A DNA stretch of 40,026 nt, taken from positions 1 through 40,026 of IMG/VR virus record IMGVR_UViG_3300016644_000071. One strand, 5' to 3'. Each line of letters opens with the position of its first letter. Positions within the stretch are counted from its first letter, which is position 1. Shown one piece after another: positions 1 through 40,026 of the stretch. A program made the position numbers and the translations under genes. The notes under the pieces are model-generated. The model saw nothing but the letters and a program-made list of their open reading frames with translations, ran no database searches and was not told the origin of the DNA. The DNA is from a virus.

Positions 1-22
1 ACCTATATAATTATCAAAACTT
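1..22. repeat. terminal direct repeat, copy 1 (ACCTATATAATTATCAAAACTT)
   Basis: Identical 22-mer at 40005-40026. Either assembly closure of a circular or circularly permuted molecule, or a very short DTR. Confidence 0.9.
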
Positions 23-29
23 CATCCTC

Positions 30-70
30 TCAATACTCCCTTGACTTCCCCCACCTCTTCAGTTTATTAT
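30..70 (+). promoter_or_regulatory. candidate rightward promoter (TTGACT 41-46, 18-nt spacer, TATTAT 65-70) abutted by the 11-mer TCAATACTCCC (30-40)
   Basis: Sigma70-like hexamers read directly. The 11-mer recurs exactly at 39830-39840 and with one mismatch at 484-494. No clear SD precedes the ATG at 101. Confidence 0.3.
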
Positions 71-100
71 TAGTTTAGTTAAAAACGTTAAAATAAGTTC

Positions 101-454
101 ATGATTAAGTACAGTAAAGAATTGTTGATAAACGCTATAAATGAATCAGACAAATTTACAAAAAGTCAAAAAGCTTTATTAGTATTAATTATAGAATTAT
201 CAGAAGATTCTGTGATGAATATGTCTATTAAAATAAATATATCTATCAAATCAATCGTTGAAATGACTGGTTTTAGTCAAACTATTATATGCAAAAATTT
301 AAACGATTTAGAAAAACTGAATTACATTCGTAGAGAAAAATCACCAAAAACTAAAGTAGGATATATACAACTTATCACCGCTAGTTTCCAACCAATTATA
401 GACTTTCTTGTAAAAAAACAACAAATTTCACTTAGAAAATATAAAAATAAGTGA
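101..454 (+). CDS. small winged-HTH DNA-binding protein (candidate early regulator)
   Basis: 117-aa ORF, first gene of the rightward arm. The segment SIKSIVEMTGFSQTIICKNLNDLEKLNYIRREK looks like an HTH plus wing, and resembles the N-terminal part of the ORF at 37393-37995. Confidence 0.45.
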   Translation: MIKYSKELLINAINESDKFTKSQKALLVLIIELSEDSVMNMSIKINISIKSIVEMTGFSQTIICKNLNDLEKLNYIRREKSPKTKVGYIQLITASFQPIIDFLVKKQQISLRKYKNK

Positions 455-462
455 AATCATAA

Positions 463-494
463 TTGACATCGTAAGTTTAATCTTCTATACTCCC
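463..494 (+). promoter_or_regulatory. near-consensus sigma70 promoter: TTGACA (463-468), 17-nt spacer, TATACT (486-491), overlapped by TCTATACTCCC (484-494)
   Basis: Hexamers and spacing read directly. Lies in the 197-nt gap upstream of the exo/RecT/lysis operon. Confidence 0.6.
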
Positions 495-651
495 TATAAG
501 TAACCCAAGAAACTTACACTTAGGCATAAAAAAAAGAGCCTAAGTCTAGTGCAAACTTAAGCTCTTTCTTGGATTACTAGCTGGGAGGATAACCAAACCA
601 AAGACTCCGAGCTTAGTATAACCCGCTTCATTATTAAACGGAGGTCAAACA

Positions 652-1299
652 ATGAGTCTACAGATTACAAACAATACCAATAAAGCACAAGAGACTTTTT
701 TAAAACAGCTGAAAGGATTAGCTCTCGCCCGTGACATTTTAACCGCTAAAAATTTGAATAACAAAGCGAATTGTGGTATGATAGCTTCCAAATCTACTTG
801 CGAGTCATCCATGAACAAAAGAGTTATTTTGCCCAATGAGGCGATACAGATACTTTCTAATCTGGAAGCCTTAAAAGAAGCGGGAGTACGTTATTTTCAA
901 AGAAATAGCGGCAAAACTTTACCTAGCAATATAACTACAGTCCCTAAATTTCATGAGGAAAAACAGGAAAGTATAGAGCTATCCGACTCTGCTAAGGAAA
1001 CGTTTGCGCGGATCAGCTCTAGAGCAAGACTTGCTTTTATAGAGGAGCAGTTGGAGCGGGCTATGATTTACAATATAGATCATGAATCCTACGGCGATGA
1101 TTACTATAAGCTAATGCAGGACATTGATAAATACGAGTATTTGCTTGAGAAAGCACAGAAGCTTGGCATTTATTGGGATATTTCCGAGTATGATCCAATA
1201 GCTTTAGAGCAGGAAATAGAGGAGGCAGATCATGCTGCTTATACCGAGAGAATGGATGTACGCTTTTACTTTAGTTCAACAAGAGGAGTAGAGGTTTAA
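652..1299 (+). CDS. hypothetical protein (215 aa)
   Basis: ORF preceded by GGAGG about 8 nt upstream of the ATG. Abuts the next ORF. No motif recognised. Confidence 0.65.
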   Translation: MSLQITNNTNKAQETFLKQLKGLALARDILTAKNLNNKANCGMIASKSTCESSMNKRVILPNEAIQILSNLEALKEAGVRYFQRNSGKTLPSNITTVPKFHEEKQESIELSDSAKETFARISSRARLAFIEEQLERAMIYNIDHESYGDDYYKLMQDIDKYEYLLEKAQKLGIYWDISEYDPIALEQEIEEADHAAYTERMDVRFYFSSTRGVEV

Positions 1300-1300
1300 T

Positions 1301-1558
1301 ATGAGCATAGACAACTATTTTATTTCAAAAGATGAGTTATTAACGCTTCTTTTCCATTTAGACGACAATAAAATTTCTACTCATAGCTTATCAACGTGGA
1401 TTAAGTCAAAAACAGAAGACAAATTTGTAGTAGTACCAAGAGAGTTTTGTGTTCTGATGGTGTCATTTCTGGAAAAGCAGGCAGCACAAAAAGAGAATTT
1501 ACTGTTTGATTGCAAGAAAGTATTTGAGCAGATTGAGGAAGTAAAACGTTATTTATAA
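1301..1558 (+). CDS. hypothetical protein (85 aa)
   Basis: ORF packed between its neighbours in the same operon. No motif recognised. Confidence 0.55.
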   Translation: MSIDNYFISKDELLTLLFHLDDNKISTHSLSTWIKSKTEDKFVVVPREFCVLMVSFLEKQAAQKENLLFDCKKVFEQIEEVKRYL

Positions 1559-1567
1559 GGAATAGCT

Positions 1568-2476
1568 ATGATTAACAAACAGGAATGGTTAAAGAAACGT
1601 AAGAATTATTTAGGTGGCACTGATTTAGCTGCTATCTGCGGTTTAAATCCATATAGGACTGCTCTTGATGTATATCTAGATAAAACCAGCGACGATATAA
1701 CGGAGGAGATTAGCCCTGCCATGAGGTGGGGCAATCTTTTAGAGGATGCTGTTAGCAAGGCTTACAGCGAAGATACCGGTTATAATATAGCAATAGAGCC
1801 AAACACAATATATCACCATGAACATAAGTTTTTAGGAGCTAATATTGATCGGTGGGTTGGTGATAAAGAATATGTGCTGGAATGCAAAACAGCTGGCTTT
1901 ACTAAAGGTAAGGAATGGGGAGACTTAGGGACTGACCAAATCCCCGAATCATATCTTGTACAAGTAGCGTATTATGCTGCAATCTGTGATGTTCCTAAAG
2001 TTGATATAGCAGTACTTATAGGGGGTCAGGATTTTAGAATTTATACTTATAATAGAGATAAAAATCTAGAAGAAAAACTAATAAAAATAGGCGTTAATTT
2101 CTGGCATAACCACATAGAAAAAAGAATACCGCCTCGTTGCGTTAATACCAGAGACACATTTAACCTATTCCCGCAAAGTAATAATAAGGAAATTACTGCT
2201 AAAAATGATATATTGGCAAAAATTGAAGAATTGAAAATTGCTAAAATGTCAGAAGAACAAATACAGAAAACTATTGAAAGGTTAAAAGTTGAAATTCAGG
2301 AATTTATGCGGGATTACGACGTACTTATTGATGATAACGGTAATGTAATAGCTACATGGAAAAACACAGCTCCAAGGTCATTTTTTGACTTGAAGAAATT
2401 TAAGGAAGAGGCTAAGGAAATGTACCTGAAATACGCAAGTTATAGTAAGCAATCTAGAGTATTTTTAATTAAATGA
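1568..2476 (+). CDS. YqaJ-like (lambda-Exo type, PD-(D/E)XK) recombination exonuclease
   Basis: N-terminal LGGTDLAAICGLNPYRTALDVY is the typical YqaJ signature, with downstream ID...ECKT nuclease-core residues. Sits immediately upstream of a RecT-like gene. Confidence 0.8.
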   Translation: MINKQEWLKKRKNYLGGTDLAAICGLNPYRTALDVYLDKTSDDITEEISPAMRWGNLLEDAVSKAYSEDTGYNIAIEPNTIYHHEHKFLGANIDRWVGDKEYVLECKTAGFTKGKEWGDLGTDQIPESYLVQVAYYAAICDVPKVDIAVLIGGQDFRIYTYNRDKNLEEKLIKIGVNFWHNHIEKRIPPRCVNTRDTFNLFPQSNNKEITAKNDILAKIEELKIAKMSEEQIQKTIERLKVEIQEFMRDYDVLIDDNGNVIATWKNTAPRSFFDLKKFKEEAKEMYLKYASYSKQSRVFLIK

Positions 2477-2484
2477 GGTGAAAA

Positions 2485-3288
2485 ATGAGTAATATAGCAA
2501 CAGTTAACACGTCGACAAATATGTTTGATTTAATGGAAAAAGCTTATAAATTTGCCTGCATCATGGCTAAATCCGACATTGTCCCGAGTCATTATAGAGG
2601 AAAACCTGAAAACACTTTTATTGCAGTACAGACAGCCTACAGAATGAACCTAGACCCGATGCAAGTAATGCAGAATACTTTTGTCGTGAGCGGTAAACTT
2701 GGGATGGTAAGCGCCTTTGCAATATCCTTAGCTAATCAAAGCGGATTATTCGATAGCGGTATACGTTATAGAATAGAGGGTTGCGGCGAAGATTTAAAAG
2801 TTACTGCCTATGCTAACTTAAAAAAAGGCGGTGAAGAAATATCCTACACTATTACAATGAGGGAAGCTGTTGCGGAAGGGTGGACTAAAAACCCTAAATA
2901 CAGGACTCTACCAGAATTAATGCTAAGATACAGAGCAGCTACTCTCTTGATTCGCACACATGCCCCGGAAGTATTAAACGGCATGCACATGGTTGAAGAG
3001 ATAGAGGACGCAGTTATAGCTACTAAGGATGTAACCCCTAAATCTCAAAGCATAAGTAGCAAACTTGATACTGTGCTAGATAGTCTAGAACATGAAAAAA
3101 CAAGCGATACACTTGCGGAATTAATAGAACTTGTTAAATTGCATAACGTACCAAGCTCTATAATAGAAAAATGGTGCGATAAAGCTGGCGTTGAAAGTAT
3201 TGCCGATTTAGGGATCGAGCGACAAGCGGCTTGCATAGAATATATAAATAAACAATATAATTATGTTCAAGATATGGAGGCGGCGTAA
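2485..3288 (+). CDS. RecT/Redbeta-type single-strand annealing protein
   Basis: FIAVQTAYRMNLDPMQVMQNTFVVSGKLGMVSAFAISLANQSG resembles the conserved RecT-family core. Classic exo-SSAP gene pair. Confidence 0.75.
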   Translation: MSNIATVNTSTNMFDLMEKAYKFACIMAKSDIVPSHYRGKPENTFIAVQTAYRMNLDPMQVMQNTFVVSGKLGMVSAFAISLANQSGLFDSGIRYRIEGCGEDLKVTAYANLKKGGEEISYTITMREAVAEGWTKNPKYRTLPELMLRYRAATLLIRTHAPEVLNGMHMVEEIEDAVIATKDVTPKSQSISSKLDTVLDSLEHEKTSDTLAELIELVKLHNVPSSIIEKWCDKAGVESIADLGIERQAACIEYINKQYNYVQDMEAA

Positions 3289-3373
3289 TATATTTTTGAC
3301 CGGTTATTTTTAATAGTGTACCACTATATCGCAAAAATAGCTTCCCATAAAGCCAATAATATGCTATATTCGC

Positions 3374-3598
3374 ATGGTATTTTATATACACCTTGCAAGT
3401 ATATCTATGAAAGAATTTTTAAAAGCTATTATCTTTAGCAAATATTTTGTTGTTGTTGCAGCTATAATTATCGGTATATTGTCTGGTTACTTTTGGTATC
3501 AAGATAATCCCATTGAAGAATTTGAAGAAAAAGTCATTGAAAAAGAAACGGGGATAGATGTTGATTTAACTCCAGAAAGCGTTGAGTTCTTCAGATGA
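3374..3598 (+). CDS. putative holin (single TM; alternative start at 3407)
   Basis: 74 aa (63 aa from M12) with one hydrophobic helix (YFVVVAAIIIGILSGYFWY) and an acidic C-terminus. Its stop overlaps the endolysin ATG (ATGA at 3595-3598). Confidence 0.4.
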   Translation: MVFYIHLASISMKEFLKAIIFSKYFVVVAAIIIGILSGYFWYQDNPIEEFEEKVIEKETGIDVDLTPESVEFFR

Positions 3599-4050
3599 AA
3601 GCATCAGAGAAAGGTCTTGATCTTATTAAGAAGTTTGAGGGGTTTAAGGATTATGTATATACCTGTCCCGCAGGAAAACCTACTATAGGCTATGGCCATG
3701 TTATTGATAATAAATTACTTGATTTAATCAAGGCTACCGCCCCTATTACGGAGAGTCATGCAGAAAAACTTTTACAGGACGACGTTAAAGAGGCACAGAA
3801 CGCTATAAATTCATCTGTAAAGGTAACCCTCAAGCAAGGACAATTTGACGCTCTAGTGAGCCTTATATACAACTGGGGAGTATATAATTTTAAAATAAGT
3901 AACGGACTAAGAAAACTAAATGCCGGAGATTACAACGGAGCTGCCGATGAATTTTTTGGAAAAGTTAGAGGAGTAGTATCGGTAAACGGCAAACTTTCCA
4001 ATGGCTTATACAGAAGAAGACAGGCAGAATTGGAATTATGGCAATCTTAA
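3595..4050 (+). CDS. endolysin, GH24 (T4/lambda-type phage lysozyme)
   Basis: KGLDLIKKFEGFKDYVYTCPAGKPTIGYGH is the canonical GH24 N-terminal catalytic region. No signal or SAR segment. Confidence 0.9.
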   Translation: MKASEKGLDLIKKFEGFKDYVYTCPAGKPTIGYGHVIDNKLLDLIKATAPITESHAEKLLQDDVKEAQNAINSSVKVTLKQGQFDALVSLIYNWGVYNFKISNGLRKLNAGDYNGAADEFFGKVRGVVSVNGKLSNGLYRRRQAELELWQS

Positions 4051-4346
4051 GGCATAAATTCAAAGCTAAGCCTTGTGAAGCTGACGGCATCAAATTTGCT
4101 TCTAAAAAAGAGCATAAAAGATATCAGCAGCTTAAAATATTACAAAATAGTGGTGAAATATTATTTTTTTTAAGGCAAGTACCTTTCCATTTAGAGGCGG
4201 GTGTAAAATATGTTTGTGATTTCCTTGTATTCTGGACAAACGGCGAAGTAACTGTTGAGGATGTCAAAGGCGTAAAAACGGACATGTATATAGTTAAAAA
4301 AAAGATGGTAGAGGCAATTTATCCTATTACAATTATGGAAATCTAA
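4038..4346 (+). CDS. DUF1064-family protein (PD-(D/E)XK-like, putative junction resolvase/nuclease)
   Basis: KFKAKPCEADGIKFASKKEHKRYQQLKILQNSGEI...DFLVFW...VEDVKGVKT matches my recollection of the DUF1064 pattern. Confidence 0.65.
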   Translation: MAILRHKFKAKPCEADGIKFASKKEHKRYQQLKILQNSGEILFFLRQVPFHLEAGVKYVCDFLVFWTNGEVTVEDVKGVKTDMYIVKKKMVEAIYPITIMEI

Positions 4347-4348
4347 AC

Positions 4349-4582
4349 ATGTTTCTAATTGCTTATTTTAAAGAAATCTTACTTGGTATCGGAGCGTTCA
4401 TTGCTATTTATCTTTTTAAAAGGAATAAAACATTAACCTCTGAAAATAAAGCCCTTACAGAAAACAACATTGAAAAAGACAAAGTAATTCATATCCAGCA
4501 AAAGGTATTAGATGTTAGCGAAAGTGTTAAATCTACTGATCTTGACACTAACCTTGATCGGTTGTCAGGTAAAAACGAATAA
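4349..4582 (+). CDS. i-spanin (Rz-like) candidate
   Basis: 77 aa with an N-terminal TM (ILLGIGAFIAIYLF) followed by a charged, coiled-coil-like periplasmic part. Overlapped out of frame by a lipoprotein ORF. Confidence 0.55.
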   Translation: MFLIAYFKEILLGIGAFIAIYLFKRNKTLTSENKALTENNIEKDKVIHIQQKVLDVSESVKSTDLDTNLDRLSGKNE

Positions 4583-4754
4583 AATACCTACATTAAATTT
4601 ACCGGAAATGCCACCGATAACTAAAAAAGTAGCGGAAGAAATAAAACTGGTATGTATTCCTCGTCAAAAATGTGAGAATTTTAATAATTGGTTAAATGAA
4701 CTATACGCTTTTAAAGCTGAGTATTCTGTTTTTAAAGAAGAATTAAGTAAATAA
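4512..4754 (+). CDS. o-spanin (Rz1-like) outer-membrane lipoprotein candidate
   Basis: Signal peptide with lipobox LIGC (MLAKVLNLLILTLTLIGC|Q) and a proline-rich mature N-terminus. Starts 71 nt inside the i-spanin ORF in another frame. Confidence 0.6.
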   Translation: MLAKVLNLLILTLTLIGCQVKTNKIPTLNLPEMPPITKKVAEEIKLVCIPRQKCENFNNWLNELYAFKAEYSVFKEELSK

Positions 4755-4924
4755 TAATATAAGTCTCGTTTAAAATGAATTTTTAAAGGAGTGGGGTAAT
4801 TGTACATCAGATATTATTAAAATCAAACTATGTTAAGATTTATTGAATTAAAAAATATCTTTAATAATGATTAATAAGTAACTTATAATGGAAATAATAG
4901 CGCATCATGAATTAGATTTTAATT

Positions 4925-5608
4925 ATGGACTATCAAAAACCTTGCCAGTATTCAATAAGATTAATAGATAGGTTGAAATCACTGGATACTAAAAATGTAT
5001 TGGATTTTGATTTGATTAATAAAGCTATCTACTGGGCTAAGAAGTATCACGGCGACCAGAAGAGAAAGAGCGGTGAGGCGTATTACACACATCCCTTAGA
5101 GGTAGCTTATATGATTTCTGATTATAAGCTAAAAACTGACGTAATCGTTGCTTCTATCTTGCATGATATTATTGAGGATACACCAGTAACGGCAGGGATG
5201 ATACTTGATAATTTTAACTGGAGAATAGCTGAAATGGTTGACATGCTTACTCGTGATAGACCAGATGGAAATAAGCTAAGTGTAGAGCAGATATTGAATA
5301 ATGCTTATGACCTAAAAGACAAAGAGGTTTTACTCATAAAGTTAATTGATAGATTGCATAATATACAGACTATAGGAAGCATAGCACCTGAAAAACAGAA
5401 AAAAATAGCTCAGGAGACTTTACAAGATATAATTAGCTTAACAACTATTTTTCAGGATTTAAACTTAGAAATAGAGCTTAATACAAAAAGTCTTACCATA
5501 TTATACGGAAAGGAAATTGCCGATCAGATGATTAAAAAAAGATATAATATTTTTTCTATTTCCGATAGTTACCAACTGCCACTTCCAACTTTTCAAAATG
5601 AAATATAG
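4925..5608 (+). CDS. RelA/SpoT-family HD hydrolase domain protein, no synthetase domain (small alarmone hydrolase-like)
   Basis: YYTHPLEVA, ASILHDIIEDT (HD) and LIKLIDRLHNIQT (compare SpoT ..ADRLHNMRT). 227 aa. Confidence 0.8.
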   Translation: MDYQKPCQYSIRLIDRLKSLDTKNVLDFDLINKAIYWAKKYHGDQKRKSGEAYYTHPLEVAYMISDYKLKTDVIVASILHDIIEDTPVTAGMILDNFNWRIAEMVDMLTRDRPDGNKLSVEQILNNAYDLKDKEVLLIKLIDRLHNIQTIGSIAPEKQKKIAQETLQDIISLTTIFQDLNLEIELNTKSLTILYGKEIADQMIKKRYNIFSISDSYQLPLPTFQNEI

Positions 5609-6839
5609 CGTATATAAATCCCGCTATCATTGGCAATATAATAGCTAACATTCCCCAGTTACCGATGTACTCTGTTAAATAAGCTAAACCGAACGAAGTA
5701 ATTAAGTAAATAAATGCACGTGATATAGCATATAACATACTAGCGTAAGTAAAACGCTTAAATACTGGAAAATGTTTATAACAAATTGGCATAGCAGAAG
5801 AGTAAGAAAGCAAAAAGAAAGTTATAACCCCCTCAAAAATAAAAAATGTGTAATAATCGCAATCATGGATAATGAATGAAAACAGAACTATAAGTAATGT
5901 AAAAATTGTTACTTTAATTTTTAATAAAAGTAACGGGTAAACCCAATAACTAATAACAGTAAAAAACAAAAAGCTTAGTACTTGTATTATAGATAAAATC
6001 AAATTATGGGTAATTACTTCGGCAGAAGATAAATTGAAAGAGTTTTTTAATATTAAGGCACAATGTACATACACGAAATAAAAACATATTGGCCAAGCAC
6101 ATTGCATAAGATATAGTGCTAGAGCGGTTTTAAATTCTACTTTTTCTATATAGATTTTGTTACTTTTTTTACATTCTGCAAGTCTTTTACGAGCATCAGT
6201 AAAATCTTTTGTTTCTTTTAATAGAACTCTAGCCTTTGCACCTATTAAAGCTACTATTGCCCCAATCCAAAATACAGTACGCCAATTTAATCCGTAATTG
6301 GTAGTATACCAAGCAATAATTAAAGCCCCCATACCTCCAATACTTGAAAAAACAGTGATAGTACTTACAGAAACGTATTGTATAGGTGGTTTAGTAATTT
6401 CCGTTACGTATAACTCTGCCCCTATTACTTCTCCCATAGATGACATGCCTTGAATAATACGGCATATTGTAATAACCCAGGCAGCAGTAATACCTATTTG
6501 TTCGTAGGTTGGAAGATTTGCCATAACTACACATGAAATAGCCATCATAAAAGTAGTTATTATTACTGTTGCTTTTCGTCCTATATTATCGCCAATATAA
6601 CCAAATATTAAAGCTCCTATAGGCCTTAAAACATAAGTAGAACAAAATGCAAATGCCGCAAGTAAGGAGGCAGTGAATGGGTCAGTTTTTGGAAAAAACA
6701 ACTCATTAAGTAACACTGCCATATGAACGTAGAGCATCAAGTCAAAATACTCAAGAAACGTGCCGATAGATAATAAACCAACTGCTTCTTTCTGCTCTCT
6801 TGTAAGGCTACGTTGCTCGGCTATCATAAATATGACCAT
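5556..6839 (-). CDS. MFS transporter, metabolite:H+ symporter (MHS, ProP-like) family
   Basis: 427 aa with about 12 hydrophobic segments. N-terminal GTFLEYFDLMLYVH...LFFP and loop motif GYIGDNIGRK are MHS/ProP-type signatures. Confidence 0.85.
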   Translation of the reverse strand: MVIFMIAEQRSLTREQKEAVGLLSIGTFLEYFDLMLYVHMAVLLNELFFPKTDPFTASLLAAFAFCSTYVLRPIGALIFGYIGDNIGRKATVIITTFMMAISCVVMANLPTYEQIGITAAWVITICRIIQGMSSMGEVIGAELYVTEITKPPIQYVSVSTITVFSSIGGMGALIIAWYTTNYGLNWRTVFWIGAIVALIGAKARVLLKETKDFTDARKRLAECKKSNKIYIEKVEFKTALALYLMQCAWPICFYFVYVHCALILKNSFNLSSAEVITHNLILSIIQVLSFLFFTVISYWVYPLLLLKIKVTIFTLLIVLFSFIIHDCDYYTFFIFEGVITFFLLSYSSAMPICYKHFPVFKRFTYASMLYAISRAFIYLITSFGLAYLTEYIGNWGMLAIILPMIAGFIYAIFHFEKLEVAVGNYRK

Positions 6840-6998
6840 AACTTAATTTCTTCACATATTAGTAAAACAAATTAAATTTAGTTGTAAAAATGATTTTTAT
6901 TAAAAATATAAACATTAAACTTGTAACAGTGCTTTTTAAACCACATTTTGGGGTCTAAACGTAAACCTCAGATTTTTCCGAAATTGCAATCAACAAAT

Positions 6999-8864
6999 CT
7001 ACTTAGAGGCGTTGTTTTCCTGATTAGTTTGCTCAAGTTTTTGGACTTCTCTAAGCAAAGTAACAGGCGTATATCCTGTAATCTGTTTCATGCTTTTGCT
7101 AAAATTTACAGCATTAATATTTGTTGGTGTTTCTGCAAATTTAATAGCTAAATCCAAAGTTTTCTTATCAGTTAGTAAATGAGCAAGACCAGAGCCACCA
7201 ATTACAGCTAATACAGTTTTTTCAGGAGCAACTACTGCACCTGCTCCAGTCATAACTGAAATAAGATCAAAAGTTTTTTGAGTTACAGCTGTCCCCGATG
7301 GATTAGGAATGTTCTTATTTTTAACTGCCATAGCCCTAGCCACCTTGCTAAGCTTATCCAAACGCTCAAAAGTTTCTGGGTTGGTAATCTTTTGTAATCT
7401 AGCTCTGTTTTGTTCATCATTAAGTATTTTAGATAAACTATTATAAGACATTTCACCAGTAGCTGTATTCTCTACTTTACCAAGCATATCTTCAAGCTCT
7501 TTTCTACGTGAAAATTTTGTAAATAATTTATCAGCTTCTTTGTGATAATTAAACCAATCTGGGTTAGTTTTGCCGTATTCTGCTAAATCATTATTAATAG
7601 CATTATAAAGCCTCTTTACCATTCCAGACGCTTTTTTTTCTTTTTGCCAATTAACACTTGTGTCTTTCCAATCCACAACTTTACCAAGAGAATCTTGGCT
7701 TGCTACTAAATCCTCAACAGGACTTGGTATTCTTTTTATACCCATAGGCACAAACTTATCTTCATAATCATTAATGATACTAAGTATTCTTTTCTCCCCA
7801 GGTGATAAGGAAGCAGATTTTGCAAGATCCGCCTTGATGCTTTCAGTTACAGACGTTACATTTTTTGGAACTATCTGCGCTTCTTTAGGTAATGCTTCAC
7901 GAGAATTTAAATATAATTGACTTATCCTGTCTTCTACCCCTGCAAGCTCTGCTTTCGGCAAAGCACTATCATAAGCTTTGTCCAATTCTTGCATAACTTT
8001 ATTAGCCATTTCTGAATATCTTTTGTTCATAACTCCACTAGCTACAGGAGTTTTACTTAAAAATTGATCAGCTAAAGCAATTGCCTTTCCCTCACTTGCC
8101 GCTGCCTTTGGCAGTGCAATATCCAATCCTTGAGCCGCCTTTGCTGCTTCCAGATTTAATTTGTTTTTACCAAGTCCAACAGCAGTTAAAGCCCCTTTAG
8201 TTAATAAATTCCCGCCACCTTTAGCAATAGTTGGAGCAGCATTTACGGCTAGACCCGCAGCAAGACCTCCGCCTATTGCTTCACCGGTACTTGCTCCTTG
8301 GTCAGCTAAATAGGAAGTAGTACCGCCCATTGCAGTAGCTCCCGCAGCTTGCAGAGGGCTAGTATTGCCAATCATGCTACCAAGTTTGGCTAACCCTCCA
8401 GATGCGGTTTTTGCAAGACCTCCGCCAGTTAGAAATGATGCACCGGTTTTTAGTCCTTCATTAATATATTTCTGGTCTTCCGGGGTTGCAGTATAACCAC
8501 CTGTGGCAGTATCAATTCCTTGGTCAATAGCTTCTGTCGCTGATGGAATAAGAGGAACGGGAGCTGTCATTTCTTCAGCGGGGGCAAAATCAAAGGCGTA
8601 AGGGTTTGCTTGATAATTCCCAGCGGCAACTTGCGCATTTTGAGCCATTGCAGGTAAATTATAAGCAAGACTTAATGTATCAGGTATTGCACCAGCTACT
8701 CCCGCAGCTACGGCTTTTGCTCCTGATGCTATTCTTTGACCAATACTAGTTTCAGCTGTTGCTTGTTTCTGCGGATTATCAAACTCTTCCCAAAAATTGC
8801 TTACACCCCCTTCTTTTCCTTGTGGATTATCAAACTCCGCCCAGAAATTATTTTTGCTCATCAA
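6999..8864 (-). CDS. internal virion / ejection protein candidate (621 aa)
   Basis: Last gene of the virion operon. Contains a Gly/Ala-rich glycine-zipper-like stretch and an N-terminal duplicated motif NFW(A/E)EFDNPQ. Position corresponds to the T7 gp14-16 block. Confidence 0.4.
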   Translation of the reverse strand: MMSKNNFWAEFDNPQGKEGGVSNFWEEFDNPQKQATAETSIGQRIASGAKAVAAGVAGAIPDTLSLAYNLPAMAQNAQVAAGNYQANPYAFDFAPAEEMTAPVPLIPSATEAIDQGIDTATGGYTATPEDQKYINEGLKTGASFLTGGGLAKTASGGLAKLGSMIGNTSPLQAAGATAMGGTTSYLADQGASTGEAIGGGLAAGLAVNAAPTIAKGGGNLLTKGALTAVGLGKNKLNLEAAKAAQGLDIALPKAAASEGKAIALADQFLSKTPVASGVMNKRYSEMANKVMQELDKAYDSALPKAELAGVEDRISQLYLNSREALPKEAQIVPKNVTSVTESIKADLAKSASLSPGEKRILSIINDYEDKFVPMGIKRIPSPVEDLVASQDSLGKVVDWKDTSVNWQKEKKASGMVKRLYNAINNDLAEYGKTNPDWFNYHKEADKLFTKFSRRKELEDMLGKVENTATGEMSYNSLSKILNDEQNRARLQKITNPETFERLDKLSKVARAMAVKNKNIPNPSGTAVTQKTFDLISVMTGAGAVVAPEKTVLAVIGGSGLAHLLTDKKTLDLAIKFAETPTNINAVNFSKSMKQITGYTPVTLLREVQKLEQTNQENNASK

Positions 8865-10239
8865 TTACCTTAGCCCCTTTGCTTTTCCAATATTCTACCT
8901 GAGCAGCTGGCACAGATCTTGTACTACCATCAGGCGCTGCCATAGTAACTATTCCAGTATTAGGAGTTACAGGTTTAAACATTTCCTTAACTTTATTTTG
9001 TACTGCTAAAGAATTGTAAGGCTCACTATAACCAAATTGATTTTCAACTACATCACGGGTTAAATTATCTTTTTGTATTTGATTATCAAGCTGCGCAGCT
9101 CGCTCTAATGCTACCTGAATTGCTGCATCTGGGTTTTTATCAAGTGATGGTAACCCCGCAATAAAAGTTGCAATATCACGATCAGAAGTAGCCCCAGCAA
9201 ACATCTGTTTTATTCCCGCCATTAATGGTTGCTGATATAATTCTATCAAAGCTTGATTACGTTCGCTTTCTGTTCCAGACTTGTTAACCGCTCTTTGCGC
9301 CGTTTTTATTATACCGCTACCAGCTCTACCAAAAGCTTCTTTTTCTTTTGATATAAGACTTGCTATTTGTTTATAAGCGTTACTTTGCGTTTCAAGAGAT
9401 TGATGTTCTTTAGCAAGACTATTAACCCAAGTTTGATTGCCCTCAATAACTTTATTCATTACTGCTTCGCTATATTTAGGTTTGGGAGCTTGCATCTCAT
9501 TTTGAATTTGATTTGCTTGCTGCTGATATACTCCAGCATGAGCTTGTTTTAAATTAACGTCAGCTCTTTTGCTTTCCAAACCAAGAGCATCTTCTTGCCT
9601 TTTCATATTAAACGCATAAGCTGCATCTTTAGCAAAACCAGCATTAAGAGGCATAAATTTTTCAAACCATTGATCACCGTATATTGTTTGCGCTGCTGGT
9701 GCAACTGCGCTAACTATCTCATCCGCAGTAATCTTACGATATTCTCCCGTCTCTGTATTTAGAGCTAGACCAAAACCTCCGCTTGCATTCCAGCTGTCTC
9801 CCTCTAGATTCTCAAACCCGGGAATCATTTGTGCCTTGTTAATTAAATCCTTAAACATCATTGTTGCTCTTGGATCATTTGAATTTACAGCAGCAGCAAA
9901 TTCGGCAACAAGCGGTGTATACTTTTGGCCAAATTCGTTTACTGCTAATTGATAGCTTTGTGCTTGCTGCATTTGCGCCTCAAGTTCAGCTGCTTTTGCC
10001 GTAATACGCCCTGCTTGCTCTAGCATCGGTGATAGTTTCTGCCTTCTTTCCTCTGCTGCTGCGCCACTAATACCAGCTCCCATACCAGAAAGCATTGCAT
10101 TAGACATTCTTTGCGCTTCTCCCACAGCTGGTCCGCTTCCTACTTTAGAGAAAGCATTACCTAAATAATCAGCAAAAGTCGGTTGATTTACTAAATCCTG
10201 ATATTGATTTAAAGATTCTTTATATCCTGATGACTTCAT
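8848..10239 (-). CDS. internal virion / ejection protein candidate (463 aa)
   Basis: Helical, coiled-coil-like, Q/A-rich. Overlaps both neighbours. Call rests on synteny only. Confidence 0.35.
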   Translation of the reverse strand: MKSSGYKESLNQYQDLVNQPTFADYLGNAFSKVGSGPAVGEAQRMSNAMLSGMGAGISGAAAEERRQKLSPMLEQAGRITAKAAELEAQMQQAQSYQLAVNEFGQKYTPLVAEFAAAVNSNDPRATMMFKDLINKAQMIPGFENLEGDSWNASGGFGLALNTETGEYRKITADEIVSAVAPAAQTIYGDQWFEKFMPLNAGFAKDAAYAFNMKRQEDALGLESKRADVNLKQAHAGVYQQQANQIQNEMQAPKPKYSEAVMNKVIEGNQTWVNSLAKEHQSLETQSNAYKQIASLISKEKEAFGRAGSGIIKTAQRAVNKSGTESERNQALIELYQQPLMAGIKQMFAGATSDRDIATFIAGLPSLDKNPDAAIQVALERAAQLDNQIQKDNLTRDVVENQFGYSEPYNSLAVQNKVKEMFKPVTPNTGIVTMAAPDGSTRSVPAAQVEYWKSKGAKVIDEQK

Positions 10240-11183
10240 TATTTGTCTTCCCCTATCGGTAAAAATTTGTTAATTATTCCTTTACCTAAAGCTCCTGAGG
10301 CAGCAGTAGTAAATGTTCCAAGCATCTCTCTCATTGGATTACTAGTCATGCTATATCTTTGATATTGGGCATTATTTAAACCAGCAACTCGGTTAGCATC
10401 AACAGCTCCGGCATTAATTGATTGTTGGTTACCGGTATTTAAAGCATCAAGTCCGGCAGCAGTTAAAAACTTTTGCCTATCTTGAGCTAAAGTTGCCTGT
10501 GCTATTTCTTTTTGAATATCCTGACCTCTTAGCTGCATCTGATTTCCTGTTTCTGTGCCAAATCGTGCTAGTTCAGTATTAGCTTGATTTTGCATCATGT
10601 TTCCTCTAGTAACCAGATTGCCAATAGCCTGTTGTTTTAATCCTTGTGCAAGTTCAGCTTGTTTCAGTTCCGCCTCTGCCATAGCATTCGCCCTTTCACG
10701 AGCAAGAGCGACTTGAACGCCGAGAGCCGTTGAACTGTTAGTAAGTCCCATTTTGCTAAGCTTTGTATCTATAGCTTGCTGCTTGAAATCAAAACCACGA
10801 TCTAAGGCATTGTTAACAGCTGTTTTATAACTATTAATTAATTCCTGATTCTGTGGTATTAAATAAGGACTGGTTTGCTCTAATTGCTCTATAGCATTTC
10901 CCAGTCTTGTCATAGCCGAACTTAATGCAATCACTTCTACAGCTCTTTCATCAATATTACGCTCTGGAGACATCCGAGTAGTTTTGCCATTGGGGTTAGT
11001 GAAGTTCATACTAATTTTGCCGTCAACTCCCCTGACAACATCGAGCTTATCACCCATTAAGCCGTCCATGATACTTACGAAATTAATAGGTGTATATTTA
11101 CTCGCTATTGATTCCGATGCTGATAATTCCCTAATTGGTGCAGGGGGTTGTTTTGGTCTAAACCATTTCCTTACTCCACCCAT
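10239..11183 (-). CDS. internal virion / ejection protein candidate (314 aa)
   Basis: Q/A/N-rich coiled-coil-like sequence. Call rests on synteny only. Confidence 0.35.
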   Translation of the reverse strand: MGGVRKWFRPKQPPAPIRELSASESIASKYTPINFVSIMDGLMGDKLDVVRGVDGKISMNFTNPNGKTTRMSPERNIDERAVEVIALSSAMTRLGNAIEQLEQTSPYLIPQNQELINSYKTAVNNALDRGFDFKQQAIDTKLSKMGLTNSSTALGVQVALARERANAMAEAELKQAELAQGLKQQAIGNLVTRGNMMQNQANTELARFGTETGNQMQLRGQDIQKEIAQATLAQDRQKFLTAAGLDALNTGNQQSINAGAVDANRVAGLNNAQYQRYSMTSNPMREMLGTFTTAASGALGKGIINKFLPIGEDK

Positions 11184-11186
11184 ATT

Positions 11187-11561
11187 TTATACTCCATCAA
11201 TCATTAAATAATAATATGTTTTAGGTTCTCTGACATTATACTCGCTAAACCCTGCAAACTCAAGAAGTCTAGGGCTTACGCTAGTGAATGCCGTACTATA
11301 TAAAACCTTTAAACCAAATCCTTTAGCTACAGATATTAATTTACTCATTAAATCGCACTTAAGTTTTCTACTAACCCATCGATTACGCCACTTTGGTACA
11401 ATCTCTATATGCACTTGTCCCCCGACGACGTCCTGTGGGTGTTCATATACAGTCAAGTTTCCGACGTCGTCCCTGCCCTTTCTAATACTTAAATTAAAAA
11501 TAACATCTTCGGACATATTTAAATTAGTTCTTATTATTCTCATCTTATCCCGTAATTCCAA
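11187..11561 (-). CDS. small protein, possibly GNAT-fold acetyltransferase-like
   Basis: IVPKWRNRWVSRKL...LISVAKGFGLKVLY...RLLEFAGFSE loosely resembles the GNAT motif A/B region. Weak by-eye call. Confidence 0.25.
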   Translation of the reverse strand: MELRDKMRIIRTNLNMSEDVIFNLSIRKGRDDVGNLTVYEHPQDVVGGQVHIEIVPKWRNRWVSRKLKCDLMSKLISVAKGFGLKVLYSTAFTSVSPRLLEFAGFSEYNVREPKTYYYLMIDGV

Positions 11562-12603
11562 ATTTCCTTAAAGCTAGATATACATTATTTTCAAAATCGC
11601 CAATTCCAACAGGGACAAAACCCATTACATTCATAGGATCGCTACTAGCTATTACTAAATGTCTTCTTTGTATACGGAAATCAGGCGATAATATCCTTGA
11701 TGTAAAAGGAAATCTTTTTTTGTCAGGGTCTTGCGCAAAATAAGCATATTCTTCCCCCGGTTTTAATCTGAGGTATGTATCATTTATAACTCCAGTAGCT
11801 AATTTATTTTTCGTAATACATTGAACTTTATTAAAATGCACCGCTCCAATAGTACCGGGCTTTACTTTGTTTGGTGTTATAGTTCCATTTTTTACATGCC
11901 GACGTAAAATGATTTTAGACCAATATAAACTCTCATTTTGAGGAAAATCTGGTAAGTTATTCGGAATTATACCTAGTTTATTAAAAGTAGTAATGGTATT
12001 CGGGACAAATTTATCTGTAGTAATAGAAAGATCATTAAAGTTATTACCTGTGATATTTAATGTTTCTGCTACTGTTTCATTAGGTACTGCGGCATCTATT
12101 ATATCTAGTATTTCCTGATGTAAATGTTCTTTTATAATTGATCCATTGGCAATATCAGCATAAGTAATAGCTCTATCCTCAATACTCTCAGTACTGATAA
12201 ATCTATATTCTGGAACATCACCATTTCTATAAGTAAGCACCATATTTTCATATGTTGGACCAGATGCTACATCTAATTGCCCCGCATTATTTGAAACTAA
12301 TACTTTTCCCTTATAAGCATCTTTTTCTATTTTGGTAAAAGCAAGTGTTTTATCTGGAATAACCCTATCTAAAGTGTTAAATGTAACAGAACCATCACCT
12401 ACGTTAGTTATAAAGTAATTAACATTATCCATAACCCCGGGTAATGCTCCTGCTTGCATGTCATTAATAGCTGGAACTATTACATCATTTAAATAATCTA
12501 TTACTGAAACAAACCCGCTATCAAGATTAAAAGATTCAATTATTCTTTTATCATTACGCAGAAGTCTAAAAAAGGATAAATTGCGGTTTAATATATCAAT
12601 CAT
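11545..12603 (-). CDS. tail fibre / receptor-binding protein, paralogue 3
   Basis: Shares an N-terminal module with the two upstream paralogues (..VIDYLNDVIVPAINDM...NVGDGSVTF). The C-terminal two thirds diverge. Confidence 0.55.
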   Translation of the reverse strand: MIDILNRNLSFFRLLRNDKRIIESFNLDSGFVSVIDYLNDVIVPAINDMQAGALPGVMDNVNYFITNVGDGSVTFNTLDRVIPDKTLAFTKIEKDAYKGKVLVSNNAGQLDVASGPTYENMVLTYRNGDVPEYRFISTESIEDRAITYADIANGSIIKEHLHQEILDIIDAAVPNETVAETLNITGNNFNDLSITTDKFVPNTITTFNKLGIIPNNLPDFPQNESLYWSKIILRRHVKNGTITPNKVKPGTIGAVHFNKVQCITKNKLATGVINDTYLRLKPGEEYAYFAQDPDKKRFPFTSRILSPDFRIQRRHLVIASSDPMNVMGFVPVGIGDFENNVYLALRKFGITG

Positions 12604-13662
12604 TTACACCCCAAGTTTTGCTCTAATTACTGGATCAAGTGCTGACGCTGGTATTAAGTTGGTACGATTGCTTCCCGGTCCAATACCAGCAAGCCAAACA
12701 CTATGATCTTGTATATGTTTTGGCTCTATTGCTCCATCGTCAAACTGGTATTCACTTAATAATCTTGTATAAAATCCCCATCCCGGAGTAGGACCAATTA
12801 AAGTATCTGTTATTGATTCATCTATGATATTATCAGATGTAAATGTATAATTAGCATTATCGTCAGTGTTAGGAGCAGAATAGCGTGTTTGCAGACATGT
12901 GTATTTAGCTCCTTGTGATGATTGCACTCCAAGGATGCCGTATCCCCCTATTAAAACCTGATCCGCTATATGTCTATTTTCTATAGAATTATCACGCCAA
13001 ACAAAATTCCAGTTAGTGATGCCAGTTTGTCTTGTAGTAAGTAAGGCAGGGTCAATTTTTTCAGCTGTTATACTATTATCCTGTAAATTTGCTTCTGTAA
13101 TTTGGGCTTCCGCAATAGAATCATTTAGTATTACTCTAGGAGCAGCAAACAACTCTTCTCTAAGTCCAACTCCTAGATGTTCAATTTTAATTGCTCCTAA
13201 GGCTATATGTCCTCCTATTAAAGTTTTATTAGCAATATCGCCAGTAGCTACTTTGCGCCAAGTAGCTGATCTTGCGTTTCTAGAAAATAATATATTGCCA
13301 TTTAAGTTAGATGGTAGAGCTACCCAATTACTATTTGAAGTAGTTGTTATAACACTAAAAGGAGTAACGGGAGTAAATTTTGCTCTTGCAATGGAATAAT
13401 CAGGAAAAATATTAGAATCAATTTTTTGCCATTTAGTAGTACCATCACCGACATTAAGTAAACAGGAATCTGCTAAAGCAGGGTTATTTACTCCTATAAA
13501 TTGACCTTGTACAAAGTTATTTATAATAGGAACTATTTTAGTATTTAAATAATCAATTAAATTATTAAATTGAAAATCCAAATCCTCGGCATTTAATAGC
13601 ATTCCACTATCACGCCTACTTTGGAAATATGCCGCATCTCTTGTAAATTGATCTACACTCAT
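12604..13662 (-). CDS. tail fibre / receptor-binding protein, paralogue 2
   Basis: N-terminal DLDFQFNNLIDYLNTKIVPIINNF...LLNVGDGTTKWQKID parallels 13664-14677. Shares the 21-nt DNA identity CCATTTAGTAGTACCATCACC (13429-13449 and 14444-14464). Confidence 0.55.
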   Translation of the reverse strand: MSVDQFTRDAAYFQSRRDSGMLLNAEDLDFQFNNLIDYLNTKIVPIINNFVQGQFIGVNNPALADSCLLNVGDGTTKWQKIDSNIFPDYSIARAKFTPVTPFSVITTTSNSNWVALPSNLNGNILFSRNARSATWRKVATGDIANKTLIGGHIALGAIKIEHLGVGLREELFAAPRVILNDSIAEAQITEANLQDNSITAEKIDPALLTTRQTGITNWNFVWRDNSIENRHIADQVLIGGYGILGVQSSQGAKYTCLQTRYSAPNTDDNANYTFTSDNIIDESITDTLIGPTPGWGFYTRLLSEYQFDDGAIEPKHIQDHSVWLAGIGPGSNRTNLIPASALDPVIRAKLGV

Positions 13663-13663
13663 A

Positions 13664-14677
13664 TTACAACCCTAATTTTTGCTTCCAATCTTTGGGTATA
13701 TTATTTACCCCTATACATCCATCAGCTAATAATTGCCCTATAGGTCTTGGTGTTTTTAAATTTTCCCAATTTGCATCAGGAGAATATTTAAAACGATTTC
13801 CAGCTAAACTATTATTGGCGATACATCTACTAGTGATCGCCTTAGCGGCAATGTTTCCAACATTAAAAGCTTTGCTTCCCTCTTCTGCGCAATATAAATT
13901 TGACCATATTTGAAACCCAGGTACTATTTTAGTATGATCAACAGGCGAACCTACCCCGGGATAATGATTTATATACTTATGACTTGTAATGAAATTATTA
14001 GGAGCAGTATTACCTCCTAATGCAATTTGTGTGTTATTCAAGCCACATAAATAATTAACCATGTACTGATTAAGTACATTAGCAGTAACCGCTCCATTAG
14101 CTATTTTGCTTGTAGGTATTGTATTGCTAGCAATTAACTGATTTCTAATAATTGTTCTAATAAATAACCTCTCAAAACTAACTCCAAAATTTTCAGACCT
14201 TAGTCCCTCTAAAGCAATTTTTTCACTAGTTATTACTCTATTACTAATTGAGTCATTACCTACTATTTTTTTCCAAATAGGAGTATTCTGGACTCTTGCA
14301 GTTAAAGCTAGACCGCTAGATGCAGGAGTTACAGCTCTAAATATCTGATTATTATCGGTAGCTAATATTGAACCGGGATTTGCTTGCACAAGTTTATTAA
14401 GAGATAATGAATAATCTGGTATATATTCGGCCTTGGGAAAATCCCATTTAGTAGTACCATCACCAACGTTAACAAGGTTTTTATTAGCGTCTACTGGATT
14501 ATTAGAACCGGGTACTTGACTGGAAATTAACTGATTTAATATTGGAACTATAAATTTATTAATATAACTACTAATAGTAACAAATTGTTTATCTAGATCA
14601 CCAGCTTTTATAAAATCGCCTCTAGCTTGTACCCCGCTAAAATAATTTTTATTAATAATTAAAGGATTTAATGCCAT
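13664..14677 (-). CDS. tail fibre / receptor-binding protein, paralogue 1
   Basis: N-terminal DLDKQFVTISSYINKFIVPILNQL...LVNVGDGTTKWDF. Immediately follows the nozzle-like gene. Confidence 0.55.
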   Translation of the reverse strand: MALNPLIINKNYFSGVQARGDFIKAGDLDKQFVTISSYINKFIVPILNQLISSQVPGSNNPVDANKNLVNVGDGTTKWDFPKAEYIPDYSLSLNKLVQANPGSILATDNNQIFRAVTPASSGLALTARVQNTPIWKKIVGNDSISNRVITSEKIALEGLRSENFGVSFERLFIRTIIRNQLIASNTIPTSKIANGAVTANVLNQYMVNYLCGLNNTQIALGGNTAPNNFITSHKYINHYPGVGSPVDHTKIVPGFQIWSNLYCAEEGSKAFNVGNIAAKAITSRCIANNSLAGNRFKYSPDANWENLKTPRPIGQLLADGCIGVNNIPKDWKQKLGL

Positions 14678-16779
14678 TAATTAGCTCCTCCTGCTAGAAA
14701 TAATTTATTAAAAACAAATAAATCATTACTAGTGCCTGATAATTCAATCATTAAGGAATCAGCAGTAAATCTAACTATTTCATGAGTAAAAAATGTTTCG
14801 TTTAAAGGATAAGGTTTTAAACCAAAAGGGGAAACATCATACAATACCCCCTGTTTATCTATTGTTAATTCCTCATTAATACTTTGAGTCTCATCCTGAT
14901 TGGTAAAAATACGCAACTTTACATTAAAAGGTTCTAGAGTTTTACTATCAATATAAACATCGGTATTTGCCCATGTACTTTCAAAAAAAGTCCAGTTATA
15001 GGCAATAAACCATGACATATAACCTTTGCCATATTCAAGATATGATTGCCTGCCAACTTTGTCAGAATAAACCAGCAACTCCCCTTGCGGCATTCCAAGA
15101 TATAAATTTTGCGTAGTGGAATCATATAATAGACTTGAACTTTCTGCAAAATTCTCACTAAATACAACCCATGCTCCCTCACTATTTAACTGATAAATAA
15201 AACAGCTATATTTTATTCTAAATCCTAAAAACCGCCCATAAGGATATAAAAATGCTCTCATACTTCTGAAATCCCTATCAGTTTCTATAAAACTAAGCTG
15301 GCTATTAATATAATGATCAATAGGAGTAGAAAACTGATAAGATACTTGCAGTTGCCTAAAAAGATTAACAGAACTTAAAGAAACAATCCCATATTTGGAC
15401 AGGAATATAAGGTTATTAGGGACTTCCACAAATAAAGTTTGCTGTATTACTCCTACTGGCAAAGTCTGTTCCCATTTAAAATCTGGTAAGGTAATATTTT
15501 GTCCGTCATCATTAGTTGTCGGATCTTCTCCTATCCAAACCTGCGTTGTTTCTCTTCCTAAAAATAAAGTTCTTCCCTCAAACATTGTTATTGCTTCCAG
15601 ATTATCAGGAACACTTGAGTTATTATTTAAATTAATAAAATCAATTTCATTGGTTTGCGGATTGAACCAATCATAAATACTTTCTGTTTTAACAGTATAA
15701 TAAGCTCTCATTGCCAAAAGTGGTGATCTGAATTTATCTTTGTATGTTCTACCACCCGCTACCGCCCATAATCTTTTATGGACTACAGCTAGATAACTAA
15801 ATGATGGACATAGTTTTTGATATATTATTTTTCTAATATTTGCTTGCGGAGCAATATTAACTGTAATTGTCATTACTATCTGATTATTAACTGGAGCAGT
15901 ATAAGCTATATTGGTAATAGTTACAGCTTTATTCTCGGCATCGCTAACTAAGGTAAGCCCATCACCTATTTTTATATCAGCTTGCAAAGTAGCAAGATAA
16001 CTTTGCGGAATTGAAAATGTTAGATTTAAAGCGTTTATAACAATTGGAGTAACATTTGGAATGGGAACCGGAGCTTTTAAAGATACTAAATTAACTCCAT
16101 CATATACTTTTACTGGATCAACTCCATTAGCAATTAATAATTTGCCTTGAAAATTTACATAAGAGACGATAACAAGAGGGTCTACTTGATCAGTTATAAT
16201 TTCGTAAGCTCCATTTGGTGTAACTCTAGCAATCAATGCTCTTTCAATATAAATCTGGAAAGGATTGGTAACATTAGCTCGGAGCACAGGGAAATCAAAA
16301 ACTATTAGTTGATCGGTAGAAGTTACAACGCTAATTTCAGTTTCCACTCCTATTTCCTGTTTAAAATAAATACGTATTCCATCATTAATAGAGTTTCTTA
16401 AAAAGGTTCTATATTCTTCTTGAAAATTAGCTAATACAAGTGTTGCTCTACACCATCCAGCTAAACCCGGATGAATTGCTATAGTAATATTTTCATGAGT
16501 TATGCTTGATTGATCAAGATATCTAACATAAACCAGTTTCTCAGACGTTCCATCTTCTTTTAAAAATGGCATAACAGCTATAACTTCTCGCCAGTAAGCA
16601 GCATCATCAAAAGCAAAACTAGCAGTTAAGCTTGTACCATACCGCAATGCTCCAGTTTTATTATCGCTAACTAATATATTCTGAATAAATCTACCATAGC
16701 TAATATCATCCTTAGTATTGGTATTAATACCTTTAAATGGAAATGGAATTGGTAATGTTTGTGGGTGATGATTAAACAT
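14677..16779 (-). CDS. tail nozzle / tail tubular protein B-like (700 aa)
   Basis: Size and position (after the capsid and a ~200-aa adaptor-like gene, before the fibres) match T7 gp12-type synteny. No motif recognised. Confidence 0.4.
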   Translation of the reverse strand: MFNHHPQTLPIPFPFKGINTNTKDDISYGRFIQNILVSDNKTGALRYGTSLTASFAFDDAAYWREVIAVMPFLKEDGTSEKLVYVRYLDQSSITHENITIAIHPGLAGWCRATLVLANFQEEYRTFLRNSINDGIRIYFKQEIGVETEISVVTSTDQLIVFDFPVLRANVTNPFQIYIERALIARVTPNGAYEIITDQVDPLVIVSYVNFQGKLLIANGVDPVKVYDGVNLVSLKAPVPIPNVTPIVINALNLTFSIPQSYLATLQADIKIGDGLTLVSDAENKAVTITNIAYTAPVNNQIVMTITVNIAPQANIRKIIYQKLCPSFSYLAVVHKRLWAVAGGRTYKDKFRSPLLAMRAYYTVKTESIYDWFNPQTNEIDFINLNNNSSVPDNLEAITMFEGRTLFLGRETTQVWIGEDPTTNDDGQNITLPDFKWEQTLPVGVIQQTLFVEVPNNLIFLSKYGIVSLSSVNLFRQLQVSYQFSTPIDHYINSQLSFIETDRDFRSMRAFLYPYGRFLGFRIKYSCFIYQLNSEGAWVVFSENFAESSSLLYDSTTQNLYLGMPQGELLVYSDKVGRQSYLEYGKGYMSWFIAYNWTFFESTWANTDVYIDSKTLEPFNVKLRIFTNQDETQSINEELTIDKQGVLYDVSPFGLKPYPLNETFFTHEIVRFTADSLMIELSGTSNDLFVFNKLFLAGGAN

Positions 16780-17429
16780 TATAAACCATAGTTTTTAAAT
16801 TTAGCTAATGTTTCTTTATCTTTTTCCCATACATTCCTAATATAAGCCATTTTATCCATAAAGACTTTATTGCTAAAATAAAAGTAATATAAAGCTCCAT
16901 GAACTAAGAATATATGATATGGAAGAGGATAAACAGGAGTATCAGTCTCAAGGTTATCATCGTTAATTTCTTCTACTAACCTTTTGGGATTAGGCACATA
17001 AAAAACATTTATATATTTTTTTGTTACGCCATCAGTAGGATCAATAGCAGTTTGATATTTTAGTCCTGAATTACTTATATTACAAAAAATATAACCTTGT
17101 TGTACAGCATATTCATCAGGAGCAAGGGCAGCATTAGCGTTAGTATAATTCCCCTTTTTTAAAGGAATACGATCAACAAAAACATTTTCTATTTTAAATA
17201 AATTTTCGGGAAATGGAAAAGCAGCAGAATCTTTAAATGTAGTTGATAAAAAATCAAGATAACTAATGCGTCCTATACTTATTGAACTTAAACCAGAAGA
17301 CGCTATTTCGTAAAGCTCATCGTTTGCCATATTCAAGTATTGTAAATAGGCAGCACGTTCTTTAGGCGTTAGTTCGCTTTTATCTGTACTTAAGCGATTT
17401 GTCAGTTCTATTAATTCAGTTACGTTCAT
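16779..17429 (-). CDS. head-tail adaptor / tail tubular protein A-like (216 aa)
   Basis: Synteny only. SD AGAGGTGA lies upstream of the ATG. Confidence 0.35.
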   Translation of the reverse strand: MNVTELIELTNRLSTDKSELTPKERAAYLQYLNMANDELYEIASSGLSSISIGRISYLDFLSTTFKDSAAFPFPENLFKIENVFVDRIPLKKGNYTNANAALAPDEYAVQQGYIFCNISNSGLKYQTAIDPTDGVTKKYINVFYVPNPKRLVEEINDDNLETDTPVYPLPYHIFLVHGALYYFYFSNKVFMDKMAYIRNVWEKDKETLAKFKNYGL

Positions 17430-17448
17430 ATCACCTCTAAAAGGAAAT

Positions 17449-17470
17449 AAAGGAGGTAAAAACCTCCTTT
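17449..17470 (-). terminator. intrinsic-terminator-like hairpin after the capsid genes
   Basis: AAAGGAGGT-(4 nt)-ACCTCCTTT, a 9-bp stem. On the minus strand it is followed by ATTTCCTTTT. Lies between the 167-aa gene and the adaptor-like gene. Confidence 0.5.
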
Positions 17471-17482
17471 ATCTATGCTCCG

Positions 17483-17986
17483 TTATTCACCAGCAGCAGT
17501 ACTGTAGAATAATTGTACCATCGCAGTTTTACCCTCAAATAAAGCTAATTGAGCAGTAGGAATCCTTAAAATCAGTTTTGAGTTAACAACTGATAAAGAA
17601 TTGACGTTAGCTGCTGTTTTATCCCAAATTCCAATAAAAGATGGAGTTGCGCCAGCACCTGCTTGTTCAGTAGAAGCTGAGTTATAAACCCCAAGTAAAA
17701 GAGCGGCGAGTACTGGACGAGTTCCCGGAATACCAAGTTTTACTAAATCAACAGTAAAATAATTATTATTAGCCGCAAGTACTCCACCTGTAGGAATTGT
17801 AATTGCTACAAGTTTACTAATAATCTGATCGGCATAAACAGCAGTAGCAACAATTGGAGTAACACTATCAGCAGCAGCACTGTCTCCTGTAGCACCAGTT
17901 ATTACGCTTGGGTTCACGTTAACTACAGCTCCAGCGGCACTAGCAGCAGCAGGAGTAGAAACATTGTATCTATTTAATATAAACAT
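17483..17986 (-). CDS. Ala/Gly/Val-rich small virion protein (capsid decoration or minor capsid candidate)
   Basis: 167-aa ORF directly downstream of the major capsid gene and upstream of the terminator. Composition only. Confidence 0.3.
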   Translation of the reverse strand: MFILNRYNVSTPAAASAAGAVVNVNPSVITGATGDSAAADSVTPIVATAVYADQIISKLVAITIPTGGVLAANNNYFTVDLVKLGIPGTRPVLAALLLGVYNSASTEQAGAGATPSFIGIWDKTAANVNSLSVVNSKLILRIPTAQLALFEGKTAMVQLFYSTAAGE

Positions 17987-17997
17987 AATTAACCTCT

Positions 17998-19236
17998 TTA
18001 AGATATTGTTGTAAATGAGTGAACTACGCCATACTCAACTAAATTGGTATTATTTCCTTTAACACCTCTAGCTTTGGATGGGTATTTAAGCAATTTAAGT
18101 CCGCTTATTTCATTGTGAGCAAGACCTTTGTATAAATCGTAGTCTGTAGAACTTCTTAAAGTAAATGTAGGAGTTTGACCCATACCAAAACCAACAGCAG
18201 CAGCACCGCAGAAAAGAGAGTAAGCATAAATGTTACCAGCAGCATTGGTAATAAGGAAATTACTAAGTTCTGGAATAACAATAATCATTACACCCTCAAT
18301 AGTTCCTTTATACATTGAACCATAAAGAATTGATGGTTGATCCTGATTCTCAATTACACCTCTATTCACTTGTGCTTGCCATACTGCATCAGCAGCTAGT
18401 TTGTTATAAGTCTCAGGAGCAATGAAAAGCACATAACGCTTATCTTCAAAACCACTATATGTTTTATATTTATAAGGTCTTATAGAAGATTCTTTTACTG
18501 TATAAGCAGCGTTAGTAATTGTTAAGCTTTGACCAGTTGATGCTTGGTTAAACAACTGACGTATATGTGATACGTTCATTAGATTAGTAGCGACAGGGAA
18601 GTTTCCGACTGCTAAAGCAGTTACAAGATCAGCATAAGTAGTTCTACAGTTACCACCTGCCAAGTTTGGATCGCCGATTAGTATTCTAGCTCTTGAAATA
18701 CCACCGCCCGCAGCAACATCAAGACGAGAAGCAAGTATTCTGGCTTTCAAATCCGCATAACTGAATTGTTGATTTAAACTTGGAACAACACCAGCAGCGC
18801 CACCATCAAAAGCAAGTGCAAAAGATTGAAGAATTCTTTTTGTATTAAGCGAATCCGCTTGAGCAAGTAAATCAGCTTTGACATCAGATTCCAATTGAAA
18901 TTTAGTTTGTAAATTCATGAGTTGTATGTCAGTTAATAAAGTTGCATATCTTATTCTACCAACATCTACCATATCACTAACGTATGTTAGCTCGTTCTCA
19001 TTACCCTCTAATTGCTCGTTACCGATAGAAACAACTGGGTCAAAAGTTTGTCTAAGTGGAAATATAATACGATCACCGTCGCCTTTACTTTCCATTTTAT
19101 TGTAAATAACTGCATCACTACCGCCCATAAAACGAGCAAAGTTAGTAACGTTTCTATAATCCTGTAAATAGGGGATTAATACATTTTTTTCAAACAGCTG
19201 GGTTTGAAATGTATTATTACGATCAAATGTTGCCAT
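17998..19236 (-). CDS. major capsid protein
   Basis: 412 aa, immediately after the scaffold-like gene and followed by a terminator. The size and N-terminus resemble podovirus HK97-fold capsid proteins. Not verified by search. Confidence 0.7.
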   Translation of the reverse strand: MATFDRNNTFQTQLFEKNVLIPYLQDYRNVTNFARFMGGSDAVIYNKMESKGDGDRIIFPLRQTFDPVVSIGNEQLEGNENELTYVSDMVDVGRIRYATLLTDIQLMNLQTKFQLESDVKADLLAQADSLNTKRILQSFALAFDGGAAGVVPSLNQQFSYADLKARILASRLDVAAGGGISRARILIGDPNLAGGNCRTTYADLVTALAVGNFPVATNLMNVSHIRQLFNQASTGQSLTITNAAYTVKESSIRPYKYKTYSGFEDKRYVLFIAPETYNKLAADAVWQAQVNRGVIENQDQPSILYGSMYKGTIEGVMIIVIPELSNFLITNAAGNIYAYSLFCGAAAVGFGMGQTPTFTLRSSTDYDLYKGLAHNEISGLKLLKYPSKARGVKGNNTNLVEYGVVHSFTTIS

Positions 19237-19446
19237 TTTTAATTACCTTTCTTTTTTTGAATATTAAAAAATATTAATTTTAAGCAAAAACTTAAAATTT
19301 TATTAATTAAATTCCAAGAACGGGAGAAATCTTTTGAAAGTAAGACGTGAGGGAAAAATCATCTTATAACGTGAGAGGTAAGGACTAACCGCCTCTATTG
19401 TTAACGATAAAATGCCTCTCTTCCTTTTGAAGAAATGCCATTGTTT

Positions 19447-20346
19447 CTAATTTTGCCAAATATCAGCAAAGTTTTTAGCTTGTTTTGTATTTGCAAGGTT
19501 CGAAACTTTAGAATTTATTGATCTATTATGCACTACTCCCTCTGTAGTGTCAACCTCGCTTTCAAGCTCTTTATTACGTTTTTCTAATTTTTCTATTTTA
19601 GCATGTAAGGATTTTATAAATGGAACTAAACCACCGCTTTTAACTGCTCCTTTAAAAACTGTTTCATAAATATCAGAACCAGTAGTAATTATATGATCAA
19701 TTACTATTTCTGGAGTTTCTGCTTGTATATAATTTATTATTTTTTCCTGTTCATCAGCAGGTAATAAAGGGAAAAATCCAAAAAAAGCTTGATATTTTTC
19801 ATCTAATTCCGAATCTTTATTATATTTTTTAAATATATGAAATTCCTTATCAAGGTTAGCTTTAAGGTCTGCGTACGAATTACCTTTACTACCCTCTTCC
19901 TTTAATTCTTCCTCGCTTATTGCTGTATCATCAAAAGCTTTAATGGCAATACTTGCTTCATCTTCATTTATAAGGGAATCTTCTTGTAATTTAGATAGGA
20001 ATTCCGTTACTTTCTTCTTGGCATTAATGAAAGCTGCATTTTTCTTATGCCCCCAAGATTTGGCATCACTTAGCTGTTTCTTTAATGATTCATATTCAAC
20101 TTTTAAATCGGCTTTTAGCAATCCTTTTTGTTGATCTTCTTCTTGCTCTTGCTTTTCTGGGATTGTTTCTCGTTCTTCTCGTGTTTCTCTCTTTTGTTCA
20201 TTCTCATTTTCTACCTTTTCTTTTATTGGTTGTTTAATATTATCATCCTGTAATTTAAATTGTTGTTTATCTTCGCTTGTCGTTTCTCCTAAAAAGATTT
20301 TTGCAAAAGCATCGTCTATAGTGGTTTTATTTAAATTTTCAGTCAT
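19447..20346 (-). CDS. scaffolding protein
   Basis: 299 aa, extremely E/K-rich and helical (EKVENENEQKRETREERETIPEKQEQEEDQQK). Sits between the portal and capsid genes. Confidence 0.6.
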   Translation of the reverse strand: MTENLNKTTIDDAFAKIFLGETTSEDKQQFKLQDDNIKQPIKEKVENENEQKRETREERETIPEKQEQEEDQQKGLLKADLKVEYESLKKQLSDAKSWGHKKNAAFINAKKKVTEFLSKLQEDSLINEDEASIAIKAFDDTAISEEELKEEGSKGNSYADLKANLDKEFHIFKKYNKDSELDEKYQAFFGFFPLLPADEQEKIINYIQAETPEIVIDHIITTGSDIYETVFKGAVKSGGLVPFIKSLHAKIEKLEKRNKELESEVDTTEGVVHNRSINSKVSNLANTKQAKNFADIWQN

Positions 20347-20350
20347 TATA

Positions 20351-22162
20351 TTATTCTTTTTGATTATTTTGTGGCTTTTCTATTTTTTGTTCTCTTCCTT
20401 GCCCCTGCATCATTTGTATAAACGCCTTGTTTAAAGCATAACTATCAGATTCAGTGAAACCTAATTTTTTTAAGAATAGCGGCTCTGATAAAATAAAAGC
20501 AGGATTAGGACTATTAAGCAATGCTTCAAATTTGGCAGCTTCTTCTTCATGGGAAGTAGCGAAATTTGGAGCGAAATCAGCAAAGATTTCAAAATTAATA
20601 GTTGATATTTCATCGCTTAAATATCCAGTATTAAATTTATTATCCTTATAGTAATTAAAAGCATATTGTAAGTTCTTAATACCTCTGATTGTATCAAGAA
20701 TTAGTTGCCCCTCGGAAAACAACATATGTTCATAAGTTGCATGTAAAGGATTTTGAGTTCTAGCAGCATTGACGGCTCTTGCCTGAATAGCAACGCCGCT
20801 TACCGCGTTAGTCTGTTCTCCTTTTAGTTCATCAAACAACTGTGTTCTTTGTTCGAACTCCAGATCAATTCTAGTTAGTGTTCTTTCTAAAAACGGCAAT
20901 AATGTTTCAGAATTAATTAATTGTACTTGATGAGGGTTTTTAGTAAAAATCATTCCATCACGTCTATTAAGTTCTCCTCGGAGTATTGGTCGCATTTTTT
21001 CTAGGTTTACGTTATCCTCATCTATAATCAGGTATTTTGAATTAAGACCATGAATAGTTTTAGTCCATACATAATTTAGACATGTAGAAAGAGGAATAAG
21101 TCCATCAACTACGCCATAAGGAATACTTAAATAATTTCTCTTCAGACATAAAGGTATTAGTGGAAAATGTTTTTGGTTAGGTATCTGTCCGTCAATAGGT
21201 CCATGTTCTAAAAGCACATCAGAGCAAAATACACCTTTCCAAATTTGTGTACCCTCTAATTCTTTCAAACTCGAGCCATCTACTTTTCTACTTTCTGCTA
21301 CTTCTTTATCAAAAGTGGAAAAGTATTGCTCAGTAACAACACCATCAGGGGTTTCAGGAGGGAAAGCAACTATTGCCTCATAGTATTTAACGTTCTTTTT
21401 ATAATATACTTCAACAATCCTTGCTGACCTACCAAGTACCCATAATTCTTCTAATCCGTCCCCATGATTTAGATCAGAATAAGGAATATAATCATCTCTT
21501 ATTGCTCCTGTTCCACCGCTTACAAACTCTCTTGTGGAATTAGTACCAGTAGGCTTACCAATTAAATTATCAAAATATTCTGCATATTTAGGATAGCGTT
21601 TTTTTAGTTTTGTTCCATTAATAAAATAACTACGACAAACAAACTGTGAGTCTTCCATACGAGCGGATTGGTCATCTGGATCAAAATACACTTCTCTTGG
21701 GTCTACATAATCATAGAAAAAAGTGCATGTGTTATCTGGTTCATAGCCAAAATGAGACCAGCCAAGTCCTCCTATTAAAGCATCAGTATATTTTTGAGTG
21801 GATTTATTTTGAAAATCATTTTGCGCCTGAATAACATATAGCATGTTATTTAAGTATTCAGCTATCAAATCATGTTTTGATAAAGATGTAGTAGCTTTAT
21901 AAGCTATCCTTTTTCTTGCTGCTATCTGCAAAGAAACATAAGTAGTAACTATTGGCTCTACCCTATTAACAACAAAAGGCATAGCACCAACATCAGCAAA
22001 CTCTTTTTTTAATTCCTCATTCCATTGATCACCATAATAAAACTTAAGGTTTTCATCATATTTCAACCGCCATTGTTTACGTATTTCTGAATTGGCCGAA
22101 TAATAGAAATAGTCTTTTAATTCCTGTAATACTTTTGCCTTAGCTGGGGTTAAATTTATCAT
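20351..22162 (-). CDS. portal protein
   Basis: 603 aa. N-terminal FYYGDQWNEE...PFVVNRVEPIV pattern is typical of podovirus portals. Lies upstream of the scaffold and capsid genes. Confidence 0.75.
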   Translation of the reverse strand: MINLTPAKAKVLQELKDYFYYSANSEIRKQWRLKYDENLKFYYGDQWNEELKKEFADVGAMPFVVNRVEPIVTTYVSLQIAARKRIAYKATTSLSKHDLIAEYLNNMLYVIQAQNDFQNKSTQKYTDALIGGLGWSHFGYEPDNTCTFFYDYVDPREVYFDPDDQSARMEDSQFVCRSYFINGTKLKKRYPKYAEYFDNLIGKPTGTNSTREFVSGGTGAIRDDYIPYSDLNHGDGLEELWVLGRSARIVEVYYKKNVKYYEAIVAFPPETPDGVVTEQYFSTFDKEVAESRKVDGSSLKELEGTQIWKGVFCSDVLLEHGPIDGQIPNQKHFPLIPLCLKRNYLSIPYGVVDGLIPLSTCLNYVWTKTIHGLNSKYLIIDEDNVNLEKMRPILRGELNRRDGMIFTKNPHQVQLINSETLLPFLERTLTRIDLEFEQRTQLFDELKGEQTNAVSGVAIQARAVNAARTQNPLHATYEHMLFSEGQLILDTIRGIKNLQYAFNYYKDNKFNTGYLSDEISTINFEIFADFAPNFATSHEEEAAKFEALLNSPNPAFILSEPLFLKKLGFTESDSYALNKAFIQMMQGQGREQKIEKPQNNQKE

Positions 22163-22197
22163 TTGTGCAAGATTCTTATTTTAGTTTTAAACTAGTT

Positions 22198-22569
22198 TCA
22201 CACTATAGATTCCACTTCTTCATATCCAGTAATAATACAATCAAATTTATCATCATATCCATCTGAATAACAAATCAAACTATCGCCATCAAAAAGCCTG
22301 TGTTCTACAACTTCAGAAGCATTACCATAAATAATAGCAAGTAAATCAGTTGTTTGATTAGGAAGTATTAAAAGTTTTTCCTGTATAAAAGCCTCTTGTA
22401 CGGGATTTTCCAAAAGAGCTATTACCTGTAAATTAAGTCTTATATTTCTACCAGATTTATTACAGCATCTAATTGACTTGATAACAACGTTACCCTCGGA
22501 GCTAAAAAGAGCAGTTTTAGAATCACTTAAATTATTAAATAGTAGTCTGATAGGTTTTACAAAATTCAT
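22198..22569 (-). CDS. hypothetical protein (123 aa)
   Basis: ORF in the late operon, overlapping its upstream neighbour by 4 nt. Confidence 0.55.
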   Translation of the reverse strand: MNFVKPIRLLFNNLSDSKTALFSSEGNVVIKSIRCCNKSGRNIRLNLQVIALLENPVQEAFIQEKLLILPNQTTDLLAIIYGNASEVVEHRLFDGDSLICYSDGYDDKFDCIITGYEEVESIV

Positions 22570-22775
22570 ATTATTTCTTTTAGGAAATCCTGTAATCTAT
22601 CGTATTTTTGTTCCAAGATTTCTTTTTCTTCTAGTGGCATTTCCGCTCCAGTGCTTTTATAAGAGTAGTAATCCATTACACCCTTTTTTAAAAAATCTGC
22701 TAAAATACCAAAACTGGCAACTTTTTCAGAACATTCGCACATTAAAGCGAAGTCCTTTAAACTTTTATTTTCCAT
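22566..22775 (-). CDS. hypothetical protein (69 aa)
   Basis: ORF in the late operon with 4-nt overlap coupling. Confidence 0.5.
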   Translation of the reverse strand: MENKSLKDFALMCECSEKVASFGILADFLKKGVMDYYSYKSTGAEMPLEEKEILEQKYDRLQDFLKEII

Positions 22776-22781
22776 AATAAA

Positions 22782-22997
22782 TTAAACTAATTGTTTATTA
22801 AGAATCTCAAGATTATCTGTAATCAATTTTATATCAGCAATTACCATAGCTTTTCTTTCTGGAATGGCTAAAGCTGGATCATCAGACCAATATAAAGAAC
22901 CATCGCTATATAAAGCGTTAGTGTATTTAACAATTAATTGTAATATCTGTATATTATTATTCATAGGTGATACTCGCAAATAGTTACTTTGATGCAA
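22782..22997 (-). CDS. hypothetical protein (71 aa)
   Basis: ORF in the late operon, downstream of the giant fibre gene. Confidence 0.5.
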   Translation of the reverse strand: MHQSNYLRVSPMNNNIQILQLIVKYTNALYSDGSLYWSDDPALAIPERKAMVIADIKLITDNLEILNKQLV

Positions 22998-23050
22998 TTA
23001 TAAATTATTTAATGGCAAAATACAAAATAATATTTACTAATTTTTAATTT

Positions 23051-23614
23051 TTAAATGCGAGTTTTTAAATCTTGAACAATTTTAAATAATTCTTGAGTTG
23101 CTGCTATATTTAAAGCATACATACTATGATAATCTAATTTATGGAAATCGTTAACTTTTTTGCCATATATTAAAAATGATTCTTCTTTAATATCTAATTC
23201 ATCGCTAATTTCAAATGTATAATCATCTATAATACTTTTGACTTTAACATATCTGCGCTTATACCTATTTTCAAATGGTCCATCATTACCATCTATTATA
23301 TACTCTTTATTTTCACCATCATTACTAAAAACTAATTTGATTTCATCATCAATGTTAATATTATTAATTGTTTTGTCACTTATAATTAATTGGTTATTAT
23401 ATGTCCCCTTGGCAAAAATATTTGCTACATATTCTTCTTCATTATTGACAACAAATTCGTTTAAATCCGTTTCGTAAATATCTTGCGCTATTAAGCCAAA
23501 TTTTTTATTATAATCCTTATCTTGACATAATTTATATTCTTTAGGCTTTAATAACATTAATTTATCCAAAGGATTATCAATCTCTTTTATTTCTTTTTTT
23601 ACACGATTATCAGA
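23051..23614 (-). other. peptidase S74 / intramolecular chaperone auto-processing domain of the fibre (last 187 aa)
   Basis: The SDNRVKK motif begins at codon position 23614-23612. Followed by a LKPKEYKL....KFGLIAQDIYE pattern. Confidence 0.7.
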
Positions 23615-26600
23615 TATTTCTGATTGTGTATTTGTTTGTGTCCCATTAAACCACCAATTACTATTAATTGAAGACCCAGGATTATAATGATTAAAAGTAA
23701 AATTGCTGTTAGAGGAGTTAATATACATTTGCCAGTAATTTGTTACAGCTCTGTTATTAGTCATATATATTGTTCCTTGTAATGAAATATTACCATCGTT
23801 ATATAAATATCCTGTTACTTTTGTATCCCCGTTAACATCTAATTTATAAGATGGTGATTTTCCAATACCAACATTACCCGCAGTATCTATTCGCATTCTT
23901 TCTGAGTTATTTAGATTAAATAACATATTTCCAAGATTTGTTGTAAATCCCATGTTATTATTTCCAGTTGTATAAATTGTGTTTCCTGTATCAGCTCCAT
24001 TTATTCTAATTCCTCCAAAATCAGAATATCCAACAACTTGAAGTGCATAATTACCATCCCAACCTGCATTTTGTTGTATTCTAACTAATGGTTGAGAATA
24101 TCCAAAGGAAGAACCTTGAATAAATAATTTTGTATTTGTTGAATAATCGGATGTTGTATTAATTAATACATTACCCCCACATGATAAATTTCCATTAATT
24201 GATTTATTTCCTGAGGTTAAGTTATCAGCATACGAAGCTGTTATTCCAGTCCAAGCAGTCCATGAGTTATTTTCTTTATATCTCACGGACAAAGGAGGGT
24301 TAGTTGTATTTCTAGGCAAAGCAAATTGACAAGAATAAGAACCTGTACCTGAAACTGGATAATTAATACCTAGCCCAATTAACCAACTATAATATTGTGA
24401 ATACGCTGTACTAGGTGAATTTACATTACCCACAATAAATTTATATCCAGCTGTCGTGATAGCGTTAAAATCGTTGTTATCTCCATGATTTGCTCCCGTA
24501 TTATTAAATAAATAATTATTTATAGTATTACTTGTTGATACTCCAGTTCCTCCGTAGGTAGTTGATAGCGTGCCAGAGGTTATGTTAGTCGCGTTTAATG
24601 CTGTTAGTCCTGTCCCGCTTCCAGATATATTAGTAGCCGATAAGGTATTAGTAGTATTATTCCAAGCTAGGTTAGCGCTCTGTAGAACAGCAGTAGTTCC
24701 ATTTCCTATTAGGAGCTGTCCACTAGTTAAGGTAGTAGCACCAGTTCCTCCTTTGTCAACAGTAACCGCACTCGATAAGTTAGCTGGGTTTAATACTGTT
24801 AATCCAGTCGTTACCCCAGTCCCTCCGTAAGTAGTTGATAGTGTGCCAGAGGTTATATTAGTCGCATTTAGTGCCGTTATGGAAGTGCCTATACCTAATA
24901 AATTAGTAGCCGCTGTTAATGTATTTTGTTTAGCACTTAAATCAATACTAACTGCATTACTAGCATTAATACTTAAAGGACTAGTGAAAGTTAATTTATT
25001 ACTTAAGTTATTATAATCAATACCAGTTAAAGAAGCTCCAGTTATACCAGTTATACCAGAACCATTACCAACTATATTAGTAGCCGATAAGGTATTGGTC
25101 GTATTATTCCAAGCTAGGTTAGCGCTCTGTAGAACAGCAGTAGTTCCATTTCCTATTAGGAGCTGTCCGCTAGTTAAGGTAGTAGCACCAGTTCCTCCTT
25201 TGGCAACAGTAACCGCACTCGATAAATTAGCAGGGTTTAATACTGTTAATCCAGTCGTTACTCCAGTCCCTCCGTAGGTAGTTGATAGTGTACCAGAGGT
25301 TATATTCGTTGCGTTTAATGCTGTTAGTCCTGTCCCGCTTCCAGATATATTAGTAGCCGATAAAGTATTGGTCGTATTATTCCAAGCTAGGTTAGCGCTC
25401 TGTAGAACAGCAGTAGTTCCATTTCCTATTAGGAGCTGTCCGCTAGTTAAGGTAGTAGCACCAGTTCCTCCTTTGGCAACAGTAACCGCACTCGATAAAT
25501 TAGCAGGGTTTAATACTGTTAACCCAGTCGTTACCCCAGTCCCTCCGTAGGTAGTTGATAGTGTACCAGAGGTTATATTCGTTGCGTTTAATGCTGTTAG
25601 TCCTGTCCCGCTTCCAGATATATTAGTAGCCGATAAAGTATTGGTCGTATTATTCCAAGCTAGGTTAGCGCTCTGTAGAACAGCAGTAGTTCCATTTCCT
25701 ATTAGGAGCTGTCCACTAGTTAAGGTAGTAGCACCAGTTCCTCCTTTGTCAACAGTAACCGCACTCGATAAGTTAGCTGGGTTTAATACTGTTAATCCAG
25801 TCGTTACCCCAGTCCCTCCATATGTAGTTGATAATGTACCAGAGGTTATGTTAGTAGCGTTTAATGCTGTTATGGATGTTCCTACTCCTAATAAATTTGT
25901 TGCCGCTGTTAAATTTAGTTTTAAATTTCCAGAAACATCTAATCCAAGTGAACTGTCATATTTAAGTGTTAAGTTATTTTGAGCATCTAAATTCAGAGGT
26001 CCTTGCACTGTATAAGTTCCAGCTGGACCAACTGGTCCTTGTGGTCCTGTATCTCCTTTATCTCCTTTAGGCCCAGGTATAAAAGCGGCAGCTGCTGCTA
26101 TCGCCGCTGCTGCACTAGCACCTGCCGCTGCCGCACTACCACCTGCCGCTGTTGCACTAGCACCTGCCGCTGCCGCACTACCACCTGCCGCTGTTGCACT
26201 AGCACCTGCCGCTGCCGCACTACCACCTGCCGCTGTTGCACTAGCTTCTGCTGCCGCTGCACTAGCACCTGCCGCTGCTGCGCTATTTGCTGCTGTTGTT
26301 GCTGATGCCGTAACTGATGTTTGAGCCGAACTAATCGCTGCATCTTGAGCAGTAGTTTTTGCAATAATTTCACTTATAGTTACGTCTTGAGCGGCATCTT
26401 TTGCAGTTTTTTGAGCTAAACTTGCATCTTGAGCAGCATCTTTTGCAATAGTTGTCGCCGAAAAAGAATCATAAGCAAGTTGCAGTGTGCTTAATAATCC
26501 CGCTATTGTTGTAATAGTTTGTATAACTTCATTTAATCTGGCAGGAGTAATATAGTCAACGTTTTGTACAGCTTGTATTAATTCTCCATTTATATTTGAT

Positions 26601-27538
26601 TTGATTAAATCATTTGTAGAAAGACTTGTAACACCAAATTTTGTAAATTTAGCAGCGAATCCACTTAATATTTTTATTGTTTCAGCTATTGTATAACCAA
26701 ATTCATTGGCATAATTTCCTCTTATTGAAAAATCTGTTGGAGATATTAGTTTATGACCAATCGTAGGATACAGGGGATCTAATATGACTAACGAACCAAA
26801 AGGAATATTATTAGTATTTACATAATCCTCTCCACTAATTGCTTTAGATAACGTACCAGTTCCATTGCTTACTGTATTTTTTAAAAGTCCTGTTTCTAAA
26901 TTTCCAAGTGATTGAGCCTGAGTAAAAGTATATGTCGTTCCAAGTCCGTATAAATCTTTTAAGGCTGGAGGGATAAGAGCCATTTTAGGATTTTCCCATG
27001 TAAAGTTTACTGTGGAATTTCCCACAATAAAGTTAGCATTATCAAAACGCTTCATTATTTGAGCCGCTCTGACCTGTGTCATAGCCAATGATGAAGATAT
27101 ATCAGTTCCAATTGGATTGCCTAATGTGTCATATTTAGTTGCATAAATTTGAGGTAAGAACGGACCAGACATTACCCAGTCAAAGGCGGATAAATAATTA
27201 AAAGTAGGGTTAGGAATCCTGAAGTCACCTGTAATTGAGCTTGCAGGGTTAGGAAATACCGCCTCAGCTAAAGGTGGCAAATTTATAGTACCAATATGTA
27301 ATTCTTCTACTGGTTCATTATCATAATCACCTATCCATATCCGATTATGATCCAGTTTTTTTAATTCTTCAAAATTTCCTATTTTCCTTTTTAAATCAAT
27401 TATGTCTTGGCGGACGTCAATTAGAACTGGTGATACAAAAGACTTTCCATCTTTATCACCAAGTAATGTATATCCTTTATTTATTGGTAATTTACCAGTA
27501 ACAGGAGATATGAAATTATATAAACGATCGTACTTCAT
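23051..27538 (-). CDS. giant mosaic tail fibre (1495 aa) with a C-terminal peptidase-S74 intramolecular chaperone domain
   Basis: Contains AKDAAQD repeats, three perfect 14-aa Ala/Gly/Ser repeats, and a collagen-like run GPKGDKGDTGPQGPVGPAG (DNA 26018-26074). Also has five ~91-aa repeats (one partial), an N/G/T-rich region, and EI|SDNRVKKEIKEID...FGLIAQDI (S74 signature). Confidence 0.85.
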   Translation of the reverse strand: MKYDRLYNFISPVTGKLPINKGYTLLGDKDGKSFVSPVLIDVRQDIIDLKRKIGNFEELKKLDHNRIWIGDYDNEPVEELHIGTINLPPLAEAVFPNPASSITGDFRIPNPTFNYLSAFDWVMSGPFLPQIYATKYDTLGNPIGTDISSSLAMTQVRAAQIMKRFDNANFIVGNSTVNFTWENPKMALIPPALKDLYGLGTTYTFTQAQSLGNLETGLLKNTVSNGTGTLSKAISGEDYVNTNNIPFGSLVILDPLYPTIGHKLISPTDFSIRGNYANEFGYTIAETIKILSGFAAKFTKFGVTSLSTNDLIKSNINGELIQAVQNVDYITPARLNEVIQTITTIAGLLSTLQLAYDSFSATTIAKDAAQDASLAQKTAKDAAQDVTISEIIAKTTAQDAAISSAQTSVTASATTAANSAAAAGASAAAAEASATAAGGSAAAAGASATAAGGSAAAAGASATAAGGSAAAAGASAAAAIAAAAAFIPGPKGDKGDTGPQGPVGPAGTYTVQGPLNLDAQNNLTLKYDSSLGLDVSGNLKLNLTAATNLLGVGTSITALNATNITSGTLSTTYGGTGVTTGLTVLNPANLSSAVTVDKGGTGATTLTSGQLLIGNGTTAVLQSANLAWNNTTNTLSATNISGSGTGLTALNATNITSGTLSTTYGGTGVTTGLTVLNPANLSSAVTVAKGGTGATTLTSGQLLIGNGTTAVLQSANLAWNNTTNTLSATNISGSGTGLTALNATNITSGTLSTTYGGTGVTTGLTVLNPANLSSAVTVAKGGTGATTLTSGQLLIGNGTTAVLQSANLAWNNTTNTLSATNIVGNGSGITGITGASLTGIDYNNLSNKLTFTSPLSINASNAVSIDLSAKQNTLTAATNLLGIGTSITALNATNITSGTLSTTYGGTGVTTGLTVLNPANLSSAVTVDKGGTGATTLTSGQLLIGNGTTAVLQSANLAWNNTTNTLSATNISGSGTGLTALNATNITSGTLSTTYGGTGVSTSNTINNYLFNNTGANHGDNNDFNAITTAGYKFIVGNVNSPSTAYSQYYSWLIGLGINYPVSGTGSYSCQFALPRNTTNPPLSVRYKENNSWTAWTGITASYADNLTSGNKSINGNLSCGGNVLINTTSDYSTNTKLFIQGSSFGYSQPLVRIQQNAGWDGNYALQVVGYSDFGGIRINGADTGNTIYTTGNNNMGFTTNLGNMLFNLNNSERMRIDTAGNVGIGKSPSYKLDVNGDTKVTGYLYNDGNISLQGTIYMTNNRAVTNYWQMYINSSNSNFTFNHYNPGSSINSNWWFNGTQTNTQSEISDNRVKKEIKEIDNPLDKLMLLKPKEYKLCQDKDYNKKFGLIAQDIYETDLNEFVVNNEEEYVANIFAKGTYNNQLIISDKTINNINIDDEIKLVFSNDGENKEYIIDGNDGPFENRYKRRYVKVKSIIDDYTFEISDELDIKEESFLIYGKKVNDFHKLDYHSMYALNIAATQELFKIVQDLKTRI
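24545..25900. repeat. 273-bp (91-aa) near-identical in-frame repeats: three tandem copies (about 25075-25895) plus about 1.3 copies (about 24545-24900), separated by about 174 bp of unique sequence
   Basis: The landmark CCGTA(G/A)GTAGTTGATA recurs at about 24551, 24824, 25271, 25544 and 25817, at spacings of 273, 447, 273 and 273. Identical antisense shadow ORFs at 25095 and 25368 show the DNA identity. Confidence 0.9.
26112..26237. repeat. three perfect tandem copies of a 42-bp GC-rich unit (GCACTAGCACCTGCCGCTGCCGCACTACCACCTGCCGCTGTT), encoding (ATAAGGSAAAAGAS)x3 on the coding strand
   Basis: Units at 26112-26153, 26154-26195 and 26196-26237 read as identical. Degenerate copies flank them (about 26098-26290). 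Confidence 0.9.
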
Positions 27539-34251: not shown

Positions 34252-34833
34252 TTAAAACGGTAGCTCATCACCTAAAAACTCTTCACTACTTTGTTTGTGA
34301 ACTGATCCGTTATAATTAATTGCAACCTTACCGCTTTTCTCGTCCATATACTCGCTATAGCTAGAGTGTGCTGGGGTGATAATAGTTTTTATTTCATTGC
34401 GGGGCATATCACCTTTATCATTGATGGTAATTTCAGCAACGCATGCAAGGCAATGCAGACTTGCAAAGCTTTTTATTGTTCTTTGTTTTTCTGCTTCCGG
34501 TGATTTGTCCGCTGGATGTAGGCAGTGGGCAGAATTAAGAATAGCTTTGATCATAGCTCTTCCTATTTCTCCGTATTTAGGGGAGTTATCACTATGGAGT
34601 CCGATATTGCTCCAAACCTTTCTATTCTCATATTCCCCACTTAAGATTACAAATTCACAAGCCAAGTATATACTAGTTCCTGATTTGCTAAGCGTTGCAT
34701 AGCCGTCGGTAAATTCATCGGTTACATGATTACCTTTTTTTATCAACAAGCGAACTTTTGCTATGGTTTTATGAGGTATTAGTTCGTAATATATCTGGTC
34801 TTCTGCATCGTTATAATTTGTCCATTTACTCAT
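34252..34833 (-). CDS. candidate ssDNA-binding protein (DUF669/gp2.5-like) with an SSB-type acidic C-terminal tip
   Basis: 193 aa in the replication block. The C-terminus ..SSEEFLGDELPF resembles the bacterial SSB tip (D-D-D-I-P-F) and the acidic, aromatic-ended tail of T7 gp2.5. Confidence 0.4.
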   Translation of the reverse strand: MSKWTNYNDAEDQIYYELIPHKTIAKVRLLIKKGNHVTDEFTDGYATLSKSGTSIYLACEFVILSGEYENRKVWSNIGLHSDNSPKYGEIGRAMIKAILNSAHCLHPADKSPEAEKQRTIKSFASLHCLACVAEITINDKGDMPRNEIKTIITPAHSSYSEYMDEKSGKVAINYNGSVHKQSSEEFLGDELPF

Positions 34834-35128
34834 TTTTGCCCTCCACTAAATTTAATAAAAAATTAATAAAATCTATTTCAAATAGAAGATATATTTTTTC
34901 CCTCAATGTTACGTTTCCGTAATCTTCTACACCCATATTCAAAATATTTTTTAGCTTTTCTTCTGATAAGTTTTTATATAAAATCTTAAGAATTTTTATT
35001 ATATTATCTTTGGTGAGACTAATTTTTAAGATTAGTTTTTTTATTTCCGCATCAACTCCTACCTTTTTTGCTATACTTTCTAATTCTTGTAAATAAAGTT
35101 CTTCGTGTTTAGCTTCAAAATCACTCAT
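34826..35128 (-). CDS. hypothetical protein (100 aa)
   Basis: ORF overlapping both neighbours by 8 nt. Confidence 0.55.
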   Translation of the reverse strand: MSDFEAKHEELYLQELESIAKKVGVDAEIKKLILKISLTKDNIIKILKILYKNLSEEKLKNILNMGVEDYGNVTLREKIYLLFEIDFINFLLNLVEGKNE

Positions 35129-35432
35129 TGTTTTTGTTCCATATGTCAGTTATCTTTTTATCTAAAAAATCAAATATTACTTCTTCTAGTTCATTAAATA
35201 GACAAAAAAGATTTAGGTTTCCATAACGCCCTGTTATAGCACTTCTACTTCTAACTACTACAAACATTTCTTCGTTTTCTTCATTAAACGATTTCTCAAC
35301 ATCTACTCCTATTTTATGAGGGATCGATGTCTTTTGTGTTAAAAAATAACATTCTTCGTCTTTATCATTTATGTCTCTATTACTTATAAATTTTGAATGT
35401 GCTATTATATATTCATATTCTTTTAGATTCAT
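35121..35432 (-). CDS. hypothetical protein (103 aa)
   Basis: ORF in the early operon. Confidence 0.55.
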   Translation of the reverse strand: MNLKEYEYIIAHSKFISNRDINDKDEECYFLTQKTSIPHKIGVDVEKSFNEENEEMFVVVRSRSAITGRYGNLNLFCLFNELEEVIFDFLDKKITDIWNKNNE

Positions 35433-35441
35433 AGTTTTCCT

Positions 35442-35873
35442 CTATTTATTCCTCATTGTTTTTAAAATTTTTCCATATTGCATTTCAAAAAAACCGTCAA
35501 AAGTTACAAACTCCTCATCTGTTAAAGTATCTGGATTTAAATCCATATAATGATTGTATACTGAATAACCCTTTTGATCGTTTCCGTTTATAAAGCCTTT
35601 TTTTACTAGAGAATCAAACACACTTTTTGCATGAGTTTCATCTGCAAGTGTTCTTTCCAAAATATCTAATTTATCTTCTTTTAAAGCTAATTGTCTTTTA
35701 CTGAAACTTGCTGCATTCTTTAAACATGTTGGATTATTCAATAAAATTTCAAATCTATTCAATTGTTCACTAGAACACCGGTTAAGAGTTGCCAATAGAT
35801 TTTCTTTTAAATTATTATCAATATTATTATTCAGGTATAAATAAATAATCTGTTCTTCTAATGTCTTTTTCAT
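35442..35873 (-). CDS. hypothetical protein (143 aa)
   Basis: ORF overlapping the upstream gene by 4 nt. Confidence 0.55.
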   Translation of the reverse strand: MKKTLEEQIIYLYLNNNIDNNLKENLLATLNRCSSEQLNRFEILLNNPTCLKNAASFSKRQLALKEDKLDILERTLADETHAKSVFDSLVKKGFINGNDQKGYSVYNHYMDLNPDTLTDEEFVTFDGFFEMQYGKILKTMRNK

Positions 35874-37279
35874 TTTCCCTCTTGTAATGATTTCCTATGA
35901 TTTTCCAGCCATTCTCTATCCTTTAAGATTTTTTCAGGAGTTAGAACGATTGTTTTTTGGGATTGTGTTTGTTTGTTATAATACAGCTCCAGTGTTATCC
36001 CTGTTTTTACTACAGCATCCTCAAGTATTGTTAGATTGCCTGCTTCTGTTAGTTGGGCAATAAAGAACGGCGCAGCTTCAACAATAATGCTTTTTGGTTT
36101 TTCAATCATTTTCACCAAGCGGTTTGTTAGAATGTTAAGCGTTACTCTATCAGGGATAGCAGCTTTAAAAGCAAGCAAGTTTGATTTCTGATAAGTCGTT
36201 TGTATTTCCTCCGTTGGCTCAGGTGTTATGATCTGCATTGCCAAGGTTACATCAGCGCCATAAACAGACTGGATACATTTGCGTATTTTTGCTTTCTCAA
36301 TGTCGTTTAAAAGCATTTCTTTGGATTGAATACAGACTTTTTGAGGTGTTATTTCAACGAACTTGTAATCATCTTGTATTTCATTTGAACGCTGCTCTCC
36401 AAAAGCTCCGTAAAGAGCTTTGGAGAGTAGCATTTTCCTTAACTGTTTATCATCATCAACTAATTCAGTTTCTGCATATTCCATTTTTGGTATTTCCTCC
36501 TGTTCTGGTAATTCTTCTGGCTTATCCAATACCTTAACCATAAGTTCAGCAAGGCTTGATATTCCTGTGTTTTCACTGCTTCGTTGTTTTCTCTGTAATT
36601 CGATTGTTTTTTCATCAGGAGAAGCAACTTGCTCATGCTGCGCAAGCGAGCAAGGAGCAAAAGTTGCGTGCAGTTCATTTTCAACTTTTTCTTTTTTATA
36701 TATTTTTTCTTTTTCAGAGATAAAACCATTAGCGTAGCTATGGTTTATCTCTTCTTCAGGGTTTTCTTCTTCTTTATATATCTGGAAATTTTTTTCCACC
36801 CGGGTGGAAATTTTTTTCGACTTGGATGGAAATTTTTTTCCACTTGAATCGCTATAAAATGCTAGCGGATTTTTTGCTTTTTCGTATCCGTTTTCAGTGA
36901 GTTTTATTACATAACCATAAGTTCTACTTTTCCCGTGAAAGTTTATATAACTATGATAAGTGAAATTTATAATATCACTTATTTGCTCAAGTAAGTTTAT
37001 GTTTTGTCTACTTGAATTAACTTCGGTAATCTGGGAAAGAAAAGCATGATCAACAAATTCCTCTTTATGAGGATTTTTTAAAATCATCTGCAATAAATTT
37101 GTAAGCAGGTTTCTAGCCTTTAATGAAATCTTTTTACTAGGGTCATTAGCTCTTGTTATATACTGTAAATCCCTGAAAATATTATCAGATAATCTCTTTT
37201 GTTTATTAGTCTTTTTATCGACGTAATATAAACGGGTTTTCTTTATTTCCGAGAATTGTACGACAGCTGCTTTACTCAC
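35870..37279 (-). CDS. putative replication initiator (469 aa, GTG start) containing the origin iterons
   Basis: Has an N-terminal wHTH-like domain and an acidic/basic linker whose DNA carries three iterons plus an AT-rich tract. The organisation parallels lambda O and its ori. Confidence 0.5.
   Translation of the reverse strand: MSKAAVVQFSEIKKTRLYYVDKKTNKQKRLSDNIFRDLQYITRANDPSKKISLKARNLLTNLLQMILKNPHKEEFVDHAFLSQITEVNSSRQNINLLEQISDIINFTYHSYINFHGKSRTYGYVIKLTENGYEKAKNPLAFYSDSSGKKFPSKSKKISTRVEKNFQIYKEEENPEEEINHSYANGFISEKEKIYKKEKVENELHATFAPCSLAQHEQVASPDEKTIELQRKQRSSENTGISSLAELMVKVLDKPEELPEQEEIPKMEYAETELVDDDKQLRKMLLSKALYGAFGEQRSNEIQDDYKFVEITPQKVCIQSKEMLLNDIEKAKIRKCIQSVYGADVTLAMQIITPEPTEEIQTTYQKSNLLAFKAAIPDRVTLNILTNRLVKMIEKPKSIIVEAAPFFIAQLTEAGNLTILEDAVVKTGITLELYYNKQTQSQKTIVLTPEKILKDREWLENHRKSLQEGK
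36783..36843. repeat. three iterons TGGAAATTTTTTTC(C/G)AC at exact 22-bp spacing (36783, 36805, 36827): candidate origin of replication
   Basis: Read directly. Each unit contains the palindrome TGGAAA-TTTT-TTTCCA (copy 2 has one change). An adjacent AT-rich stretch lies at about 36680-36780. Confidence 0.6.
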
Positions 37280-37412
37280 TTTTTTCTCTTAAAATTAAAT
37301 TTAATAATGTTTCTAAATCCTCCCAGAAAACTCCGTGGATTAGTGCCTGATCTCCTATAGTCGTCATCCTCTTTAACCTTTCAGCTATTGTTCTAATTTC
37401 CTCTATTTGCAT
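37272..37412 (-). CDS. possible 46-aa protein (below the ORF-track cutoff)
   Basis: My translation is MQIEEIRTIAERLKRMTTIGDQALIHGVFWEDLETLLNLILREKSE. It bridges the 113-nt gap and overlaps both neighbours. Confidence 0.3.
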   Translation of the reverse strand: MQIEEIRTIAERLKRMTTIGDQALIHGVFWEDLETLLNLILREKSE

Positions 37413-37995
37413 AATAATCCCCCGCCGGTATAATGTTCCAGATATTGGCAATATAAGCCTTCCCCTCTCTTCTTTTTACCTTACCTTTAAAAGCTACCGG
37501 ATCACCTCTCTCCATGTTTTTTAGAGCAGTAAAGTTGGCGTCGTTTTCTTTCAGATCACAAAAAGCGTATTTAAAATTAAGTGTGTCTGCCAAGTTGTAT
37601 ACATCCTTAAAACTGGCAATCTTTGATACTGTATTATTTGATAAAATTTGAGTGTCAATTTGGCAAAACTTCCCGAAGAAAGTCATGTTGTCCTCTGACT
37701 GAGGCTCTAATACCTGAACGAATAGAAATTTCCCCCCTCCTCCAATTGGATAAGGGCTATCAACGCTTAAACCGCGATAATCTTTTCTAATTAAATGTTT
37801 GTCTTCTAAACGACTTAGATACTTTGTTAAAGTAGATTTAGGAATGTCATATTTTTCCGACCAATCTTCTACTTTAAGAAGAAAAAACCCGTCAGGATCA
37901 GGAGTTTCAAGACGCAGTGCTATCCACAATAGCCTTTCGCCAATCTCAACGTTGTAATTATTTAATTCGGTTAGTAAATTCTGATTTATTTTCAT
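37393..37995 (-). CDS. winged-HTH DNA-binding protein (200 aa from the trimmed start)
   Basis: WSEKYDIPKSTLTKYLSRLEDKHLIRKDY is HTH plus wing. The start is trimmed to MKINQ (37995) because 38016-38044 reads as a promoter and the extra 20 aa look non-native. Confidence 0.45.
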   Translation of the reverse strand: MKINQNLLTELNNYNVEIGERLLWIALRLETPDPDGFFLLKVEDWSEKYDIPKSTLTKYLSRLEDKHLIRKDYRGLSVDSPYPIGGGGKFLFVQVLEPQSEDNMTFFGKFCQIDTQILSNNTVSKIASFKDVYNLADTLNFKYAFCDLKENDANFTALKNMERGDPVAFKGKVKRREGKAYIANIWNIIPAGDYYANRGN

Positions 37996-38015
37996 GCTCT
38001 TTTTATAAAAGTCTA

Positions 38016-38044
38016 TTGACATCCATAAAAAGAACTGATACTCT
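38016..38044 (+). promoter_or_regulatory. candidate rightward promoter: TTGACA, 17-nt spacer, TACTCT
   Basis: -35 at 38016-38021 and -10 at 38039-38044. Points into the 720-bp ORF-free region. Confidence 0.35.
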
Positions 38045-38101
38045 ATAACTATCAACGAGTTCTAGCTATAGAAACAAATATATCTGTTTCCTTAGTTTTT
38101 T

Positions 38102-38152
38102 GTTCCTGCTAAGGTTTCATTTACTCGCAAGGTTCTTTACCTTGGTAGGGGC
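38102..38152 (+). repeat. hairpin H1: GTTCCTGCTAAGGT-(23 nt, loop contains GCAAGGTT)-ACCTTGGTAGGGGC
   Basis: 14 bp including 4 G:U. Preceded by a T-run and by the small hairpin GAAACA-(8 nt)-TGTTTC (38071-38090). Shares the 17-mer TTTTTTGTTCCTGCTAA with H2. Confidence 0.7.
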
Positions 38153-38256
38153 TCCTGTTGGTAATTAAAAAGTCGTTTAAAACATAAAAAACGGTTCCAA
38201 GGTTTTATTTATATTCAGCTGCCCAGCATCACAATAAATAAAATTTTACAAAATAT

Positions 38257-38290
38257 GCTCCTCAGTTTTTACTGGGGAGCTATTTTTTTT
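38257..38290 (+). terminator. canonical rho-independent terminator on the plus strand
   Basis: GCTCCTCAG-(6 nt)-CTGGGGAGC, 9 bp with one G:U, followed by TATTTTTTTT. In the minus-strand RNA the G:U becomes an A-C mismatch and there is no U-tail. Confidence 0.7.
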
Positions 38291-38344
38291 GTTCCTGCTA
38301 ATAATCTCAAAAACATGCAAGGTTTTAAAATTATTAGTAGGAAC
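38291..38344 (+). repeat. hairpin H2: GTTCCTGCTAATAAT-(24 nt, loop contains GCAAGGTT)-ATTATTAGTAGGAAC
   Basis: 15 bp with one G:U, at the same stem position as in H1. The distal stem differs from H1 through compensatory changes. Confidence 0.7.
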
Positions 38345-38775
38345 ACCACTTACACCTTTAGTTATATTAGTATAACCTTATCAAACCCATAGTATAGATT
38401 ATGTATAATCCATACTACCTTTTAACCCCTTACACTCCATAGGTTTTTAAGAGTTTATTTTTTACTTTTTTTACTCCTATTTAATATTATGGAAAATAAT
38501 CTAGTATCCAATAATTCTTAATCCCTTTTTATTCGCTAGGAATCCATGCAAGTAAATATACAGATAATCTACAAACCAATTTAATTTTTATAGATATCAA
38601 ATATTTTCTATGTTTTAGCGTAGCATAAAATAAAACCACACGCAATAGCTATTTCTTAAAAATCATACTAAAAAATCATTATTATTAAGATTTTTAGTTA
38701 CCTTATACGTTATTAACACAACTAAAAGTTAGATTTATAAAAATATTAATAACAAAAGGTTATCCCCTACCCTGT

Positions 38776-39081
38776 CTAATCCTTTATTTCGGGATGTATA
38801 GAAAGGTAATAATCTCTCAGAGGAATACTAGCGGCAGATAATATTTCATCCAGATTATACCCTTTGGCAAAAGCTGCCTGTTTTAAAGGAATAAAAATAT
38901 TATCATCTCTAAGTTTTTTCATTAAAAAATCAGACATTTCTTGTACATCATATTTTGTACGTAATCTATACTCATCTAAATGTTTGCAAAGTTCATCTTT
39001 AATAAGATCAAATGTTTTACTAAATTCTATATCTTTTAAAATTTGTTCTGCATAAGGAGTTAGTGATAACATTTCTAGCAC
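38776..39081 (-). CDS. hypothetical protein (101 aa)
   Basis: Third ORF of the leftward early operon. Confidence 0.55.
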   Translation of the reverse strand: MLEMLSLTPYAEQILKDIEFSKTFDLIKDELCKHLDEYRLRTKYDVQEMSDFLMKKLRDDNIFIPLKQAAFAKGYNLDEILSAASIPLRDYYLSIHPEIKD

Positions 39082-39082
39082 C

Positions 39083-39364
39083 CTACTCTGTTTTATCTTT
39101 ATTTAACATCTTCCATATTTGCGGTATTCCAACAATTCCTAAAGAGCTAAAACATCCAGCTCCAAATATTTGAATATTTTTAAACCACTCAAAAATTTCT
39201 TTATTCCCTTGGGCAATAAAATAAAACATTCCCACTAATACAACACATATCAATATTGTTATACATATTATGGCAGTTATTTTTACATTTTTGCTATCTA
39301 GCTCTTTTCTAACGTTATCCAAATCTTTCTTGGCTTCATTAAACAGTTGTTCGTATTTTGCCAT
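39083..39364 (-). CDS. small membrane protein (93 aa, two hydrophobic segments)
   Basis: ITAIICITILICVVLVGMFYFIA and IFGAGCFSSLGIVGI. Function unknown. Confidence 0.55.
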   Translation of the reverse strand: MAKYEQLFNEAKKDLDNVRKELDSKNVKITAIICITILICVVLVGMFYFIAQGNKEIFEWFKNIQIFGAGCFSSLGIVGIPQIWKMLNKDKTE

Positions 39365-39781
39365 TTAAACCCCTTTTACTCTTGATTGGTCTAATGACTG
39401 AAAAAAATTAGATGCTTTTGTATCTGTAGCTGGATAACGTAACCCAAAAGAATCATTAGGGAATAAAATTTTTATTTGTATCCTATCATCATCTAGCAAT
39501 TCCCTTTCTATATTAATTATAGAATCTAAGATAAAGCTTGAGGACTGAATTTTATCTCCTATGTCTATTTTTATTAACCTTTTATTTGTAAGTATATAAA
39601 TAACAACTCCCTCTTTTCCATTGCTTAAGTTGGTATTGATGACTAAATGATTAGCAGGTACATCTCCATTAATAGTAATTGTTACAAAATTACATAGCTT
39701 ATCGTGATCTTGGGTTTTAAGTAACTCTCCTCCTATTTCCCAAATATCTTTTAAGATTTGTTTTATATAGCTTTCCTTCAT
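39365..39781 (-). CDS. hypothetical protein (138 aa from the SD-supported start)
   Basis: GGAGG lies 6 nt upstream of the ATG at 39781. The ORF-track ATG at 39793 is itself part of that SD. Confidence 0.6.
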   Translation of the reverse strand: MKESYIKQILKDIWEIGGELLKTQDHDKLCNFVTITINGDVPANHLVINTNLSNGKEGVVIYILTNKRLIKIDIGDKIQSSSFILDSIINIERELLDDDRIQIKILFPNDSFGLRYPATDTKASNFFQSLDQSRVKGV

Positions 39782-39804
39782 AATTACCTCCATTTATTTA
39801 TCAC

Positions 39805-39840
39805 AGCTTAAGGTACTAGACAAAGTAAGTCAATACTCCC
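39805..39840 (-). promoter_or_regulatory. candidate leftward early promoter (TTGACT, 17-nt spacer, TAAGCT) overlapped by the 11-mer TCAATACTCCC
   Basis: On the minus strand the -35 is at 39833-39828 and the -10 at 39810-39805. The 11-mer at 39830-39840 is identical to 30-40. Confidence 0.5.
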
Positions 39841-39937
39841 CCATCTTTCTAAAATGTTGTTTTGTGTAGCCTGTAAGGGTTGACAAAAAGACTGGACCTA
39901 AAACTGTCACTGTAAAAAGTTTCAGAAGGTCTAAACC

Positions 39938-39991
39938 AAAAGCGTTAAATAAAAAATGTTCTTAACCATAGAACTTTAGTTTAACGCTTTT
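39938..39991. repeat. inverted repeat AAAAGCGTTAAA-(30 nt)-TTTAACGCTTTT with a nested 5-bp hairpin (GTTCT/AGAAC)
   Basis: 12-bp arms at 39938-39949 and 39980-39991, flanked by A and T runs as in a bidirectional terminator. Lies in the divergent control region. Confidence 0.6.
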
Positions 39992-40004
39992 AGCAGCAAA
40001 TGTC

Positions 40005-40026
40005 ACCTATATAATTATCAAAACTT
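40005..40026. repeat. terminal direct repeat, copy 2
   Basis: Identical to 1-22. Confidence 0.9.

Follow-up and report, generated by a model that had tools for sequence, protein, structure and literature searches.

The genomes of the Rickettsia family are tiny yet rich in stand-alone SpoT hydrolases and ProP-like transporters. In R. felis, seven spoT genes, all of them transcribed, have been noted to have an MFS gene as neighbour (Ogata et al., 2005, PMC1166351). A Rickettsiales-specific group of SpoT-type hydrolases called rickSpo, which is also expanded in Cand. Amoebophilus, has proliferated together with mobile elements (Atkinson et al., 2011, PMC3153485). In Rickettsia, genes for ProP and SpoT often accompany mobile elements (PMC4316617), and SpoT hydrolases are among the cargo of the RAGE integrative conjugative elements of Rickettsiales (PMC10197636).

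Here, a SpoT hydrolase gene (HD gene) and a transporter gene (MFS gene) are described, which appear to travel as one cassette on a phage of a bacterium living inside protist cells. The whole stretch of DNA analysed (the window, 40,026 nucleotides of the IMG/VR record IMGVR_UViG_3300016644_000071) has an exact 22-bp terminal overlap, which indicates a circular assembly. It is collinear with the Megaira phage MAnkyphage_25.80 (OP381185) at 82–90% nucleotide identity. The window is a complete circular relative of this phage of about 40 kb, and as part of the reading given below the phage is probably a MAnkyphage-like podophage whose host is Megaira or a bacterium closely related to it.

The two ORFs (227 aa on the + strand and 427 aa on the − strand) are convergent and have 53 bp in common at their 3′ ends (Table 1), with no terminator between them. 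On these points, the ORF coordinates, a codon-level view and a terminator scan agree with the original prediction. Left of the pair, the + strand encodes an endolysin (3595–4050), a DUF1064 protein (4038–4346) and spanin-like ORFs (4349–4754), while the final gene of the leftward virion block lies on the − strand to the right (6999–8864). The flanking genes therefore place the pair where the rightward arm, past the spanins, meets the end of the leftward virion operon, which is the moron position that had been proposed.

Phage morons are extra genes between conserved phage genes, often with a promoter of their own. In a blastn comparison with MAnkyphage_25.80, homology around the slot is found only at 3594–4752 and 7015–9000, and the space between is taken up in the sister phage by 2.2 kb of other genes (DUF4065, RelE/ParE and RHH; toxin-antitoxin, TA). 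Since toxin-antitoxin genes occupy the same slot in the sister phage, 4753–7014 is exchangeable cargo, an insert between conserved backbone genes that a close relative lacks, and the suggested moron-type island is thereby supported. The GC content of this slot is 0.31 in comparison to 0.336 for the whole genome.

An assembly artefact, by which host chromosomal DNA would have ended up in the phage contig, has to be considered, as the window is a metagenome-type assembly and the many host paralogues of both genes could confuse an assembler. Nevertheless, the overlap at the ends is exact and self-closing, the collinearity with a published phage holds to the left and to the right of the slot, a pair occupies the same slot in an independent IMG/VR contig (L022), and the same cassette turns up in other phage contexts in independent samples. 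An artefact of this kind is thus extremely improbable.

The reading we prefer, to which a probability of roughly 0.6 is given, is that 4753–7014 represents a self-contained two-gene moron of Rickettsiaceae origin, an alarmone-lowering and solute-import unit that has an ancestral overlap and uses several vehicles. Here, the HD gene product would degrade (p)ppGpp-type alarmones, and the MFS gene product, as an MHS-type proton symporter, would take up a small organic solute from the eukaryotic cytoplasm in which the bacterium lives. Both genes would be inherited, moved and recombined as a unit and would probably be expressed from a promoter-like region of its own. The convergent, terminator-less and dual-coding 3′ overlap would be ancestral to the whole pair family, and the phage would be one of several vehicles, the others being plasmids, transposon-rich regions and chromosomes. 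A bacterium that is infected or carries the phage might be pushed to a "fed, growing" state with low alarmone and more import, in favor of phage production or carrier fitness, and each transcript would presumably run antisense into the other gene, coupling the expression of both.

Table 1. Features of the cassette and its edges (positions in the window)
Feature	Position	Strand	Basis or remark
Exchangeable cargo slot between lysis genes and virion operon end, here with the HD-MFS cassette	4753..7014	.	blastn vs MAnkyphage_25.80
Hairpin CTCGTTTAAAA-loop-TTTTAAAGGAG, candidate terminator/insulator or operator	4765..4791	+	Cassette left edge, directly past spanin-like ORF
HD promoter-like region: palindrome ATCTTTAATAATGAT (4857–4871) overlapping −35-like TTAATA, then TATAAT (4884–4889)	4857..4889	+	Sigma-70-like, 10/12
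HD gene: stand-alone SpoT/Rel-type HD hydrolase, small alarmone hydrolase (SAH), 227 aa	4925..5608	+	HD_4, catalytic residues
Dual-coding 3′ overlap: HD ...SYQLPLPTFQNEI-stop (+), MFS ...FHFEKLEVAVGNYRK-stop (−)	5556..5608	.	Codon-level view
MFS gene: MFS transporter, metabolite:H+ symporter (MHS) type, 427 aa, intact	5556..6839	-	Sugar_tr/MFS_1, TIGR00883, AF2
MFS upstream region: palindrome TAAAAATCATTTTTA (6885–6899); candidate promoter TTTACA-N18-TACTAAT (6858–6888)	6840..6917	-	Homology to L002

In the HD gene product, Pfam recognizes HD_4 (9.5e-20, residues 34–167), which supports the SpoT-like hydrolase domain called before. The protein matches the RelA/SpoT model TIGR00691 at positions 1–169 of 687 only, and it consists of the HD hydrolase domain alone, without synthetase, TGS and ACT domains, as in a SAH. 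The residues H56, H80, D81, E84, D85 and D142 (in DRLHN) align to Rel/RelA structures, so that the equivalents of H53, H77, D78 and D144 of Rel_seq as well as the ED pair are all there, and the catalytic residues are invariant in 24 homologues. The AF2 model has a pLDDT of 77.5, and the tail (210–227) is predicted to be disordered. With these features, the protein should degrade (p)ppGpp-type alarmones. SAHs of the MESH1 type can take non-alarmone substrates.

More than 1700 homologues of the hydrolase were found, the best being proteins of 216–239 aa, and the few among the best matches with an organism name belong to Megaira. Its centre in Rickettsiales with Megaira as best named matches, its many paralogues and the transposases nearby agree with the published description of the rickSpo group. 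The dN/dS of the HD gene is 0.11–0.22, and for the catalytic part in the phage-borne copies an omega of 0.06–0.15 was obtained.

A second SAH, overlooked in the original prediction, is located at 31187–31711 in a different cargo slot and is of phage type (phrog_990-type). In the deposited genome of MAnkyphage_25.80, neither a SAH nor the genes of the pair were found. This second, phage-type SAH in another slot, with none in the sister phage, supports the value of alarmone hydrolysis to the phage.

Counter-defence would be another use of the hydrolase, which might destroy the alarmone-type signals or toxins of abortive-infection toxic small alarmone synthetases (SAS), the transporter being a linked passenger. 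SAHs neutralise toxic SASs and act as the antitoxins in toxSAS systems (Jimmer et al., 2020, PMC7229694). There are families of phage SAHs (phrog_990), the window phage has two SAHs, the slot of the sister phage holds DUF4065 and RelE/ParE, and MazEF is found beside the pair in L007–L010. However, no SAS gene adjoins the pair in any locus inspected, the hydrolase is of host type, and the same pair occurs in chromosomes far from any phage. Furthermore, neither protein has a match in a PADLOC search (E ≤ 0.01), and the linkage to the MFS gene would be left unexplained, which makes counter-defence improbable. The second SAH has no match in this search likewise; the identity of the pair as a defence or TA system was rejected on this empty result.

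For the MFS gene product, Pfam reveals Sugar_tr (2.7e-20) and MFS_1 (5.4e-17), in line with the earlier domain call. The best NCBIfam model is TIGR00883 (metabolite/H+ symporter, 4e-47), which is matched over the full length (26–406) with 161 bits in comparison to a curated cutoff of 443. Since this is the best full-length match though below the cutoff, the transporter is, judged by its profile matches, a divergent MHS branch and not a curated member. The MHS signatures LEYFD and GDNIGRK, whose presence had been pointed out, are invariant in the family alignment, and motif A reads G80-Y-I-G-D84-N-I-G87-R88-K89 between TM2 and TM3. Every invariant residue of the 28-sequence family alignment is retained, and the AF2 model (pLDDT 80, pTM 0.81) displays the MFS fold with two six-helix bundles, its 12 TM helices agreeing with the approximately 12 segments expected, and a central loop helix. 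Signs of decay were looked for and, with these residues and this model, the transporter proved to be intact.

The attribute "ProP-like" stands only loosely. The best profiles are MHS models, but the ProP model is matched with 94 bits in comparison to a cutoff of 544, and the protein ends 12 residues past TM12, without the ProP C-terminal extension. Therefore, osmolyte specificity cannot be derived from this likeness. Foldseek gives TM-scores of 0.65–0.74 to many MFS structures, which are generic matches only, and in a PDB sequence search only the N-domain of a fungal phosphate transporter was matched; a substrate assignment was rejected since these matches are too generic.

The HD/MFS pair was found in 33 non-redundant places, namely phage contigs, a Megaira plasmid as well as Tisiphia and Rickettsia chromosomes, and related phages hold it in three different genome slots. 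It is convergent in the window, in L002–L011, in every one of the 12 IMG/VR contigs that a search with the HD protein retrieved, and in 19 genomic loci; the loci with convergent HD partners include those of Tisiphia, Rickettsia and Rickettsiales MAGs. The named homologues of both proteins come almost all from Megaira, Tisiphia, Rickettsia or Trichorickettsia, and among 50,697 deposited phage records there is no close copy. The pair is also present on a contig that is labelled Gammaproteobacteria (L057) and may be misbinned. An MFS homologue of the Amoebophilaceae (L056) is without a called HD neighbour and therefore does not show that both genes crossed phyla together. The pair is no odd acquisition by a phage. 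The census together with the R. felis study (PMC1166351) identifies it as a characteristic Rickettsiaceae spoT-MFS pair, which the original prediction had missed, and the simplest reading is therefore a host-type mobile cassette.

The alleles of this cassette are mosaic. In L022, the flanking virion proteins are 90–97% identical to those of the window, whereas the pair is only 62/57% identical, with a mosaic junction, and dS jumps along the cassette. In NJ trees, built without support values, the phage HDs form one clade and the MFS partners interleave with chromosomal alleles. From these patterns, the cassette appears to recombine with chromosomal alleles.

Recombination and mobility would also be expected of a passenger or selfish cassette, which hitch-hikes and recombines with resident paralogues without a benefit to the phage, its overlap having arisen by neutral stop-codon drift. 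Since Rickettsiaceae genomes hold many paralogues, such a cassette would recombine easily into replicons with a resident copy. Copies of the pair lie next to transposases and on plasmids, and the chromosomal copies L027 and L032 have lost the catalytic H/D residues with the arrangement kept. In the closest relatives, the MFS gene is damaged next to an intact HD gene, either by a +1 homopolymer frameshift (L002) or by loss of the first ~32 codons (L003–L005), and selection on the transporter in the phage context may therefore be weak or intermittent. A mere passenger is at odds with the selection acting on the phage copies: the dN/dS of the MFS gene is 0.09–0.31, an omega of ~0.1–0.3 in both genes indicates purifying selection, and the catalytic part of the HD gene is under the strongest constraint given above. 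The fully intact window copy, the constant occurrence of the pair in the retrieved IMG/VR contigs and the independent acquisition of the second SAH by the phage speak against it as well.

The overlap bears on this question too. In a census using strict stop codons, 30 of the 33 non-redundant pairs have overlapping 3′ ends (4–185 bp) and 3 pairs have lost the overlap, in comparison to 0/16 for the other convergent ORF pairs of the same Rickettsiaceae loci. The HD/MFS overlap thus exceeds chance, which is hard to square with pure neutrality. Nevertheless, its length drifts, the HD tail is disordered and less constrained, and stop-mutation drift is the accepted origin of convergent overlaps (PMC2174442), as the passenger would have it. 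Taken together, a cassette of no use to the phage is conceivable though rather unlikely.

Within the reading of a functional Rickettsiaceae moron, the overlap is, on the evidence of census and alignments, an old and conserved trait of the pair family and not a phage quirk. The conserved MFS tail HFEKLE..GNY reads on the opposite strand as the HD tail YQLP.P.FQN, and both motifs are conserved in the alignments across the pair family. A common frame phase (123:132) is present in 25/30 overlaps. The same phase is the commonest among prokaryotic convergent overlaps generally (49%, PMC2174442), and it was therefore rejected as proof of common descent and serves as supporting evidence only. The conservation over the whole family lends support to the idea that the overlap matters. 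It could also be an inherited trait that is merely tolerated and has no regulatory role, since its length is variable, the MFS tail motif is kept even without an HD neighbour, and the disordered HD tail it encodes evolves faster.

No terminator-like hairpin was detected in 5556–5608 by the terminator scan, so that the transcripts of both genes must overlap. On neither strand is the overlap RNA more strongly folded than shuffled sequence (z +0.67 and +0.28), and Rfam gave no matches within 4300–7300 (E ≤ 1); a hidden RNA element or terminator in the overlap was rejected on these grounds. In R. prowazekii, transcription of convergent genes mostly runs on without termination and gives antisense RNA (PMC3027695), which makes antisense transcription plausible for the pair. 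The PatH-Cap dataset (PMC12803143) contains 310 antisense RNAs. Antisense coupling and a reprogramming of the stringent response are both plausible proposals. A stronger version would see rickSpo-MFS as an obligate two-gene switch, in which antisense RNA would either flip the cell from "import" to "alarmone clearance" and back or cause both messages to be degraded together, and tailed phages, alongside conjugative elements and transposons, would shuffle the alleles between Rickettsiaceae genomes. This builds on converging genes with no terminator and a common coding sequence, where transcription of one makes antisense to the other, and we consider it doubtful. If it were true, it would help to account for the many spoT and proP paralogues whose spread in the reduced Rickettsiaceae genomes has long been noted.

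At the left edge of the cassette, the hairpin (−8.8 kcal/mol, z −2.05) is kept as CTCCTTTAAAT..ATTTAAAGGAG in the alignment with cassette copies at other genome slots. The region 4857–4889 is the best sigma-70-like match in the region and is conserved across cassette slots (L003, L011, L015, L017, L018, L022 and L023), and it may act as the HD promoter; promoter-like sites in this AT-rich region are not enriched over shuffles. On the MFS side, L002, with its cassette placed behind the terminase gene, is homologous up to 6917, so the upstream region travels along in one relative. A consensus scan called no promoter at 6840–6917, and read-through from the virion operon is therefore an equally good source of MFS transcripts. 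As candidates for an expression independent of the neighbouring operons, the cassette has the conserved promoter-like region and the hairpin upstream, and no terminator was found downstream of it.

That the overlapping arrangement is conserved speaks for a link between the two functions, and the overlap itself may be a regulator. Here, alarmone lowering and the import of host-cell metabolites may be one coordinated act, and phages may be an exchange route for the SpoT and ProP-like families. Furthermore, few phages are known to carry a complete secondary transporter, and the one described here would draw its substrate from the cytoplasm of a eukaryote, two levels above the phage.

Compared with known systems, both gene families are already known, and the phage vehicle and the conserved overlap appear undescribed in the literature covered, outside of which the original MAnkyphage paper (Curr Biol 2023) falls. 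The transporter resembles the E. coli ProP/MHS symporters (TC 2.A.1.6: ProP, KgtP, ShiA, TcuC) in its 12 TMs, the motif A GDNIGRK after TM2, the acidic E..D signature in TM1 and its best profile matches, which are MHS models. In contrast to curated members, it stays at 161 vs 443 and, for ProP, 94 vs 544 bits, and with 427 aa it lacks the ProP C-terminal extension. Like the phage SAHs (phrog_990) and the SAH antitoxins of toxSAS systems, the hydrolase is a single-domain SpoT-type enzyme on a phage, whereas it is of host type and its partner is a transporter and not a synthetase.

Like phage morons, the cassette is an insert at a module boundary, is lacking in a sister phage, brings along a conserved promoter-like region and is slightly lower in GC content. 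It differs from them as a convergent two-gene unit without a downstream terminator, which moreover recurs as a module on chromosomes and plasmids of the host lineage. With the RAGE cargo it has in common that mobile elements spread genes for stand-alone SpoT hydrolases among obligate intracellular bacteria, but here a tailed phage takes the place of the conjugative element as vehicle, and two genes form the unit.

With rickSpo, the hydrolase has in common the HD domain only, the closest named relatives in Rickettsiaceae, many paralogues and the association with mobile elements, while the window member is phage-borne, of which the study on this group (PMC3153485) reports no example. The closest likeness in arrangement is given by the spoT-MFS pairs of R. 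felis, which combine a stand-alone SpoT hydrolase ORF carrying the Rel_seq catalytic residues with a "proline/betaine-type" MFS, both belonging to multi-copy paralogous families as for the window pair. The earlier study described chromosomal adjacency only (Ogata et al., 2005, PMC1166351), and to this the present analysis adds convergence, the 3′ overlap, the dual-coded tails, a common upstream region and carriage by a phage.

The window phage carries, in an exchangeable slot, a host-type, intact and selectively constrained cassette of two convergent genes, a hydrolase (HD) and a transporter (MFS) gene. The cassette's upstream region is conserved, and the cassette is one member of a mobile family of such pairs whose dual-coding overlap is conserved too. 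The window matches the Megaira polyxenophila phage MAnkyphage_25.80 (OP381185, 38.4 kb, circular), here called the sister phage, with ~82% identity in the region around the cassette, and is collinear with it throughout at 80–90% identity except for a few replaced segments. Furthermore, positions 1–22 are identical to 40005–40026, an exact 22-bp terminal overlap, which is the signature of a circular assembly. From this collinearity and the terminal repeat it follows that the window is the complete, circularly closed genome (~40,004 bp) of a MAnkyphage-like podophage. Its gene content comprises portal, capsid, gp11/gp12-type tail tubular proteins, a patatin-like gene and a 4.5-kb tail-fibre gene, in which an internal repeat block (~24539–25921) gives many staggered matches to the fibre gene of the sister phage. 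As host it has Megaira, an obligate intracellular member of the Rickettsiaceae that lives in protists and algae, or a closely related bacterium.

The positions first proposed for the two genes proved exact: the reading frames of 227 and 427 aa converge and have 53 bp in common. Upstream of the hydrolase gene, the plus strand encodes endolysin, a DUF1064 protein and spanin-like ORFs, and upstream of the transporter gene lies, on the minus strand, the last gene of the long leftward virion block. The DUF1064 gene overlaps the endolysin 3' end by 13 bp, an arrangement found identically in the sister phage. Homology to the sister phage ends at 4752 and restarts at 7015, and since the slot holds different genes there, the reading as a 'moron island' is supported. 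Neither an HD nor an MFS homologue is present anywhere in the sister phage genome, and among 50,697 deposited phage records no close copy of the pair genes was found, all matches being below 40% identity and many of them bacterial contigs. The slot seems to gather toxin-antitoxin-like and physiology-modifying modules.

Features of the window and of the compared loci
Feature	Location	Strand	Details
DUF1064 gene	4038-4346	+	PHROG 'Holliday junction resolvase'; in lysis block between endolysin and spanin-like ORFs
Hairpin	4765-4791		-8.8 kcal/mol, z -2.05
Palindrome	4857-4871		overlaps -35-like hexamer
TATAAT box	4884-4889		
Hydrolase gene	4925-5608	+	HD
Transporter gene	5556-6839	-	MFS
Palindrome	6885-6899		upstream of transporter; seen by eye
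Tail-fibre gene	23051-27538	-	1495 aa; Peptidase_S74 chaperone domain
Counterpart of sister phage's 'patatin'	27535-28578		next to tail-fibre gene
Second hydrolase gene	31187-31711	-	stand-alone HD_4, 174 aa, HD and ED motifs present; phrog_990 4e-38
Sister phage slot	L001 6754-8956 = OP381185 22883-25085		small hypothetical gene, DUF4065 protein, another small gene, RelE/ParE-RHH toxin-antitoxin pair
Slot 1	lysis/virion junction		window, L022
Slot 2	regulatory region beside CCDC90-like gene		L003/4, L011, L013-L021, L023/24
Slot 3	directly after terminase gene		L002
L002	13-kb contig		convergent pair
L003-L006	lake-metagenome contigs		pair beside RecT/YqaJ recombination genes
L007-L010	short contigs		MazEF directly beside pair
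L011	Megaira plasmid, phage-like region		convergent pair
L013-L024	IMG/VR viral contigs retrieved with hydrolase		pair in 12/12
L057	4001-5978 of contig k141_1072773, NCBI protein name 'Gammaproteobacteria bacterium'		pair, 116-bp overlap

The hydrolase matches HD_4/HD and the transporter Sugar_tr/MFS_1 in Pfam. In NCBIfam, the hydrolase covers only the N-terminal hydrolase part of the RelA/SpoT model (positions 1–169 of 687) and the transporter fits best, over its full length, a metabolite/H+ symporter (MHS) model (4e-47; ProP 7e-27), all scores of both proteins lying far below the curated cutoffs. The residues by which hydrolase competence of Rel/SpoT proteins is judged (H56, H80-D81, E84-D85 and D142 in DRLHN) are kept and invariant among 24 homologues. 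Aligned over its entire length with 27 relatives, the transporter retains every invariant residue, and its motifs GTFLEYFD in TM1, RPxGALxFGxxGDxxGR (motif A), CRxxQGxxxGE and PVFKRFTY are kept. An AlphaFold model shows 12 TM helices (pLDDT 80, pTM 0.81). The invariant residues and this model argue against decay of the transporter, in line with the original prediction. The label 'ProP-like' applies as loosely as it does to the Rickettsia paralogues, and no further; the C-terminal extension of ProP is absent here, and no substrate was indicated by structure or sequence searches. Compared with ten phage- or MGE-borne copies, one on the Megaira plasmid and nine on phage-type contigs, Nei-Gojobori dN/dS is 0.11–0.22 for the whole hydrolase, 0.06–0.15 for residues 1–150 and 0.2–0.6 for its C-terminal third, and 0.09–0.31 for the transporter. 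Both genes look functional in the window.

In the closest relatives the transporter is broken. In L002 it is split by a +1 frameshift at a T7/T8 run, so that this copy may be a true pseudogene or may owe the shift to slippage or faulty sequencing. In L003–L005 it is missing the first ~32 codons, and with them the TM1 signature. All these contigs retain an intact hydrolase. Mainly because of this damage, a purely selfish or passenger cassette, with the overlap as a neutral legacy, stays a serious alternative. It was also considered that the hydrolase might serve in counter-defence and the transporter be just a passenger. In the mechanism proposed here, the hydrolase would, judging by its family, remove the 3'-pyrophosphate of (p)ppGpp-type alarmones, and the transporter would take up a small organic solute from the cytoplasm of the eukaryotic host by proton symport. 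Both together might push the bacterium to a growth-permissive state, benefiting phage production or the carrier cell.

Furthermore, the window phage has two alarmone-hydrolase-type genes in two cargo slots. The second one shares only 31% identity with the first and lies in another replaced segment (~30000–33147), where MAnkyphage_25.80 has a resolvase; no small alarmone hydrolase (SAH) is present anywhere in the sister phage genome. The acquisition of this second, phage-type SAH suggests that alarmone hydrolysis is useful to the window phage.

Cassettes occupying other slots share the conserved region upstream of the hydrolase, which contains a hairpin, a palindrome and a TATAAT box. Since promoter-like matches are not enriched in this AT-rich DNA, we only infer that it represents the cassette's own promoter/operator with an upstream insulator. 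Upstream of the transporter, the promoter scan called none; by eye, a candidate promoter (TTTACA-N18-TACTAAT) and a palindrome were seen, and transcripts could just as well come from the virion operon by read-through.

As first noted, the genes converge without a terminator: a terminator-like hairpin is absent in and near the overlap. On neither strand is the folding of the overlap RNA stronger than that of shuffled sequence, and Rfam gave no match within 4300–7300. With strict stop-codon calling, 30 of 33 non-redundant adjacent convergent pairs overlap, namely 14 of 14 in phage/MGE contexts (25–119 bp) and 16 of 19 in genomic contexts (4–185 bp), although the proteins have diverged to 30–60% identity. 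All 16 control convergent pairs of ORFs of at least 150 aa from the same genomic loci lie apart (+4 to +1713 bp). One frame phase is common to 25 of the 30 overlaps; as this phase is the commonest among convergent overlaps generally (49%; PMC2174442), it serves as supporting evidence only.

The decisive evidence for an ancestral dual-coding overlap lies in the residue-level tail motifs. The hydrolase motif D.YQLP.P.FQN(D/E), which can still be made out at 30% identity, is encoded opposite the conserved C-terminal motif HFEKLE(KE).GNY of the transporters. Since the latter is also conserved in transporter paralogues without a hydrolase neighbour, it is under protein-level selection of its own, and at least part of the hydrolase tail is its mirror image. 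This fits the AlphaFold model, in which the overlap-encoded tail (residues 210–227) is the sole disordered part of the hydrolase. The 53 bp are thus no accident of the window phage. The overlap has belonged to the pair family from its origin onwards, and its maintenance by regulation or mere tolerance are alike possible. In R. prowazekii, termination at convergent genes commonly fails and antisense RNA is made (PMC3027695), so that overlapping transcripts can be expected at the pair. More speculatively, convergent transcription across the overlap might couple or toggle expression of both genes. In two Rickettsiales MAGs (L027, L032), chromosomal HD genes (~5220–5936) lack the catalytic His/Asp (…IMQFLVQD… vs …ILHDIIED…) and remain convergent to the MFS gene, which they overlap by 107 bp, and they keep the FQN tail; these copies are either decaying or have a non-enzymatic role.

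The pair moves as one unit and is carried by phages, in three types of slot. The viral contigs and the window have early genes in common (w652-like, exonuclease, RecT, w34252-like; 50–80% amino-acid identity), which places them in one broad phage family. DNA homology between window and L003 spans 4755–6743, including 170 bp upstream of the hydrolase from just past the spanin stop codon, and that with L002 spans 4931–6917, including 78 bp upstream of the transporter. An assembly chimera is very unlikely because of the circular closure and these independent contigs. L002 (GCA_029980445.1 contig JARYGD010001076.1, region 1808–6741) has a ResT/TelK protelomerase-like gene near the terminase gene, a hint of a linear plasmid-prophage lifestyle.

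Convergent pairs were also found at 19 non-redundant genomic loci. Eighteen, from 30 loci retrieved with the transporter, belong to Tisiphia, Rickettsia, Rickettsiales MAGs and plasmid pRau02; the 19th is a MAG contig labelled Gammaproteobacteria (L057, the same sequence as L058), so that the pair has either spread laterally beyond Rickettsiales or the contig was misbinned. There, the pair adjoins IS110-type and Transposase_31 genes. In the Tisiphia endosymbiont of Thecophora atra (L012, OZ032145, 6001–10048), a DDE transposase inserted between MFS and HD splits the chromosomal pair. The transporter family grows locally through tandem duplication; in Tisiphia and Rickettsia loci (L040, L031, L034, L049), two to four MFS paralogues stand in tandem with a single HD gene converging on one.

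In the independent IMG/VR contig L022, where the pair occupies the slot that it has in the window, flanking virion proteins are 90–97% identical and the pair only 62/57%. In the DNA, 87–92% identity to the window is confined to the initial ~200 bp of the hydrolase gene and the initial ~460 bp of the transporter gene, the centre being replaced; across loci, the 5' ~450 bp and ~430 bp, respectively, are conserved and the centre is variable. Between window and L003, dS is 1.28 for hydrolase codons 1–150 and 0.05 from codon 150 onwards. In neighbour-joining trees (no support values), phage-borne hydrolases form one clade and their transporter partners interleave with chromosomal alleles. Mosaic, dS jump and trees together suggest that phage cassettes and resident paralogues have exchanged alleles repeatedly.

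The pair had been regarded as an unusual phage acquisition. This was not borne out, as named homologues and literature place the module in the host lineage. Among more than 1700 hydrolase homologues, the best are stand-alone HD proteins of ~216–239 aa, mostly on unnamed metagenome contigs; the few with an organism name are all Megaira, one on a Megaira polyxenophila plasmid. Named transporter relatives are almost all chromosomal 'MFS / proline-betaine-like' proteins of Tisiphia, Rickettsia or Trichorickettsia (55–64% identity). The HD-MFS pair is a RICKETTSIACEAE hallmark and a signature module of the host lineage itself. The literature searched contained no description of tailed phages that carry it in several slots and exchange its alleles, of its conserved convergent, terminator-less, dual-coding overlap or of its shared control region.

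Both gene families are already known, as is the fact that they have proliferated and lie side by side. R. felis has 14 spoT paralogues, all transcribed, seven of which adjoin an MFS gene of proline/betaine type (PMC1166351). Such stand-alone hydrolases form the 'rickSpo' SAH group, Rickettsiales-specific except for an expansion in Cand. Amoebophilus, and their proliferation went along with transposable elements (PMC3153485). SpoT hydrolases are among the standard cargo of the conjugative element RAGE (PMC10197636), and for ProP and SpoT genes an association with mobile elements is described as common (PMC4316617). The cassette bears, in a testable way, on the old question why reduced rickettsial genomes retain many spoT/proP paralogues.

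Follow-up and report, generated by a model that had tools for sequence, protein, structure and literature searches.

What is encoded in a 780-bp non-coding region of a phage genome that is flanked by a minus-strand gene on either side, yet carries a promoter-like sequence, a terminator-like sequence and two similar hairpins arranged on the plus strand? The region lies within the 40,026-nucleotide stretch of DNA analysed here (the window), the ends of which share 22 bases (positions 1–22 are identical to 40005–40026), indicating that the window is a circular contig and represents a complete genome of about 40 kb. The only DNA relative of the window in the phage collection searched is MAnkyphage_25.80 (OP381185.1), a phage of Megaira polyxenophila, with 67% identity over Rep and the left portion of the RNA locus, and the window phage is a MAnkyphage-related phage of Megaira-type endosymbionts. 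A scan for tRNA and tmRNA genes found none. The initial annotation of the region had proposed one or two structured plus-strand RNAs antisense to leftward transcription, and had offered antitermination elements and repeated protein-binding sites as alternatives. The features of the locus to which we refer below are as follows.

37393–37995, minus strand: Rep (replication-initiator) gene, named after the annotation of its MAnkyphage homologue, with its start codon at 37995
38016–38044, plus strand: small RNA promoter, TTGACA (38016–38021), 17 nt, TACTCT (38039–38044), conserved in relatives
38045–38290, plus strand: predicted small RNA of about 240 nt, probably starting at about 38050 and ending in the U-run at 38283–38290
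38046–38057, plus strand: 5′ strand of P1, the long-range helix closing the three-way junction, predicted to pair with 38156–38167
38064–38101, plus strand: P2 hairpin and U-run (strands 38064–38076 and 38085–38097)
38102–38152, plus strand: H1 hairpin with a 14-bp stem and a 23-nt loop, 95–98% of cells paired in 24 relatives
38156–38167, plus strand: 3′ strand of P1, partner of 38046–38057
38173–38194, plus strand: P4 hairpin, variable in sequence and length among relatives
38199–38247, plus strand: P5, a long A/U-rich stem (UUUUAUUY...RAAUAAAA) capped at the tip by a small GCU/AGC helix
38250–38290, plus strand: intrinsic terminator, core stem 38257–38280 and U-run 38283–38290, conserved in position
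38291–38351, plus strand: H2 (38291–38344) with a conserved tail, ACCACTT; an optional second H module beyond the terminator
38776–39081, minus strand: small gene on the other flank of the non-coding region

The annotation of Rep has weak support (PHROG 428, E = 9e-4). Not contained in the initial annotation are the placement of H1 inside a three-way junction with a long-range closing helix, the optional nature of H2, and the complementarity of the loop to the terminase and portal leaders.

The promoter had been described as a TTGACA-17-TACTCT arrangement pointing rightward, and this is what is present; it is separated by 20 nt from the start codon of Rep (37995, minus strand) and is directed away from Rep. 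Its -10 hexamer matches the consensus at three of six positions and it is therefore not listed by a simple consensus scanner, yet the arrangement is conserved in all distinct relatives, with an invariant TTGACA about 20 nt from the Rep ATG and TAnnnT at a distance of 17 nt (in the forms TACTCT, TACCCT, TAGACT, TAATGT, TAACGT, TAAAGT and TAATCT). The plus-strand terminator at 38257–38290 is likewise present and is the sole terminator-like match in 37300–39200, where shuffled sequences give 0.8 matches. With a single terminator match at about the shuffle level and a weak -10, promoter and terminator taken alone are not above chance. Relatives have a hairpin and U-run at a conserved position, 245–285 nt beyond the promoter, and the terminator stem covaries, with five pairs showing five double changes each, such that the sequence differs between subgroups and the pairing is kept. 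In some relatives (e.g. L074) both A-runs and T-runs flank the terminator and bidirectional action is possible. The region downstream of the promoter had been called free of reading frames, and indeed no ORF of at least 25 aa is found on either strand in 38049–38254; moreover, the length differences among relatives in the middle part of the RNA are not multiples of three. The region thus has the hallmarks of an independent small-RNA gene, with its own conserved promoter and terminator, no conserved reading frame and a conserved structure, and as judged from sequence it is a conserved gene for a folded small RNA beside Rep.

Relatives of the locus were collected in several ways, and their contigs were turned to the window orientation before comparison. 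A search with the Rep protein yielded ten homologue clusters with 53–99% identity, all from metagenomes, and none among reference genomes. A pattern search with the H1 loop returned 17 metagenome, 13 IMG/VR and one genome stretches; ten of these matches arise by chance (nine in FtsH-like coding sequence, plus L093) and the rest are true. The single genome stretch matching the pattern belongs to a MAG labelled 'Bacteroidales', on a contig identical to an IMG/VR phage contig, and is therefore probably mis-binned. Altogether, 29 distinct 5′ domains were collected, and about 25 distinct relatives (from metagenomes, IMG/VR, and MAnkyphage itself) retain the promoter, the terminator and the fold.

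The predicted fold of the window RNA is considerably more stable on the plus strand (−66.7 kcal/mol, z = −6.4) than on the minus strand (−51.9 kcal/mol, z = −2.7), and consists, in order, of a three-way junction (P1, P2 and H1), a variable hairpin, an A/U-rich stem, and the covarying terminator. When the relatives are folded one by one they arrive at a common architecture, with the exception of MAnkyphage, the lowest-energy fold of which has an alternative 5′ pairing. When 24 sequences are aligned by model fitting, 86.9% of cells pair, as compared with 34–55% when the partners are slid, and the covariation score of 0.165 is exceeded by none of 500 shuffles; a hand-annotated MAFFT alignment behaves similarly (84.6% of cells paired, against 36–57% with slid partners). 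The preservation of pairing in homologous regions, which the initial annotation had suggested seeking with a covariance model, is therefore observed, and its structured plus-strand RNA is supported both by this covariation and by wobble pairs in the relatives that form on the plus strand only. The individual helices differ in how they vary. For P1, 80% of cells are paired in the 24 relatives, and the changes are mostly one-sided and pass through G-U pairs (GU in 15 of 24, UG in 14 of 24). The first of two stem-loops with T-runs, which had been noted to precede each H hairpin, corresponds to P2 of the three-way junction (38064–38101); it is paired in 78–84% of cells, its loop and 3′ strand bear a conserved AT(T/A)ATCTGTT(T)CCYTAG, and in the MAnkyphage subgroup the sequence is conserved and the pairing is different. 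Within P5, RNAalifold pairs 209–217 with 249–257 with CG7/UA5 covariation, and the tip helix has GC/CG swaps. A related sequence reported between the two hairpins, CCAAGGTT at 38196–38203, is present in the window, but it is not kept even in a relative with 99% Rep identity, which has CAAAAGTT (L077).

H1 forms 14 bp, four of which are G-U pairs as had been described. Its computed stability on the plus strand is −19.7 kcal/mol (z = −4.3), while no such hairpin is obtained from the minus strand (−8.0 kcal/mol, z = −0.9). Compensatory pairs are seen among the 24 relatives (UA13/CG7 and CG17/UA2), and U-G wobbles are near-fixed at two positions (18–19 of 24); these near-fixed wobbles, like two others in P1, would become A-C mismatches on the opposite strand and so tie the fold to the plus strand. 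The stem and flanks vary, and the tip of the arm presents a near-invariant loop of 16–18 nt, UACUCGCAAGGUUCUU. Its core, TACTCGCAAGGTT (38122–38134), is identical across all relatives, and an extended core, TACTCGCAAGGTTCTT (38122–38137), is changed in only one (L064). Part of the loop may form a small CGCAA-capped mini-stem, which would need to open for long pairing.

A covariance model of the 5′ domain (R1) identifies exactly one full copy per phage with scores of 73–150 bits (117.8 bits for the window, at 38049–38185) and has no matches in about 810 kb of other phage DNA, such that its specificity was complete for the sequences examined. When IMG/VR was scanned with a 15-mer, 61 matches were obtained, of which 60 are by chance, and a looser gapped pattern gave at least 120 stretches; none of the 76 of these that were tested matches the R1 model, and no relatives with a changed loop were thus found. 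A search of Rfam 15 at the gathering threshold, as had been suggested, gave no matches in the whole window, and at E-values of up to 10 only terminator-like noise was reported for 37950–38800 (PyrR, 31 bits against a cut-off of 54). This is in line with a new family, and we class the predicted small RNA as a new RNA family within the base-pairing regulatory small RNAs.

The two hairpins H1 and H2 lie where they had been placed, and they share the exact 17-mer (38096–38112 and 38285–38301), loops that both contain GCAAGGTT, a G:U pair at the same stem position, and distal stems that differ through compensatory changes. H2 has 15 bp including one G-U and folds on either strand (z = −7.8), and the 17-mer repeat, like both long hairpins (z = −4.3 for H1 and −7.8 for H2), exceeds chance expectation. 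The R1 model, although built from the P2 and H1 domains only, also matches terminators with their H2 at 20–42 bits, and in the window it recovers 38244–38347 at 27.9 bits over model positions 11–107. This points to a tandem duplication of a module composed of a hairpin, a U-run and an H hairpin, the copy with H2 being the weaker, and on the strength of these model matches the twin hairpins, the relatedness of which had been proposed, are true paralogues. The number of H2 copies per relative is 0, 1 or 2. There is a single copy in the window group, L065, L086, L066, L070, L023, L085, L087, L095 and L098, the copy is doubled in L072, and it is absent from MAnkyphage, L069, L090, L092, L096, L101, L110 and L074. 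Across the copies in relatives (n = 12), the lower stems and mini-stems covary and an apical YGCAAG is always kept, with a mini-stem of 3–5 bp under the tip (AUACU/AGUAU, GAUCU/AGAUU, AAUCU/GGAUU, AAAAC/GUUUU). Since the MAFFT alignment mis-registers two H2 copies, pairs were counted with a purpose-written script, and intact H2 stems contain 17 G-U and 2 A-C pairs; these counts point to the plus strand, although the window H2 folds on both. The 5′ arms of H1 and H2 are alike within one phage, both having CTGCT in the window group and CTACT in several others, and gene conversion or a shared constraint may account for this likeness.

What might the invariant loop recognise? In MAnkyphage, the loop has a complement, CCUUGCGAG, which lies in mRNA sense 7 nt upstream of the annotated terminase start, and this prompted the collection of terminase and portal genes from relatives. 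Four candidate targets were located in the window, the first two of which are in the leaders of these genes.

30056–30064, minus strand: candidate target 1, terminase leader AACCUUaCG, 11 nt before the ATG at 30044
22167–22177, minus strand: candidate target 2, portal leader AAGAAUCUUGC, 4 nt before the portal ATG (22162)
22971–22980, minus strand: candidate target 3, UUUGCGAGUA, 6 nt upstream of the start codon of a 60-aa ORF (22782–22964)
797–805, plus strand: candidate target 4, CUUGCGAGU, inside a 215-aa ORF (652–1299)

A perfect complement to the H1 loop of 9–12 nt is present in 15 of 21 distinct terminase upstream regions, whereas loops shuffled 300 times gave a mean of 0.22. In the relatives, the motif is positioned 10–15 nt before the start codon and 8–20 nt after a TATAAT box, and in the window the site lies downstream of TTGCTT-17-TATAAT (30105–30077, minus strand). 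In the window itself, a G-to-A change weakens the terminase site such that 6+2 nt remain, and the 90 nt upstream of terminase in the window, L114 and L115 differ solely by two substitutions in the 9-nt motif. Several terminase leader types (AAAGAACCUUGC, AGAACCUUGCGA, AACCUUGCG and ACCUUGCGAG) match overlapping parts of the loop, and AAAGAACCUUGC and CCUUGCGAG are complementary to different, overlapping parts of it. Perfect complements of 11–13 nt, ending 4 nt before the ATG, are found in 7 of 19 portal upstream regions; the variant AAGAAUCUUGC, which occurs in the window, MAnkyphage and the L146 type, can form 11 bp, one of them G-U, with the H1 loop. A single 38.6-kb IMG/VR contig (represented by L110, L122 and L169) has the RNA, the terminase site and the portal site, each site with a perfect 12-nt match. 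Candidate target 3 has an orthologous site in MAnkyphage (UUUGCGAG), and candidate target 4 is preceded by a -10-like box, TGTGGTATGAT, and followed by a conserved internal Met codon (811), with its nucleotide motif (CUUGCGAG) conserved in five relatives while the flanking codons vary. MAnkyphage has five extra copies of CTTGCGAG, as compared with about 0.35 expected, four of which are on the sense strand of local genes.

No structure is predicted in the target leaders. More distant relatives (L133, L141, L144, L154, L156 and L161–166) do not have the portal or terminase motif, and whole-genome duplex-energy scans are not selective, giving many matches at −13 to −19 kcal/mol. As the H1 loop is invariant, covariation between loop and target cannot be scored in the present data. 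The start of an HD-phosphohydrolase gene (4935–4950) was considered as a further target and discarded; it is complementary at 14 of 16 nt, but this is near chance (0.31 expected) and the gene is absent from MAnkyphage. The minus strand of a conserved block to the right of the RNA gene also bears CUUGCG-type motifs; pairing of this block with the H1 loop was rejected as a general essential interaction, the window subgroup having diverged there.

The reading that we favour, and consider somewhat better than an even chance, is that the locus encodes a base-pairing regulatory small RNA which represses the packaging genes and is also antisense to leftward transcripts running toward Rep. An RNA of about 240 nt, and of 245–285 nt in relatives, would be transcribed rightward from the sigma-70-type promoter, back-to-back with the start of Rep, and would end at the intrinsic terminator. 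The H1 loop UACUCGCAAGGUUCUU would act as a seed at the tip of an arm of the three-way junction, pairing with a motif (core CCUUGC) that lies directly upstream of the start codons of terminase and portal, within their short 5′ leaders, and probably with a few further mRNAs likewise. Such pairing would either keep ribosomes off the mRNA or make it less stable, thereby restraining the DNA-packaging and late genes; repression is the likely outcome because the pairing position covers the ribosome landing site. With its gene and Rep on opposite strands, the RNA would be perfectly antisense to leftward transcripts that enter Rep from upstream, and this overlap could damp Rep expression as well. H2 may be a duplicated seed-bearing module with a second GCAAG loop and, lying after the terminator, it would be included only in read-through transcripts. 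The transcription of the RNA, its pairing with the leaders and the direction of the effect are all matters that we infer from sequence. A more speculative extension, which we regard as having perhaps one chance in five, is that the RNA is a packaging lock acting between phages. A resident genome would produce it constantly, and its kissing loop would silence the terminase and portal mRNAs of the resident and of incoming relatives, constituting superinfection immunity at the level of RNA within obligate intracellular bacteria. Point changes in the target motif, such as those in the terminase motif of the window, L114 and L115, would then be escape variants, and extra H2 modules could be counter-moves that add seeds.

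Several other explanations bear on the same observations. The RNA could be a purely cis-acting countertranscript of Rep, in which H1 kisses its own complement so as to attenuate transcription or block translation of Rep, the late-gene matches being secondary or unrelated. The geometry is favourable to this, with the promoter 20 nt from the Rep ATG and on the opposite strand, and the terminator is possibly bidirectional in some relatives. Moreover, the stretch from the terminator to the Rep ATG has no convincing promoter for Rep, with nothing consistent across the RNA gene, such that Rep transcripts probably cross the whole of it; a weak leftward candidate, TTAACA-16-TAAATT, is located in the conserved block to the right, about 500 nt upstream of Rep. 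However, an RNA acting on its own complement has no need of an invariant loop, as both strands change together, and the conservation of a 9–13-nt loop complement at two unlinked late-gene leaders is left unexplained; we therefore view action in cis alone as a minority explanation, albeit the most credible of those set against regulation in trans. Alternatively, the motif (GCAAGGTTCTT/AAGAACCTTGC) could be a DNA operator bound by a phage regulator downstream of several promoters (those of terminase, portal, an internal promoter and the Rep leader), with the H1 and H2 copies as further operators, much as the repeated protein-binding sites of the initial annotation. The location of the motif, 8–20 nt after -10-like boxes at several loci and within about +1 to +20 of predicted promoters, fits an operator too, the phage encodes predicted transcription regulators, and the motif is over-represented in MAnkyphage. 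It lacks dyad symmetry, though, and its orientation tracks local transcription, as seen for four of the five additional copies in MAnkyphage and for the sites in front of terminase and portal in relatives. Within the RNA gene it is bracketed by a conserved promoter and terminator and forms the loop of a covarying stem with plus-strand wobbles, which a site in duplex DNA would not need; binding to DNA leaves both the covariation and the wobble asymmetry unexplained, and we judge it improbable.

Two further possibilities are less probable. The locus adjoins a replication initiator gene, in a 780-bp non-coding region where inverted repeats are abundant, and it could be an origin of replication or a packaging site, with single-strand structures or cruciforms that serve initiation or are recognised by Rep or terminase; the weak annotation of Rep is counted among the points in its favour. 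Yet there are no iteron-like direct repeats in the locus, and a conserved promoter, a conserved terminator and the long-range P1 helix, together with a fold that differs strongly between strands, are not expected of an origin, making this quite unlikely. The least probable explanation, to which we give very little weight, is the other one raised initially, that of nut- or put-type elements acting in cis on the polymerase transcribing a leftward early operon. Hairpins with conserved loops do adjoin terminators and H2 folds equally well on the minus strand, but H1 cannot form in the leftward transcript, and on the plus strand each H hairpin comes after rather than before its terminator-like hairpin. 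Furthermore, there is no conserved boxA-like element in the transcribed region, and many relatives lack H2.

Phages of Rickettsiales endosymbionts, such as those of Megaira, are almost unstudied, and their hosts are hard to grow or engineer. A conserved small RNA with a clear seed and predicted targets provides a concrete circuit that is testable outside the host. If confirmed, this would be among the few phage small RNAs shown to control structural and packaging genes in trans, and would provide both a new RNA family for the databases and a metagenome marker for this phage group.

Comparison with known systems places the predicted RNA among several types without joining it to any. A phi29-type pRNA is not indicated, as there is no Rfam match, the P2 and H1 loops are not mutually complementary, and the phage has a conventional terminase. 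The position recalls the OOP RNA of phage lambda, the promoter of which is at the upstream edge of an initiator gene (O in lambda) and opposite to the early operon. OOP is 77 nt long, is antisense to the gene before O and acts only in cis, on cII mRNA; it differs from the RNA described here in having neither a conserved multi-helix fold nor a seed for action in trans. The countertranscripts of rep genes (R1 CopA, pT181 RNAI, pIP501 RNAIII, IncB/IncI RNAI) are similarly encoded on the opposite strand directly upstream of rep, have a stem-loop that presents a recognition loop, and end in an intrinsic terminator. Here, by contrast, an invariant loop has its matches in trans, at unlinked genes, and the overlap with Rep mRNA is predicted from geometry; no Rfam countertranscript model matches 37950–38800. 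Small RNAs of enterobacterial prophages (DicF, IsrK) are alike in using short seed pairing at the translation-initiation regions of several mRNAs. These RNAs are Hfq-dependent and for the most part act on host genes or on one phage gene; the Rickettsiales hosts are not known to encode Hfq. The seed described here is in a hairpin loop, which suggests a kissing-loop contact.

Another likeness is to C4 of phages P1 and P7, the CB RNA of the N15 type, and CI of satellite P4. These are small structured phage RNAs with exposed loops that pair at or near the ribosome-binding sites of phage mRNAs, thereby silencing a key operon. The complementarity of the H1 loop to the terminase and portal leaders suggests a C4-like working, although this is a likeness of working and not of membership, as there is no homology in sequence or structure and no Rfam match at E-values of up to 10. 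The RNA described here would be about three times longer and contain a three-way junction, and it has its own promoter and terminator, whereas RNAs of the C4 and CI type are cut out of a leader. Its predicted targets are the leaders of terminase and portal rather than an antirepressor or early operon.

To the right of the small RNA, the predicted structured plus-strand transcript (38045-38290) beside the replication-initiator gene Rep, further non-coding sequence is conserved among relatives of the window, as follows.

38389-38417 and 38486-38500: two conserved non-coding blocks, between the optional second hairpin H2 and the right block
38535-38640: the right block, conserved and non-coding, with the same block in L001, L066, L070, L074 and other relatives

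The right block reads AATCGCAAGAACCTAGCAAGTAAATAACAGATAATC...TAATTTACAGAGTATCAAACTTTGTTAAAC in relatives and is followed there by a GCGTAGC/GCTACGC hairpin positioned directly past the stop codon of the upstream gene; its AAGAACC part has diverged in the subgroup to which the window belongs. Its minus strand carries a candidate promoter (TTAACA-16-TAAATT), after which lie both GATTATCTGTT, identical to the loop of the small-RNA hairpin P2, and CTTGCTAGGTTCTTGCGATT, which includes the CUUGCG core of the proposed target motif. Of the two smaller blocks, one is a palindromic hairpin, TAGTATAGATTATGTATAATCCATACTA, and the other is TATTATGGAAAATAA, which may correspond to a plus-strand -10 region. 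In relatives lacking H2, the second block of this pair is located directly 3' of the terminator.

The proposed target motif, which is complementary to the invariant loop of hairpin H1, also varies between phages that are otherwise alike upstream of the terminase gene. The window, L114 and L115 encode identical terminase proteins, and their 90-nt terminase upstream regions differ only within the 9 nt of the motif (30056-30064 in the window, minus strand), the forms found across the three being AACCTTaCG, AACCTTGCG and AAtCTTGCG. These differences may represent escape-type variants of a candidate target site. Other copies lie elsewhere. At 780-813 (plus strand), within the ORF at 652-1299, a -10-like box (TGTGGTATGAT) is followed by CTTGCGAG and then by a conserved internal Met codon, and the nucleotides of this stretch are kept in five relatives despite variation in the neighbouring codons; the stretch may act as a promoter within the ORF and provide the start of a shorter protein. 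In the Megaira polyxenophila phage MAnkyphage (L113), an intergenic hairpin at 21367-21400 has the motif and its complement as its arms (TATTCGCAAGGTATTTTTTACATATCCTTGCGAGATAAT).

The window begins and ends with the same 22 nt (1-22 and 40005-40026). It is accordingly a circular assembly and represents the complete genome, ~40,004 bp, of a phage resembling MAnkyphage. It contains an accessory HD-domain phosphohydrolase gene (4925-5608, plus strand; PHROG 990, E = 6e-28) that is absent from MAnkyphage; the H1 loop is complementary to codons 4–9 of this gene at 14 of 16 nt, probably by chance. Four relatives with Rep 99% identical to that of the window (L078, L080, L081 and L082) have a 260-aa ankyrin-repeat gene downstream of Rep, between it and the 46-aa ORF; the window lacks this ankyrin-repeat gene.

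Reference genomes yielded a single match, L100 (DAOQYW010000034.1), a contig of 35.7 kb from a 'Bacteroidales' MAG. Because its RNA region is identical to that of L023 and L083, which are phage contigs from IMG/VR, L100 is probably of phage origin and was assigned to this MAG in error. The sequence UCGCAAGAUUUAAAC, which occurs in the H1 loop generally and, among H2 loops, in those of L095 and L098, resembles the sequence expected for the '900 tetraloop' in helix 27 of alphaproteobacterial 16S rRNA (GGUCGCAAGAUUAAAAC). As each of the two is a C(GCAA)G hairpin, the likeness may be coincidental.
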